From Podospora anserina (lineage: Eukaryota), in the NCBI GenBank assembly GCA_017654855.1, contig CM030332.1, positions 7,688,001-7,752,000 of the forward strand: a stretch of DNA of 64,000 bases. Direction: 5' to 3'. Numbering within the stretch: position 1 is the stretch's first letter; every line of letters begins with the position of its first letter. Both the position numbers and the translations under genes were made by a program. Below are positions 1-64,000 of the stretch, piece after piece. The notes under the pieces were generated by a model. That model was not told the origin of the DNA. It did not search any database and saw only the letters and a program-made list of their open reading frames with translations.

Positions 1-1860
1 AAAAATAAAATAAAAAATAAAAAAGGCGCAATGGATAGCCACCAAAGGGTCCAGAATTGGCAAGGGGGCTCGCGGCTCTTTCTACTCTGGGGTTGATGTC
101 ATCCCACGATCTAGGTTCGGACGGTTGTGTACACCTTTTCCGACTATGAACTGGGCTAAGGGCCGTTTTGGGTCCTCAGATGATTTGCTGCGGCTGCTCG
201 ACTTTTGTGACCTGTTGGCAGCGGGCGCGGCGTGGTTGGCAGGAGTGGAGTTGCGACTGCGACAAGTCGGCATGTGCTTTGGTGCAACTGGGGCATAAGG
301 TTCCGGTCGAAGGGACGAGCGTGCCACGAGGCCCGAGAAGCTGGATACTTGGACGACTAAGATGTGGGTTTGGGCTTGTTGGTTTGGTGTGTTGTCGAAG
401 AGAACAGCAGGTGGTCGAAACAGCTGGGCGGAAACGGCTGGGACCGTCGAGGGACAGAGAAGGAGAAGAGTGTCAGGGGGCCAGCAGAAGGATGGGAATG
501 TTTGCGGCACGGGGGCATGGAGTTTTGAAGAAGGGACGTGGCAGGGTAGGCAGCCTTGTTCAGCTGCTTGGGGGGGGAGCACTCCTTGTCTGCCAGCAAC
601 CAGCTGAGAGGGTTGTGACGAAACACGCGACCAGAAAAGTGGGCCCTCCCGGCGGCATCTGCGGGTCGCATTCCCATTCAGCGGGGAGCGGCACTGCAAC
701 ACAGAACCCTCAGCATATTTCCCCTCCCCCTCCCCCCCACGGCCCATCAGCCGGTTGGCCCAAGCGAAACCACGAGCGCGGCCTTCCAGTTTTTGGTTTG
801 TCGTTGTGTTTCGTACAAGTATATGTATATTCATTTTCTATCTCGGATGCTACTCTTTTTGAACAACAACAGAACAGCATCTATCTGCCCAAAGACCGGC
901 CGGCCGGCGGTACACAAATTCGCCGGACTCTGCCCGGCCATCCTTGACACTTGGCGGTGGCTTAGTGGGGACGGGCGGCAGTTGGGCCAGTTCCAAAAGG
1001 ATACCGCCTTTTTGTCTGCTGAACAAACAAGGCAAATAGTGGAAACGCTTCCCATCTACAAAGGTCAAAGCAGAGCATCACCCGCCATCGGACCTGGCAG
1101 ACTGATGTCGGATAGAGAGTCTCTCTGACTCTTCCACTGTAGAGTCAACCGGGGGCTTTGGGAGGGAAGAAGCTGCTGTGGATGTGTTGGCACCACACAA
1201 CTAAACTCCTCGGTACAAACCGCCCCGGCAGTCAGCAAGGGTCTACCGACACTTTTTTTTGCCTTTGCAGCCGTTCCTGACAGCTGCAACCCCCAATCCG
1301 GCTTCGGGAGGCTTCATTGGCTGCCCTACTTTGTTTTAAACCCGATGTTGCTCTGTCAAAGGCCTGGTTTTCGGTCCGAAGCCGACCTATCAAACACCTA
1401 AACAAGACATCTGAAGCAAATCAAAACATTTCCAAATAGAAACAAAAGAACATCGTTTCTCTATCATCAAAACCCTAGTTCCCCCGAGATCGTGCTAGCG
1501 CAAGCAAAACTCCCGAAAGAGAAAAAGACCCCTGGTACGGCCGGGGTCTGATGCGGGGAGCGGCCCGCGGACGCCCAGTGGGATGATCTGGCCAATCACA
1601 CGCTCAAAATGCCATCTTTGCCGGATCTGATTGGGCACAGCAGGTCCCAATCCATGTAGTGCATCTTTTCTCTGTTCTGTCGTTGCGGGGGTTGGATGCA
1701 CCTTTTCGATAAATTCATGGTCACGAGGAGAGTTTATGAGCAGACTCACTCCCACGACTCGCAGACCGTCAATTGGCCCTCCCCCTCCCCTTCCCCCCCC
1801 CCTCGTGTTTTCTCCGCATTTTGGGCAGCTTGAGAAATCGAGATGGCGTGTGTGCGTGTT

Positions 1861-1910
1861 GTGGGTGATTGTTTGTGGGTGATTGTTTGTGGGTGATTGT
1901 TTGTGGGTGA
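1861..1910. repeat. 14-bp minisatellite (GTGGGTGATTGTTT) x~3.5
   Basis: Direct tandem copies visible in the sequence. Confidence 0.9.
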
Positions 1911-2123
1911 GGGGAACCAAAAATGGGGTTGCATCAACCAAAAAGATGCCGTGCGTTTTTGGGGTCTTTGCCCCCGACGATGAGAATGGAAGCGGAAGCT
2001 GCGGAAGGGTCCCTTTTTACATCAGGGTCTAGGACCCCTAGGGAAACTGTCAGTCCAGGACCCTGGGGAAACTGTCAGCCTAAGGCCGGAACCCGGACCG
2101 GAGTGTTTGTTTGCTGCTACCGA

Positions 2124-2163
2124 GCAGGTGCCACGCAGGTGCCACGCAGGTGCCACGCAGGTG
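2124..2163. repeat. 11-bp tandem repeat (GCAGGTGCCAC) x3 plus a partial copy
   Basis: Exact tandem copies; each contains the E-box-like CAGGTG. Confidence 0.9.
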
Positions 2164-2904
2164 TTGATCGTTATCCAGTTTATCAAGTTGATAAATCAAC
2201 CGAGCTCAGCCCGCCACCGGTTTGGACTTGGCTGATGTTGGCTTGCTTGCTTTGGCAGAAGAAAAGAAAAAGCGCGCAAAAATGCCGGTAGTCGGATTGA
2301 TGCAGGAGTCGGTCGGGCCTGCAGGGTGGGAGGGAGGGAGGGAGGGCTTGCACAGAATGCTTCTTGTCTGGAGAGGACCAACCACATGCTGCGGACTACG
2401 GCTGCGCCACCGCATGCTCTCTCCGAGGGAGAACATGTAGATGCTGTGGGTTGTCTGGCTACGGATGGAGGAAGAACTGCAAATGAATGTGGACACGGAA
2501 ACAGCACAGAAGGCGAGGGAGTCACTGGACATTGGTCTCCCAAAAACCGCTGCAAGGAAAACACAAGGGACAAATCGAGATATGCTAGAGACACTCTCTG
2601 ACTGGAGACATCGGGGCATCGAGGGGGATCGCAAGCAGGAGAACAGAACTTGGCACACTAGGTACGGATGTTGGGGAAAGCTGATATCCGACATGCAGGT
2701 GTTCAACACATCACAATTAGACGTCGGGCCATCAAACATGAGCCTTCCAAGACCAGCCACGAGATCTCAAAACAAGCACAAAAGCACTGTCAGACTCGAA
2801 ATAGGCATCGAAAGCAGACAGCGAGAGGCATTCTGATCAGAAAAGAAGAAGCCCAGATTATTATTCCCACGCAACCATCCAGAGCCCGCCCGAAGCCAAC
2901 CGCC

Positions 2905-3590
2905 TCAAGGGCGGGAGAAATAGCGCCCCATGGGCGAGTTAGGATCCAACATGAGGTTCAGGTGCGGCGGGTTGTCCTTGGTGAGGCAGTTGCCACAGAT
3001 TTTGGGACTATACAGCAGAATCAGTCGACCAAGCATATCGAGGGACAAGCAAGGGGGAGAGCAAAAACACTCACGACTCCTCAAACTCCATAATCTTGGG
3101 CTCACACCTGGCAATTTTGCCATAGTGCTTGAACTTTTCGCAATGCTTGGTCGCGAGCCAGCGCAGGTGGCCGCAGGCGAGGTACTCTCTCTGATCAGCG
3201 TTAGCACATGGGCCGTGGGGGCGTTCACGAGCGCTTGGTTCAACACGCGAGGAGGAGGGGGGCAGGAAGATTGTGGAACGAGAAACAGCACAAGCAAACG
3301 GACCGGACAGGACAGAGATGGAGACCTGCCCGGAAGCGAAGACGAGGAATACGGTACAGCAGAGGGACAAGATACAACAAAACGACAAAGCATGACGAGC
3401 ATGATAACAGTGTGATGGGAGGAGGTCAACATCCACAAGAAAACAAAAACATAACAAAACAAGCGGCCGCGACTGGAATGGGACGACAGAACAACAGCCA
3501 GAAGGGCGAGAAAAAACCATACGAGAGCCAAGCAAGACTGGGAGAAGGAGAACAAAGATTTTGAGGGCATACCTGCTTGTACTCGCACAT
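2905..3590 (-). CDS. 78-aa Cys-rich microprotein, 3 exons (3590-3573, 3190-3075, 3007-2905)
   Basis: ATG TGC GAG TAC AAG CAG|GTATGC...GCTAAC GCTGATCAG|AGA GAG TAC...GAG TC|GTGAGT...CTGAT...TAG|T CCC AAA. Intron phases join exactly, giving MCEYKQREYLACGHLRWLATKHCEKFKHYGKIARCEPKIMEFEESPKICGNCLTKDNPPHLNLMLDPNSPMGRYFSRP*. Confidence 0.85.
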
Positions 3591-3685
3591 GATGGAAGAT
3601 TATCCTGTGACCTGGTGTGGTATGGTTCAGGGTGCCTGAGTGAGTGGTGAGCGTTCGAGAGATTCGAGAGAGGTGTAGAGTCTGC

Positions 3686-3758
3686 TGAGCGAGAGAAGTG
3701 TTTGGGTTGTTGAGCGAGAGAAGTGTGTTTGGGTTATTGAGCGAGAGAAAAAGTGTTG
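3686..3758. repeat. Three imperfect ~25-27-bp tandem copies starting TGAGCGAGAG(AAGTG)
   Basis: TGAGCGAGAG at 3686, 3711 and 3738, just upstream of the microprotein ATG. Confidence 0.75.
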
Positions 3759-6700
3759 ACGGTCTAACGCGGGGTACTCCTTACACTCGATATTCAGGGC
3801 AAAGTCGGTCTCAGAGTCGCTCTGGAAGGAGAGCGGTGTTGAGGGGCTGTTTGAAGGGCGGTGGTATAAGGCGGTAAGGCGACGAGAATTATGACCAGCA
3901 ACTGACCCATAAATGAGTGTTTGTTGGAAGGACGAGTGATAGAAGACACAACCGCTCTGGAGAAAGGTGATTCCCTCACACTCTGGACGACCGGACGTCT
4001 CCCTCCATTTATCATCATCAATATGGTGAGTGGGATGGAGGGGCTGATAGAGGGCGGCAGGATCGCCATGCCGGTTTCTTTTTCCGCCGAGACAGCGGAT
4101 AGCCTTCCTGTTGGTGGATAACTGTCAGAAGAAGCAACGCAAGCAAGGGAGAAAAAAAAACTTGAACTCAAACCGACTTGGTATGTGACGAAACATTTCA
4201 CTCTGCCTCGCCCAACCGCATCGCTGGCTTTGTCAAGTAAAGACCACTCACCAATGATGTTTGATAGTATCACGAAGCAGAACTGAGACTCAAAGCCGAT
4301 CAAGTCTTCTGGCCACACCATCATGACCACCCAGAGCAAGAAACAAACAAGCTCTTCGGGCCGTCATGGAAGCACTCGGCAAACTACTTCTCCGGACTCA
4401 CATCTCACCTCCCCGTGGTTGCTTCTTCTTGCTGAGCTGAAAAGTGACTGGCGAGAAAGGGCGGCATGTCAAGTGCATGCCGACATGGTGCGCCGTGCTT
4501 GTTTCGGTTCAGGAGAGACGATCCGATACCTGCAATAACAGATAGCAACCAGCTCGGCCAGCTGTTTCGGACAAGTCATAAGGGTGCTCACCGCCGGTGC
4601 GCCTGCCTAGCTCCCCGTCGAGCTCTGAGTCGTTCGCGCTGGGACGGGCCACAAGACAAGGCGTTCTAGGTCTTGCGGTGCTCGGACACAAAACCTCCTT
4701 GCCTGCCGCTTCTCGCCACCTTGCTCTAAATGCGGTGGCTTTATGCTCAATGTCTTTCTCAGTCATGGGGCAAACGGCCAGCACGTGAAGGGTTGGCGGT
4801 GAGGTGCTACAGTGTCACGGCTGTCATCCGTCAGAACAAGGCAATTGTTGCACCAAACAGTCAACCATTTGGACGATGGCCAGTCCAGCTTTCATCACTG
4901 TCAAGCAAAGTAACCTTGTCTTCTTCCCTCGTTCACAAGTCTAGGTCCGGCAAAGCTCACCTGCAAGTTCAAGCTTCAAGAAGCGTGGTGATGACCGATC
5001 AACCATCTGCTGATCTGCGCGCATTGAGCACAGTGGCGCAAACACAGCTATTCTTACTCTCAGACTTTTTGCTATCGAGTTCTCCTGATTTCGATTCCTT
5101 CGGCCCCAGTCACATTTTCCATGTCTCTTTCCCTCATTCTCTCACATCACCCAAAGAACCCCCCAGTCAGCCAACTTGGAGCACGCCATTGATTCGTGGT
5201 CGACACTTCCACGATTGCTTAGCGTGTCCCGACATAGGTACAAGGCAAGAAGAGAAAAATCAGTCTGTCGCGAAGGGCACTGCTGCATGGAATCACCTGG
5301 ACAGAGCTTCTGGAAGGTTTGCCTTGCACGACTTCATCTACGATGGCTTTACCGCTGGAGGATACGGATAGCTGATGCGACGGGTGGTGGCATAAGGGCC
5401 AAGTGCTGACCATGCTGTGCTCTCACGCCGTGCAGACAACAAAAGATAAAGTAGAGAGAGGTATCTGTTTTTTTATATGATTCTTACATGCCTAACTGCA
5501 GACCGAGCCTAGCAAAACCTCTTGGCAAAGGTGACTCTCGGGCTCTCTAGAAGGAGTGTCTTGCCAAGGGTGGTGATACCTGCCCGTCTGAGGAGGTGAG
5601 AAGAGAGCTTGCGCAAAAGGCTTTCGTTCATACTCACCCACCGCTAGCAAGACTGTAGATAACAAAACCGACAGGAGGGTTCTACGAGAACTTGGAAGGT
5701 ATGACAGTATGACGGTATGACCCAGCATGGATCTATTAAAACAATAGTCACCCCGAACGCGAGTGTACCACCTGCCAAGAGACTCCCTGTTGCTCAACAG
5801 TCCTCATCCCAGGTGTATCACCTGCCAAGAGGCTCACCGCGCCGCTGTTCGGTCTTCTCTCGTAGAAAGATTGCAGGTGTAACACTTGGCAAATCTGCTG
5901 TGAAAAAAGATGAAAATACCGAGTGCCGTCTTGGCGGGCTCTTTTTTCTTGTGTTTGTCATTTTCAGAGGGGTTGGGTTACTCAGAGGACAAGGCAGTGT
6001 GAAATGTGAGTCTTTGGGTTGAGATGGGAAGTCTGTATCAGTCATAGGTATTCCAGATAAGAATGACAAGGTAGGTACTTTAAGTGCTGTCGGGGTAGAG
6101 AAACCATCGTGGCTCTGTCAAGCTATTCTGTGTAGATAGGCTCATGTTTCAGGGGCGATGCTTTTGACGCGTGGATCACATACGCGGTCAATAACAGGGC
6201 TTGAAGCAGAACAATCCTCTGGTTCGTCTTGATTTGGTCCTGTATTCTGTATTGGGTGGGACACAAAACTTGGTAGCTTACGTCTGTGCGGTCTATCACA
6301 GAGGCCGAGTCGTTCAGTACCTATGCTATCACCTCGTCAGCAGCGGCGATGATTTGCTGTTCGCAGCTTCGGCGAGGCTTCAGATAGCTGGGTAGCTGTG
6401 AGCTGTTCTCGTGTAAAGCGGCAATAGTACTCGAAAGGTACTCAAGGGTAGTCTTGAGAGTTCTTGTGTATGTAGGTGGAACATAGAATGGCTCATGAGC
6501 TGATTGGCAGTATGGCATTTGTTCAGGGGTTCTGAGTTCGAGCAAACATATATCACTTCCAAGGCAATACATAGGTACTTTTTCCAAGTTCTGAGGAGTA
6601 CAGCTATGACCACATAACAATGCTGTCTCAGTATCTTAAGTCTCAGGAGCAGGCAAGGTGTTGGGAGAATCGCTGACTACATATGCAGTGATCGTTATAC

Positions 6701-6906
6701 CTGCATTAAAGACTCTTAACCGGTGACCACGTCTCGAGACTGGGGTCTTCTTCATTCTTGATCGAAAAAAACCAGGAAATAGTCTGCGAACAGGCCCAGG
6801 CCGACACTTGTGTTGTACAGCAGAATATTTTTGAGTCTGACCCCGAGAAAAGAGCAGCGCCTTTTTTGGTAAACCCTAGAAGGAAAAGGGGTAAGAGCAG
6901 TGCTCA

Positions 6907-6967
6907 AATGTAATGGAAGCAATGTAATGGAAGCAATGTAATGGAAGCAATGTAACGGAAGCAATGT
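6907..6967. repeat. 14-bp minisatellite (AATGTAATGGAAGC) x4
   Basis: Three exact copies and one with a single mismatch. Confidence 0.9.
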
Positions 6968-7126
6968 TATGTTCTTTGAAGGGAACACATCCTTCCATAA
7001 CAAACACCACAAGGTAGCCACCCAGAAGAAGAGATGTAGCTAGTAACTAACTAACTAAACAACACCAACAGAGACAAAAAAGAAAAGATAAACAAACACT
7101 CCCCTCGGACCAGGGAACCAAACCAT

Positions 7127-7259
7127 TGGGAACTGTGAGGCTCGAACTCACGACCTCAGGATAACTCTGATGTTATGCAACCAGATCATATTTCTCCTTG
7201 TCATCAAATCTGACAATTTTCATATGAGACCTGCGCTCTTCCAACTGAGCCAAGCTCCC
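7127..7259 (-). tRNA. tRNA-Met(CAT), elongator type, with a 60-nt intron (7163-7222)
   Basis: Minus strand reads GGGAGCTTGGCTCAGTTGGAAGAGCGCAGGTCT-CAT-A[intron]ATCCTGAGGTCGTGAGTTCGAGCCTCACAGTTCCCA. It has an acceptor stem, D arm and GTTCGA T-loop. The intron follows position 37, and the U31-U39 pair matches fungal elongator tRNA-Met. Confidence 0.95.
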
Positions 7260-7981
7260 TGTTTTCCTGTCATGTTCTCCTCCCTTCAGAAACTTTTCTC
7301 ATAAAGCTTTTCCCACTTCTCCTCACAACTCCCGAGTCAGTCCGGTAGACTCTCCCTCCCAAGCCCCCCAGGTGGAGAAAACCAGGACTTGTTCCCAGGA
7401 TAGCGCCTCTTCTTCCCACCGGCATCTGCTCTTATCCAACCTCGTTGGCTTTTCTTGCCAACACGCAACCCCCCCCCCGTCCCCCCCAAAAAAGAAGACA
7501 GGGGCCAAACTCACCCAGAATGACTGGAGATCAAACCATGAAACGTGGTCGCGTGATACTCGACACTCCTTGTTCCCCCCTTTCCTGCCTCGCCATGCAA
7601 TGTGTCAAGGTGTTTTGGACAGCTGTTCTTCTGTCTACCATCGACATCAACAATCAAACCTTGCGTGGGGAACACAAAACCACCAACACTTGCTTACTTA
7701 TCCCGCTGAGGCTTCCTCAAATCTAACCTGACACGTGCTGCATATCTCAACCTTGATAGGGCCATTTTATATCCTTCAAAACCCCCTTCCAGAACTTCCC
7801 AGAAACCCGGGAAACCCATCACCTGTCTCTGAACGTCCACGCACCTGCCATGTACAAACTCACATGCATATATGCCCCCCCCCCTAACATACCGACCTTT
7901 GCCTACAGTGGGTTGGAATTGTACGTAAAAACAAAATCCTTTCACAGATCTGCAATCCTCCATCGTGACTAATCGGCCTTC

Positions 7982-8308
7982 TTTTTTTATTTAATTTTTT
8001 ATTTAATTTTTTATTTAATTTTTTATTTAATTTTTTATTTAATTTTTTATTTAATTTTTTATTTAATTTTTTATTTAATTTTTTATTTAATTTTTTATTT
8101 AATTTTTTATTTAATTTTTTATTTATTTAATTTTTTTATTTCATTTTATTTTATTTTGTTTCATTATTCTTGATTAAATTTTCATTTTTTATGATTTTTT
8201 TTATTTTATTTTTTTATGTAGTTTTTGTGTTATTTTTTTTTTTTTTTTTTTTTTCATTTTATGGTTTTTTATTTTTTATTTATTTATTCATTTATTTTTT
8301 ATTTTTTA
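7982..8308. repeat. AT-rich island: (TTTTTTATTTAA)n ~12 copies followed by T-rich low-complexity sequence
   Basis: 12-bp periodic unit at ~7983-8130, then degenerate poly-T/TTTA. Confidence 0.9.
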
Positions 8309-8710
8309 CGTACTGTAGAGACCGAACAAAAGACGGCTAGCTATACATAAAACAAAATAACCGGACACCGGTTTCCCCCCCCCGGTCCCGTGTGTGCAGC
8401 CCCCACCACACTCCACCTTGAACAACAACATCACCATTCCCGGCTTCGGTGGTAGGCTGAACATTCATCACCCCATTCCCATCATCATCATCACCATCAT
8501 CATCATCATCCATCGCAACTTCGGGGAGTCGGGGTCCCGGGTCTTACCCTGGTCCGTGGTTTTTGCATCTGCCGTGTTGTGGGATCCACTCAGACCCGCA
8601 CCCGGAAGGAGGGGGGAGGAGGGCCAAGGACTCGCTCCCGTCGCTCGCTCGTTCGGGCGGTTCGGACGGGATCGCGCGGTAAAGAGCGGCGGCGGATGAA
8701 ATGATAAAAC

Positions 8711-8711
<1 letters not shown>

Positions 8712-8757
<46 letters not shown>
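8712..8757. repeat. (GT)n microsatellite
   Basis: Direct observation. Confidence 0.95.
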
Positions 8758-8758
<1 letters not shown>

Positions 8759-11700
8759 ATATCTGATGGGTATGAGACACTAGGCTCTACGATGTGGAAA
8801 ACCAGCATCACAAGGAGTTTCTCCCAAAGATGGCAATGGGAATAGTAAGGGTAAATGTCTCTTCTTGGCTGGTAGGTTGAGTGAAAAAGATGCAACCCAA
8901 GAAGTCTTGATGACCCTCTTTGTCAACTTGCTTGTTTGGCAAATTCAGATAACACAAGCTTCCACCAGTCGTGATCAAATCACAAAAGTACGTATGAAAC
9001 CTCCACCCCCCCCCCCAAAAAAAAGAACCAAGAAACCGAAAGAATTGTGAATCGCGGCTTCTATGGTGGTTCGCTTTTCCCACAACGCGACAGAAAGGAC
9101 GGCGATTTCAGACGCTTCCACGTAGCGCAGCAGCAGCAGCTGAATGGTGCCGCCGGTCAGCGGACCCGGCAAAGACGGCACGGCGGGAATAACAAAAGGA
9201 GCCCAAGGCCAGAGGGGGGCGCACGACTTTTCCGACAAAAGCTTAGCATCCTGTCTTGGGGACCACCAAGCAGATGGTCGGAAGCTTGTCGGGGTCACCT
9301 CGCGTCATCACCACCTCCGGCCACTCATCGGGCGTGCTTGGGGCGGCAGGGCGTTCTTTGGGGTCCTCGGGGGCGGGGGGGGGGGGTTGTTGGGGTTGGC
9401 TTCCAGCTGTGCAAACCTGCTCGCTACGTCAGCCGGCCTCCGGGTCGGCGAAAATATGATGGGGTGTGCCATCCGTCCCGCGATGTTGTTCCTCGAGGAT
9501 CCGAGCACCTGGGCTACCGGTCTTTTTGGGCTTGGTCCGAAGCTGTGTCAGCATCCCATCTCGATATCCCAAGATCATATGTAAATGTCAAGAAAAAAAG
9601 GGGTCCTGGGTTGACCGTCTTGGCTTCCTTGCCAAGCGACGGAATACCGATGCCAAGTGGTTCACGGCGTCCTTGTTCGGCTGCAGGTACCGAACTCCTC
9701 GATAAGTTCCGCAACAGACGAATGTGAAAGCTTACGAATGCCCTGGTGTTTGCTGGCGTTGGCTTGGTCGTGGCAGAGGGAGCAAAAAAGCTGGCTAGCG
9801 GTCAAATGATGCGACTAGTTGGCAGCTAACTACAGCAAAGTATCCAGTACATCTGGCACTTGACGCCTGGGTCAGCCCAATCCCGAGACGAACCAGATAG
9901 GAGAGGTGGATGGCGGTTAGCCCTGTCCCAAACAACATGCAAACACACATTGCGTGCGGGATTTTCCATGTCTATCATGATGTGCTGGTCATGCTGGCTG
10001 AACTTCAACTTGCTGATATCAGACCATGTTCGTTGCCATGTTGGGAAAGTTCAGAGTGCCAAAGGCCGTCGTGGAACGCTTGGTTCCCTCTACCCTATTG
10101 CATGGTAGAGCCAATCAGACCGCCCAGACGGGGCAGGTTCCATGTCAGGGGCACTGGGAGGGCATACAGAGGTTTGAAAAGGGCAGGCTCCCACGAGCAC
10201 GAGGGAACTTGGAATCCAAGATGGTCTCCCGTCCGTCACTTGTTCTCCATTGCCCAAGACGCAGAGGGGTGAGTTCGTTCTGGAGACGAGTTCACGCACC
10301 AGAGCGGCATCCACACGGCTCCTCCCATCCAAGAGGACGGAACACCTCCTCTTCTCCTTCCGTGCCCACACCCCCTCTCCCCATCATTCACATCTGCCAT
10401 GTTTTGGGTCGTACTTGGGGAACGGATGGCTGATCAGGAAGGCCTTTGTACACCCTGAGCGCGGGGAAAAAAGACTCAAGCCACGAAGCATACTATCGCG
10501 GACACAGCAGGACGCATCCGTTGCCGTGTGAATCATGCGGGCTCTGACGAGGTCTTGAGAATACTGCTTCTCAATTGGCAACAGCCCATTGGTGTTTTTC
10601 AGTCGACCAGTCCTGAGCGGCAAGCCTCGACTGCTATTGATGTCCCAATCCTGGTCGATATCGAACCCGACGTCGTTTGAAGAGCGGGGAAACAAAAGCA
10701 ATGGAGGGGAGGGGAATGAACAAGCCTTTCTCGGCATCGCCTTGCAAGGGTGTCTGTCAGGCCTTGGGCTTGGGACAGGCCGACGCGAAAGAGCGAGCAG
10801 AGTGACGCGCCGGTGAGCGTCCAAGGATCGGTGAAGGCTTGCCCCTTTGCAGCACGATCGAGCATATCGACTCAAACCGAGACAGACGAGGCGCAAGAAA
10901 GCAATGCCCAGACGGGAGATCGAAACGCCAAGACAGTCTGACGAGCTTGGGAGTTATCTCGACCTATCCAAGCCGGTCGATGTGCCGCCTTGTGTCGCTG
11001 GACCACCGCGACCCTGCGGAACATCGATCTGCTGGCTGGACCGGGAGAAGAGTGAAGTTATGATGCTGATTATCCGTACCCGGTCTCTTCCGCTCTCCTA
11101 CCACGCGGCAGATTTCATGGACGGCGTGATGGGCGTTTCGGCGATGGACTGTTGGCTGACGGGGCCGGAGATGTTTCTTCCCATGGCTGCTGAAGTGTGC
11201 GAGTGTGTGGCTGCCAAGCCGCTCCCCTTCTGACAGGGAAAAGAGGTCCGCATTTAGCAATTATATGGTAATAGCATTTTGCTACAAACTGCACGGGGCG
11301 GCAGGTGTGGTTGGTGGGCGGCAGAAAGTGTCTGTTGCAATTGACGTCGTTTTGGGAATGCTGCAGATGCAGTGCATCACAAGCGAGCCAGTCGATGGGA
11401 AATCATGGAGAAGGAACGTGGGGGAAGCGATAACAGGCTCCACTCGCCCTCGGAAAATCGAACGACGATTTTCTTTGGTGACGGGCTTTCCGTTTTGGGC
11501 AGAATTGCGTAGCTGGAGTTTGGTTGACCAGTTCTGCGCTCCATTGGAATGGATGTGGTGTCAAGGTAAGGTCCGGGATGGCTTGTGCGTCCGGCCGGTG
11601 AAGCGTGTTTGAAAAAGTAACTGGCGGAAACGGATGCCGAAGGGGGAGGGCCGCTCGGAGAGCACGCGGTGACGAACGCCGAGCCCTTGGCAACGGCTCG

Positions 11701-14700
11701 TTGCGCTTGAGTACCTGACATGCCATAAGAAGGCCAGGTCGCCGCCGGGTTGCGTACCAGAATGCCCGATAGTTTGTGTCGTTGCCTACCGCGCTTTTGT
11801 TCCATCAATTATTCCTTGCGTCACGCCCCACGAGCAGAGAGACCACAGCGGTCGTTGGAAGATGTCCCAGGAAGCTGGATATCTTAAGTAAGCAACACAC
11901 GACAAGGTGAGACCTGAATTCGGATAACCGGGGCCCACTGTACGACGATAAAGCGGCCCCCCCCCCTCCCATCAATCGATCAACCGGCAACTCACTGGCC
12001 AGCTTGAGTGAGAATCTAGATTCCTGACGGGCTGAGAGAGGCTGCACAATGTAACCCGTCTGTTTCTGAACTTGAACCTGCCGTTTTCCGTGTGACGGGT
12101 TTGCTGAAAGAGGAGGCTGAACTTTATTCTCACGGCCGGCCTTGTGGGACCTGCTGGCGGCGGCGGAGAGTGCCAAATGTCGCGTGCTGACTTGCCCTGA
12201 GAATAAAGACAATCCACATTCAGTGCCATGACACAAGACAATGACGCCCCCAAATCCATTGATTGCAACCCTGTCCGTTTTCTTTTGGTCACTTTGTGTT
12301 CTTGAAGGAGCGATAACAAGTTTCCAACTGCAGCAAATGATGCAATGCCGCCGCAAGATTCCCGCTCTGTTTCTTCTGATCAACATGTAACCCCGACCGA
12401 GATCAGCTTTCGGCAGGTCGTCGGGATGCACTGGGATGTTGTCGGTTGTTGATGAAAGCTGTTCTTGAAGAGACTCGAGAAGAGGACACCACCACCACCA
12501 GCCTTGCCTTGGTGCCCACTAGCCCGGCCGCACAAGGGCAGGGTAAGCGGGGTAGCCTCCCCCCTTTCCCGTTAGGAGTGAGGTTATTCTCGCTGCAGTT
12601 CTGCTGAACAACGGGCACACCACCAGACGATGACGCAAGTCGGCCTTGCAGAGGTCTCAAGTCCTCGGCAGGGATTCGCTCAATTGGGAAAAGGGCATCC
12701 ATCCGTTGCTTTGGTTCTCGAGGTTGGAGTCTCAAAGCTGAAAATGGCTGGCATTTGAAACATGCAAACGTGCTTGCTGGCTGCCCAAAATACGCGTACC
12801 CATTGCTAATCACGCTCAGTGTGTCTGATATCAACTAACGACATGTACAAGGTGAGGCCTTGAGGAGCCACAAGAAAAGGTAAGAAAGAGAAAAAGAGCC
12901 GAGATCATCGATTGCGTTTGTAAACGCAGTTCAGAGACCCCGCCAAGATGACAGTCCCGATGCAGCCATCGCGCTGGCAAAACCGCCACCCTGCTTTCCT
13001 CCGGGTATAGTGCAGTTCGATCTGCGATCAACAACATGGAACGCTCACAACAAAAGCCGACTCGCAGATGATATTGCGGCATATTTAGGAGGAGGGCTTG
13101 GTAATTCCTCGAGTCCTTGGCGCAGTGTATACGATAGGGTAGGTTTCAAAGCCGACTGCTCCGACATGCTCCAAGAGAGGGGGGTTCCTCTAAGAAAAGA
13201 GATGGCACAAAGCGAGAAATCAAGATAGATACTTGGGCCAACAAGTGAAGCTATCCCATCCCGTCTCTCCGTCTGCGATTTCTAGAAAAGCCACGAGAAG
13301 CGGAACAGACGAACAAGGTAACAAATGTGCCCCGCCATCCACCACCACACACCCCTCTCCCCGCAGCAATTCCTCATCCTCGGCCTCTCGGCGCCTGGTG
13401 GGGGTGGAGCCTCCATGCCACCAGCGGAGTCTTTTGTGCCCGGTACGTGCGCAGGTTCCAGCCGCTGATGTCGTGCCTGTTGTCACGGGCAGGGGACTCC
13501 CCTAAGGCCGTTCTGGTGTAAGTTGAGATGATTTGAAAACTTTGAAGAAACGAAACGATTGCAAGAGACAGCCAAGAGATTTGTGTGATGATGTTGAGTA
13601 CGAACAATCAGGGCATGACTTTCTCGACCTCATGGCGGCTCAGAACAGGCTAGGACTCAGCTGCCCAAACGGTTCAGGCCATGTGAGGTTATAAGCCGGC
13701 GGTCAGGAAGATGCTTTGCCGCTCTCTGTCGAGAGCACTTCCTACAACCTGGGCGCTTGGGCGAGGGCACGAGAGAATGACTGCAGCATCACCGGGCTTG
13801 GGCTGGCAACAACGTTGAGGTTTTTGAGGTTTTTGAGGTTTCATGGCATTGCTTCAATGCAACCTTCGTTCCAACAGTGCAGGCCTGTTGCCCGGCAGCC
13901 CATTGGACGCTCACAAGTAGCCCTCACGGCGAGGAGCTTTTCTGGTGTCACTTGCTCACACCCGGCCCCCCCCTCCAACACTTGTTTGATGATTCCACCG
14001 TTCTAATTGCAACACGCAGGCGTGCGGAGTGCATCGGGGGAAGCATATCAGCGAAATCACTGGTGGTGAGGTCTGTGGACCCCCTTTGCGTCTGCAATCT
14101 CAGAGCGGCCGAGGAGGTAGGTACACTGTACAGCCGCCTACGATTCAGGCCGCTTCCCAACTCAGTCAGATACCGCCGCGAGGTTACTCGCTACAACCTC
14201 TCTTCGAGTTGCGGTTGCATTTTGAATATTTTGATTGTGTGAGCAAAGACGTCTTCGGCCGCATTGGATTGAGCTACAGTGTGCCCGTAGCATACCATGT
14301 ACCTAGTGAGCATGAGAGATGAGAGACGGGACACACACAGAGCAACCTGAAAGGTAAGGTTGCGTCTCCGAGTCCGCTCTGGCTGGGGTTGAGGGCTTCC
14401 AGCTCGAAATTATCCAACCTGCGGTTATGTGTTGAGCGGAATGGAGGGGGACCCCGCTGTGGTTAAGCAAAGCACCCCAGTCCCCATGGTCCCCAGCGGG
14501 TTCCATACAGCCACCCTGGACCACCTAAACGAACGTGCGCTAGCGCTAACACTCACCCCCACCACCCCGATCGCCCAAAAACCCTCAAGAGCGACCCCCG
14601 GGATCCTGTTGCCCGCAGCTGTCCATCCGTCCCATACATTACCAAACCGTCTTGTCTTCTTGAGCCAAAAACTCGTTTTTCGAATCTTTTCCCCTTTCGA

Positions 14701-14767
14701 AGCCGACCCATCCCGCGATGTCGTTATAGTTTCTGGCCCACGGGCACATCAACCTTCTTCTCTCTTG

Positions 14768-14780
<13 letters not shown>

Positions 14781-14850
<70 letters not shown>
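14781..14850. repeat. (TC)~35 microsatellite upstream of the kinase
   Basis: Direct observation. Confidence 0.95.
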
Positions 14851-14854
<4 letters not shown>

Positions 14855-15435
14855 CCTGGCCGAACAACACAACACCTTCCCATGCGAATCGACCGCCAAG
14901 AAGCGCGAGAGACCACCGGTATTTAAACGTGTAGATCTCGGCCGTTTTGGAGACTTGGACCACAGCGCCACGCCCTGCTACAAGCTACACAGGGCTACAC
15001 AAATCTCGCCGTGCTCATTGAGACAGGCTTGGCAGGGAACGACCAGACAGACAGAAAAGATTGCTTCGTGGTCGACTTGCGCGGCCCTGCATATATATAC
15101 ACCACGGTTTTGCCGGTGAACCTTCTTGTGAGCGCCTTTGCTCCCGCAAGCGTCCGCCAAAAAAACCGCAGCAGTGAGCCGCCATCGCTGAGTTCCCAGT
15201 TGGCTGATTAATAACGCGAGAAGAAGAAAAAAAAAACAAGAGGGTCCTTTTCCAAGCAGAGGAAAAAGGTGGTGTGTGAGCCCCTACCTGCAGCTCGAAG
15301 CACCCAGAACCAGACAGGCGTCTTTCTGGCCGTTCCAGCAAGAATACCCTTCAGGCATATAGGGTCGATCGGTTACGCCGAGAGTGGTGGTTTGGTGGTC
15401 CCCCAGATAAGCCAGTGGTGTACCTTACACTATAC

Positions 15436-15615
15436 ATGGTTGAAGCTGGATTTCCGGCTCTCTGGCTACTCAGAACCCCTCGTGCCCTGTGCAGCCCGTC
15501 CGTCCACCCCGCTGTGGTTGCGTTCAATCGCACGCTAAGTGGCGGCCAGACAAGCCGGCTGGCTTTTTGCGTGCCGCTCGTCTGCTCCCGTTGCGCTTTT
15601 TATCGCACTACATAA
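15436..15615 (+). promoter_or_regulatory. Putative 59-codon uORF ending 9 nt before the kinase ATG
   Basis: It is the only ATG between the TATA-like run (~15091) and 15625. It lies in the kinase frame and stops at TAA 15613-15615. Confidence 0.4.
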
Positions 15616-15624
15616 TCGGTCACA

Positions 15625-18000
15625 ATGGCGACCATCTCAGCGCTGACTGCTGCGGCTACGCAGACGTCCTCATTAGGTATCTTCACCCTCTTTGATTTAA
15701 GCTACCAACGGCTCCCCCCTTGTTCTGCCACTTCTGCTTCTGCTTCTGCTTCTGCTTCTTCACCTTCCCTTCCTCTCCCTCACCTTAGTCAAGAAAGCCT
15801 TGTCGTCAACCGAACATTCTGCTCAACTTTTCTCTCTCCAGACCCGTCCTCTGTGCGTCCCAATTCCGACAGGTCCAGCTACTCATCATCGCCACGCCAA
15901 TATCCCACCGAGCTTACAGATCCCATTCTGGAAGAGGGTGATGAGACCGACAGCGAGGTCGCCAACGAACCCGTCACTCCCGTGAGTGGCCGTCAGTCTC
16001 AGGATTTTCAAACGCTTGCCACTCACGAAATCCATCCGGACGTGGCCCAGGAACAGGCCGACCAAAGCGTCGCCTCCTTTCCAGCCGTGCGGGCCGGCAC
16101 CACGCCCGGCTCCAAGCCGCCCCTGGTGCTGAATACTGACGGTGATACCCCGCCGAGAGCACCCCCCAAGAGCTCTTCCTCGTCCGTTATTTCCAACACC
16201 CAAACAACACCTCGTGCTGCTGAGCCAGCAACGCCGCCGCCGCCCACCGCCGCCGCCTCCTCGGCCGACCAGGATCCCGCCGCACACCCTCACACCAGGC
16301 GGCCCACTTTCAGCAGCTCGTCTCTTCGTCGCAACATGTCGAGCTTTCTCAAACGTGTCACGCATCCGGACAAGTCTGACGCCGTCAGTGGTGTCGGATA
16401 CTCGGAGCACCCGGTGCACGAGAGCGGACGAAAGGTGCCAGTTCGAAGGTGGTCCATGAACAGGAGTTCGGCTACTACTCGCTCCAACACTCCGCCCTCG
16501 CCGGGATCGCCTGTTGAGATGGCTATCCGGAGCAAGGAGCAGGCGTCGACGCCAACCGTGCCCAGCTCCGACGAGTTTGTCAAAAAGAAGCCACGTGCTT
16601 CGACCAACTTTTTGCGCTCCCGCCCGCATGTTCCGAACAATGCTGAACTGCAACTCAGACGTCGCGCGAGCAGTTTTGATTACACCAATCAGGAGAAGGT
16701 CCTCGTTGCCTCCACGCCACACGGCCCGGTCAACGTTGAGAAGATCGAAAGGCAGATCTGGGAAATGCCCGCGGAAACCGGCACCGGCCTCAAGGCTCGC
16801 CGCATGAGCGTGAGCTTGCCTGATGATTTCGTGGTCGACGTGGTCGAGCTGCAGTCGGAATTTGAGTACGAGAACAAGCTGCTCGGCCGCCATGCAAAGT
16901 CGGTCGGCAAGGGCGGTCACGGCAAGGTCAAGACGATGGCCAGGAAGGGATGCCCCGCCGAACTCGTTGCGGTTAAAGAATTCCGCCGCAAATCGCGCCT
17001 GGAGACGGTGGAGGAGTACGAGAAGAAGATCAAATCCGAGTACACCTTATCCAAGAGTCTGAACCACCCCAACGTGGTCACGACATTTCGACTCTGCATC
17101 GACCACGGCCGTTGGAACCACGTCATGGAGTTTTGCTCGGAAGGAGATCTGTACGGGCTGGTGAAGGAGGGTTACCTCAAGGGCGACGACAAGGAGAAGG
17201 ACCGTTTGTGTCTCTTCAAACAGCTCGTTCGGGGTGTGCACTATCTCCACTCCAACGGCATCGCGCACCGAGACATCAAGCTCGAGAACCTCCTCATCAC
17301 CAGCGACAGCGCTCTCAAGATTGCAGACTTCGGCGTTTCTGAGGTCTTTTGCGGCTCGCACCCCGGACTTAGAGAATCTGGAGGCCAGTGCGGCAAGAAC
17401 ATGGGCGAAATACGTCGCTGCGCGCCCGGCATCTGCGGCAGCATGCCTTACTTGGCACCTGAGGTGCTGAAGAAGGAGGGTGATTATGACCCTCGTGCCG
17501 TGGACGTGTGGAGTTCGGCCGTGGTCATGCTTCATTTGGTTTTTGGTGGTGCCATCTGGCAGAAGGCGCAGGAAGGCGATAACTCCGCCGCCAACAAGAA
17601 TTTCAACGAGCTTGTCCGTGGGTGGACGCAGTGGAACGCATCACACAAGGACGCCGAAAACCCGGCCATCACCGAGATGGACTATCCCAAAGTCAAGGCG
17701 TTCGACTTTGGCGTCAGACCCCCCGCCCTCCGAAGAGTTCTCCTCCAGATGCTCAACCCAAACCCGGACCAGCGCACCTCGATCCACGACGTGGTCAACA
17801 ACCGGTGGGTCAGGAACATCGAATGCTGCCAGAAGGCCGACAACGAAGAGGCCGACCCGGCTACCACCATGATTGACGCATCCAAGAGCGGCTGTCTCAT
17901 TCGTAGCGGGGAGAAGCTTTTCTGCCACAACCACCTCCCCCCGAAGAAGCAGTTCACCTCTCATTCTCTGGGAAAGATGCCCGGTAGTGTTGGGTACTGA
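15625..18000 (+). CDS. HAL/NPR-family (PTK2-like) Ser/Thr protein kinase; possible in-frame intron 15677-15841
   Basis: Kinase motifs GKGGHGKV, VAVKEF, HRDIKLENLL, DFG, GSMPYLAPE and DVWS, after a long S/P/R-rich N-terminus. KKIKSEY and RLCLFKQL are typical of fungal HAL-family kinases. Start context is CACAATGG. Confidence 0.93.
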   Translation: MATISALTAAATQTSSLGIFTLFDLSYQRLPPCSATSASASASASSPSLPLPHLSQESLVVNRTFCSTFLSPDPSSVRPNSDRSSYSSSPRQYPTELTDPILEEGDETDSEVANEPVTPVSGRQSQDFQTLATHEIHPDVAQEQADQSVASFPAVRAGTTPGSKPPLVLNTDGDTPPRAPPKSSSSSVISNTQTTPRAAEPATPPPPTAAASSADQDPAAHPHTRRPTFSSSSLRRNMSSFLKRVTHPDKSDAVSGVGYSEHPVHESGRKVPVRRWSMNRSSATTRSNTPPSPGSPVEMAIRSKEQASTPTVPSSDEFVKKKPRASTNFLRSRPHVPNNAELQLRRRASSFDYTNQEKVLVASTPHGPVNVEKIERQIWEMPAETGTGLKARRMSVSLPDDFVVDVVELQSEFEYENKLLGRHAKSVGKGGHGKVKTMARKGCPAELVAVKEFRRKSRLETVEEYEKKIKSEYTLSKSLNHPNVVTTFRLCIDHGRWNHVMEFCSEGDLYGLVKEGYLKGDDKEKDRLCLFKQLVRGVHYLHSNGIAHRDIKLENLLITSDSALKIADFGVSEVFCGSHPGLRESGGQCGKNMGEIRRCAPGICGSMPYLAPEVLKKEGDYDPRAVDVWSSAVVMLHLVFGGAIWQKAQEGDNSAANKNFNELVRGWTQWNASHKDAENPAITEMDYPKVKAFDFGVRPPALRRVLLQMLNPNPDQRTSIHDVVNNRWVRNIECCQKADNEEADPATTMIDASKSGCLIRSGEKLFCHNHLPPKKQFTSHSLGKMPGSVGY

Positions 18001-19116
18001 GAGATTTGTTTTAGTTATGCATGCTTGGCTTGGCAGGTCGGCGAGGAATTTTCTGCGACACACATGCACTGGCGTTACACACGGATCAGGGGATTTGTGC
18101 ACCACAGCATAGCGGTTGTTTGGGCGGTCCAGTTTTTTTTTTATTTTTTTTTTTACACGATGCTTGGCGTAGGGAGGAGCGAGCAATGGCGGTCTTTGCC
18201 GAGTTGGTTCAACGGCTTTTCAACCACATCGATTCCACACATTCACGCATTCATCCAACCATGACACCCCAATGGTTTCTACTTAATCAATCGACGACCG
18301 TCAGGCGCGGGACGAGGGAAGACAAGGGGAGAGAGGGCTTGGCAAGAAGCACAGTACATATATGTCTGAATGCTGTTATAAAGCCTCGAACGGGAGACAT
18401 TTTGGGAGGCAGGCGATTAGTCTCAAAGTTTCGGGCGGCGGACGAGGGCGGCCGTCTGAACGAGGTAACTTTTCATGACTCGGATGGAGCTCTATTTTTC
18501 CCTCAAAAGGAATACGAGGCCAAGGGAGGTGAATTATCATAACACCACACACACACACACACACCACCCACCTATAGTGCCTCTTTATCTAGAAAGAGTG
18601 CCCCTTCCTGTTTTCAGTTATTCTCTTTTTCTTTTTCCCTCCTGGTTTTCCCGATTAGACAAAAAATAATTCTATACTGTTAAACTATACAACATTTATC
18701 ATCATGGTATCCCCGGTTTTTTTTTTCTCGATCTGGTGAATGTGAGGTTACTGTGTAAACGGTGATGCATGTGCCAAGGGGGACTTGGTCATGGTGGAAC
18801 CGTCGGACAAAAGGCGAATGAAGAAAAGGCGGGGGAGTTATCAAACGTCAGTCCTGACTTGACCAAGGTTGGTATCCCGCCGCCGCTGGTTGTATTACCC
18901 AGCTTTGCTAGAGTGCGTACCCTAAAGCATCAGGTTTTTCTTTTTTATTATTTTTTTTGTTTATTTGTTTATTGATTTATTTATTTATTTATGTATTTTT
19001 TTTTGGTTTTTTTGAAGGGTTGTTTTGTTGGGATGATGGGATGGATGGGGCTGGCGGTATGACCCAAAGTCCGTGACCATTTGATATCACCGACAATGGT
19101 TGAGGAGAGAGTGCGT

Positions 19117-19300
19117 GTATGTGTATGTGTATGTGTGTGTGTATATGTGTATGTGTGTATGTGTATGTGTGTATGTGTGTATGTGTGTATGTGTGTATGT
19201 GTGTATGTGTGTATGTGTGTATGTGTGTATGTGTGTATGTGTGTATGTGTGTATGTGTGTATGTGTGTATGTGTGTATGTGTGCATGTGTGTATGTGTGT
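19117..19300. repeat. Compound (ATGTGTGT)n/(ATGTGT)n satellite
   Basis: About 20 copies of 6-8-bp GT-derived units. Confidence 0.92.
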
Positions 19301-20770
19301 TTGCATGTGAGTTTATTAGATTTTTGGGGGATGCTGGACCCGTTGGGGTGGTGGTTTTGGGGGGAAAACACCACGCTTCGCTCTTCACATGGGAATGGGT
19401 CAGGATTCTCTCGTGACATGACACAGCAGGCACAGCAACAGGACAGGCGGGCACGGCATGAAAAACCGAACCTTACCTTGTGGTTACGAAAGATAGTGGG
19501 AAGCACGACAGCAGGTTTGGTTTGCCGTGGTTGGGATTTGGTGGTTTGGACCCTGGGATAAAAGAAGAAGAAGAAGAAGAAACCAAAAATTGCAAGCACA
19601 TGTCGTGGTTAGCTTTGGGGATCGGCGACCCCGGATTTGGGTGTTCTAGAAGGGGAGTACAAGAGTGATGACACATGCATGCATGGCTTGCTTGTGTGTC
19701 GAGCGGTGGTTTGATAGGGTGTTTTTTTGTTTTTTTCCATCCGCCCGGTCGGGACCTGCCACTTGCCTTTGCCTTTGCCTTTGCCTTTGCTGATATCCAT
19801 GCCCTTTCTTTCTTCTCCTTGGCTTTGGCTTTTGTCACTGCTTCCTTGGTTAAAACAGAGAGGGCGGGCTTATTCATGGCCTGTCACTCAGTCACCGGGC
19901 GGCGGGAGGGGCAGCGATAGTAAAACGTGACGGGGGTTGGCGCTGAGGCCGGTTTATTCCCGAGGCGGGCACGGGCTCCGAAGTGTCGATTTTGGGGATT
20001 TTGGACCGGGAAAAGGCTTTTTTTGTCTTGTCTTTGGGGCGGGATATGGAGGTGGGCTTGTGATGTGATATGTCATGGTTGAAGAAGGGGTGACTCCACC
20101 TTGTTCCCTTGCAACTCGAGATTCCACCGCAACAAATCGGCCAGGTGGATGGCACCTTCTGAGAGCAAGATCCGGGGAAAATGTCTTGGTCTTTTTCTCT
20201 CTCAACGGGGGGGGGGGTGCTTTGCCTTTCCCCAGGGTGTCAGTCAGTCACTTGTCATTCATGTTGTTGTGGGTGAGAGCCCCACTTTCCACCCAACACA
20301 CCCATTCTCACAAGCAGCAGCATCATCGTCATCGCTCGCTTTCGCTCACCCCTCATTTCTCATCCTACTCCCCTTCCTCCTGTTCAGCCATACGAGAAGC
20401 GAGGAAAGCGGTCGTCCAATCCAGTTCTGTCCGGCCAAGTTCGAGGACACAGCGGTCAAAAAGATTCTAGAATGCTACACTGCATGATGGAGCCTGTGCT
20501 CGCCACTGTTGTGTCATAGGATACACGTATCTCGTTTTTGTTTGTCTTCCCCATCATTATCGCGCTCATGTTAGTCCTGAGTGGTGGTCGGCTTCTCGGT
20601 TAAGGGCAGGCAGGAAGGAAAGGAAGCGTTCCCGGGCTTCCTCTTCCCAGTTGTTTAGTGCGAAAAACTGAGGGATTGACCATTTTGGACTGGCTCGTCG
20701 GTGAGCCAAAAGACCCAAGATGCTGCCTTGGTGCGGGGGGAGACGTCCTCGATACGGGGACGGGCTTATC

Positions 20771-20810
20771 TTTCTTCTTCTTCTTCTTCTTCTTCTTCTT
20801 CTTCTTCTTC
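20771..20810. repeat. (TTC)~13 microsatellite
   Basis: Direct observation. Confidence 0.95.
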
Positions 20811-23800
20811 TCCCTCCCCAAGTGGAGAGGGGATGCTATCGGTTAGGTATCTTATCATCTCTCATATTCCTTCCCGTCTTTCGGCGTCAGTTTCTTTCTC
20901 TTTTTGTCCGTCTGCCTCTGGGAAAATCTCGTGGTGGTTGTTCAGCCAAGAGGCCGAGGGATGGGGGATGGCAGTCCCGTTATGCATGCGCGCCGGAGTG
21001 GTTCAGTTCATGCTGATGTGGGAAGGTGTCTTGCTCGATCAACCAATTATCAGCTGTATTCTGATTCTAGGCTAGGCCAGGAAAGCTTTTGATGATGGCC
21101 TCTTCTAGAACATGTCCTCGATCAGGTTGTGTATAGTTACACACCATCTTTCCTGCCTGCACCAGTGATAAGAATCTCAAGATTATCATGTTTTCCCTGG
21201 TCCTAGTCTACCCGAAGAAGCACACTGCAGACGATGCAGACACGGCTGATAATTGTGTTTCTTGAACAGACGAAAATTCTGCAATCAACTTTGCATGTCA
21301 GTGTGCGTTGCAACAGGAATGGGCTTTGGGGCCTAGGCCGGCCTGTGTAGGTTTTCGATCCCCACGCAACGCATGCTATGCTGGCTTTCTTCAACTGGTC
21401 AAGTATTAGGTACTTTCTGCCTGTCAAAGTCAAAATGTCTCAAGCCGATGTTCTAGATACAACCAACAACATGGTTTCATGCAGCCAGGAACCAAAACAC
21501 CTCAGCTGTCTAATCTCACGAGGTTGGTAAAGCTGAGAAGTGAAGGCATCACGAACTTTCCGCTCCCGCTCCCATCACCACCAACCATATATGCACACAT
21601 ACACATGCAAAGCCAGGAAGTAGTTCCAAGCAAATTAGCTAACCAGCACGTTGTCCCGCTTGGCACTTGGCCGTCGATTCTTGGATATTGTGGCTTGCTG
21701 GCTTGCTGTAGTTCGTCCTGCGGATTATCGTGAAGGGTGGGCAGTGCTCCAATGAGCGGTGCAACCGGTCGGGCCCGACAGACGACGGCCTACCATCGAG
21801 TCCGACCGAGCATGGGAGAGTGAGAGTGACCGCCACAGAGCGCATGTCACGCACCCTCTTCATCTAGATAGATGAAGACGGCGATGCAGTCCAACACGTG
21901 AGATGCAAATAACCCTAGAGAGAAACCCTCAGAATACTTCGACCCTCAGAGGAGAAGGACTATGACGGGTCAATTCGGGTTGTGTGTAATGGGGGCTCCA
22001 TGTGAAGTGGACATCAGGGAATGAGTAGGGGTTGCCAGTGGTTACCACCCACGCTGCGGACAAGGTGACTGGCACTGCAAACGTGTTTAACTCTGAAGGT
22101 ACCATGGTGAGACTTTGTCCAATGGGAAATGAGGCCTGTTCTCAAGATCCCCAATCATGAAGAAGTGGGTGTTCCGCATTTCCACTGATGGATGGTCTGG
22201 TCGACTACCCCTGAAACGCCCCTTAAAATCCCAAACAAAACAGAGTGCATTGAGCATCAGCATGGCAACAACAGTATCGGAGAGGGAACATATTTTAGCT
22301 GAAATACATAACCACGTTAGTAAATACTCATCCACGGAAACTTTGACATGGCTGTTCAAATCGAATGAACGATAACTGCGATGGCTTGAAGGGTTGGAGT
22401 AACACAGCTCAGATTTTTTTCCGGGATACCCTCTGTGCCCTCATCATGAAAGCCCAAGCAACCCAATAATAAAAATTCAGGGGATGAACCTTTATGGGTA
22501 GCCGGCTTCCAATTTGTGTGGTCATGGCAACCAACAACCCCAGTGCTCTCACGACCAGTCCACGCACTTCTTCTCTTTGGAATACCCCAACTTCGGCGTT
22601 TCCAGTTCCAGTGCTGAAACTGCCTGCCCGGAACCCCCGGTTGGCTCCAAGCCAAAGGCAAGAGCGAATAAAGATAGCTACACTCTTGATGGCCATGTCT
22701 AGCTACACCTGTAACCACCGTGTCACAAAGCTTCCTTCCATCTATCATCCAAACTCCTCCATCATCAACCAGCTCTTCAACCCTCTCCCATCACCCCCTC
22801 CAGACCTGTTTCCCCTTTACCCAATGAGGCCGTTTCTCTTACACTTGGACAACTTTACTCAAGTAACACTCTAGACAACACATAGTTTAAAATACTGACC
22901 CTGTTGGCCATCACACTCCTCGTCTTGACACGCATCTCCTACATTCACTACCAACAAGACCCACTCCCCTGATATTCTCGACAGCAAGGTGCTCGAGACA
23001 TCGAGGTGTGCGAGACATCAAGTGATGATCTCGACTTGACTCTGCATCATCCCGAAACGGTACACACCCTCCCTCTTGATGCCCCTTCTGCCCAAACCAC
23101 CACTCCTCGATCCCCTCCTAGTACCCTCAACAACAAAGCCGTCCCTCACACGATCCCCCCTCGCCGACACTGTACACTCCCCCCCCTTCGTTGCACAGTG
23201 CCTTTCCCTCCAAAATGTCCGACAACAACAACCCTCCCGACCCTGAACTTTGCCAAGCCGAAGAAGGATGAGGCGGCTATCAGAATCGTCGAGGAGGCAG
23301 AACGAGATGCTCGGCGTCGGGCGAAAGAAAGGAAAAAAAGGCAGCCGAGTGGTTGCAAGAAGCTGGTGGCAAGAAGCCCGACAGAAAATGGGCCTGAGGT
23401 CTACATACTAACCTAGCAAGCCCTCCGCAGTGGCTTGCTAAACTGGATCTTCTGGCATCCTACTTTAGTTTGTTTTGGAGGACTTGTGCTGTATTCAGCT
23501 TTTGCCCTTTGGAGACCTGTGACGCAAGTTGGAGTGCAGCATAGCCGGCCAGAAAGAAAATCAGTCAACAGGGACCATTTGATTCAGTTATTTTTTGACT
23601 TTGTATTCAGCTGCCTTGGCATCAATGTGTTGTGGGAGCCTGGTCTATTCTTTTGCTCATAAATCTTCTTTTAACCCCTTAGCCGTGTCGCTTTTCACTC
23701 CTGAATCTGTTCGCTGGAAGGGGAATTGTGTTGTTGTTGTTGGGGAAGGGGAATAAGAATGGGGAAATGGGTGAAGAGAGAAGGGGTGCTGGGGTAAGTG

Positions 23801-24166
23801 ACGATAAAAATAACAACAATGCTCCTATCAACAGAAGCCAACCGAAGCCTCACCCCTATAAAACGTCTATCCCCAAGGCGCCTTATAATAAATGCCTCTG
23901 CTATACGCAACGCAGTACAGCGTGTTTCACCCTGTTGAACTGCGAGCCCATATACGCTAGATCGCCGGCCCGAGCATCCATACCGCCGCGACACAAGATC
24001 GCAACGATCATTTATCGGGCGGTGAAGCTGCCTATAGCTTTCGTCACCTTCTGCAGCCCCTGGCAGTGATGGAGCTGGAAAGTGTGTCCCGATAATCCTT
24101 GACCACTCAGCAAACAACTCGTCGGAAAATGCGGTCCCGAAGTGGCGGCAGTACAGAGGGTGGTTC

Positions 24167-27100
24167 CTAGCTTGTACCATTCATACCAGCACCCTGGGCC
24201 GCGAGGGCAGCCTGTTGGTGTTGGGCAGCCTGCGCTTCGGCTTGTGCGCACACATGGGTGATCACTGCTTGCTCATCGGGCGAGAGTTGTGAAGTAAGCG
24301 AGGCGTAGAATTGGGGCTGTTCTTGTTGAAGCCCTGTGGAGAATTAGAAATTAGCGGTTGCCGTCGCAATCTTTAACGGATTGTCGAAACTTACTGTGGA
24401 GAGAGACATGGAACGACATGTATGGGTCGATCTTGTCCAGAGGATTCTCCAGAAGTACGCTGTCTTCGCCCAGGTCATCATCGGAGACCTCACCCTCGGC
24501 GGACTGCAACTTTTGTGCCTGGAATGATCTCGTTAGTACGGTGCATCTGGATCAAAACTTTGCGAAGGCATTGCCTCACCTCCTCATTCAGGAAGTCAAG
24601 GTACGCAGTACTCTCGTCCTTGCTTTCACTGTGTTCACCCTCAGCTGCGTCGCCTTCCTCCCACTGAGCACCATCATCGTCCCAGTCCTCATCCTCGTCA
24701 TAGTACGCTGAGCTGTCGAGTTGGAAGTCATCCCTGAGAGCCTCTTCGCGATCTGCCTCATCGTCAGTAACTGCAAGCCACATTCATCGCCTGTTCTACT
24801 TACTTTTCATAGCTGCCGGAAGGGTGCTAAAGAGGATCGTGATTCCCTAGAGGTCCGTTAATATCCAAATCATCCACAATTCAATCACCAGGCCCATCAA
24901 GGGTAACTTACCTTGAGAAGCCTAGGCCAGCCTACCGCGACGCTTGCCGGGATTTGTTCATTGGGAATAGTAATGAGTTGAACAATAGCCATGATGCAGA
25001 GCCTCTTGTCATGCACGCGGGTGAACGATTCCATACTGCCGAACCACAGGCTGAAGAACTTGTTGGTCCAGCCCTGTGTCTCCAAGATGTGGAGAGCCAG
25101 GAGGGGGTTGTAGTAGATGGCGTTAATGACCATCTCCATGAGGTGGATCTTGTACGACTTGATCGTGACTTCCTGTCCGCTCAAAACGTTCATAGCGATA
25201 GTGATGAAGCCGTGAACGCAATCGTCGATATGGCCACGGAGGCTGAGCATCATGGCTTCGGCGAGCTTGCAGGCGCAAATGCGGTCAACACCTCCAACCC
25301 TGTTCTCCATGAACATGTCCGACACCATCGAGAACAAAGCCTGGACGTATTCTGGCTTGTGGATAAGCTGAGGGGCACCGAACTGCACAAAGTTGTCCAG
25401 GGCAGGGAGCATGTCCTCGAGGTACAGCTCAGCACCAGACTTAAAGGTGGCATGGACAAGCTCAAATGCCTGCCACATGATGGGGGAGATCCGCTTAGCC
25501 GCGAACGTGCAGCTATCGATGATCTCGAACACTTCGTTGTACAGATCTGTCACATGTTAGCCCCGCTCCACACACCAACCGCCCATCAAACATACCGTAA
25601 AGCTTGTTCCGCAGGGTGATCTCAATCACAGGCATGAGCACCCCCTCGATGTGAAGCAAGACATCCGGCGAGCTTTCCAGAGTAAGGATGAGTGTGCCGA
25701 TGGTCTGCAGCACTCCCAAAGCGGTGATGCTCTTGTCGTCTAGGTAGTCCCCATATTCGTTGTCGAGATCATCCCGTTGCTGATTGTTTTCCAACAACTC
25801 GCGCACGATGCGCAAGTATGTGTCACGCAGCTGCTCACTAAGCGCCACAGCGAAAGGAGTCAGCTCGGCAGCGAAAACCTCCACGAAATCTTCCATGACA
25901 TTCGCCAGGGCGTCGATATCAGCCTCATTAGCCAGCTTGAGGAGCTGTTGCATGATTGTTGGGATGCTTGACTGCATGCTGGTTCTGATAATGTCATGTC
26001 TGATCAGGGGCTGCAGAGCCAGAGCTGCAGTCACACGGACTGGCAACTTGGGATCCGCCATGCAGTCCAGAATGTGACGATACACAGTCAGGAGATTGTT
26101 TTGCTCCTTGAAGTTCAGCTGCTCAAACTTCTCCACAGTGTCGCAGGCACGCGCACGCAGGTACCCTTGTTCGTTGCTGAAATCAGGGAAGACGAAGCGG
26201 ACGAGGAAATATTCCACCTGGTCGGCGATGGGTGACTTCTTGCCCAGAATGACCGGAGCCAAAGTACCAATCATGCGGAGAGCACCCTCCTTGGCGATAT
26301 GATTCTTCTTGTCCGGTTCGGACGCCTCGTATTGGGTGACCACCTCATTGATAAACTTGAGGATTTCGAACGTCTGCTTTCTCCGCGCCTTTGTCAAGGT
26401 GACCAAGAAATTGGTAGCAGAAACATCAGGGGCCGAAACCTCCTCGTAGAAGTTGAGCTTGCGGTGCAAGTATTCCTCGGGCTCTTCTTCAAATTTCTCA
26501 AGATCGTCCTCGGAGAGGCAAAGAACAGGAAAGATAAAGTGAGTGACCAAGGTGGTAAGGTGAGTTTTGAGATGCGCCCACATCTCCTTGGGTCGAATGC
26601 ACTCGTCCAGGAACACAATGGTGTACGAAAGGCAGGGTCTGCTGAGCCAGGTGGTTTTGGCAACCCATTTCTCAATCTCTTGCAGGTAGTGGTTGAAAAT
26701 CGTCGGCGCAACCTGGGCTGTGAAGTCCTTCGCAAATCTCTTCTGGTCGTCGCTGGCATTGTCCATGAGAGAATTGGGGTTACCGTGTCTACGAGACACC
26801 GTCAGCTACAAGCAAAGCAGCATACTTGACACAGCACCGATTCGTACCTGATATACAAGCGGTTCAGATTGAAATACGCCCACTTCTTCGCCTTCCACCA
26901 GTGGTGACGCTCGCGTTCGAGGGGGTCTTCGTGCTGCATAGCAGTCGCGGGGATCGGCTTGGAAACAGTCTCCAGGAAGATGGTGCACCACGCAAGGTTA
27001 ACCTCGTTCTGGCGGAGGAAATCCGAAAGCTCAAGCTGCGGATGTCAGGTCAGTATCTGCTCAGCACTCTTGAGGTTTACATCCTGGAAACATACCCAGG

Positions 27101-27807
27101 TGGCATGCTTGTAACATTTGAGGGCGATATGCAGCATTTCGCCAGCCTCGTCGCTCTCCTGCTTCACCAGCTCTTGGCAGACGACCAAAAGTCTTGGGAA
27201 GCTGGCCTCGACAATCTTGTCAAAGGGGGCCCTCGTCTCACCCTCTGGTGACTTGAATCTGTAGGTCCGGCAGATGGCAAGCAGGCATTGCAGACCAGCC
27301 ATTACGGAGGCGGGAGTATTTGTGTTCAGTAGTTGAATCGTGTAGTCCATAAAGTTTGGCCATGACTGAGGAAAATCGAAGTGGAGGATTCGCTGGAGGA
27401 CTGGCACAAGCTGCTGCCTCACCTTGGCCTGAGAGCCGGCGAGCACAGGCAGTAGCCTCTCGCGGAAGCGCACCTTCGCATCCTCGGGTATTACTGAGTT
27501 GGTCGTGATGTGGTCTGAACGCTCCCATGCGCGGTTCACCCGGTTTTTAAGATAAATAGCAGCTGAGAAGGTGTAAGCAATTGTGTTCATGGATGAATGA
27601 ATATATAGCTCGAGATAAGCAACGGAAAAGGGTTCGGTGGGGGGGGGGCATGTCGTACTTGGGAGCTGCAGGGTGACGTTCTGCTCGGAAGACACGAGGT
27701 CGAGGAGGATGTCTGTAAAGTTGGGCTGATCTTCGGCCTGCACACCAACAAGGGAACGGTCAGCAAACAGCCACACGTGTGGGCGCAAGAACGGGGCAGT
27801 GGAGGCG

Positions 27808-27838
<31 letters not shown>

Positions 27839-28053
27839 CATCTGGTGCGACGGGTAGGGGTTGGGGAAGAAGGGCATTCAGGGCACTCAGGTCGACACCC
27901 GGGGGTCGAGGGTGGATGGCGGCGGAGGCGGTGGTGGTGGTCCCAGTGGTGATAACAACATACCTGCTTCAGTTGGAGCTCAGCCCGCCTTCGCACATCA
28001 GCGTCGGCATCGAGAGTAGCGACGATGAACGATCTGATTGCGGTGGCGTCCAT
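24167..28053 (-). CDS. NMD5: Importin-7/8-like karyopherin (Nmd5/Sxm1 family), 10 exons: 28053-27964, 27737-27659, 27562-27096, 27035-26848, 26788-25596, 25546-24912, 24846-24804, 24752-24580, 24518-24395, 24333-24167
   Basis: Importin-beta N-terminus (DADVRRRAELQLKQ...AIYLKNRV), WWKAKKWAY, YLRARAC and RVHDK motifs, and an acidic C-terminal region. All nine introns have GT/AG ends and compatible phases. Confidence 0.93.
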
Positions 28054-31000
28054 GTTGGGCAGCGTGAGGGATGTCCTATCGCATCAACAGCCCGTCCAGG
28101 GACAACAGCTATGGGTGTGGCGGGCAGAAAAGGCAGAAAAATGACACGGGTGGAAAGCCGAGATGGATGTCGAAGTCAAGGGCCAAGCTTAAAAAAATTT
28201 GGGCCAAAATCTGGGTTGCAACAGAGGTCGGCAAAGACCCCGAAATGGCGGGGCTAGAAGTTAAGAGGGTTCACGCTGTGTAGCCACAGGCGCTTGTCAC
28301 TGTCAGAACAGCCCGTCGTTCACCTGCAACCTTGGTCCGTGCCTCTCAGCCTGCTCTGTCGGGTACCTGAGATGAACGAACAAAGAGGACCCTCGACCCG
28401 GGAGATTGCTGAAGACGGAAAGGAAAAGAAATGCTGAAACAACAAGTCCTTTTACTGCTGTCTGTCTGTCTCAAGGATCCTGTTGGTGAGCAGAGCTCCC
28501 GTTCCCGTTTCAGAGCGGTTAAGTTTCCTCGAATTGGGATTTGCAAAGGACGGGTGAGCTATTCTATTTTGATTTGGTGCGCTGCACCAACAAATACCAA
28601 CCCTCTATCAGACGCCACTGCCACTAGACCAGAGCAATACTTCTCCGTGGGCTCACACTGAATCTAATTCAAGGCTCCGCCCCTCTATCTCACTTGAGCG
28701 TTGCCTTCGACGACCCTGTTTTGAATATAGGCACTGTCACGTCACAGAAACTGGTGGTCGTCCAGTTGCGGTGCTGCACAGTTCATCTAAACCGACACAG
28801 GCCTACTAAGAAGGACAGAGACAGAGGGGGGGGCTATTCTCCCCCCGATGAGCCGGGCAGTACCTCTTGGCACTCTGATAAGAAGATATCCAACCCCGCT
28901 ATTTTGGAATTTTGTCATCCAAATACATATATGCCCATCTCTATTGCCCCTTCATTACTGCTCTTCACTGCTCCTCACATCAGACATCCCTCCTGTGGTC
29001 TATCCCGGCATTCCACTTTCCATTCCACTTTCCATTCCACTTGGTCCTGGCAGTCTCTCCTCAACCTCAATGTCAAACGCCTGCCAGAGGATTGCCAAGA
29101 AAGGGCAACACAACGGAGGGGACCCCATGTCCGCAAAGGCGGTGAAGCCCCTCGAATCGATAAACCGGTGCCCGCCAATCAGGGGCATCATGGTTCAACC
29201 CCTCCTTGCCCCTCCATCCAAGCCAAGGCACATGACCCACTTCCTTCTTTTCCCCTCTATTCCCCGCCATTTGCTTCTCCTGAAGTGGAGTTCACCCAGG
29301 GTTCGGGCTTTTTGACAAGGGCACAACTACACAGTATATAGAAAAGAAAATATTCAAATTCACATCAACAGATTTATGAAGCTGGCTTATGCGGAATGGA
29401 ATACGGGGGTAAATCAAACTGCCCACAGTTGGTCTGCTCAAAAGCACAGAAACAATCCATGTTTCAAGATAGCCTCGCAAACAAAAAAACCCCCATCCAC
29501 TGAGGCTCGCTGGAAGTTCCAACTCCCGTTAGACATTGACCAAGAGCACGAGGGGCTGTCGCTGAAGAACCAGCCCTTGGGAGTCTTTGCACCCCCACCA
29601 ACTTATTCACTTGTCTTTTGCCCGGATTTCCTACTTTGCGTCACTGAACCCCGTTATGAGGCCTTGAAAGTGTCTCCATCTGAATTGACGCCCAACCCCC
29701 AAACCACACCACCTAATATGTACTTAGCCGTCATGGCTGGTACAGTAGCGTCCCTGGCGTGATCACCAGACTGAGGGCTCTCGGTTGTCAATATCGTGAT
29801 TTGGACTGACAGATCGGATTCGGGTTCAGCAGAAGAAGCTGCCATACTCTAGCCATCTGCCCAACGCAAGCCTCAAACCTTTTCCTTCCTTGCGCAAAAC
29901 CTCCCTATCCATCCCAAGTAACCGACAAGAATAGCTTCCCATGGACGAACCGCCCCCCAAAGATCCAGAAATGCCAACGGTCACGGTGGAGAAAAGCACA
30001 CACACGCCCAAGGTGGAGCAAAGAGAACCAAAAGGCTCCGGTACCTTTGATAGTGTACTTTCCCGGTGACCCCAACAAGAATGTGCATCATCCGACATGT
30101 AAAAAGGGGGGCGCAGGAACAAACTCCATACAGCAAAGGGTCGTCCAAACTCTTCTTTCAAAGTGGAAATCAGGTACATGCATGCATATGACAGACAGAT
30201 CCCAGCCTCACCTCACTCTTCCGCACCAAGCGGGCCATGATCATCACCACATTGTTGTTCAACCACCACACCACCCTCGAGGCCTTGATGACTGACAGCA
30301 GCAATATATATGTCACATAAAGAAATAAACCCCCAACCTTGAGACTTCCAAAACACCCTCTTTACCCTCATCAGAATCTCGCCCCCCCCCCCCTACGGAG
30401 AACCATGTCTCAAGCGATGAAAACGTCTCGTGAAAAATTCCACTGGTAATCACCAAACCCAACCCTCTTATCACACCCAGCACCGTAGACACCTCACTCA
30501 TCTACAGACATCTTGCCCATCTTCACACAACCCTCTCCTGTAAGAGAAGCAAGCTTCTCGCAAAGACATGTCTCAAGACCCACTTGACGACATCCAAACA
30601 CAACGCTGAAGTCTGATCATCGTGTGCCAATCTATGGGATGCATCATGAGCCATGCAGCAGCAAGAAGCCGGTTTATGAATGGCCCCTTATTTACTCTTT
30701 GAGCTCAGGTATCAACAACCATTCCGAACAGATACTAAGCACCACGCCATGACATTTCGGGATCAACCTTTGTGTGATGAGTGTATAATACAATGAATGG
30801 GCAATGATCACGCCACTGATCGAACTGACATTGACAAACATCGCAACGTTGATCAAAATAACATAAACCAAAAGTACCTCAAATCCAACTGTATTCATCA
30901 ACTCCATCCCCAAAGAGCCAAAAGCATCATGAACATCCAAAAAAAGATGCCAAGCAACAAGCTGGGTATGCGCAAACTAACGTGGAAGAAAGAAACAAGA

Positions 31001-33151
31001 CAAAATCAGACACCCGCCCAGAACTCATGACATACAGCATAAGCAAAACAAAACAAATCTGACAACCACCCACCCAATCTTGTAACCTATTCTTTTGTGC
31101 TTTCTTCAACAGCCCAGTTCTCCAAGACTGACCACCAAGCGCAAAACAGAGACACCATGCTATACCAAATACATGCGATGCCCAAAGCTAAACATGCTAT
31201 GACCGACAGATAAAGGCGTCAATAACTCTTGAGCAGTGAAAGATAAACAAGCGGCTTAAAGATGATGACTATGAGAAAGGTATCCACACACTACAAGACG
31301 GTTAGACATGCTCTCAACAACCTCGAGGATGAACGAAGCCGAGGGGGGGATGGAAGACAAGGGGTGGAATAACTGACAGTAACATGACACAGAACATCAA
31401 GCCGTGCAAGTCCGGTCAAGTAAAGAATGGTCCAAATGGTAGTCCATGGCATGTCCAATGATAGTCCTCGGGTCCATGGCAAATCCAGCTGAGAAAGTTG
31501 AATCCAACGACAAATGTGATGAAATAGGTCGAAAATCGTTGACAAAATGATGCAGCAGAGGGGAAAGTCAAACAGATCCGACGAGCAGGGAAACATTCGT
31601 CTGTAACCTGAAGGAGTGTCGAGCCCTATCGGTGTTGGTCAAGTTCAGGTCCAAGTTGAGTGGTCCAAAACGTGCTGTCCAAGGCAAGACTGATGTCAAT
31701 CCATGACTTTCCATCCGAAGTCCCACTGGTGTGTTGGTAACGTTGATATTCCAAGGCGGACGATTGCTGATATGACCGGTGTAGAAAAGAGAAGGATCCG
31801 GATGAGAAAGAAGTCCAATGGCTCAACCTTACCACGATGTTGTTCATTGATGTCTTTGACAGTGAGGGTAGCCTCAGCTTCAGATCCAGAACGATGATGT
31901 TGTGCGAGCTCCGTGCTCTCAGAACCCGGATGGGTCTGGCAATCCAGTGTCAGAACACCTCATGGTCAAAAGAGCGTCCGAGGGAGAAAAATGGTTGTGT
32001 TGTCAGGTATCCATATGTGGGGTCGAAGAGGTCCTCAATCCATGGCTTGTGTGAAAGATCCAACGGGAGAAGAGAGTCGCCAAGAGAGAAAGTGAAATCC
32101 AGCAGGGTCCAGAAAGATGTGAAGGCTCCATAGTTCCTCAGCGGTGTCCAGAATCATCAACCATCTGCGCTGTGTTAGTTGACTCAAACTCAAAAGCTCA
32201 GTTCGCTCGCCCGAGGCGAAGACGGTGGGTGGAAAATGGTGTAGCTCATTGTGCTCCGAGGGAATTCATCAGATATATACACTCTTTCAAGCGTTCACTC
32301 ACCTCGCTGTCCGGCCGTAGCCGTTGTCTCTGGTTGTTGATGTCAGAGGCGGATACGCGGTTGAGAAACCGGGATGTCAGCAAGGCGACTCACTCCTGGG
32401 CGTGCAAAAAAGGGTTCACAGCCAGAGGCAAAATGCAACAAAGGAAGAAGCAGTCCCGACAGCCGATCCGGACAGCGAGGGAGGAAGTATCCACAACCGT
32501 TGTAAAGATGTCCTCAAGCTCATCATCGTTCTTTTTCCCTAGGCAGCAAATTTGTCTCTCCTATATGGTATCAAAATCGTCTCGTCTCTTGCCCCTCTCT
32601 GTCGAAAAAGGAAAAAAAAGGAAAAAAAATGATAAAAAGAAAAAAATTCACACGGCGGGGCTGCCACCCGCCGCTGTTTGTTGTCCAGAAGTTGCCAAGG
32701 GTCCAAAGGTTGCCGGCTGGCAGAAGATGATCCAGTTGGGGCGAAGATGCTTTTGACATGTCGAAAAGATCCAGAATAGTGGCCAGTGGAACAAGTAGTC
32801 GAAAGACCCGCATCGAGGGCATGTCGTCATATCATGATCCAAAAAACGGTTGACAGAGATGCAACTTGCAGCTCCGGAGGTTCGTGGAAACCTCTGATCC
32901 AGGGTCTATCCGTGGGGGCCTTGTGTCAAAAAGGCAGGTTGCAAAGGCAGCCGAGTCCAGAAGCGTAAAGAAAGTAAGAAAACAAACAGTGAGCTAGTCC
33001 CAGCCCAAGACATTAGCAGGCATTAACATAATAGCGGTTCAATCAGACGCTCCGGACTCGACATGCCGAGGACGTTTCGGGGCGGACAGTTTTGTGTGGC
33101 GACTAACGCGGGCATTTGCGTGGGGAGGGAAACCTGCGGTTCGACCGGTGA

Positions 33152-34624
33152 TTAGCGACGGTGATGCCTGTTCCGGTCTCCGTGCCTATCATCGCGTTCG
33201 GTCTCGGAACGGCGAGCTCTGTGCTCTCGATGATCACGCTCTCGGTCTCTCGGTTCTGAATCGCGGTCGCGTCTGCCACTGGACGGTCCGGCACTCGTGG
33301 GTGTCGAGCTGGTTGGAGGAACGGTGGTGTTGGGAAGCACCGGACTGTTGTGATCCTCATATGGCGGCTGGTCCGGGGCGGCCGGGTAGCCTTGCCGTTG
33401 CGCTGTACCTGCAGGGGAACCTAAATCATCAGACGAAGCCTCGGGTGGGTTTGTGATTGTTGTTGTACTATACGCACCGCGGCCATAAAGAGGGTCGGCT
33501 GGGAAGGCCTGGCTGGCCGGAATCCCAGCAGGAGGCGGGTAGCCATATGGGTCTGCTTCCGAGCCAAACGGAGGACCTGATGTTGGCGTGCTGAAAGCCC
33601 TCGAAGGGGGGGCGGATGAAGGGGCCAATGGCATAGCCGGCATCCTCGGTGCATTGGCATATCCAGGGGCAGTCTGGTAGTTGGATCCGTGGATGAAGGC
33701 AGCATCCTGGGCGAATTGTCCTTGGATCGGCGGAGGAGGAACCATCCCGGCGTATCTGTCACCTCCCTGAGGTCCTGGGGAATACTGAGTTGGCGGAACA
33801 TTGGGCGGATATCCTCCGTAGGGCTGAGTTTGATACTGGGGAGCGGCAGCGGGATGAACCTGTGTTGGGTAAGCACCCTGGGGGTATCCGGCAGGAGGGG
33901 GAGGTCCGGGGTACGGCTGGCCACCGTAGCCCGGGTTCTTGGGCGGCGGAGGAGCCGGCTGGTAGTCAATATCCATGGCAGTGGCGCCGTACGAGGCTTC
34001 GTACTCCTGTTCCCGTTGGCGGTTCTTCCACGCGCTGTAGTCAGATTGCCCGCGGGTCTGCTCGCGAGCGCCTATGGGCGAGTTAGAACTCCTCACATAA
34101 ACGCCGTTCGAATGGCTGGAGTGTGTTGTACCTCCAGCGCCGCCGCCCGAAGACCTGGACGCTGCGCGCCGTTCCTGCTCCCACCGAGCGGAGTCGGCCT
34201 TGAGATCTTGAATCATGGCCTGCCAAGAAGAGAGAAATTTAGCCCCGTGCTCATCATCCACGACTGCCGTCGTCGAGCATCGAACGAGGGCCACTCACCG
34301 ACGTCAAATTTCGGTATGCCGTGATGAAATAACCTTGGGTGACACGTCCATCTGGGGACTAAAACACAAACAAAACAAGACTTGGTGAGCAAAACTGCAC
34401 ATCCCAGCCTTCCCGAGGAGGCATTGCGGGGAAGAAGCAGGGCATACCTCGTAGGTGCCAGGGCGCACCAACGCATCGTTTCCCAGGTATCTGCAAATGT
34501 CTGATGTGATAACCTCGCGATCGATGCCATCACGGGGCACAAAGTATTCGTTTTGACGCTGGGCTGCTGGCGGGACTGGTGGCTGGCCGCCGCCGGGTCC
34601 TCTGTTGTTTGGTCTCCCCGCCAT
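33152..34624 (-). CDS. rfeG: RfeG-like protein; introns 34359-34447 and 34220-34298, plus optional stop-free introns 34072-34131 and 33421-33477
   Basis: Conserved N-terminal domain RQNEYFVPRDGIDREVITSDICRYLGNDALVRPG...GYFITAYRNLTSAMIQDLKADSARW, reconstructed across two canonical introns. It is followed by a P/G/Y/Q-rich region and an RD/RE-rich tail. Confidence 0.88.
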
Positions 34625-37600
34625 TGTGGAAAGTTTGGTGCGTGCGCGCGTCTAACGGTTGCTGCGAAGCAGAGTTGATTCCCCCGCCCCAAGAGAACCT
34701 AATTCAAGCTGACGATGATTGAATGATCGAGGAACCAGTGTGTGTCGGAGTGGTGTTGGAGCGGAACTGCGGAAATGGGGATTCCGGGCGTCGCGGCAAG
34801 GCAGCAGAAAAAAAAACCAGAATAGGAGAATGAGAGAACGAGAGAGGGCCAGAGGGTGGGAGAAAGGCGGGCGGTCGTGGAAGAAATGGACAGTGGACAG
34901 GAAGGGTGGCAGTGGATGGAAGGCACCCGGCGCTTGGGGTTGGGTTGTCAGAGTGGGTCTCGCAGCGGTGATGGTGACTGGCGGCCTGTAACGGCAGTGG
35001 ATTTTCTCCAGCAAGTCCCCAAATGCGCCCCCGTCTCCTTGCCTCCGTTGGGCAGTTAGCTGGCTGCCAGACAAGGCTCAAACGGCAGCACCCAGTTGGC
35101 TGGAAAGACACCGGTCTGAACGGACACGCAGCGAGAATGGAGTCATCCAGCCAGCGAGATCCAGACGGTGTCAGGGGGACCGAGAGGCACGAGAGGGGGA
35201 CAAGCAGGGGAAGCCGGGGAATCCAGGCGTGCTGGTTGCTGGTGCGGTGGCAAAGCAGGCGCACGCAGCCAAAAAGAGAGGCCAAGAACACCTGCAGCGC
35301 TGTTCAATGCCATCCAATCGCAAGGCCCTCTCTCCGTCAGGAAGGAAGGGTTTGCACCGTCTATTGGGGAATCCCGTCGCCGTTCGAATGACGGGCGCCT
35401 GAGGTCGGATTGCTTTGCCGCTGCAGCTGAAAAAACCGGTACTGTCGGGATAAAACGGTGCTGGAGACTGACGTGACGGCATCGTGTTTGACTTGTCACC
35501 CCATCAGCATCCGTTCTGCCCAACATACATAACACATCACGCAGAATACATCGAAAAAATGAAAAGGTACCATGTTACCTTATCGTCGCCCTGTCCCAGC
35601 AAAGACCCCCTCCCCCCGAGGCCCAGCACAGCGCAGCAAATAACAGCCTGTCAGGTGAGCCGGTCGAGGCCAATCGCAGAGTGCGTGTTTTTGGGAGTGA
35701 CGATGTGTGGTCTCTGGTGGTCTCGCGGAGGCGTGGGAGTGTGTGGTTGGCTCCCGTCACCAGCACCTAGTGGGTTGCTGCGTTCGCAGATTTGCAGCCT
35801 GCAGCATGGCAGGAGACCAGGGCAGTTGTGCCATTGCATTTCCCATCCTCAGCACCCAGCAAGAGTGCGGCGGGTTGCGGTAACGGAGAGGGGTTTCTCC
35901 CTCAGAATCGGTGTCTGAAAGAGGACTCGGTTAGAGAGACGTTGTCTCCCACGCACCGAGCCCTGTTTGTATGGAGTCGACGTCTGCGTTGTTGACGGCG
36001 TCTCTTCCCGCGGCCGCCGCAGAAGCGGGGGCATTTCTGACCCGGCATTACACCCAGCCCTCTCGGGTGTTCTCTCTTCATCTCTTGTGTAAAAAAACAG
36101 AAAGAGGCTAGACCCGTGTAACATGGAGCTATGTGCTACGGAGACGAGGCTTCTTTTGGGCATGTAGCTGGCGTCAATCGGTGTTGCCCAAACGGTTCAG
36201 GCTGTTGTTGCAAAGCCTCTGATTGGGCCTCACCCACTGTCAAAAAACGCCAGATGAGCGAGAGGTGCGGGCTCCCATGCCAATCGCTTGGGTGACAGCC
36301 TGCAGTTGTCACGACAGTACTGGAAAGAGAACCGAAGAAAAGAAGCTGTTTCGGTTGCTGTCCCCGTTTCTCTCTGCCCATCTCTGACACTTCACGCGCA
36401 CAAGAAAAATGTGCAGGCTTGTTAGTCGGGAGCCCGAAGTGTGCCTGATCAGATACAAGTGGCGAACTGGATAAATTCCTCAGATCATACAGCAGTCTGA
36501 ACTCAAGTGTCTTCATGGTAAGTTGACGTCTGCCCATCTTCGTTGTCTCGGGCCGTGCGCTAGGCGGAAAGGGCGGGTGCAGCATCTATCGTCGAGAGAG
36601 GAGAAGGCTTGCTGCATGGAAATGTCTCATCTGCTCACAGAGGAGCATCTATCCCCATCTCCCCTCCCCCCACTGTCATGCATCCCGACGTTATCTGATG
36701 GGGATGAGGGTATACAGGTGCATGATGATGGATACCTCGGTGCGTGGTTGACAACCGTGGTCTTTGATGCCAATGTACAACTATCTCTTACCTACCCGGA
36801 CGGCTCCTCACCTGTCAAACATACGGACCGGTTGACAACGACGGGCATCATTGTTGCTTCGGTCTGGTGGAGTCAGGGCGAGCGAGGGCGTACGTAAAAT
36901 CCTGCATAGGTAGGTACGCAGCTGCCGTGTTCAAAATCAGCAGCGACAGTGACGACGGGGCGAGGTTTCTGGTTTGGTCAGGTCGGGTATCAATACATGA
37001 GCCCAAAGCCCAACCGTTGCCCGCATGAGAAAATATGGGGACTGATGGTCGGACCAGCCAATCACTGGCTCTCGCTCTTCCCCAAATGATGAAGCGGTGG
37101 TCGACGAAGCAACATTGCTTCGCTCATGCTGACTCTCGTGGGTTTTGGGGAATTCCCAGAACCTCAAACAAACAAGAAGCCTGTGTACAGCGACCGCAGC
37201 AAAGGCTCTGACGCTGTATGACGGATTGTGAAAAATCTCGAAATAGACTGTGATCCGCTGCGAGAGACATTGGTGAGCTTGTTTGTGGCTTCAAACTGCA
37301 CGGTGGCATCAGAGACGACAGCAGCTGGAAGAGATCCCACAGATCCCCTCAGGGGCCCATGCTCGTCGTCCGGGATGTGCTGTAGAGTTCCCAAACGGGT
37401 CGACTTCTCGGAGGATGAACGTGCATTTTCCAGCGACGTGACGATAAGGATTTCGTGTGGGATGGCCGGCAGAAGCAACTGCTCTCTGATATGGTTTGTG
37501 AGGATGGGGTTCACGGGTGTGCCCTCTTCTTCCATCCATCCGCGACGGCCCTCTTCCCGCTCCTTGCAAGAGGCGCTTGCATGCCGAGTGTTGGGTTCGG

Positions 37601-37911
37601 ACGGGATTCAACGATTGGCTCCAGAATCGCCGCACTCCGACGACGTCGGTTGCAGGGGCTCTCCGATGACTGACATGCCCGCCCAGGATGTATGACGAAC
37701 AGGAAGGCCATCCACCCACCGGGAAACATAAGTGCATTGCCCCCCATCCATTTTCTCGTTCTCCCGAACCAGCTTCCCCAATAGGCTGACTGTCGTATGC
37801 CTTCCATATGCTGTTGGTTGTCAACTTTGCCCACGTAAGTCTTCGTCTTGCAGGTAGTTATCGAATGCACGGCCGCCTCGGCAATGCATAAAGCTGCTCA
37901 AATCATCATGA

Positions 37912-40128
37912 TCATCCAAAATTTAGCTTGCTTTGACCGCGCTCCGGCTTCTTCTTCGACCTCCCCGTGGACTTCTTTGACCCTGACGCTGATGCGGATG
38001 ATGCTGCCGCCGCCCCTTTCTGACTGCCGGCGCGCGCGTTGTTCACTGCAGTCGAAGCTTGTCGGTTGGCGAATGCCTGACTGACACGTTCTTCTTCCTC
38101 CTCCTGGAGGTCTTTGGCAAAGTGCCAATCCAGGTGACTCTGGAGCTCTTCCGGACCCCCCAGGTTGGCGTCGCATCGAGAACAAGCGTGGGGTGTGATT
38201 GGCGACCGTCTAGAATCGGCTTGGGCCTCCTCTGGTAAAGGCTCTCCCGGCCATCCCATGCCTGATGCGACATATGTCTTCGAGGTGCCCAACTTTGCTT
38301 CACCGCTATTCCTCCTCACGAGGTCGTCCTCGGGGCCCGTCGTCCGGGTGTCCTGGGACGGCTCCCGTTTCGCTGTCAAGAAACGCTGAATACCACCGCC
38401 GGCACCATCGATACGTCGTCGCTTTGCTGCAGGTTGCTGTCGTGTGCTCGTGTCGAGTGCTTCCTTGGACGAGGATGTGCGGGCCGATTCCGATGACTTC
38501 AGCGCTCGTGCCTCGTCACCTTTGACGAGAAACGAGTCGATGCCCATATTGCCAGAGACCCCCTCCTCGAAGCCGGCAACGCTCAGGCTCAGGTTGGAAC
38601 ACGGCCAGGCATTACCCTCCAGCGTGATTTGGTGAAACAGGTTCTTGGCCAACTCGAACAGGCTTTCCTCATTCAGAAGCCGCGCCGGTATGGGTCCCGA
38701 TCGAGACCGGGTCTGGTTCCCGTGACGGTGGTGTAAATTGATAGTCTTTGGCCTCCTCTTGTGCTCCAGCACCCCTTCCTCAACCAGGCGAGCAAAAATA
38801 TCCGCCGCAAAGATACGCAACCACTTCGTAGCCTGTTCCACAGTCGTAATGTCGGGACGAAATGACTTGGCCGACAGCATTGACTTGATCTGAGTGCCCG
38901 AGTTGACCTCACTCGTATCGATCCCCCTCAGCGTCTCGTAAATCCACACCCCGTTCTCATCTCCCAGCTTCTGCTTCAGCTGCTCAATCGGAACCGTCAA
39001 CAAATCCGACACAGCCTCCGTCTTGAACGCGTCAGCAACCTGCTCCCCCAACTTCCCGCCCAAGTTCCTGATCTTTGTAAACTTGAACCCACTCAAGAAG
39101 TGCCCAACCGCCCTGTTTCGAATCACCGTCTGCTGATCCGGTTTCTTGTGCGCCGACCCCAACTTGCTTAGGAGCTTGTTCCTCGACACGCCCGCGGAGC
39201 AAGAATACCCCAACTTCTCCCTAATCACCCCCCTCACATTCCTCACGATCTCGCTCGCCACAAGCAGTGCCACGTCGTCCCAGTCCGGATCATCGAATTC
39301 CCCCTCCTGTCTGTCCCCCTCCCCCAGGTCGACCAGAGCATCCGCCTTCCAATCCAGCGCCGTAACCACGGGCATCGGCAACTCCTCACTCACATCCCCA
39401 TACGGCGGCGGACCTCCCAGCTCCTCCCCATACCTTTCAAGCATAACCTGATGGACATGCCTACCACCAGCTGTCAGCATCATCCCACCTTTGCTCACTC
39501 CCAAAAAGCACAACTCACGCCGTCAAATCCAAAAACACCTCATCAATACTCGCCTTCTCAACCTTTTGCAACCCTCCCCCGGGCAAATGCTCCTTGATGA
39601 CCCTCATGATCCTCCTGCTCTCCAACCGATACGGATCCAGCGACACCTTATCCGTAGCAATATGCTCCGCCGCGTCCTCCCGATAAGCCCACTTGTCATC
39701 CCCCTCCCGCCAAGTAGCAACATGCTGCGCTATAAGCTCCGGACACAACCTCCTCGCTTCAGTCACCGTACAATGCCGGCCGATCTTAAAGGCGCGGGCG
39801 GGGTAGTTGACTGCTATTAAACCTTGCCTTTCCCTCCCCTGTTAGTTGACAGGTCGAGCTTGGTATTGGGGGAGGGTGGTTAGAAAAAGGGGGAAAGATA
39901 CCATTGTTGAACGGCCAAAGGCTTGTCCTCGGGGATGCCGAGCCGTACCATCTCCACCTGTGCGTAGAAGCAGTCCAGATCCAAATGGGCAACCACCCTC
40001 AACGGGCAGGAAGTATTGTAAGAAGCCATCTGGTTGAAGTGCCGGTAGGTGAACTGTGACCTTTTCCTCCCTGGCGCACCGGCGGGGGAGGAGTCCCGGT
40101 GCCGGTTGCGGAAGGGTGACGAAGACAT
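37912..40128 (-). CDS. RAD30: DNA polymerase eta (Y-family), 3 exons: 40128-39902, 39827-39519, 39460-37912
   Basis: Motifs HLDLDCFYAQVE, AVQQWQGLIAVNY, EKASIDEVFLD, KSMLSAKSF, a C-terminal UBZ finger (CSRC...SHLDWH) and a terminal QSKLNFG. Confidence 0.95.
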
Positions 40129-40244
40129 GACCAGGTCCAAGTTCGCAACGAGCTAGAATTCGAGATTGGCGATGTTGCAGGTCGTCGGGGGCTCATCTTC
40201 TGCTGTCCAAGTCGACAGACATCGATTGACTGGAAGTAATTGAA

Positions 40245-40248
<4 letters not shown>

Positions 40249-40294
<46 letters not shown>
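40249..40294. repeat. (GA)n microsatellite in the pol eta upstream region
   Basis: Direct observation. Confidence 0.95.
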
Positions 40295-40297
<3 letters not shown>

Positions 40298-43200
40298 ACA
40301 CACGCGTCAGTGTGAAATCGGAGACTCCCGCTTTTCCACTGGGATGATTGATGAAAGTGGACTGTGGGACGGACAATAGGCCGCCAAGCAAATGGGATGT
40401 GCTTTGCTCTTGGGGAAAAGAGTGGAGCCCTTTTGAAGCGCCGATCTCTGGGACGGGGACGCTTGGACCAACCCTAGCTTTTGTGGAGACCCCGCATTTG
40501 CTGGGAAGACAATTGACGGGAGCTTTGCTGCGAGTAATCGGAGGATCCAGCGAGATGGGATTTGGATATCTTTTTAACGACGACGGTCTTTGTGTGGCTT
40601 TCAAAACATCATGAGCCTGATTGGGGAAAAAGCGCGAGATTCCATCATCTAGTTTCAGAGATCTTACTACATCTGAGGCTCTCATCATTTACTGCCGTTC
40701 CCTCCTCAACACTCACTCTTCAACCCCCACGCAGTTTTCAATATTTCATCTCCCTTCCCCTCTCTCAACATCCAGATTGATCATCAATCCTCCCCCCCTA
40801 CATATAGTCATGTATTGTATCCAGTACATCTATTCTTTAACACTTCAGCCAGCCACTCCCAACCCCGGAGCAGACCGCTGCGGATCGGTAAGATAGTGGG
40901 CAGTTGCATGCATATCTTGGTTCTGCACGATGGACTCGATGCTGATGCTGATGCTGATGAACTTGGCATTTGCAACGTCCTCTGTGTTCTTCTCCTGTTA
41001 GAATCCTCATCATCGTAGCCTGTTTTGAGTGAGTTCTGGCGAGTTTGATGGTGAAGCTAGGTAGGTAGTAGTGTATATGAAGCATGTCACCTCCCGGGTG
41101 GTTTAGTGCATCTTCCGTTCCGAGTTGTCTCGGCTTGGAGCCATGACAGCTACCTCTGTCTCGCCGGTCTCGTCTTCCGCTACACCCACAGCAGCATGAA
41201 CGAGGAAAAAAGTGTGGAAGCTCTGTGTCTCGTCCCGGAAACCCCGCGCGTGGAGTATGAGATAATTATCCCGAAGCGTGCCATGGTGTGTGATCAATTC
41301 GGGAAGCCCGCATGCCATGGCTTGCCGGCGACTACCAAGGTGGGTTGGAAGAATTCCATGACCTTGGAGGCGAGAGCAGAAGAAAACATGACAAGGGAAT
41401 GATGAGAACTATAGAGACGGACTTGCCTATCGGAGAATGCGTATTTGTGTTCCGCTCACTCTTTACTCTTGGGTCGAAATATTGGGTGAAAGGGAGGTCA
41501 GTTGGCTTCAGAGTTGGTGTGGAGGGTGGTGTGGGTTGGGTGCCAGGGAGCCACAACCGCTCCGTGTCAACAGAAGGGGAGAAGCGGGTCGGGTTCAATG
41601 ACTTGCAAGATGGCTGTCGATGGTGTTCTGATATCTGAGAAGATGCAGCAAGAGGAGAAGACAAGGGCTGGGAGGACACTCAACTTGTAGTCAACGAAGC
41701 CCCTTTCTTTTCCATATCCCACTCCGTCCCTGATCTTCCGCGCTTTCTAGCCCTTTGGTTGGCGTTGGCCCATCCTGCTACAGGCACCACTTTTAAACTT
41801 TTGCTGTTCCACACGCGCCGTCAGCACCGTCGAGCCTTATCCTCAGGTACCCTACAAGTTCACCTTCCACCACAGGACCCGAGTACCACAAGCCGCAGCC
41901 ACGCCGTTGAAAGACTGCCGTGAACGTTTCCATCTTGAGGGCGAAGCGAGCGATTAGCGACAAACAACCCACGACGGGAAGGTGATAGAGACCGTCGATG
42001 GCATTACAACCATCGTCGTCCTCTCTCACTTTTGACTCCTGGACCTTGGGCAGCCTTCTCTCCCTTGAGCCACACACCCTCTCTTGCTTCTGGCCTTGCT
42101 TATGTTGCATACGTAGACTGATGCTGCCTATCACTGCGAGAGACATCCAACCAGCCCCTATCCGAACCCCAAGCAACAAGATTAGGTCGGGCCTGTTTTC
42201 ATCGGCCACCACCCACAGTGCGGTTTAGCCGCCGTGTCCTGCCTCTACCTCGATTTGGCAGGTCACATGTTCCTACCAACCCTCTGGATGAGGCTCTTCT
42301 GCTCGTCCACTGTCCACCGCTCTTTCCGTGAGTGGACTTTGGGCATGACATCATTCGAGAAATGCCCGGTGATGGCCGGAGGAAGGTTGGAGCGGGTGGC
42401 CTGAGATGTGTTTCAAGCCGGGATCCATACCTCGCAAGGCTGCGCATCGTCCTCCTTCTTCTCAGTGAACAGTCAGTGGCCCTCTCCGCGATCGGCGATC
42501 TGATTCGGATGCTGAATCCGGTTGTCCATAGAGATATCCCTCCTTCCGACATCTCTTGCCCGCCCCTTGCCCAGTCCGGCGATATCCGAGAATGGGAGAG
42601 GAAGGTAGCTGCGGGCACAGAAGGTGCAGGGCATTCTAGTCGCTCCTCCCGTGACCGCTCCGTCATGATCGTGGAAGGATGTGCATATATCTTGTTGACT
42701 AGTGGTGATGGTGGAAGCTTTAGCCTGGACGTCTGCCCTCGTCTATCCCATGAAGGGGCGGAGCGTTGACATCAACTATCACATGCCTGGTGACTTCGCC
42801 CCGGTGGACTACGCTCTCTTGTGTTGTTCTCTAGAAGCAACGTGCCCTTCTCTTTCGTCGTGGCCTGGTTGGCAAAGGGGGCCGCAGTTCTAGAAGCAAC
42901 AGTAGGCGAGGCTGCCAGGCGGCGTATGTCATTCTTGAAGACTTTGCACCAGCAGTGCCGCTCGCCTCTTTTATGATTCCGAGACCCTGGAAACCCGGCA
43001 AGTGTTCGGTAATTTGTACCTGCTTTTGTGGAACACAGAAGGTCATCTGTCCACGGTATCGAGTCCCTGCATGATGTTGAAGCAGAACCAACGAGCTTCT
43101 GACTTTGCCCTCAGCAATATCGAAGATCCTGGCAACAGTCTGTGCTGACACTCCCAAAGTTCGGTAACGGTAAATATCGGATGTGTGGCAAGCATGCTTC

Positions 43201-43600
43201 TCGTTGTTAATCCTCAACATGTGGGCCGTTGCCCGGGTGCCCCAGGGGATCCGGTCTGTCGGAGACGCCATCCAGCTTGGTCGTAACCGTGAAGCAGGTC
43301 GAAACCAGCTTTGTGTTGTCCAAGCCCCTGACCTTGCACGTTCAAACTAAACCTTCTAGCACTTAGGGCTCGTTTGTTGAGGCGAATGCCAGCGCCGTAT
43401 CGTACCAGAGGGGCACCAGTATCTAAGCCTCTGTGGTCCAGCGGGTCACACCGCCCATAGAGTGATGTTATCGTCGCTGCTGACCTCCCGCCCGGGAGAG
43501 GAAATGTAACAGATTTGACCCCCACCGGAGGTGTCGATATTGCGTCTACCACGGAAGGAGTGACAGATGAAGGTGCCTGATCAAGGTGATTGTGGTAGTT

Positions 43601-43607
43601 TATAAAA
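43601..43607 (+). promoter_or_regulatory. TATA box candidate (TATAAAA) for the 43781 microprotein gene
   Basis: Consensus TATA 180 nt upstream of the ATG. Confidence 0.4.
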
Positions 43608-43780
43608 GGACTCTCTGATGACCAGGAAAATGGTCAGCTCTACTCTCGGTAACAGACATCTCCCATCATAGCCAGCAATAAAGACCGTGATAAGTCTCTT
43701 CACATACCTCTCGCCCCAGCTTCTCCACAGAAACCAATCAATTTTCAACTCTGGATTTCCTTGTCAAAATGTGAGATATC

Positions 43781-43990
43781 ATGGTGCAATCTCAAACGCC
43801 GTTACTGAAACCTCGCAGGGACGACTACTACATGCCTCCTGTTCGCATCGAACAATGCAATATCGTCTACTGCTGTTTGTGCAAGGCCAACGACGACGTC
43901 GATAGTATTATCAATCTCGACTCTGAGGATGAGTGCGCCGTCTGTCGACATCGCCCAGCCTTCTGCGAGCACTGCATCCCGGCGCAATAG
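43781..43990 (+). CDS. 69-aa Cys-rich putative zinc-binding microprotein
   Basis: ATG in ATCATGG context; pattern YCCLC-x17-CAVCRH-x4-CEHC; upstream TATA; same ligand layout as the 50586 gene. Confidence 0.65.
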   Translation: MVQSQTPLLKPRRDDYYMPPVRIEQCNIVYCCLCKANDDVDSIINLDSEDECAVCRHRPAFCEHCIPAQ

Positions 43991-45123
43991 GAGTGACAGA
44001 GAGCGTAAACCGGGAACAGTAGTTGTTTGGTTACTTCATCAAGCACGAGTTTCGAAACAACTTACTCAGTCACCAATAACTATGGCGGGAGTTGGCAACT
44101 GGTTTTCCCATGTACTTCCCTTGTTGATCTGGCAAGATTAGACGTGGCAACACAACTGGTTGAGAGGTTGGCGGCAGTGTCGCGAAGAAATCGTTTTCAT
44201 CTTGTTAGACCCTTTCTCTTTTTTGCGTTCTGACTGGTTCAGAGCTATGTTGGTTAGCTTCTATATATAACTTGGTGCACCTCGTTACCCTACTCTCCCA
44301 ATGATGTTGTGGGCTTCGAAGATTGAATCACTGTAGAGGCCGTTCACTCTGGGTCTTCCTCGTGATGCTACCTTTCCCTGATAAGGCGATAATTGGTACC
44401 GTGACGGTAAGGCCAGTCCATAATGGTGTTACTTCTGTTCTACATCATCAGCAATCAGGCAGCTTTCAAGAAACACATGGCATCCATTCCTTGCTGTCTG
44501 ACATGGTGCAACCTCCCACGATGGCCGACGATGGCCAAGAAGTCCCTCCTGAGCGCGACCTGCCGTTGTGGTTCACGACACATCGTGGGAACCTCGCCGC
44601 AAGCATGCAGCTTCCCATCTTGACAAGCGAGTCGATTGCACATCTCCTGCGGCGGGAAGAAAATCGGGATAAGTGGGTGGGATAGAGCCTTGCAGCTCGA
44701 GCTCGACAGAATTTCTTGAATGAACGGTGTCTGTGTTGATTGATCGGCCGAGCATCAGCGTCTGACAGTCGCAGAAGGTTGGAAAAGCTGAGGGTGAGAT
44801 AAGCAGATGTGATGACAAAACAATGATTCTCTGCGGTCTTTCGGCAACGAACCAGGCATCGGTCGCTCTTGCAGTTTCAACCATCCTTTTCCAGAAGCGG
44901 GACTCGGGTGCCACAATATGACATTTTCACCACGGCTAGGAAGGCACGAGGGACCCAACCTGAACTGGGGCTGGCTTCCGATCGCTCCATAAACACCACT
45001 GCTGATCAAATTACCCCTATCGTTGTACCGTCCAAGGATGCACGATATGCGTATAAACCCAATAAAATGACATGCGCCAGATAGCAAGTGCCCACAAAGA
45101 ATCCCTGGGTATCTCCGTCTATA

Positions 45124-46477
45124 TCATGAACCTCGTGTGCTGTCCGTCCCATTTACATGCCGATGCTGTTTCAGCTCTATAACCTCTCCCTTCTCGCTGC
45201 TGGACAGTTCTGGAAGCCCGAATCGTTCCCGCAACTGTTCATACAGGGGCCCCATCTCGTAAAAGCTTTCGTTGTTTTCGTAAACCGCGCAGGGCGATGG
45301 CTTGATCGGCAGTAGCCAGTCAACGGGGTTGTTTCCCATGATTGACTGCCAATTTCTATACGGTCCCAGATCCCATGGGTTTTCGCCCATCTCCGTCTTC
45401 ACAATGGCAAATGTCCGGGTTGCCAGCTGGTCCCGTGGAGGATCTTCGTCATGGCCAGGTCCCGAGCGCTTCGGTAGAGGGTATGTGATCACGCTGTATT
45501 TCGGTGTCCCTTGTGTCCCCCGAGGGACTCGAATGGCCAGTTGGTGGACAGTGTTCTTCGATTTGAGGTAGTCGACGTTGGTAAGATTGACAATGGCATA
45601 CCGAATCGACGTGGCGGTCATTGTGAAGGTGAAAAGGCCAAAGAACGCACTGATTGCCAAAGCAGCTATTACCAGCCCATCAACGCCCTGTCCGCTGTCT
45701 ACTTTCGACTTGAGGCAGATGACCGTTGCAACAATGACCACAATACAATACAATGCTGTGTAACCTGTGAACTGTATAAAGAACTTGAAAGCTGTAGTCC
45801 TGCATTAGCAACTTGATTCTAGGCAGATTTGACTCATTGGCACTGACATGTTTCACCGACAACTCCGCCTACCCACGGACAGTAATGATCCATCTTTTTG
45901 ACACACCTGTCGAGCTCACTGCAATGATGGGCTCTGTCAACCTTCCAGGTGCAGCAAGAGCTGCACCACCGAGGCCGGCCGTCTGTGTTACACACAAAAA
46001 CATTCTTGCTGTAGAAGCGCTCGAGACCTGGACTGTCGGGATTGTTGTCGGCACCAGCCTCGTATCGTTCGCCTGCTTCGAGATCACTCTCTGCTTTTCG
46101 GCCCTGGCGTTTGCGCTCCTTTTCCCGCTCTCTTTGTACAACAGCTCGCTCTCCGAGCGGCGTGACTCCCGGGTTGTGTTGTATTTCGAGGAAGACGCGG
46201 AAGTATGACAATAGCATACAGAGAAGAAAGACGAAGTATAGGGTAAGGAAGGCCGCAGCCACTCCATTTTTCTGCTGTGTTTGTAGGAAATAGTCCACTA
46301 ATCAACTACGTTAGCGACTGGCCAGCAAAGAGACACTGTAACATTAAAATTCAACAAAACAAACATACAGCATACTCGCTTGACAACCACATAGGTTGCA
46401 AGGCCAGCACAACCGGCCAGTATTAATGGAATTATTCGGACCAGCCACCGTGTGGAAGCTGTTTTGGCTGCAACCAT
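45124..46477 (-). CDS. PFA5: DHHC-family palmitoyltransferase (DHYC variant, Pfa5-like), 3 exons: 46477-46369, 46297-45848, 45791-45124
   Basis: [45 protein letters not shown], transmembrane segments, NLTNVD and NPWDLG motifs; intron phases join. Confidence 0.92.
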
Positions 46478-49400
46478 TGCGTCCTCCCACCAGCCCACCC
46501 TCACATGTGAGACCAGAGGACGCGCCGATCCAAGTCGCGGCCGGCAAAGAGAACCAAAGAGAAATAGAAACGAGGAACGAGGCGAGAGTGTTAGGCGAGC
46601 CGGACCCGGATCTGACCGCTCCGTCTAGATAATTGCAATGGGCATCGGTTTGACGTCGGAGGTCGGATCAAGCTCACAGTCGGGACAAACGGGGATGACG
46701 TTGGTCGATCGCGCAGACAAACTGTCTAAATAGTCTCGGATCTTGGTAATCTTACTATTGGCGCTCTGGGCATACGCTAAGGCCCTGCAACGGCGGGTCC
46801 GTGCCTGCAGGTGTGAAGACCAGGACAACAATTGTTAGCGGGAAACCCCTTGATATGGCCCCATCAGCGTCCAGGTTCTTAATGCACTAACATCGCCAGG
46901 CCCCAGGTGCACGCTAACCTCTTCCTGGATCCTCATGTTCCACAGCATGGACAATCACATGGGGACAATCTTCAAAGCATATCATACCTATTCATGAAGA
47001 GAGAGATGGTTACATACGTGATATAAAGTCCTGCTTCTCTTTGTTGACTTGTTGATGTATTTTTATGAGCTGAGGAATTACGTGGGAGAGTATTTCGTGG
47101 GAAACACAAGCATTTGGCACCGAGCCAATGGTTGACGAGGAGGATGGCAGTTTGGTTCATGGCGAGCACATCGGAGCATATTCCATTCGGATGGAAATTG
47201 CCATTTTGACCTCACTGGATTCATTGGTTTGGAGGTCGAATCCATACGTGGTGCCCTACAAATTGGTAATACCTCGGAATAGCTGACGAATCGTGGAACC
47301 GTATGCTGATCAGGAATAGTTCATAGGCTGTTCCTTACCTACCTATATCAGTGGATCAAACCTCTTAGGTTGCTGGTGCCCGACTTGAGGCACACGCATC
47401 GAATTTGTCTTTTCCATTTGGGATGTTTAGATCATCAAGCCAGCCAAGCTTTTCATCGGTAGACAGTTTGCCGATACGCGGTCACATCAAGATGACCTGA
47501 CAGACCTCAGCTCATCGGGTGTGGCATTCCAGCCTCACAGTTTTCTTGGCCTGAGGAGGCTACAAGGCTTGAATCCAACCCCTCATTGAAACCGAAGTCC
47601 AGATGAGATAGTGGTGTGAACCATGGGTCGATGCCCCACCATCTTCTGGCTAGAATTGGAAGGGCATTTCATCATGCTTCCGCCATCTCATTTGTTTTGG
47701 GACTCGGTGGTGTTCCCTAACGGCGGCTGATATGGCTGGCTGAAGCCACCCGTCGAGTCAGCATGCCACCACCAAGCCAAGGTCAGGCACTGCATGCCAC
47801 AACGAGGTCGCCACTGACCGATATACCCAGAACGGGCGGCATGGTGTGGGTGGTGAGCCTACCTGCTTGATGGCTCCGGCCTCCCACCCTCGGCAGAGCC
47901 TCATCATCTGAGCTCCTGGAGGAAGCATATAATGGAACCTTTCAGACCACCATTTTTCCCGAGAGGATTTTCTGGGCCCAATCCTTAATGTCACGGATTC
48001 CCCTCGGCGATGGTCGTCTCACAGAGTGACTACCGGAGCTGGGAGAAGTGAACCGACCACGCTCACCCAATGCACGCAACATTCAACTCGAATACTCTCC
48101 GCGACGACGTCAAGACCTCATATACCCTCCCTCGTAGCGCCGATATATCCAAACGTCAATGAAGAAGCAGCCTCCACAGAGCAGAAGGAGATCGATGTCG
48201 AAGAACGAGAAACCATGATGCTTTGCCAGACGCTATTTGACATGAGCGTTGTGCAGGGACAACAAGTTCGCAGTGGATGGATGGACGGACGGACGGATGG
48301 ATGGATGAATGGATGGATACATGGCGTTCAATGACGGTTGGACCAGCCAAGGAGGTTGTCGCTTCTGTTTTGAGCAGTCATACGGTCGGTTGGGTGAATC
48401 ATTCTACGCCATGATGATAGCGGGAGGACTCCAGTCGCTGGGGTCATCAGGTGCTGATGCCGAAATTCTGAAAAGAGTTGGACAGGCAGTTTCCTCCCGT
48501 CTTTTGCTTTCCCTGCCTTTGAGCATTCTCATGTTATCTTCTCTCTTTCCAACCTCTCGATCGTCTCGTCCTTGCTCAACGTTTTCATCACACACCGAGC
48601 AGTTTTCTCTCAACGTCCTCCCACTCCCTCGTTGGTTTTGTTCCATCTCTGATGGTATTTCGTTCCGGTCTATTTTTGACAAGCTCACTCGGCAATTAGT
48701 GTCGGATCTTTCAATCTCGAGCGTTTCGGTCGGGGGTCCTGGAAGTGCTGGCGTGGGCAGACTGGCGTGGCCTCGTCTTTCGTCACCGAACCTTCAGGGT
48801 CTCACCGAACAAGCCGACCTCGGCCTCGACTTCGCGAAAAGCATCAAGTGCATAATCGAATTAGCCCGAAATTCGACTAGCCAGACGCACCTTCGACGCT
48901 CGGTTCCGTCCGTTTCTCGTCCTCCTTGAGAGGCTCCAAGCCTCGCATATGGTTGAGGTGCACCGCATTCGATCCCAACCCAACACCGGCGCCGTCGAGT
49001 CTGCTTGACATTCGAGACCGATCATAGCCGCAACGCTCTCACGTCGATCGATTGAAAGAGCCGCATGAGTCAATACAGCTGCATGTTTCCAAGGCAGCCG
49101 TGGACTCAACTTTCACGCACGCACAAGGCACCCCACCTGAATTGCACCTGTCGCCAAGCTGGGCCTTCTTCTGCCCGCCTAGGGTTAGAGGTTGAAAGTG
49201 AAAAAGCTCAGCCACCAAAAGCCTGGATACCTACCTACCTTACCAAAATGCGCCGCAAAGCAGTGGTCGAACGAGGAAGCGCAAAGACTGCTCCACCGGA
49301 GCTCAACCTTGAATTTCGGGATAAAGAGTTTGGCACAACTGGTGGTCATGAGGGAAGGAAGGTCAGCGCGGCAGGCTCGCTGATAAAGCGCACAGCAACT

Positions 49401-50383
49401 CGATTACACCGAGCCTGGAGGAATGCTACCCCGAGTGTAGAAATAAGTGGGACACTGCAATGTCGCAGTGGTTGAGGGTTAGGGGATCATTGGGTGCGGG
49501 CGTTTGCCAAGTCTTTGGGGGCGCAATGCGGCTCTGCTGTCTGGATTGGGGAGGGGGGTAGGGTTGTCACTTACACACTTCTTGTTTTAGCCAACTGCCA
49601 GACATCAACCAGATGAACACAACACAAACGTCCAATTTGCGCGCACCTAATCCGACACAACCCGCTCTCTCGACCAGGGTATCTTACAGCTTCAAGGACC
49701 GCGGCTAAGCAATCCAGCGCTCAACAACCCAGGGCGCTGGCTCGACAAGAGAATTGCATGCTGCGCATGGCACCCTCGAGCTATGGAATTGCCCGTGGTT
49801 AGGGACTGCATGTTGCAATGAGTCTTCACTTTGCTGCTTCCCTTCATTGGATGGTACACCGAACCGACGCGACACCTCGACTATAGCGCTTTGCATGCTC
49901 CGCCCATGGGGCGACCTCACGCTTCATGAGGTCCTCATGCCCTCATCATGCATTTTTTGATATGCTGAACGGTTCTTTACTGGTTACAACACGGCCTGGG
50001 TTACAGCTGGTGTGCTGCAAGGAGGTCCGATGAGTCTTTCAACACCCAAGGGGACGTCGACGGAAGATGGGCATTTCGGTGTCGGGTGTCGGGAGGTCCG
50101 AGTGGACCATCTCATTCGCATTCCTTGTTATGCCTCACTTGCCTATCGTCGCCTTGCCTTTCACGGCCGCCATTTCTGTTTGCCTGCTCGCTTCTCCTTT
50201 CCAAGTGGCTAGTTCCTAAGGAGCCTACGCAGTGCCTGACGACGGTGCGAGAGGAACTACGGCTGTACATCTGCAGCTAGGGGTCGATGTACTTGCTGTG
50301 TCACCGAGAGAATGAGGAATTGTAATTGCCGTCATCTGCCTTGCAATGGAAGTTCATTGTACAAGTTGTTCGGATCAAATCTG

Positions 50384-50390
50384 TATATAA
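50384..50390 (+). promoter_or_regulatory. TATA box candidate (TATATAA) for the 50586 microprotein gene
   Basis: TATA followed by a pyrimidine/CA-rich leader, ~200 nt upstream of the ATG. Confidence 0.45.
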
Positions 50391-50585
50391 ACATCTCTGC
50401 TTTCTGTTTTCTATCCCCTTCCGTCCATCACATCCTCACAACCACCACCACCACCACCACCACCACTCTCCTCTACAAAGTTTCTCTGCAACAAGCGTTC
50501 CAGACGTCTTCAAGCTGGTAGCTAAAGCATTCGTACCATACACAAACACACCAACCACATCTTGATCGAATCCGCAATCGTCAAC

Positions 50586-50794
50586 ATGCCCGGTAGCAGC
50601 AGCAGAACCGCCACTACAGTATGGTACTGTGTGAGTAGCCACCTCCCGGTCTGATAATTCCGCTCATGCTAACTCAACTACAGGACAACTGCACTTACGG
50701 ACCGTTGAACTACACACTCGACGCTTACTGTCCCAGCTGTGGTCATCCACGATGCGTATACTGCACAGTCACAACCATCAAGAGCCGTGGATAA
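50586..50794 (+). CDS. 51-aa Cys-rich zinc-ribbon-like microprotein, 2 exons (50586-50630, 50684-50794)
   Basis: CAACATG start and intron GTGAGT...GCTAAC TCAACTACAG. Product: MPGSSSRTATTVWYCDNCTYGPLNYTLDAYCPSCGHPRCVYCTVTTIKSRG*. Absent from the ORF track. Confidence 0.88.
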
Positions 50795-51981
50795 CGCCAA
50801 TCCCAAGCCCTAAGCACCCATGCATGAGCTTTCGAGCCCCGCAACCTGGGTGTGGGAAGACAAGTCAGGAAGAATACATTGTTGGGGGGGCTTTTTCGCT
50901 TTGGAGTTGGGGGTGATATTGGATTTGGAGTTTGGGACGACCGACAACCTTGGGAAAGCATCTGTGACGCAGAGATGACAAGACACAGGGCGCAAGCCAT
51001 TACATTCGCATTGGGATTAGAGGAGCATGAACTGTTTTTTCTTGGAGTTGGATATAAAGGGTCAGGGTTCTTTTGGAAGGCATTCAGTATAGATGTTGTA
51101 GTTTACTTTAGGGATAATTGCTTTTGGTGGACTTCTTCCTCGCCCATATGCCGCGAATTCGACCGTTGGTGATTGTCAATGTCCTGGCAACATCCTCTGG
51201 GGGTTCGACCATGTCAACAAGATGTCGTGAAACCACCTGCCCAGGCAGATACAAAATTCCATGTGCGTTCTCGTCTTTGGATACCGAGATGGCTGGTGAT
51301 GGCGTAAGTGCTTGCATTTGCTTCCATCAGCCGAGATTGGGTTGAATCAATCACAACCCGTTACCCCAGTTTATGCACAGCACATTGAGGCAGCAACCTG
51401 CCGACCCAGGTAATTATGTGAGTGCAACTTATGCAAGGGTCCTTCTCGGCAACGCGCAGCTCTGGCATCATGAGCGTCATGTAGATTAAGGAGCTGCTTG
51501 AATGATCTGTTGTCTTCGCTCTTGCATCAGCACTCCAATCGTAGGTCGTTCAGAGCATGTGAAATGGCGCGTAGATGACTCTGACTCGCAGCCGCTTGGC
51601 ATACCTGCTTGTCATCGGCCTGGCGGTGATTGGCGCGCGCCCAACGACGTCAACCCTCGGCGAAGTTTGGGGTTGTGAGTGGCTCTCCTGGCCTTAGGCA
51701 ACCACCTCCGCCACCAACCACCTTCGAAAAGCCATCTCGAATTGGGTCCCCGAAACTTTCTGGTACACACGAGGGTACAACTCCAAGGGACGTGGCATCA
51801 GCCCTATGCCATGTCATGCAATGCACCCCTCCACACCCTCTTTTCCACTGCGCTCCCGAGCAGTGAATGAACGAACGACACAGCAGATGAGGGGTTCCCA
51901 ACCGAGGTGACTCGAAATACAAGTAACACAAACACAACACCCACCCAAAGAACGACCCAACGAGGAACCACGCAGGAAGAA

Positions 51982-51984
<3 letters not shown>

Positions 51985-52022
<38 letters not shown>
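51985..52022. repeat. (GT)~19 microsatellite
   Basis: Direct observation. Confidence 0.95.
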
Positions 52023-52023
<1 letters not shown>

Positions 52024-52125
52024 GCATTTGCAACCACTCATCCATCCTTTCCAAACCCCAACCCTTTGGTCCTGGTGAGGAGCCATTGAGGCACCGAGGC
52101 AGAGTTTCTCCTCACCCATCCTCTT

Positions 52126-52508
52126 CTAACAGTGGAAATACCACCTCACCAAATTGATACCTCGCCACAGATAGTTTCGAATTGGCGGTAGCCTGTACCT
52201 ATTCATTGGCCGCGTTCCAACATCATCAACCTGCAGCAAAGAATCTCGAATGCGCAAGAACTCAAAGATGGAACCTGGAATCTGAAGATCAGTGATCCAA
52301 AAAAAAAGCCGGCAGCTACGTAGAGCTTCGCTAGCACCAGCAACCAACTCCCGTCGTCGTGCAACGGCGGCCGAACGTGGAGACCCAGAGGGGCTGTATA
52401 AACCACAGGACTTTTTGTCCTTCTAGAAACCCCAGCATCTTCCTTTTTCAATTCCCAGGGTCCGCGTACGACACGGCCACTCACAGATGCTGTTTTGTCG
52501 AGTCTCAT
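52126..52508 (-). CDS. Small orphan protein, copy A of a paralogous pair (probable intron 52282-52376, or a frameshift at the T9 run)
   Basis: ACCATG start. Translates WELKKEDAGVSRRTKSPVVYTAPLGLH then IPGSIFEFLR, aligning with the 53638-53889 ORF. Confidence 0.45.
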
Positions 52509-53637
52509 GGTAGCAGGCAGCGTCCAATCCCGAAACCAGGAAGCCCAGGTTGAACCTCAGGTTAGGTAAGAGCTGAACGACCCCCTACTACCTCAGATCC
52601 CCCACCTGTCACCACCACATCGCCGTGTTGCCAACCTGGTGGTAGCTGCTCCGCCTCTCCGCCTCTCCGCCTCTCCACGCCGGCACCAACTCCCGTCAAA
52701 GCCCGGGGCAAAAATCACGACTTACCGCCCTGTAAGAAGCTTGCCTTTTGCACAGCCCACGGGAGTCAAGAACGGGCAAATCAGTGGGTCAAGACCAACA
52801 CGGAAATCTTGCCGAATTTCCAGCTATTCGGTGTGCCGTTCTCACTCATGCCCCTTGTCCACCTGTAGAGGAAAGGAAAAAAAAAAGAGAAAAAAAAACA
52901 CCCAAGCATTGTGCCACGCTGCTTGCTGTCACCTACCTAACCCATTTGCCGACAGCCAGCAGCAGATAAACCCACCACAGACGACCACACATGTCACGCA
53001 TAGCCGTTGAGGCGATGGGGCACAAGCGAGCGTGACGATAGATGCGGATATGCATCTTTTTCGCCCTCAAAACCGAGGCGGGCAGGCATCTCAATTCGCA
53101 CTTCGTCACAGGTTTTGTCAGTGTCGGTGTGTCGAGATCTGCCTCGGTGTCAAAACGGCCAACCGAAAACGAGAAGCCAGGGGGTCGGTCTCGGGCAGCA
53201 AAAAGAGGGCATGAGGTGGTGTGCTTCGGTGAGTTGAGGGTGAAAAAACACCGACTGAGAGCACGGTTGTGCTGTTTTCCTCCTCAACGAACGGCACCCA
53301 ACGAAACACACGCACAGCCTGGCAAGAAGAAAAATGATAATACCGGGTGTCATGGCTCAAGTTTTGCGGCCCGGGAGTCACACCCGTGAGGACAAATGCA
53401 CACCGAGGAAAATGCATTTATGGGGTGTTCACAGCAAAGCACCTGTAGACAGACGAAACCAACAATCAAGGGACTGGAAAGCAAAACTCCGCCATGATGT
53501 AGAACTCAAAGTCCCCATCTCCACCTCAAACTCTTCACACCTCACACTCGGAGGATGGAATTTTACTTTTGCATAATGCCCTTCTTTCCCAAACACATCA
53601 AACATACCCCAAACGATCTAAACTCCACCTCACAACC

Positions 53638-53889
53638 CTAACCCAGCCCTGACCTCCCCCACCTTTCCTGACAAACACCATCCTTGGCCCGTTGCAACCC
53701 CCCTCCGACGTTCTGCTTACGTAAAAACTCAAAAATACTTCCAGGAGTTGAAAAGGCCCCCACATACCTTAATCCCAAGTTCACCTCGGAACGGACCGGC
53801 TCTTTTCTGCACGGGGCTTCCCGCAGCGCTGGGAATTCGAGGTCCCACTTGGCGTGGTGGTTCGCGCGCGTTTGCTTGTTGGTGTGCAC
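53638..53889 (-). pseudogene. Copy B of the paralogous pair; no in-frame ATG (GTG in CAAACC context), possibly degenerate
   Basis: WDLEFPALREAPCRKEPVRSEVNLGLRYVGAFSTPGSIFEFLR aligns with copy A. Confidence 0.4.
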
Positions 53890-54001
53890 GGTTTGGCTGC
53901 TTCTCTTGGATATTCTCGGGGTGTTTTAACAGTCAGACGGAAGAGGTTCGGTTAATGATGATGGCGATGAGAGATGTGCGTATTTGGATTTAGGTAAGTT
54001 G

Positions 54002-54005
54002 TATA

Positions 54006-54036
<31 letters not shown>

Positions 54037-54086
54037 GCAACACTTCATCTCATCTCATCTCATCTCATCTCATCTCATCTCATCTC
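54002..54086. repeat. (TA)n followed by (CATCT)8
   Basis: Direct observation. Confidence 0.92.
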
Positions 54087-54734
54087 CAGCATCCTCAACC
54101 CAGTGAATTCAGAACAGAACCGCTGCAAATATGAATAATAATAAAATCTTCATCTCCCCAAAGTGGACTACTTGCTCCCCCGCTTGGTTCCCCAACAACG
54201 CCATCTCGCCTCTTCACATTCCCAAGAAAGTGTTGTCAGATGTAGCAGCAAAGGAGCGGTTTCGGAAACAGGGTAACAAGATAAATCGAAAACTAGCCCT
54301 TCACAAACCCTCCATATGTTTCTCCCTCCACTTACTTACCCACCCCCCCTATCCCTCGTTTTCCACCCCAGTCCATGCACCACCGCTTGAACCCATCTCT
54401 CTACGTATATGTACAAAAAAACCGAACCAACATCAAAAACCAAGTGAAAAAGAGCAAGAAGGAAAATAAAATAAAATAAAATAAAAATATTGATGCGAAG
54501 ACCCCAAGGAGCAAACTGTCAAAACCCACTTTGGAGGAGAAAAAAAAACCCACGAACCATTCCATTCGTTGAGGAAACAGAAAAGAACTCCAAAGCACCA
54601 TCCCCCCGCTCCCCTCCCCCCTCCCAAGACCAAAACCGAACCAAAGACAAAGCCCAAAGCCCAGTATTGGATACCCCTCTCCTAACATCCCGTGACGCCT
54701 CCACCCCAGTTCCTTCTCATCAATCGTGTTGAAT

Positions 54735-54946
54735 CTACTCAGCAGCAGCAGCAGCAACAGCGTTTGCTTTCGGAACGAACTTGATCTTCGTCTGCTTGAG
54801 CTTCACTGCCGCAGTCGTCGTGGTCGTCGTGGTGACCTTCGCCTTCACGTCTGAAGAAGCAGACGTGCCCTTGACAGAGGTGTTACCCGCGTCGGGGGTG
54901 CTGGCTTCAAGCGCCTTCCTCGATGGCGTGCGCTTCCTCGCCGAGG

Positions 54947-54977
<31 letters not shown>

Positions 54978-57552
54978 AGCCGGAGTCGACGCCTTCGCGC
55001 CCGCAGCCGGTTTCTTGGGGGTAGGCTTCGGACCAGCAGCCACGATGGTGGCCTTGCTGCTCGTGCTCTTGGCCGAGAGCTTGATCTTCGTCGTGGTCGT
55101 GGTCGTGGTCTTGACGCCTCTCTTCCCAAACGTCTTGGTCAGACCCACGCTCGTCACCTTTCGCTGAGTTGTCGTGGTCGTCTTCTTCACCCCGGCTCCC
55201 TTGGTGGACTTGAGCGCGCTCGCCCCGAGAGAGATTGTGCCCGAAACGCTCCTTTTGATAGCCGTAGAAGCCGACTTGGAAACGCCCCTGGCAAGACCTT
55301 TTCCTTTGGCAGCCGCGGTCTTTGCAGCGCCTTTGGCGGCGGCCGTGAGCGTTTTCTTCACCCCGGCCGCAGGTTGGACCTTGCGTTTCTTAGCAGCGTT
55401 CCCGCCGCTCGCCTCATCCTCGGCTCCGACCAAAAGCTCCTTGAGCTTCCGCTTGCCGGCCTTGATCGAGCCTCTGGCCGTCTTCTTCTCCTGCTTCGCC
55501 GGCTTTGGCGGCTTGACCTCCTTCGGCTTGGGACCCAGCACGCCTCTGCAGTTCGCGCTACCACACAGGCACTTCTGCACGTTCTTGGCGGAGAAGGGGT
55601 CAAAGTTGTAGTCGTACGTGAGCTCATCGCCCGTCATGATGGGCTTGTCGCCGGCAAAGAGAGCCATGCGGGGCTGGCCCGAGACGATCCATTTTATCAT
55701 CCGGCAGTTAGGTGAGCACGAGTGGTTCACGAACCGAGCCATGCTGCCAGTAGTAGCATCGATGATCATGTTTTGGTCGAACGACATGAGATAGTAGCAC
55801 TGCCGACCGAATCAGCTCCCGGGCCACGCAGCACGCACACCAGACCAGACGCGCAGGAGACTCACCTCGTTGTCCTTGTACTTTTCGTTCATCCGACGCT
55901 CGCACTCCTCCTCGGTGATGATCTCACCAGTGTACTCCATGATGATCTGGTTGGGCTCAAAGCACCTGGTGCTCCGGACGCCGTAGCCACGATCCGAGGT
56001 CTTGAGAACCTCGACACCTACGCGGAACCGGCCGCCCTTCTTGGTTCTCTCCTGGAGATCTTGGAAGGCACGGTTTTGACAGAATTCTCTGCCGGCGTTG
56101 CAGTTGGTGTCGTCACACTCGTAGAGCATGATGCGGTTCTGGCAATCCTCGGCGCAGCCATCTTCGGGCTTGCAGACGCATTTGGACGAGAAATCCTCGA
56201 AATGGGGCGACTTTTTCCAGTACGCCGCCGCATCGCCAACAAACCGATCTGCGAGCTTTGTTAGACGGTTTCACAGTACAGTCGAATGCGCAGGCAAGCT
56301 TACTCTTCGCGATGGTCCGGTACGCCGGTGGCTTTGGTTGCCCTGGAGGGAGGGGGTTGCACACATCAAAGGGCAGTTTGAAGTCGCGCCCGTGGATGAG
56401 CATGCGGAGGCCGTTGTACATGGGCAGAGGAAGCGTCTTGTTGGCCTTGACGGGCTTCAGAAGCTCTGGGATCTGAGCCAGCTGCTTCTTCTCCTGGGTT
56501 GTCAAGCCCTGGGTGATATCGGTGGGTGTTTCTTGTCCTGCGTACAGGCCCTTCCTGTGCCATTGCTTGACGCGACGCTGCTTGACGGGAGGCCGGACGG
56601 GCTCGGACGGCTCCGTGGTCGCGCGCTCCTTGCTCGTCTCGGTCTTGGGTTTCCCGTCCACCTTGGTCTTCTTGCGGGGTGGCTCAGCGGCAGGATCCAC
56701 GTCCACATACTTGCCATTGCTCCAGACCGTGTACTTGACCGGCCGGGTGTCAATATGAGCAAACTCGTTGGTATCCTGCAGGCGCATCAGCTCGCGCGAA
56801 ATGCGCCCCAAGCTCTGGGCCGACTTTCTGCCCTTTCTCCCCAATGCCGCCACCTTCGTGGCCAAAGTCTCCACAGGCGCACCGGACTGACGCGTAGCCC
56901 TTCGGGTGACAATCGGCGCCTGGACCGGGATCGGTTTCGTTTTCGAAGAGATTCTAGCACCTTTGGGGGTGCTGGTGCCCGAGACGGAGCCGCCGAGCGC
57001 CAGCACGTCAATGCCTGTCGACCTGTTTGCATCCGCCTCGCCACCGGCGTCCCCTGCAATAGTCCTGCGCCGGTTTTCTTGCACACCTTGCCCCGCGACG
57101 CGTCGCCTTCGCTTGTCGGTGCCACTCAACTGCGACAAATTGTAGACCGGTAAACTGGCACGGGCGCGTCGTGGGCGACCAGTGGACAGGGACTCGGTCG
57201 AAGGGAGCGGTTCGGCCACCACTATGGCCTGTCCCACCGGGCTCAGTTCGCCTGGCTGCTGTTGCTGCTGGTTATCGTCGGCGGCAGCTTCATTTTCGAG
57301 AATAGGAATGACAGCTTCGATCGTCGCGTCGGCCATGCTTGCCGGCTTGGTGGCGTCGGGTTCGGAAGCCAGAGACATGCTGTCCGGAGTACACGTGGTG
57401 GGCGGTGTCGAGCTCAGAGAAGCGGCATTGGAAGAATCGTCCGTCGGCGTGGCCGAGAAGCTGGACTCGGACATGATCACGCATCCGAGTCCAGCAGCAA
57501 TCGAAGATGTCGCTACATCGGTCGCTATGGTTGCAGCCATGTCTGTCGCCAT
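54735..57552 (-). CDS. ash1: ASH1-like histone H3K36 methyltransferase (AWS-SET-postSET), 3 exons: 57552-56304, 56248-55866, 55799-54735
   Basis: AWS cysteines (CVCKPEDGCAEDCQNR...CQNRAF), RGYGVR, EYTGE, GSMARFVNHSCSPNC, ELTYDYNF and post-SET CLCGSANCRG. Also RDFKLPFDV, an AT-hook-like GRPRR and a K/T/A-rich tail. Confidence 0.9.
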
Positions 57553-60015
57553 TGAGGGGGGTGCAACTCGCCAGAGAACGCGACAAAATGCTGGCGAGGA
57601 GGCAGCTGCAATGTTGCTGAAGTGGTGAGAAACTCCGGATGCAAGTTGCAAACGCGTCTGCAAGACGTGCCAATTGCACCAACGTAGGCGAGTCAGCGTC
57701 TCGGCGAGGCGGCCTGAGCTGAGAGGCCCACGCAACGAGGTCCCGTAGACGCGGCGTGGACGCAAGGTCCAATCCGAGCAATGCAGCCGAAAACAGAGGG
57801 CGACACACGCGAGGGGGGGTCCTTCAAAGACCTGTTCCCTCAGGGGGGGGGCAAAATCCTGGTTGCAGAAACTTGGGGTTCGTAGAGAGAGCCGAGCGCC
57901 AGGAAAAGGCCAGGCCAATTGCAAAAGTAAACGCGTCGAGAGTGTGAAGAAGCTGTATTCTAGAAAGAAAAGAAGAGAGGGTGCGCAAAAAGGCTTCAAA
58001 AAAAAAAACGAGGCATTCGACCGTCCAGGGGCAGGGGTGGTTTTGCGGAGAGAAGCGCGGTCGAGTGTTGTTGCGTTGTGGAGGAAGAGAAAGGGAAGAA
58101 GACGGTCTTGGATTGGTCGCCGGGGGGCGGGAACCAAAAGGTATTTAAGGGAGAGGCTGGAAGGGGGTCTGTTGAGTGGACTGTGTGTGGATGGACCACC
58201 ACCTCCGGCCGGCCTACCTCACCTCACGTACCTTACCCTAGGTTGACACCTTGTCTCCTTGCCCTATCCCTATCCGTCCCGGGACTACCGACCTTCCTTC
58301 TCACCGTACACCTTGTCTCTGAGATACCAGATAGATATCTGGCATCCGACATCTATCTGATTGCACATTCAAGCCATATTCTACGAACCTCCAGATGTAA
58401 GCACAAAGCAAAAGGTTGAAGGTCTGGACCGATCTCCTCAGCCCGTCATTATCTCGTGACATTCTCGGCGCCTGGTTGGGCCTGTACCGTCTGCTTGTTC
58501 CTCCTTGCTACGTACTTGGTCTAGCTTCCCGGGCTGTCTCCTGCAAACATCCCAGGTTCTGTCCTGGGCTTCGTCTTGGTACCACCCGAGACGGCGCATC
58601 GTGCGTCGTGGGAAAGCTAGCGTTGAGCCTATTCACATTCCAAGCCCCTCGAGACGTCCAGATGTCTGGTACGGGGGCCGGGGTGGACATATCGGTAGAC
58701 TATTTACTTTGTGTGAATGATCTCCTTTGTCAGAGGTCGAGGGGTGATCTGGAATGGCACGGAAATAAAAACAGATGGGTTGCGAGGCATATCAGTGCGG
58801 TGTGCTCAGACCTGGCCTTTTGCCTATCTTTCCCAGCTATAGAAATGGAAACGAGAAGTGGAATTGCTTTTTGCGGTTTCATCCCGTCAAGAGCTGAAAG
58901 AGATGTTTTTGGCCGTGTCGGCATCGGCATCCGAGAAGCTATCGTCCAGTGTGTGGGGGACATCAAGCCAACCGGCTGCACACTTGGATCTGTGACGAGG
59001 GGTTTGGGCGCCAGGACAGATGTCGATTCTTTGGGGACCACGACGTTCCAAGCCCAATGTGGCGGTTACTTCCATTCGACCGCACCTTGGATCGACAGAA
59101 GCAGAGACATCTTACTTCTACACACTTCGGATTTCCAGCCAATGTCAGTTCGGTAGCAGCACACTTTGGAGATGTATCACAAACTCAAACGGTAGACCTT
59201 GAGCCTCTCAAGTTTGTTTGCCAGATGATGGTGTTGCTATTTTGGACAGGTAGATATCACAATCACTGCCCCTCAGCAGCGCCACCAGCATTCCGTCAAG
59301 AAAGATCCATGCTAGCCCCCATGAGACAATGTATCTCCGAGATGGGATATCGACAGTTCGAGAGGCCGTCTCATTCACGGCAATCGACAGATCCAGGTAT
59401 CTTTTGACAGCTTTGCCATTTCGCCCGAGTGTCCAGTGGCGACCTGTTTTTCTGCCTCTTGGCTAGGTATGTTGCAATGCTGGCTGTCTAACCTTTGTGG
59501 CCCATTAGCAAGTGATCCTCGGGGGTCTGTCAACAGTAGTGAAAACACCTCACCGGTCTGGCGATGAGACGATTCAATTTCATCTGGCAGCGAATCTCAA
59601 AACGGGGTGGGTGAGACCCAGTGTCAAGGCATGTGCAGATAGTGTGGTATTCGCACCAGTGTGGACACCAAGGTCGGGGAAACTAACTAGCATCCATGTG
59701 TATCTTGCTCATACGAGAGGGTAGAACCGGCCTGGTTGGATAACAGAGTGCCTGCTTTCTTTCCGGTAGGAGCAGCAGTCACTCCTGACAATCGGGGAAC
59801 CGAACCTTCGAAAGCGGCATCTGGTGCTCCATTTAGCACTCCGATGACGATTTCCTCCTGTACTCATCATTAACCACACGCGAGAGCAGTCATTCGTTGA
59901 ACATTCCATAGGGCTTTATGTTAGCCGGCTGTTGTCTGTTGAGAACACTATCTCTTCTTCGATCCATCGTTTTCGACAGCCTTGAGAGACGGCCACCCCT
60001 CGTTTCTGGTACAGG

Positions 60016-62270
60016 ATGCATGGCGAAGATCTGGAAGGGGCCACGAGCCTCGATCCACAGATGTGAGACCCCTTTGCTGTCCCACGTCATGTTTTCGCGC
60101 CACTGACTTGACTTCGTCGCAGAATGCTGGACTCTTTTTCGTCGATACCAGCGCACGGAGAGGACAGCTGGGGCAGTACTTCAGCAACCAACCGAGACGA
60201 TACCCCAGATACTACTAGAGATGAACCGTCCAACAGACCCAATCCTTCTAGACACGCGCGGTTTCCCTACCCGAAAAATCAACCAGGTCCTCTCAGGAAA
60301 GCCGCAGACGGCACGTGGCACTCCGAAACGACTGTGTACACTCTCAAATGTCCAAGTAAATCCGATGCTGAGGGATAGACACCATCATCAACAGGCACAC
60401 CACCATCTTCACCGGATGCTTCCTTTTATTCAGAACGTCGTTCGCCATCATCAGTAGACCTGCTCTTTTGGACACAAGATCTCTCACTTTCTTCGAAAGG
60501 TTTGCTTCAAGGCAACAGTGATGCAGATTTCTTCATGGGAGAGCTTCGTGGTGGCGCGGGAGGGGGTGGTGGGCGCCGGAGAAGGACATGGGAGAAAGCG
60601 AAGAGCGGGGCCAGGTGGTTGAAGGCGTTTATGACCAGGCGACCTGCCCAAGGACTCCGAGCTGCTGCCGATCCAGAAGAAGATACAGATAGCAAAACGG
60701 CTGGAACAACTGGAGCGTCAGGAAAACTTGGAGCTACAGGAACAACTGTAGTGACAAGAGCTCTTGGAACGACGGCAACTCCTGGGACAGCCGGAAATAC
60801 AGGAACGACTGGCGAATCTAGAATTATTGTGAGAACTGAGATTACTGTGACAGGTGAAACAACTGGGACGACTGGGACCACTGGGACCACTGGGACTACT
60901 GGAAACAGCGAAGACCCTTTTCAACCGCGAAGGCGTTCACGTTCTCTGCCCAACATTGCTGTCAGCCGCTCGTCAAGTGGACCGCAAATATCAGGGGTAC
61001 CTCAGCGAAGCAGTCGACATCGAGCTTCTTCTAACCAACTGCCGTCTCATCCCATTGATACAAGCATTCGGGATTTCGCTGCCCAGGCTTATCCCAGTAC
61101 CAATCCCAGTACGACTGCAGAGACCTGGTGGCAACAAAACACGGCGCCGAGATACGGACCCGGTCGGCTTCGTGGTGGCGCCGGAGAGGGTGATGATGGG
61201 CGACGGAAGAAGGGATGGAAATCTTTCCAGAATTTCATAAAAGGCTCTTTGAAGAAGACACGGACGTCTAGAATAGGGGAACTTGAAACTACGGGAAGCC
61301 AGACAGGGGCCCCAAGACGACAAAGTACGCTCGCCGGAACGTCTACTGCAACAGGCAGTGCGCCTGTTGCAAAGCCGCCAACGTCCAGCGAGACTTACGA
61401 GATGACTACCTCTAGACAGCCCACCGGTACCGAGAGCCCCGTGACCCCCCCTCCAGCTACCCTCGCTCGTTTCAACGCAGGGCTGAGGGAGGAAGCACCC
61501 CCCACTGACTAGCGCAAGTGGGGGCTCAAAGCTGCTGCCGCCCGGGAGGCCGGCAAGCGTGAGATTCGTCGAACTGCGGCTGGTCATCCCGATGCCATCA
61601 GTAGAGCACCGCCAGTGAAGGGTTCTGAACCCGCGGTGAATACTGTCGGAGAACCATGGCCAAAGTATGACCAGAACCTCTGTAAGACTGGCGACAACAA
61701 CCCCCCAGGAACGCGTAACAAGCCTCAAGTAATCCAGCCACTGCCCCAAGTCAAGGAAAAGATACCTATTACCGGCACTGGATTTGATTACTACCCCAGC
61801 ACTACGTTTACGGAGCGGTACCGAAGCCGGCCGATCGAGACGTACGACGACTATGCGGGACCGCCTGTTGAGAAGAAGGATCAGGGGGAGGAGAAGGAGG
61901 TTGTTGTTCCAGGTGATAGCGAGGCGGGAGGATCGAGACGACCTCCGCCGGCTCCTAGGCATGGGCTTGCTCAGCCGGTTCGTCGAGGGCAGCGGGCTCC
62001 TCCCATGCCATCTATTGCCAGTGTTTTGGCTGAGGCCGGGCCGCCTGGGCTTCCGCCACTGGTAAGCAGTCTCTAGGGTGCGGTGAAGGGAAGGATTGTG
62101 CTGACAGGGGACTTTTTGAATAGTTGGTCTCGAGTAAGGATGAGGGTTACGAGGGGGATGACGAGAAGGGCACATCTCTAACAAGCGTCGAGACATCTGG
62201 ACAGCGGGACACTGGAAAGAGAATTGAAGATAGGATTATGGGATACTCAGCGGAATTATTTGGTTTGTAG
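60016..62270 (+). CDS. ~710-aa orphan low-complexity protein with two in-frame TAG codons (60376-60378, 61510-61512); exons 60016-60062, 60123-62061, 62124-62270
   Basis: Track ORFs 60124-60378, 60502-61512 and 61615-62076 share one frame, and the gaps between them contain no stop other than the two TAGs. Canonical introns GTGAGA...CTGAC...CGCAG and GTAAGC...GCTGAC...AATAG join in phase to flanking exons. Confidence 0.7.
60862..60903 (+). repeat. Coding 9-bp minisatellite (ACTGGGACN) encoding Thr-Gly-Thr repeats
   Basis: ACTGGGACG ACTGGGACC ACTGGGACC ACTGGGACT ACTGGA. Confidence 0.85.
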
Positions 62271-63595
62271 TCATAGACTTTTTGATATGACTGGGTAGAA
62301 TGGATTAGCGAAGAATGATAACTAATTGTGAGGAGGTGTTGAATACCGTTTGGGTTGTGCTGAAAATTCTTTAGAATGTGGTTAGATGTCTCAAAGGTTG
62401 GTGGGGAAGTTTTGAAGAGCAAGTGCGTTGCTTATTGTCACGAATATGATGTGGACACCCGCAAAGAACAACCAATAGGGAAGAGGAGGCACGGCGGCCA
62501 ATCAAGAGAAAGGAGGATGGACCAGTAAGAGGTGGATCATCCGGGACATGAAGGAATCATGAGCGATTCCCAGGAATCACTCATGATCCTTAGGAGTCGG
62601 TCATGATCCGGGGAGAAACAGAATGATCCAGGCTTGGCATTAGGTCTATATATACGGAGGAACTAGATAGCTTGCAGATAGTTCCGCAGTATGCAATTCA
62701 CAGTTGAATTCACGGCATCTTGTGTTTACATCGAGACATCTTGTTGTGCACTGTTTAGCTGCACCGAACCAATTGTCAGAAGTTACCTTCAACCCGTATC
62801 CCTTTCAGAGGTTCTGTACAGGGGTTCGTCACAATAGTACTACGGTGCTCAACACTATTTCAACTCCTTATTTAATGCCCTTATAATATTAGCTTGGCTC
62901 CTGTTTGTATTGTCAGGTCACCTTGTTCCTTATACTGTGACGTGCCTGAGGTAAGCAAGCTCCAAGTTGGCGGCCATCATCTATCTGCTGACCAGCCAGC
63001 TCGTTTCACAACAAGTGAGTAATCCAAGCTAAAAAAAAATAAAAAAATCAGTCTGAAGCCTTCTCGACCTCTCTGGCACCCGCCGGTACATGTTTTCCCA
63101 GTCAACCCAACGACTGCTGCCTCAATCACCAAAAATGCTCTTTCAACGCCCCCTCTGCCCTCCCCCTCCCCAAGATGTCGTCAAAAACAGACCCCAAGCT
63201 TTGACCACGCACATCTTCAAACTCCAATCCCTGCCCCGTGCGCGCCCTGCAGCTTCACTAGCCACAAGCGGGAAGCCCCACCTGCCACCCCTGCCACCCC
63301 TGCCACGACCCAAAAAGAACCGCCGGGGTTAGGCAGGGAGGAAAAGGCTCCACTTTTAACGACCTTTTTGACTCTTTTTGGAATTTGGGGGTTGGGGTTG
63401 TTGACTGTTGACTGCTTTGCCATCCACAACCAGAGAGCTTGGAGCTTCCAGCCCCACCAACCAGTACTTGACCATCCCACCTGTCTCGAAACCCACCACG
63501 ACCTTGACGAACATAACCCACCCCACGATCCCCGATCAAGTTCCCCTCCCTCTCATCGAAGACGAAAACAAAGAAACAGAAAACAGATCCCAATC

Positions 63596-63979
63596 ATGAG
63601 CGAAAGACCCTACCAGCCCCGAGGCGGTCACAGAGGAGGAAGCGGAGGAGGCAGGGGAGGTCCTCATCGCGGCGGCGGCGGCGGCAATCGGGGCGGCGGT
63701 CGCGGGGGTCACCAGAACCAGCAGGGACAACAACACCAAGGCGGGTCCGGGGAGCAGACGGAGCGTCCCAAGAAGGAGAATATTCTTGACCTGAAGAAGT
63801 ACATGGACAAGAGGATTACGGTCAAGTTTAATGGCGGACGGGAGGGTAGGTTGTTCTCAAACTTGGGGAAATGGTTAAGCAGATGCTGACATGGAGGAAT
63901 GAACAAGTGACGGGTACGCTAAAGGGGTATGATGCGTTGATGAATTTGGTGCTGGATGAGGTTCAGGAGGCGGTCAGAG
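63596..63979 (+). CDS. LSM7: U6 snRNA-associated Sm-like protein LSm7, partial (exons 63596-63845, 63908-63979; continues beyond the window)
   Basis: RPKKENILDLKKYMDKRITVKFNGGRE|VTGTLKGYDALMNLVLDEV after splicing; RGG-rich N-terminal extension. Confidence 0.93.
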
Positions 63980-64000
63980 GTACGTTCGTTTGCGGGTTGG

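Follow-up and report, generated by a model that had tools for sequence, protein, structure and literature searches.

The window analysed here is a stretch of 64,000 nucleotides of the Podospora anserina genome (assembly GCA_017654855.1, contig CM030332.1, positions 7,688,001 to 7,752,000), and the gene considered is a three-exon gene on its plus strand. Exon 1 (60016 to 60062) opens with an ATG at 60016 and is followed by a GT..AG intron of 60 nt (60063 to 60122). Exon 2 (60123 to 62061; 1939 nt, 650 codons) leads into a second GT..AG intron of 62 nt (62062 to 62123), and exon 3 (62124 to 62270) closes with a terminal TAG at 62268 to 62270. Once joined, the frame runs from the ATG to the TAG ending at 62270 over 2133 nt, or 711 codons, with stops at codons 101, 479, and 711. 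The two premature stops both lie in exon 2: TAG 1 at 60376 to 60378, in the context A-U-[A]-G-A-C-A, and TAG 2 at 61510 to 61512, in the context C-U-[A]-G-C-G-C. The joined frame contains no TAA, no TGA, and no frameshift, as the initial annotation had stated, and the products predicted from its three stops are 100, 478, and 710 amino acids (aa) long, in agreement with the approximate lengths given there.

Transcript evidence was drawn from assembled (Logan) contigs of three runs, X15, X17, and X18, which are RNA-like in that they carry spliced forms, none being annotated as RNA on record; a DNA run from another strain, X13, served as the genomic check. Contigs of two of the three RNA-like runs join 60062 to 60123 and thereby skip intron 1 (X15, side 182; X18, side 73). 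Intron 2 is alternatively retained: it is skipped in one of the three runs (X17, with a short side of just 22 letters) and kept in the contigs of X15 and X18, in which case the frame ends at a TAG at 62074. Both forms are also found among Logan proteins, spliced in P0007 and P0004 and retained in P0011, P0008, and P0012. P0007, which matches exon 3 and crosses the exon 2/3 junction, agrees with the spliced translation of the window at 196 of 197 residues, the sole mismatch being its start codon. One frame with two introns, broken solely at 60376 and 61510, is thus what sequence and RNA-like contigs agree upon.

The premature stops themselves are genomic. TAG 1 reads A in contigs of all three RNA-like runs and in X13; TAG 2 reads A in X13 and in contigs from X15 and X17 that bridge it, and an X18 contig that also reads A there ends 24 nt beyond. 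In X13, a single contig covers 59800 to 62465 with three letters other than those of the window, none of them in either TAG, which bears out, at the level of contigs, the genomic TAGs that the initial annotation had wanted confirmed in raw reads. A sequencing-error origin of the TAGs is ruled out by the RNA-like and X13 contigs and by the sister-species gene models described below. We find that the locus is transcribed and that splicing leaves both UAGs in the message.

One way around the stops would be their removal as the 3' ends of small in-phase introns, at 60334 to 60378 and 61441 to 61512, a caveat that accompanied the original proposal. MAKER models of Podospora pseudopauciseta and Podospora bellae-mahoneyi do put an intron over site 2, and a CTGAC branch-like motif lies upstream of TAG 2. 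However, no such joint occurs in the three RNA-like runs, in which both real introns are seen as joints, and the contigs run straight through both intervals, leaving the caveat unsupported in 3/3 of these runs at site 1 and 2/3 at site 2. The donor consensus includes a G at +5, and the donors in question, GTGTAC and GTGACC, lack it; at only 45 nt, the site-1 interval is shorter than either real intron (60 and 62 nt); and the two annotations differ on the acceptor (codon 479 versus codon 481), the kind of disagreement that ab initio workarounds would produce. Splicing out of the TAGs is largely refuted by the RNA-like contigs, and we regard it as exceedingly improbable.

Uninterrupted homologues of the gene exist in relatives. 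With TAG read as Trp, 93% of exon 2 aligns to a 596-aa protein of Triangularia setosa (P0002; E = 1.4e-55), and a 671-aa protein of Triangularia verruculosa (P0006) aligns as well. As open stretches of 377 and 187 codons match these uninterrupted proteins, the frame is more than chance, and the ancestral gene would have been a single frame. Searches among the 8000 candidates sharing the most words returned two matches at near length, three at shorter length, and, with segment 2 alone as the query, two, none of them new (segments 1, 2, and 3 being the parts into which the premature stops divide the frame). An exhaustive HMMER search of 1.84 billion representatives yielded five proteins at E <= 0.001, none from outside the Podosporaceae, and a metagenome scan with P0001 gave 97 pattern-matched stretches, of which 0 were confirmed. 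The distribution is best explained by a gene confined to the Podosporaceae, judging from database sequences. The designation "orphan gene" therefore does not hold, as homologues occur in Triangularia and Apiosordaria. A literature search with Pa_1_20825, which we take to be the gene's name as a guess from sister-species locus tags, and with three neighbouring names found none of them.

The coding sequence contains repeats. Thr/Gly-rich repeats (60703 to 60902) comprise a period of 18 at 60703 to 60747 and a period of 9 at 60862 to 60902; both preserve the frame, so the earlier description of a coding minisatellite that keeps frame stands. A repeated motif of this protein family occurs at 60543 to 60590 (15 protein letters) and again at 61167 to 61195 (12 protein letters), the two copies being related by direct repeats D2 and D4, and P0002, P0006, and P0003 each carry two copies. 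Segment 1 holds a separate 21-letter motif common to all three distant homologues. In Pfam, P0001, P0002, and P0006 are without any family above the cut-off; a weak match to Collagen at the Thr/Gly-rich repeats stays below threshold (15.3 bits, cut-off 27.2) and reflects composition only. An ESM Atlas query with P0002 gave no usable match, and the structure model of P0002 itself has a pLDDT of 0.41 and a pTM of 0.14, from which P0002 is predicted to be disordered. The ~710-aa protein encoded in P. anserina is likewise read as largely disordered.

The outgroups are informative about the two sites. At site 1, the only alignable outgroup has Glu rather than Trp, and site 2 falls inside a lineage-specific insert with no counterpart in either Triangularia protein. 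Trp would thus restore no ancestral residue at either site, and the term "restorative" used for the proposed editing is doubtful in its strict sense. No protein spanning either TAG site with Trp is present in two large protein collections.

The stops appear to be older than P. anserina. In P. pseudopauciseta, one gene model (P0005) has the same spliced N terminus and ends at codon 100, exactly at TAG 1, and a second (P0010) starts at M154, reaches the end, and is missing codons 456 to 479 only. As the annotated "intron" of P0010 ends in the AG of the stop codon, the stop at site 2 in that species is TAG. In the P. bellae-mahoneyi model (P0009), codons 456 to 481 are taken out, again as an annotated "intron," and in two further lineages (P0008 and P0012) the open frames begin at the first start codon past site 2. 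These gene models imply that the stops are common to the species complex, and sharing of the stops, which touches on the orthologue check named in the initial annotation, is implied for P. pseudopauciseta and P. bellae-mahoneyi. The pattern is best explained by acquisition of both TAGs in an ancestor of the Podospora anserina species complex.

How the frame has changed since then bears on whether it is still in use. Over 486 aligned codons, there are no frameshifts relative to P. pseudopauciseta, no further disabling lesions are visible in those codons or in segment 3 of two other lineages, and the sole indel in any lineage (P0004, P0008) is in-frame. Within the complex, substitutions in segments 2 and 3 fall on 1/108 positions that are identical in both Triangularia proteins and on 29/425 of the remaining positions (Fisher p = 0.017), a comparison made at the protein level. 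This points, if modestly, to constraint acting on the frame past TAG 1. In segment 1, by comparison, conserved positions were substituted as often as others (2/21 versus 9/79).

These observations have to be weighed against the main rival reading, a young unitary pseudogene, in which two nonsense mutations disabled a fast-evolving, dispensable gene before the complex radiated, while transcription and splicing persisted. The product would then be a 100-aa remnant or nothing useful, and if the UAGs were edited at all, that would be incidental. Amino-acid differences from P. pseudopauciseta amount to 11/100 in segment 1, 11/302 in segment 2, and 4/184 in segment 3, a divergence that is high relative to the DNA identity of >98% between genic regions of the species given in PMC10936905. 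The gene is, by this protein comparison, evidently fast-evolving. Loss of function is also favored by the coding SNPs within the species, both nonsynonymous (A191V and R359S) with 0 synonymous, by a low GC3 of 0.43-0.54, by the Glu found in the outgroup at site 1, and by the RNA contigs, which read A at both sites. The P. bellae-mahoneyi model adds to this, as it begins at codon 418 and ends early and is thus shortened at both ends, possibly concealing other lesions. Moreover, as ~3.6% of substitutions in the gene would give stops and there has been little divergence, the lack of further lesions is not very surprising for a young pseudogene. The avoidance of deeply conserved positions downstream, the absence of frameshifts with a sole in-frame indel, and the finding that both stops are TAG, one of them in a rare stable hairpin loop described below, speak against decay. 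On balance, a young pseudogene is a real possibility, though in our estimate one well short of an even chance.

If decay is the answer, the stops may have arisen from CAG or TGG by transitions or RIP-type mutation, or, at site 1, via a GAG>TAG transversion. The usual RIP thresholds are a TpA/ApT above 0.89 and a (CpA+TpG)/(ApC+GpT) below 1.03, and the whole-gene values of 0.79 and 1.09 fall short of both. Intact codons are numerous (10 TGG, 12 CAG, and 12 CAA), which upholds the earlier argument from such codons against RIP, and neither these codons nor the whole-gene indices fit a RIP-mutated relic; the indices also count against the young pseudogene. Segment 1 alone (253 nt) passes the thresholds, at 1.00 and 0.89, and the 2-kb block from 60001 to 62000 has the lowest (CpA+TpG)/(ApC+GpT) of the 32 blocks in the window, 1.06, a point on the side of the pseudogene; a Thr/Gly-rich composition alone can lower this index. 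The chance that two nonsense changes are both TAG is 0.149, so the coincidence of stops is not significant by itself.

Two further readings dispense with editing. In the first, the gene works through its 100-aa N-terminal peptide, and the sequence past TAG 1 has become a long 3' untranslated region. Just such a model, P0005, is annotated in P. pseudopauciseta, and the 21-letter motif of segment 1 is common to all the distant homologues. Yet segment 1 is the fastest-evolving part of the gene, with 11 of its 100 residues changed and its conserved positions unprotected, and the sign of constraint lies downstream of TAG 1, not upstream. In addition, a stop upstream of a spliced intron exposes an mRNA to nonsense-mediated decay, as this transcript should be. 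Such decay is discussed for P. anserina in PMC9801653. We consider a peptide-only gene improbable. In the second, a near-cognate tRNA reads through one or both UAGs and some full-length protein is made at all stages. This would explain constraint on the downstream frame with no need of editing, and TAG 2 is followed by C, which favors leaky termination in eukaryotes. However, two successive readthrough events would leave very little full-length protein, and no known readthrough motif was recognized at either site, making readthrough, in our view, very improbable.

The RNA context differs between the two sites. TAG 2 is predicted to lie in a hairpin (61499 to 61524) with an 8-bp stem (61499 to 61506 paired with 61517 to 61524) and a 10-nt loop (61507 to 61516) that holds the A of the codon. 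The fold reaches -15.3 kcal/mol in 41 nt (z = -1.81; 9/200 shuffles fold as well), its closing pair has a probability of 0.90 across flanks of 30 to 200 nt, and TAG 2 is among just 12 of 852 TAG triplets whose loop is closed by at least 8 bp. Site 1 has weak, context-dependent local structure and no stable hairpin; a candidate hairpin there was not robust across folding contexts and was discarded. The bases favored for editing in Fusarium graminearum are given in PMC9600606 as C/U at -2, U at -1, A/G at +1, +3, and +4, and G at +2, and the same source places >62% of editing sites in hairpin loops and mentions similar cis features for Neurospora crassa. Site 2 carries four of these six bases (-2, -1, +1, and +3), including the three most important positions, and site 1 carries three of six. 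Every TAG has U at -1 by definition.

Taken together, we tentatively read the gene as a "puk1-like" premature-stop-correction (PSC) pseudogene and a candidate for A-to-I stop correction, a reading to which we give not quite an even chance. In vegetative cells, translation would stop at codon 101. In the fruiting body, a sexual-stage adenosine deaminase of the Tad2/Tad3 type would convert UAG to UIG at 60377 and 61511, the UIG would be decoded as Trp at both sites, and full-length protein would come only from doubly edited molecules. Site 2, with its stable hairpin loop and favored bases at -2, -1, +1, and +3, would be the better substrate, and editing of site 1 the limiting step. Sexual-stage editing has been reported in the Sordariales relatives N. 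crassa and Sordaria macrospora (PMC11156358), and ADAT-type genes of P. anserina are described as differentially expressed in sexual development (10.1101/2024.12.09.627484); our literature search found no A-to-I editing-site catalogue for Podospora. No A>G change was seen at 60377 or 61511 in the RNA-like contigs, which is weak evidence since contigs drop minority variants and the stage of the runs is not on record.

A more elaborate form of stop correction is also conceivable, in which both UAGs are edited but not equally well or not at the same time, site 2, in its hairpin loop, readily and site 1 at a low rate, giving nested products of 100, 478, and 710 aa in the course of development, with the gate selected across the whole complex and the stops not derived from Trp codons. 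In that event, editing would create a new residue and not restore an old one. This full combination we hold to be unlikely.

Podospora has long served as a model in work on sexual development, senescence, and meiotic drive in fungi. If confirmed, editing here would provide the first stop-correcting target described in the genus, as far as our literature search shows, and a natural double-gated example with stops common to several species, which would be of use in the ongoing debate, with papers on either side, about the adaptive value of such editing. Either way, two sister-species annotations carry site-2 introns unsupported by the P. anserina RNA contigs, and in sister-species annotation the locus has been split into models of 100 and 489 aa.

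The closest parallels are the PSC genes of F. graminearum, of which PUK1 is one. Qi et al. (2024, PMC10776026) list 71 such pseudogenes, 6 of them two-site, 43 coding for hypothetical proteins, and 50 with disordered regions. From what that report describes, the Podospora gene resembles them in having in-frame UAGs in an otherwise intact, transcribed frame, in its two-site form, in coding for a hypothetical, probably disordered protein, in having stops common to related species, and in that an origin of the stops from TGG is not required. Stops hidden by spurious annotated introns are a further likeness, and such introns are, according to PMC5381528, how PSC-type genes were first noticed. The Podospora gene differs in that its editing is proposed, and in the Glu that the outgroup carries at site 1.

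In stop-loss editing, canonical UAG stops undergo the same chemistry and codon change as proposed here; in F. graminearum, 1559 UAG stops belong to edited genes, and editing is reported at 323 of them (10.1101/059725), which offers a base rate for incidental UAG editing. Unlike stop-loss extension, editing of the Podospora UAGs, which are internal to the ancestral frame, would rebuild a protein. For N. crassa, a member of the same order (Sordariales), the 2017 PNAS study of Liu et al. reportedly described about fifty pseudogenes that need A-to-I editing; the proposed mechanism and the sequence and loop preferences are the same, whereas the five HMMER matches place no homologue of the Podospora gene outside the Podosporaceae. 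The gene also resembles an ordinary unitary pseudogene in that nonsense mutations have struck a fast-evolving, lineage-restricted gene whose transcription persists. It departs from one in having TAG stops only and no frameshifts in several lineages, in downstream substitutions that avoid conserved positions, and in a second stop set within a rare stable loop.

The joined frame at 60016-62270 (plus strand) comprises 711 codons in three exons: exon 1 (60016-60062) opens with the ATG at 60016, exon 2 (60123-62061) holds both in-frame TAGs, and exon 3 (62124-62270) ends the frame. Introns 1 (60063-60122) and 2 (62062-62123), on the same strand, run from GT to AG. As the initial annotation described, stops fall only at codons 101 (60376-60378, site 1), 479 (61510-61512, site 2), and 711, each TAG, and its product sizes of ~100, ~478, and ~710 aa correspond to the 100, 478, and 710 aa predicted from the frame. 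The Thr/Gly-rich repeats, which it called a frame-preserving coding minisatellite, have periods of 18 and 9, and both stay in frame. A 414-codon antisense open frame (60991-62235, minus strand) is probably a by-product of composition; all homologues match the plus strand, where the splice signals also lie.

Among 24 sequencing runs listed, 20 contain the gene stretch, whole or in part; no run is recorded as RNA. Three runs guessed to be RNA, from three studies (X15, X17, and X18), were compared together with a DNA run from a somewhat different strain (X13). Spliced forms are present in all three RNA-like runs, intron 1 being skipped exactly in X15 and X18 contigs and intron 2 in one X17 contig with a short side of only 22 letters. 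The locus is therefore transcribed from the plus strand and both introns are real. Such a transcribed gene with spliced mRNA favors the reading that we adopt tentatively, its probability falling somewhat short of even: that this is a premature-stop-correction (PSC, or "puk1-like") pseudogene, corrected by A-to-I editing of UAG to UGG in the sexual stage. Intron 2 is also seen retained, in contigs of two of the three RNA-like runs (X15 and X18) and in three Logan proteins; retention replaces the last 48 residues with VSSL and a stop at 62074.

Site 1 is crossed by contigs of all three RNA-like runs without a differing letter (records 9, 17, and 26), while site 2 is bridged by records 12 and 20 and covered by record 27, which ends 24 nt past it. 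In X13, a single contig spans 59800-62465 with three differences, C>T at 60647 (A191V), A>C at 61152 (R359S), and A>C at 62365, none at the TAGs. Together, these contigs show that the stops are genomic, common to at least two strains, and retained in mRNA, so the proposed check for genomic TAGs is borne out in the DNA of another strain. The caveat that the TAGs might serve as 3' splice sites fared differently: the contigs of X15, X17, and X18 have no joint removing either TAG and run through both sites, and splicing-out is nearly excluded. No A>G is listed in 2.7 kb of contigs, which counts against PSC; the missing G is weak evidence, since contigs lose minority variants and the developmental stage of the RNA-like runs is not on record.

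The translation with TAG read as Trp (P0001) served as query for homologues. A word-based search matched a 596-aa Triangularia setosa protein (E 1.4e-55, with 33% identity across 93% of the query) and, in part, a 938-aa protein of Apiosordaria backusii, and exhaustive HMMER among 1.84 billion representatives gave five proteins at E<=0.001, including one of 671 aa from Triangularia verruculosa. The original label "orphan" thus does not apply. No Pfam family was found for this protein, and the T. setosa homologue is disordered in its Atlas model (pLDDT 0.41). Family members share motifs at both ends, the one at the C-terminus being IP.TGTGF.YY...F.ER.R.RPI..Y.DYAGPP, and two copies of a (R/E)[14 protein letters not shown]-like motif. 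The repeated motif occurs twice in the gene product (60543-60590 and 61167-61195) and twice in each of three distant homologues; its LRGG core, with basic residues after it, is reminiscent of the ubiquitin C-terminus and dibasic processing sites. Both Triangularia homologues are uninterrupted. The counterpart of site 1 is Glu in T. setosa and a gap in T. verruculosa, and site 2 falls inside a stretch absent from both. An ancestral residue other than Trp at site 1 speaks against PSC; TAGs of PSC genes in Fusarium graminearum derive mostly, not always, from TGG (PMC10776026).

In Podospora pseudopauciseta, the annotation splits the locus into two genes: P0005 (100 aa) terminates exactly at codon 100, and P0010 (489 aa) runs from M154 to the intron-retained end, minus codons 456-479 only. 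The 245-aa P. bellae-mahoneyi model lacks codons 456-481. MAKER produced these annotations, using ab initio predictors together with evidence from P. anserina (PMC10936905). P. anserina, too, is a member of this species complex. The simplest reading of the protein models is a stop at site 2 in both species and at site 1 also in P. pseudopauciseta; as the P. pseudopauciseta "intron" ends in the AG of the stop codon, the stop there would be TAG. The acceptors of the intron annotated over site 2 differ between the two species, and this intron is without support in the P. anserina RNA-like contigs. Called frames in two further relatives (P0008, 12.4-kb contig; P0012, 8.2-kb contig) begin at the first start codon past site 2, which fits a stop there in those lineages as well. 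Stops that are old and TAG only, an otherwise intact frame, and a spurious intron masking site 2 in sister-species annotations all favor PSC, whereas P. bellae-mahoneyi may carry extra lesions, which would weigh against it. In the suggested orthologue comparison for TAG or TGG, sister-species models imply stops and T. setosa has Glu rather than Trp at site 1.

A plain young pseudogene is only a little less probable than PSC, and what probability remains is divided among readthrough, splicing, and a functional product of 100 aa. No frameshift is found in 486 codons compared with P. pseudopauciseta, and the sole indel across the lineages, in P0004 and P0008, preserves the frame; in so young a species complex, however, intactness of the frame is little proof of PSC. 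Amino acid differences from P. pseudopauciseta number 11/100 before site 1 (segment 1), 11/302 between the sites (segment 2), and 4/184 after site 2 (segment 3), the last leaving out two positions that differ through intron retention alone. Against >98% identity in genic DNA within the complex (PMC10936905), these differences mark a fast-evolving gene, another point against PSC. Segment 1 (60016-60375) is the only part translated without stop correction, and it evolves fastest (11/100 versus 15/486 downstream); by eye, from the window codons, 7 of its 11 changes are consistent with G<->A transitions.

Substitutions pooled from five relatives occupy 41 of 633 covered positions; excluded from the pool are an artefact at one start codon and, in two rows, the tail produced by intron retention. 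Over all segments, the positions that are identical in both Triangularia proteins carry substitutions in 3/129 cases versus 38/504 for others (p=0.028) and, past the first stop, in 1/108 versus 29/425 (p=0.017). Under a looser definition, which asks for identity with one or both of the Triangularia proteins, the counts are 8/231 versus 22/302 past the first stop (p=0.061) and 15/289 versus 26/344 over all segments (p=0.259); segment 1 has no depletion at conserved positions (2/21 versus 9/79). With several partitions tried and small counts, this is a modest sign that the frame downstream of the first stop still matters, and such constraint would favor PSC.

Editing in F. graminearum prefers C/U at -2, U at -1, A/G at +1, +3, and +4, and G at +2, with importance in the order -1 > +1 > +3, and >62% of sites lie in predicted hairpin loops, stabler loops being edited more (PMC9600606). 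Site 2 (C-U-[A]-G-C-G-C) has four of six favored bases, -1, +1, and +3 among them, and falls within the 10-nt loop of a predicted plus-strand hairpin with a perfect 8-bp stem (61499-61506 with 61517-61524). The hairpin has -15.3 kcal/mol (z = -1.81; 9/200 shuffles fold equally well) and a closing-pair probability of 0.90 at flanks of 30 to 200 nt. Counting both strands, the window has 852 TAG triplets; the A falls in a hairpin loop in 271 of them, and in only 12, site 2 included, is that loop closed by at least 8 contiguous pairs. Site 1 (A-U-[A]-G-A-C-A) has three of six favored bases, and its small hairpin does not outdo shuffled sequence (47/200) and is lost in longer contexts, the A still being unpaired. 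By prediction, site 2 is a good editing substrate, which favors PSC, and site 1 a poor one, which speaks against it.

From the codons of this gene, the probability that a new nonsense mutation yields TAG is 0.386, and two TAGs have p=0.149. The whole-gene RIP indices (0.79 and 1.09) fall short of the usual thresholds. Of 32 window blocks, 60001-62000 is lowest in the second index, and within the gene segment 1 (253 nt) does pass the two thresholds; Thr/Gly-rich codon content may explain part of this. The stops may have a mild RIP-type origin, which bears on how they arose, not on their present fate.

Just 3' of the gene, a high-copy repeat begins (62430-62700): over 62439-62500 the summed contig depth in X13, 49 before, reaches about 1500, several loose contig ends lie at 62430-62436, and a 20-nt unit occurs 1.9 times at 62572-62609. 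By eye, the upstream open frame (54735-58218, minus strand) reads like a Cys-rich pre-SET/SET-type methyltransferase, and the downstream one (63023-63889, plus strand) has a Gly/Arg-rich region followed by a terminal Sm/LSM-like stretch. Farther away are an AT-rich minisatellite of period 12 (7931-8326) and a (GTGTGTAT)n array of period 8 (19087-19348).

A Neurospora crassa study reportedly found about fifty PSC pseudogenes. The literature searched contained no Podospora editing-site study, and the P. anserina re-annotation paper does not mention editing; ADAT-type genes of Podospora change expression during sexual development (10.1101/2024.12.09.627484). Within the Sordariales, editing is reported in N. 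crassa and Sordaria macrospora (PMC11156358). In F. graminearum, 71 PSC pseudogenes require UAG>UGG editing in perithecia, 6 of them two-site, 43 encoding hypothetical proteins, and 50 with disordered regions (PMC10776026), and among the canonical UAG stops of edited genes, 323/1559, about a fifth, undergo editing (10.1101/059725). The "puk1-like" cases were first spotted as stops within misannotated introns (PMC5381528). Like the F. graminearum PSC genes, this gene has a stop inside a spurious annotated intron, here at site 2 in sister species, and its protein profile is typical of theirs, which favors PSC. Whether PSC or plain young pseudogene, it is a known kind of case and involves no new mechanism.

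Follow-up and report, generated by a model that had tools for sequence, protein, structure and literature searches.

The two LRGG motifs of the window (the whole stretch of 64,000 nucleotides from Podospora anserina that was analysed) are encoded by a single spliced gene of about 710 codons on the + strand, the product of which is mostly disordered (coordinates in Table 1). Both introns were seen as GT..AG joints in RNA-like contigs. The sequencing runs are represented by such contigs throughout; their RNA nature is presumed, and they were used solely for what they bridge. Near 60470-60620 the contigs of all four runs are broken or thinly covered. An in-frame TGA occurs 11 codons upstream of the start codon, and exon 1 agrees with the N-termini of the proteins P0002 and P0006. 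Exon 2 could be aligned with orthologues over its entire length, and the reading obtained by splicing of intron 2 is present as Logan protein P0008. In the relative P0005, Q and W are found at the positions of the terminal TAG and of the next TAG of the window.

When the proteins P0001, P0002 and P0003 were searched against Pfam, no family reached its cutoff. Two polymorphisms between strains are located within the reading frame (60647, Ala to Val; 61152, Arg to Ser), and both change the residue. A long ORF in antisense orientation (60991-62196, 401 amino acids) was rejected as a gene, as it also matches no Pfam family and the joints of the two introns read GT..AG in the + direction.

Table 1. 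Features of the gene that encodes the two LRGG motifs (positions within the window).
Feature	Position	Strand	Remarks
Exon 1	60016..60062	+	ATG at 60016; 15 codons plus 2 nt
Intron 1	60063..60122	+	60 nt, GT..AG; joint 60062>60123 bridged by contigs from runs X1 and X6
Exon 2	60123..62061	+	1939 nt; contains both TAGs and both modules
In-frame TAG 1	60376..60378	+	codon 101 of the spliced reading
Module 1	60508..60645	+	Q-G, variable stretch, G-x-LRGG, Gly-rich hinge, RRRR, Trp-led basic helix, TRRP
LRGG copy 1	60544..60555	+	
Predicted helix 1	60571..60636	+	P0001 residues 150-171; AlphaFold block with pLDDT 71-73
Thr/Gly-rich tract 1	60685..60909	+	three runs of 4-5 G-x-y triplets; 9-nt tandem repeat 60862-60902
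Module 2	61132..61275	+	QQ, variable stretch, 16 further residues, Trp-led basic helix
LRGG copy 2	61168..61179	+	
Predicted helix 2	61192..61275	+	P0001 residues 357-384; AlphaFold block with pLDDT 58-84
Thr/Gly/Ser-rich tract 2	61276..61458	+	by residue composition
Hairpin	61499..61524	+	8-bp stem, 10-nt loop; A of TAG 2 within the loop
In-frame TAG 2	61510..61512	+	codon 479
Intron 2	62062..62123	+	62 nt, GT..AG; joint in contigs of X3 and X10
Exon 3, coding part	62124..62270	+	stop is the TAG at 62268-62270, followed by TCA TAG

The LRGG motifs and the module that they begin

Both LRGG copies lie in a common frame (frame-1 translation) and are encoded by identical codons (CTT CGT GGT GGC). 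Each lies within one copy of a direct repeat of 29 nt (60543-60571 and 61167-61195, 26/29 positions identical, 90%) which includes the shared 15-mer and the copies of which are spaced by 624 nt, corresponding to 208 codons. A degenerate DNA pattern for L-R-G-G-A-G has exactly two matches in the 64-kb window, namely the two LRGG sites; in shuffled windows 0.05 matches are expected, and two or more were obtained in none of 100 shuffles. A weak tblastn match of the module at 35162-35275 (E 1.0 and 3.3) reads as unrelated sequence in another gene and was discarded as noise. At the protein level, a BLASTP comparison between the two stretches of 100 residues aligned 38 residues around LRGG (15/38 identical, E 3e-5). 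The internal module duplication that had been proposed in the first-pass annotation is real and old, with both copies being present in every orthologue. The Thr/Gly/Ser-rich tract which it had described after each motif is equally evident, as these three residues make up a fraction of 0.64 in the 75 residues after module 1 and of 0.46 in the 61 residues after module 2, compared to 0.26 elsewhere in the protein.

LRGG is no more than the opening tetrapeptide of a longer conserved module, in which it is followed by a stretch of ten residues, a Trp-led cationic amphipathic helix and a Thr/Gly-rich tract. The motif is found in all eight module copies of the four genus-level orthologues, and P0011 of P. 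pseudopauciseta has it twice as well, so that it is invariant in 10/10 copies from 5 species while the flanks vary, and the finding thus survives the test of motif conservation in orthologues that had been set for it in advance. Invariant columns are enriched in the modules (25 of 67 aligned columns, as opposed to 32 of 247 outside; Fisher p 1.6e-5), and in copy 2 the invariant stretch R-LRGGA-EGDDG-RK-W continues beyond the GG. It is the side downstream of GG that is conserved, with Ala directly after LRGG (position P1') in 9/10 copies, while the upstream side is variable, with E, R, G or V directly before the motif. Copy 2 of the window has lost the KAFVTR-x-P helix end that is common to the other copies, which would speak against a binding role of the helix. 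Copy 1 of A. backusii departs from the module after LRGGAGEE. As judged from these alignments, this is a conserved module of about 45 residues which was duplicated before the genera Podospora, Triangularia and Apiosordaria split.

The G-x-y runs of the window extend over at most 4-5 triplets, those of T. setosa over 8; such arrays are too short for collagen, and a match to PF01391 (15.3 bits, cutoff 27.2) was rejected. An RGG-box reading was rejected as well, with just 2-3 RGG per protein.

The basic amphipathic segment that had been noticed after each LRGG is supported by the hydrophobic moment and by AlphaFold. The best 18-mer has a moment of 0.56 in helix 1 (4th of 633 in the protein, net charge +5) and of 0.58 in helix 2 (2nd of 633, net charge +6). 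Across the orthologues, the 18-mer that follows the hinge has one of the eight highest moments of its own protein in 7/8 copies, with a net charge of +5 to +8; the exception is copy 1 of A. backusii. AlphaFold predicts three helices in all of 650 residues, two of which are the module helices, and assigns a pLDDT below 50 to 552 of the 650 residues, including the 70 residues before each LRGG. That no ubiquitin fold precedes the motif, as had also been stated from the sequence, agrees with the absence of a ubiquitin-family (PF00240-type) Pfam match at E up to 1 and with the prediction of residues 71-147 and 172-352 as coil with pLDDT <50, although a missing predicted fold counts as weak evidence for an AlphaFold alignment of 4 sequences.

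Family range, CRAL-TRIO ancestry and a putative binding role

Orthologues were found solely in the genera Podospora, Triangularia and Apiosordaria. A profile search of 1.84 billion representatives resulted in 6 matches, 5 of which are this gene or pieces thereof. The other match, P0007 (E 1.1e-4), agrees in the Thr/Gly tract alone and was rejected as being otherwise unrelated. A word search with the module only (P0001 336-385) led to 12 candidates among proteins of 357-1138 residues, none of them with E up to 10, so that the module was found in no other protein family, and the ESM Atlas gave no usable match to the 66-residue stretch of module 1.

The sole folded domain found in any family member is CRAL-TRIO-like and comprises residues 108-399 of A. 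backusii P0003. This region has an Atlas structure match (TM 0.72) to the SFH5 cluster, its ten best Atlas feature matches are all CRAL-TRIO, and a PDB phmmer search with P0003 gave SFH5 at E 0.23. In the window, residues 1-587 of P0003 are without a tblastn match at E <1. The only CRAL-TRIO trace there is the short exon 1, which aligns with P0003 at about 234-250, inside the CRAL-TRIO stretch. By this alignment, exon 1 is apparently a 16-residue relic from the middle of a CRAL-TRIO domain that the Apiosordaria orthologue retains.

The best explanation, to which we give an even chance, is that the twin LRGG modules would be uncleaved binding elements, for a membrane or a partner, within the extended disordered tail of a former lipid-transfer protein of the Sec14-like (CRAL-TRIO) type. 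Each module would provide a Gly/acidic hinge of 11 residues and then RRK as a basic cluster, followed by a cationic amphipathic helix that begins with Trp and has about 20 residues, and by a Thr/Gly-rich spacer. Through the cationic helix the module would attach to a partner protein or to the surface of an acidic membrane, and the conserved LRGG/acidic hinge would serve as a helix cap or as an intramolecular counter-charge. We infer this binding function from the physics of the sequence, the modules having no homology to any characterised binding motif.

In-frame TAG codons and the state of the gene

Two in-frame TAGs interrupt the spliced reading, and both LRGG sites lie between them in the frame-1 translation, as the first-pass annotation had stated. 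With these two stops the gene may be non-functional in this species complex, which would argue against a binding role. The module-bearing region follows an in-frame TAG which the mRNA retains, and this region would be made only with bypass of the stop. Outside the two TAGs the frame is open, with orthologue matches on both sides, and both TAGs appear to be common to at least three species. In sister-species annotations the gene model P0006 of P. pseudopauciseta stops exactly at TAG 1, and the models P0011 and P0010 bypass TAG 2 by modelled introns.

Introns that would remove the TAGs were also considered. The sole GT..AG candidate seen for an intron ending at TAG 1 is too short at 23 nt and has no joint in the contigs. 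An in-frame intron from 61441 to 61512 (or to 61518) over TAG 2, as modelled in the sister species, is not accepted as the principal form: X1, X3 and X6 each have contigs that read across it, and its branch-like CTGAC is just 3 nt before the AG. It may occur as a minor isoform.

Bypass would most plausibly occur by A-to-I editing in the sexual stage, which converts UAG to UGG; we consider this a serious candidate, albeit at somewhat less than an even chance. According to the available part of PMC11156358, fungal A-to-I editing favours an A in a hairpin loop, and TAG 2 is in this position. The 61-nt stretch around its hairpin is not above shuffles in overall stability (z -0.13), and no stable local RNA structure was found at TAG 1. 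The U at -1 of the target A is present at both TAGs by definition. TAG 1 is spanned by contigs of 4/4 runs and TAG 2 by those of 3/3 covering runs (X1, X3, X6), in all cases with the A unchanged, and none of the 7 listed contig differences is A>G; minor variants are lost in contigs and the runs have no stated developmental stage, which limits this unedited reading of the TAGs. No account of stop-correcting RNA editing in Podospora was found in the accessible literature, as judged by titles and abstract openings, and the available part of PMC13433876 mentions Podospora only as a taxon to be compared in later work.

It is also possible, although we are inclined to doubt it, that the locus is transcribed but in decay in this species complex, the modules being left over from a function which persists only in relatives. 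The CRAL-TRIO domain would have been lost earlier, the two nonsense mutations would have followed, and translation would be limited to the first 100 codons. Stops that remain unedited in mRNA-like contigs fit such a decay, as does the splitting or patching of the gene in two sister-species annotations (P0006 plus P0011; P0010). However, both internal stops are TAG, the only stop that UAG-to-UGG editing can correct, and one of them is in the loop context preferred by fungal editing according to the same source (PMC11156358, available part); the apparent presence of the stops in no fewer than three species also speaks against decay. The protein has diverged, with 26 amino acids that differ from P. 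pseudopauciseta in 585 codons (11/100, 11/302 and 4/183 per part), both in-frame strain polymorphisms alter an amino acid, and third-position G+C (0.43 in the middle part) shows no excess over the flanks, all of which would fit decay. Yet the frame has been kept: no frameshifts or further stops occur in these 585 codons, nor in comparisons with the partial P0010, P0005 and P0013, and the one indel that was seen is in frame (6 codons). In addition, the TGG of a relative at the position of the TAG past the gene end of the window corresponds to the pattern of edited sites. Editing-dependent expression and recent gene decay may be regarded as two candidate states of the locus.

Proposed cleavage at LRGG and comparison with known systems

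LRGG is the C-terminus of ubiquitin, after which deubiquitinases cut, and the first-pass annotation had proposed such cleavage at both sites. We consider cleavage by a deubiquitinase clearly unlikely, because LRGG starts a longer module, conservation is downstream of the GG, and a ubiquitin fold is missing. Deubiquitinases depend on an exosite provided by the ubiquitin body, and LRGG tetrapeptides are hydrolysed very poorly by them (PMC7477763, in the part available).

More generally, the protein might be cut at or beside LRGG, either by a deubiquitinase-like protease after the GG or by an Arg- or dibasic-specific protease at LR/GG or RRK, and the released pieces would start with the acidic hinge and the cationic helix. 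We regard this as improbable. The invariance of LRGG is stricter than a helix N-cap seems to need, so that specific recognition, e.g. by a protease, is possible, and the residue before the motif is free to vary. But the conserved residues are on the prime side, while the non-prime side, where a deubiquitinase recognises its substrate, is variable, coil is predicted for the 70 residues that precede each site, and a match to the ubiquitin family is missing. The prevalent Ala at P1' would be compatible with a cut after GG, LXGG-Ala also being the form of coronavirus papain-like protease sites, and the spacer after each module is reminiscent of a polyprotein; however, a protease domain is found in no family member. 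The start of the protein, as read from the sequence, does not resemble a signal peptide, and therefore dibasic processing in the Golgi is unlikely. In the literature, LRGGAG is mainly found, by title, for collagen or collagen peptides, the remainder being without a visible fungal or ubiquitin link in title or abstract opening.

A combination of both processes, in which sexual-stage editing of the two UAGs would first open the module-bearing region to translation, a host protease that recognises LRGG independently of the ubiquitin fold would then cut the product, and the pieces, each beginning with the acidic hinge and the cationic amphipathic helix, would act on membranes in ascus or ascospore development, is highly improbable. 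Even less can be said for the repeat being kept or homogenised as nucleotide sequence (as an RNA or DNA element, or by a short gene-conversion tract) rather than as a peptide motif: 6/7 same-residue codons in L-R-G-G-A-G-x-G are identical between the copies despite a duplication older than the genera (by chance about 1 to 2 in 1000, a hand estimate from the codon usage of the gene), but the amino-acid motif is kept in four other species at 30-45% overall identity to the window, and the peptide module reaches far past the 29 nt.

On the preferred reading of the modules as uncleaved binding elements, the family would carry an undescribed, lineage-restricted short module which consists of an invariant LRGG/acidic hinge and a cationic helix, and the disordered tail of a lipid-transfer protein could persist after loss of the folded domain. 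If LRGG were truly cut, a cellular protein would be exploiting the ubiquitin terminus independently of ubiquitin, which would be surprising. As its two TAGs are seemingly common to several Podospora species, one of them is in a hairpin loop and the frame is otherwise intact, the locus represents a concrete and cheap test case for RNA editing that corrects premature stops in Podospora.

In Fusarium graminearum, PUK1 and about 70 other genes need sexual-stage UAG-to-UGG correction of premature stops (PMC11156358, available part). The Podospora gene resembles these in having in-frame TAGs within an open, orthologue-matching frame, one of them in a hairpin loop, and in sharing the stops with sister species; it differs in that no A-to-G change is seen in the Podospora contigs and in that TAG 1 has no supporting structure. 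With the precursors of ubiquitin and ubiquitin-like proteins (polyubiquitin, fusions of ubiquitin with ribosomal proteins) it has in common an exact LRGG that is followed by a small residue and is repeated in the polypeptide. Unlike in these precursors, there is no beta-grasp domain before the motif, the upstream region being disordered and variable, and the conserved residues are after the GG instead of before it.

Coronavirus PLpro cleavage sites have the form LXGG followed by Ala. The similarity consists in L-x-G-G-Ala outside of ubiquitin in a polypeptide of several modules, but the family has no protease domain in cis and this is a cellular fungal gene with introns (for background on LXGG sites of viral papain-like proteases, see PMC7477763, available part). 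For the preferred reading as binding elements, a closer comparison is with membrane-binding tails of the polybasic or amphipathic type. Examples are the C-terminal polybasic region of plant Sec14-nodulin proteins and the effector domain of MARCKS. There is no sequence homology to these segments, and the invariant LRGG/acidic hinge is without counterpart in them. What they have in common with the Podospora modules, for which binding is predicted, is an amphipathic, cationic segment that carries aromatic anchors and lies in a disordered region which is, or ancestrally was, attached to a Sec14-like domain.

The duplicated LRGG module

The first-pass annotation had reported two LRGG motifs in one frame between two in-frame TAGs, and had proposed an internal module duplication with sites cut by deubiquitinases (DUBs) and production controlled by UAG editing. 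Both sites are found between the two stops when the window is read in frame 1, and both have the codons CTT CGT GGT GGC. They are enclosed by a 29-nt direct repeat with 90% identity and a spacing of 624 nt, which is exactly 208 codons. The degenerate pattern L-R-G-G-A-G matches only these two sites in the 64-kb window, where 0.05 matches are expected, and at least two matches occurred in none of 100 shuffles. As protein, the two regions share 15 identical residues across 38 aligned (E 3e-5). The Thr+Gly+Ser fraction is 0.64 after module 1 and 0.46 after module 2, compared to 0.26 in the remaining protein.

Each of the four genus-level orthologues contains LRGG twice and no more, always at these two positions (8/8 copies), at an overall identity to the window of only 30-45%. 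Adding the two copies of P0011, a protein from Podospora pseudopauciseta, brings the count to 10 of 10 copies in five species, without any variation in LRGG. This is the opposite of a variable motif in conserved flanks, the pattern that had been named as speaking against the proposal. The conserved unit is far longer than LRGG: it begins with Q-Q/G and 5-12 variable residues, continues with G-x-LRGG and a conserved 10-residue stretch, then with x-W and about 14 residues that form a Lys face and an opposing hydrophobic face and end in K-A-F-V-T-R-x-P, and closes with a Thr/Gly-rich spacer. Invariant columns account for 25 of 67 aligned columns within the two modules versus 32 of 247 elsewhere (p 1.6e-5), and judged from these alignments the conservation of the LRGG motif exceeds chance. 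Because each of the two copies resembles its positional counterpart in the other species, the duplication, present in all orthologues, predates the genera. For such an old event it is unexpected that the copies use the same codon at six of the seven positions of L-R-G-G-A-G-x-G where their residues agree; this could reflect a short gene-conversion tract or a constraint at the RNA level. Short, Thr-rich, collagen-like G-x-y runs (4-5 triplets in the window, 8 in Triangularia setosa) and 4.6 copies of a 9-nt tandem repeat, ACTGGGACC, are also present.

AlphaFold2, with a four-sequence alignment as input, gave a mean pLDDT of 41.7 and placed 552 of 650 residues below 50. Its only elements are a hairpin and three helices (see table), while both LRGGs and the 70 residues preceding each are low-confidence coil. 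The 18-mer following the hinge ranks first to eighth by hydrophobic moment within its own protein in seven of eight copies and has a net charge of +5 to +8, so that the basic amphipathic helix proposed to follow LRGG is supported by the predicted helices and by these ranks. The exception is copy 1 of Apiosordaria backusii, where a W/D/H/N repeat takes over in the annotated sequence, as though the Thr/Gly tract had shifted to another reading frame; either an erroneous gene model or a genuine frameshift may be the cause. The third helix is basic, contains Trp and resembles the module helices, and in the model it looks like a degenerate third copy of the basic helix. A 19-nt repeat links its stretch of DNA with one further upstream (see table).

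Positions of features in the window and in the predicted protein
Feature	Position	Strand	Remarks
Start ATG	60016	+	
First skipped stretch	60063-60122	+	GT..AG; contigs of X1 and X6
TAG1	60376-60378	+	codon 101
LRGG-1	60544-60555	+	repeat copy 60543-60571
19-nt repeat pair	60652-60670; 61522-61540		
Collagen-like runs	60685-60909		
9-nt tandem repeat	60862-60902		
LRGG-2	61168-61179	+	repeat copy 61167-61195
TAG2	61510-61512	+	codon 479
Intron 2	62062-62123	+	GT..AG; contigs of X3 and X10
Terminal TAG	62268-62270	+	hairpin within 62239-62299
SET/AWS-domain gene	55812-58137	-	domains near 55812-56129; SET match E 6.3e-5
Neighbouring ORF	63368-63889		unassigned
Small hairpin	residues 57-67		
Helix	residues 150-171		directly after hinge 1, basic; block pLDDT 71-73
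Helix	residues 357-384		directly after hinge 2, basic; block pLDDT 58-84
Third helix	P0001 residues 463-477; 61513-61560		starts at TAG2 codon

Gene structure, relatives and probable Sec14-like ancestry

Contigs from four public sequencing runs of four studies (X1, X3, X6 and X10) were mapped to 59400-62600. That the runs are RNA is only an index guess; since their contigs show spliced joints, they do contain transcript sequence. The spliced gene has 710 codons, and its reading is interrupted only by the two internal TAGs, with no other stops or frameshifts. Its spliced C-terminus was found independently in the Logan-derived protein P0008 (197 aa, 2 contigs). Intron 2 is retained in another such protein, P0012 (153 aa, 15 contigs), and may often be retained, altering the C-terminus. 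Past 62400 the depth of X1 contigs rises about ten-fold, with loose ends at 62436/62438, and a second transcript with higher expression probably has its start or end near 62436-62600. The minus-strand neighbour is probably a histone lysine methyltransferase, because it has AWS and SET domain matches; no Pfam family was found in its long ORF upstream of these domains.

Matches in the large protein collections were few: a word-based search with the read-through protein (P0001) gave two among 8000 scored candidates, a profile search of 1.84 billion representatives gave six, and the middle ORF matched two entries. Full-length orthologues are P0002 from T. setosa (596 aa), P0004 from T. verruculosa (671 aa) and P0003 from A. 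backusii (938 aa). Pieces with 89-97% identity to the window come from the Podospora anserina complex: P0006 (100 aa) and P0011 (489 aa) from P. pseudopauciseta, P0010 (245 aa) from P. bellae-mahoneyi, and further ones among the Logan proteins. Their level of identity suggests that the window itself belongs to a Podospora of this complex. The sixth profile match, P0007, was rejected, having only a Thr/Gly tract in common. No Pfam family scored above cutoff in P0001, P0002 or P0003.

P0003 has about 470 additional N-terminal residues. Its residues 108-399 match CRAL-TRIO/Sec14 clusters in the ESM Atlas (structure match to the SFH5 cluster, TM 0.72; the best ten feature matches are all CRAL-TRIO), and phmmer against PDB gave SFH5 at E 0.23. 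Pfam did not detect the domain, which we regard as a highly diverged CRAL-TRIO/Sec14-like domain. P0003 could conceivably be a fused gene model, but this is countered by exon 1 of the window and the N-terminal end of P0002 from T. setosa, which align to a short mid-domain stretch of this region; tblastn did not find the remainder in the window. As only this relic aligns, Podospora and Triangularia appear to lack the lipid-binding domain of a former Sec14-like protein and to have retained its tail.

The in-frame TAGs

TAG1 is unchanged in the spanning contigs of all four runs, TAG2 in those of all three covering runs, and none of the seven contig differences listed across 59400-62600 is A>G. 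In P. pseudopauciseta two adjacent models are annotated, the first ending exactly at TAG1 and the second beginning at an ATG three codons upstream of LRGG-1; a modelled intron removes 24 codons ending in TAG2, and in P. bellae-mahoneyi 26 codons are removed there. The contigs give no support to the intron that removes TAG2. As the models of sister species break at or skip the TAGs, the stops seem to be common to at least three species, judged from gene models rather than the species' DNA. We consider this pair of TAGs a more promising lead than the LRGG module.

Editing-dependent expression is a tentative reading to which we give somewhat less than an even chance. Both internal stops are TAG, and TAG2 is found in a 10-nt loop closed by an 8-bp stem; according to PMC11156358, fungal editing favours hairpin loops and a U at position -1, and corrects UAG in about 70 Fusarium genes. 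Over the 585 codons compared, P. pseudopauciseta differs by 26 amino acids yet shows no frameshift or extra stop, the only indel found in a relative preserves the frame, and the relative P0005 has Q and W at the window's terminal TAG and the next TAG. However, no edited contig was found among the mapped runs, TAG1 is without structure, third-position G+C is not elevated, both polymorphisms in the reading frame are non-synonymous, and no paper reporting such editing for Podospora emerged from the literature searched. Recent gene decay, in which the stops would be lesions, is somewhat less likely, and a short product, reinitiation or read-through takes the remainder. Relative to P. pseudopauciseta, 11 of 100 codons differ before TAG1 (60016-60375), five of these being of the type produced by G-to-A changes, versus 11 of 302 and 4 of 183 behind the stops; the part certain to be translated is the fastest evolving.

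The terminal TAG opens the tetraloop of a hairpin with a 7-bp stem (z -2.3; matched in stability by 5 of 200 shuffles). After it come TCA TAG, three sense codons and then TGA. Stop-loss editing at the C-terminus or recent stop turnover is possible.

Putative function of the module

The module has about an even chance of being a binding element that is not cleaved. Anchored by its Trp, the cationic amphipathic helix would dock on an acidic membrane or on a partner, and the invariant Gly/acidic hinge would cap the helix or balance its charge. Of the two targets, the Sec14-like ancestry favours the membrane.

Cleavage at LRGG is not favoured: proteolysis of any kind at or beside the motif is improbable, and cleavage of the DUB type highly so. 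The motif is exact, invariant and repeated with spacers, and the residue after it is Ala in 9 of the 10 copies, but no protease domain was found in family members. Ubiquitin-like termini are recognised on the non-prime side, whereas the conserved residues here are on the prime side. According to PMC7477763, the ubiquitin body serves DUBs as an exosite, and tetrapeptides of the sequence LRGG are hydrolysed by them very poorly. A ubiquitin fold, already described as not evident in the first-pass annotation, was found neither by Pfam nor in the AlphaFold2 prediction.

In most module copies, which we prefer to read as uncleaved binding elements, hydrophobic positions are spaced i, i+3, i+7, i+10, i+13/14; this presumably also fits calmodulin-type or coiled-coil binding. 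While the module itself is previously undescribed, it belongs to a familiar type, in which a disordered tail carries a short conserved motif and an amphipathic helix.
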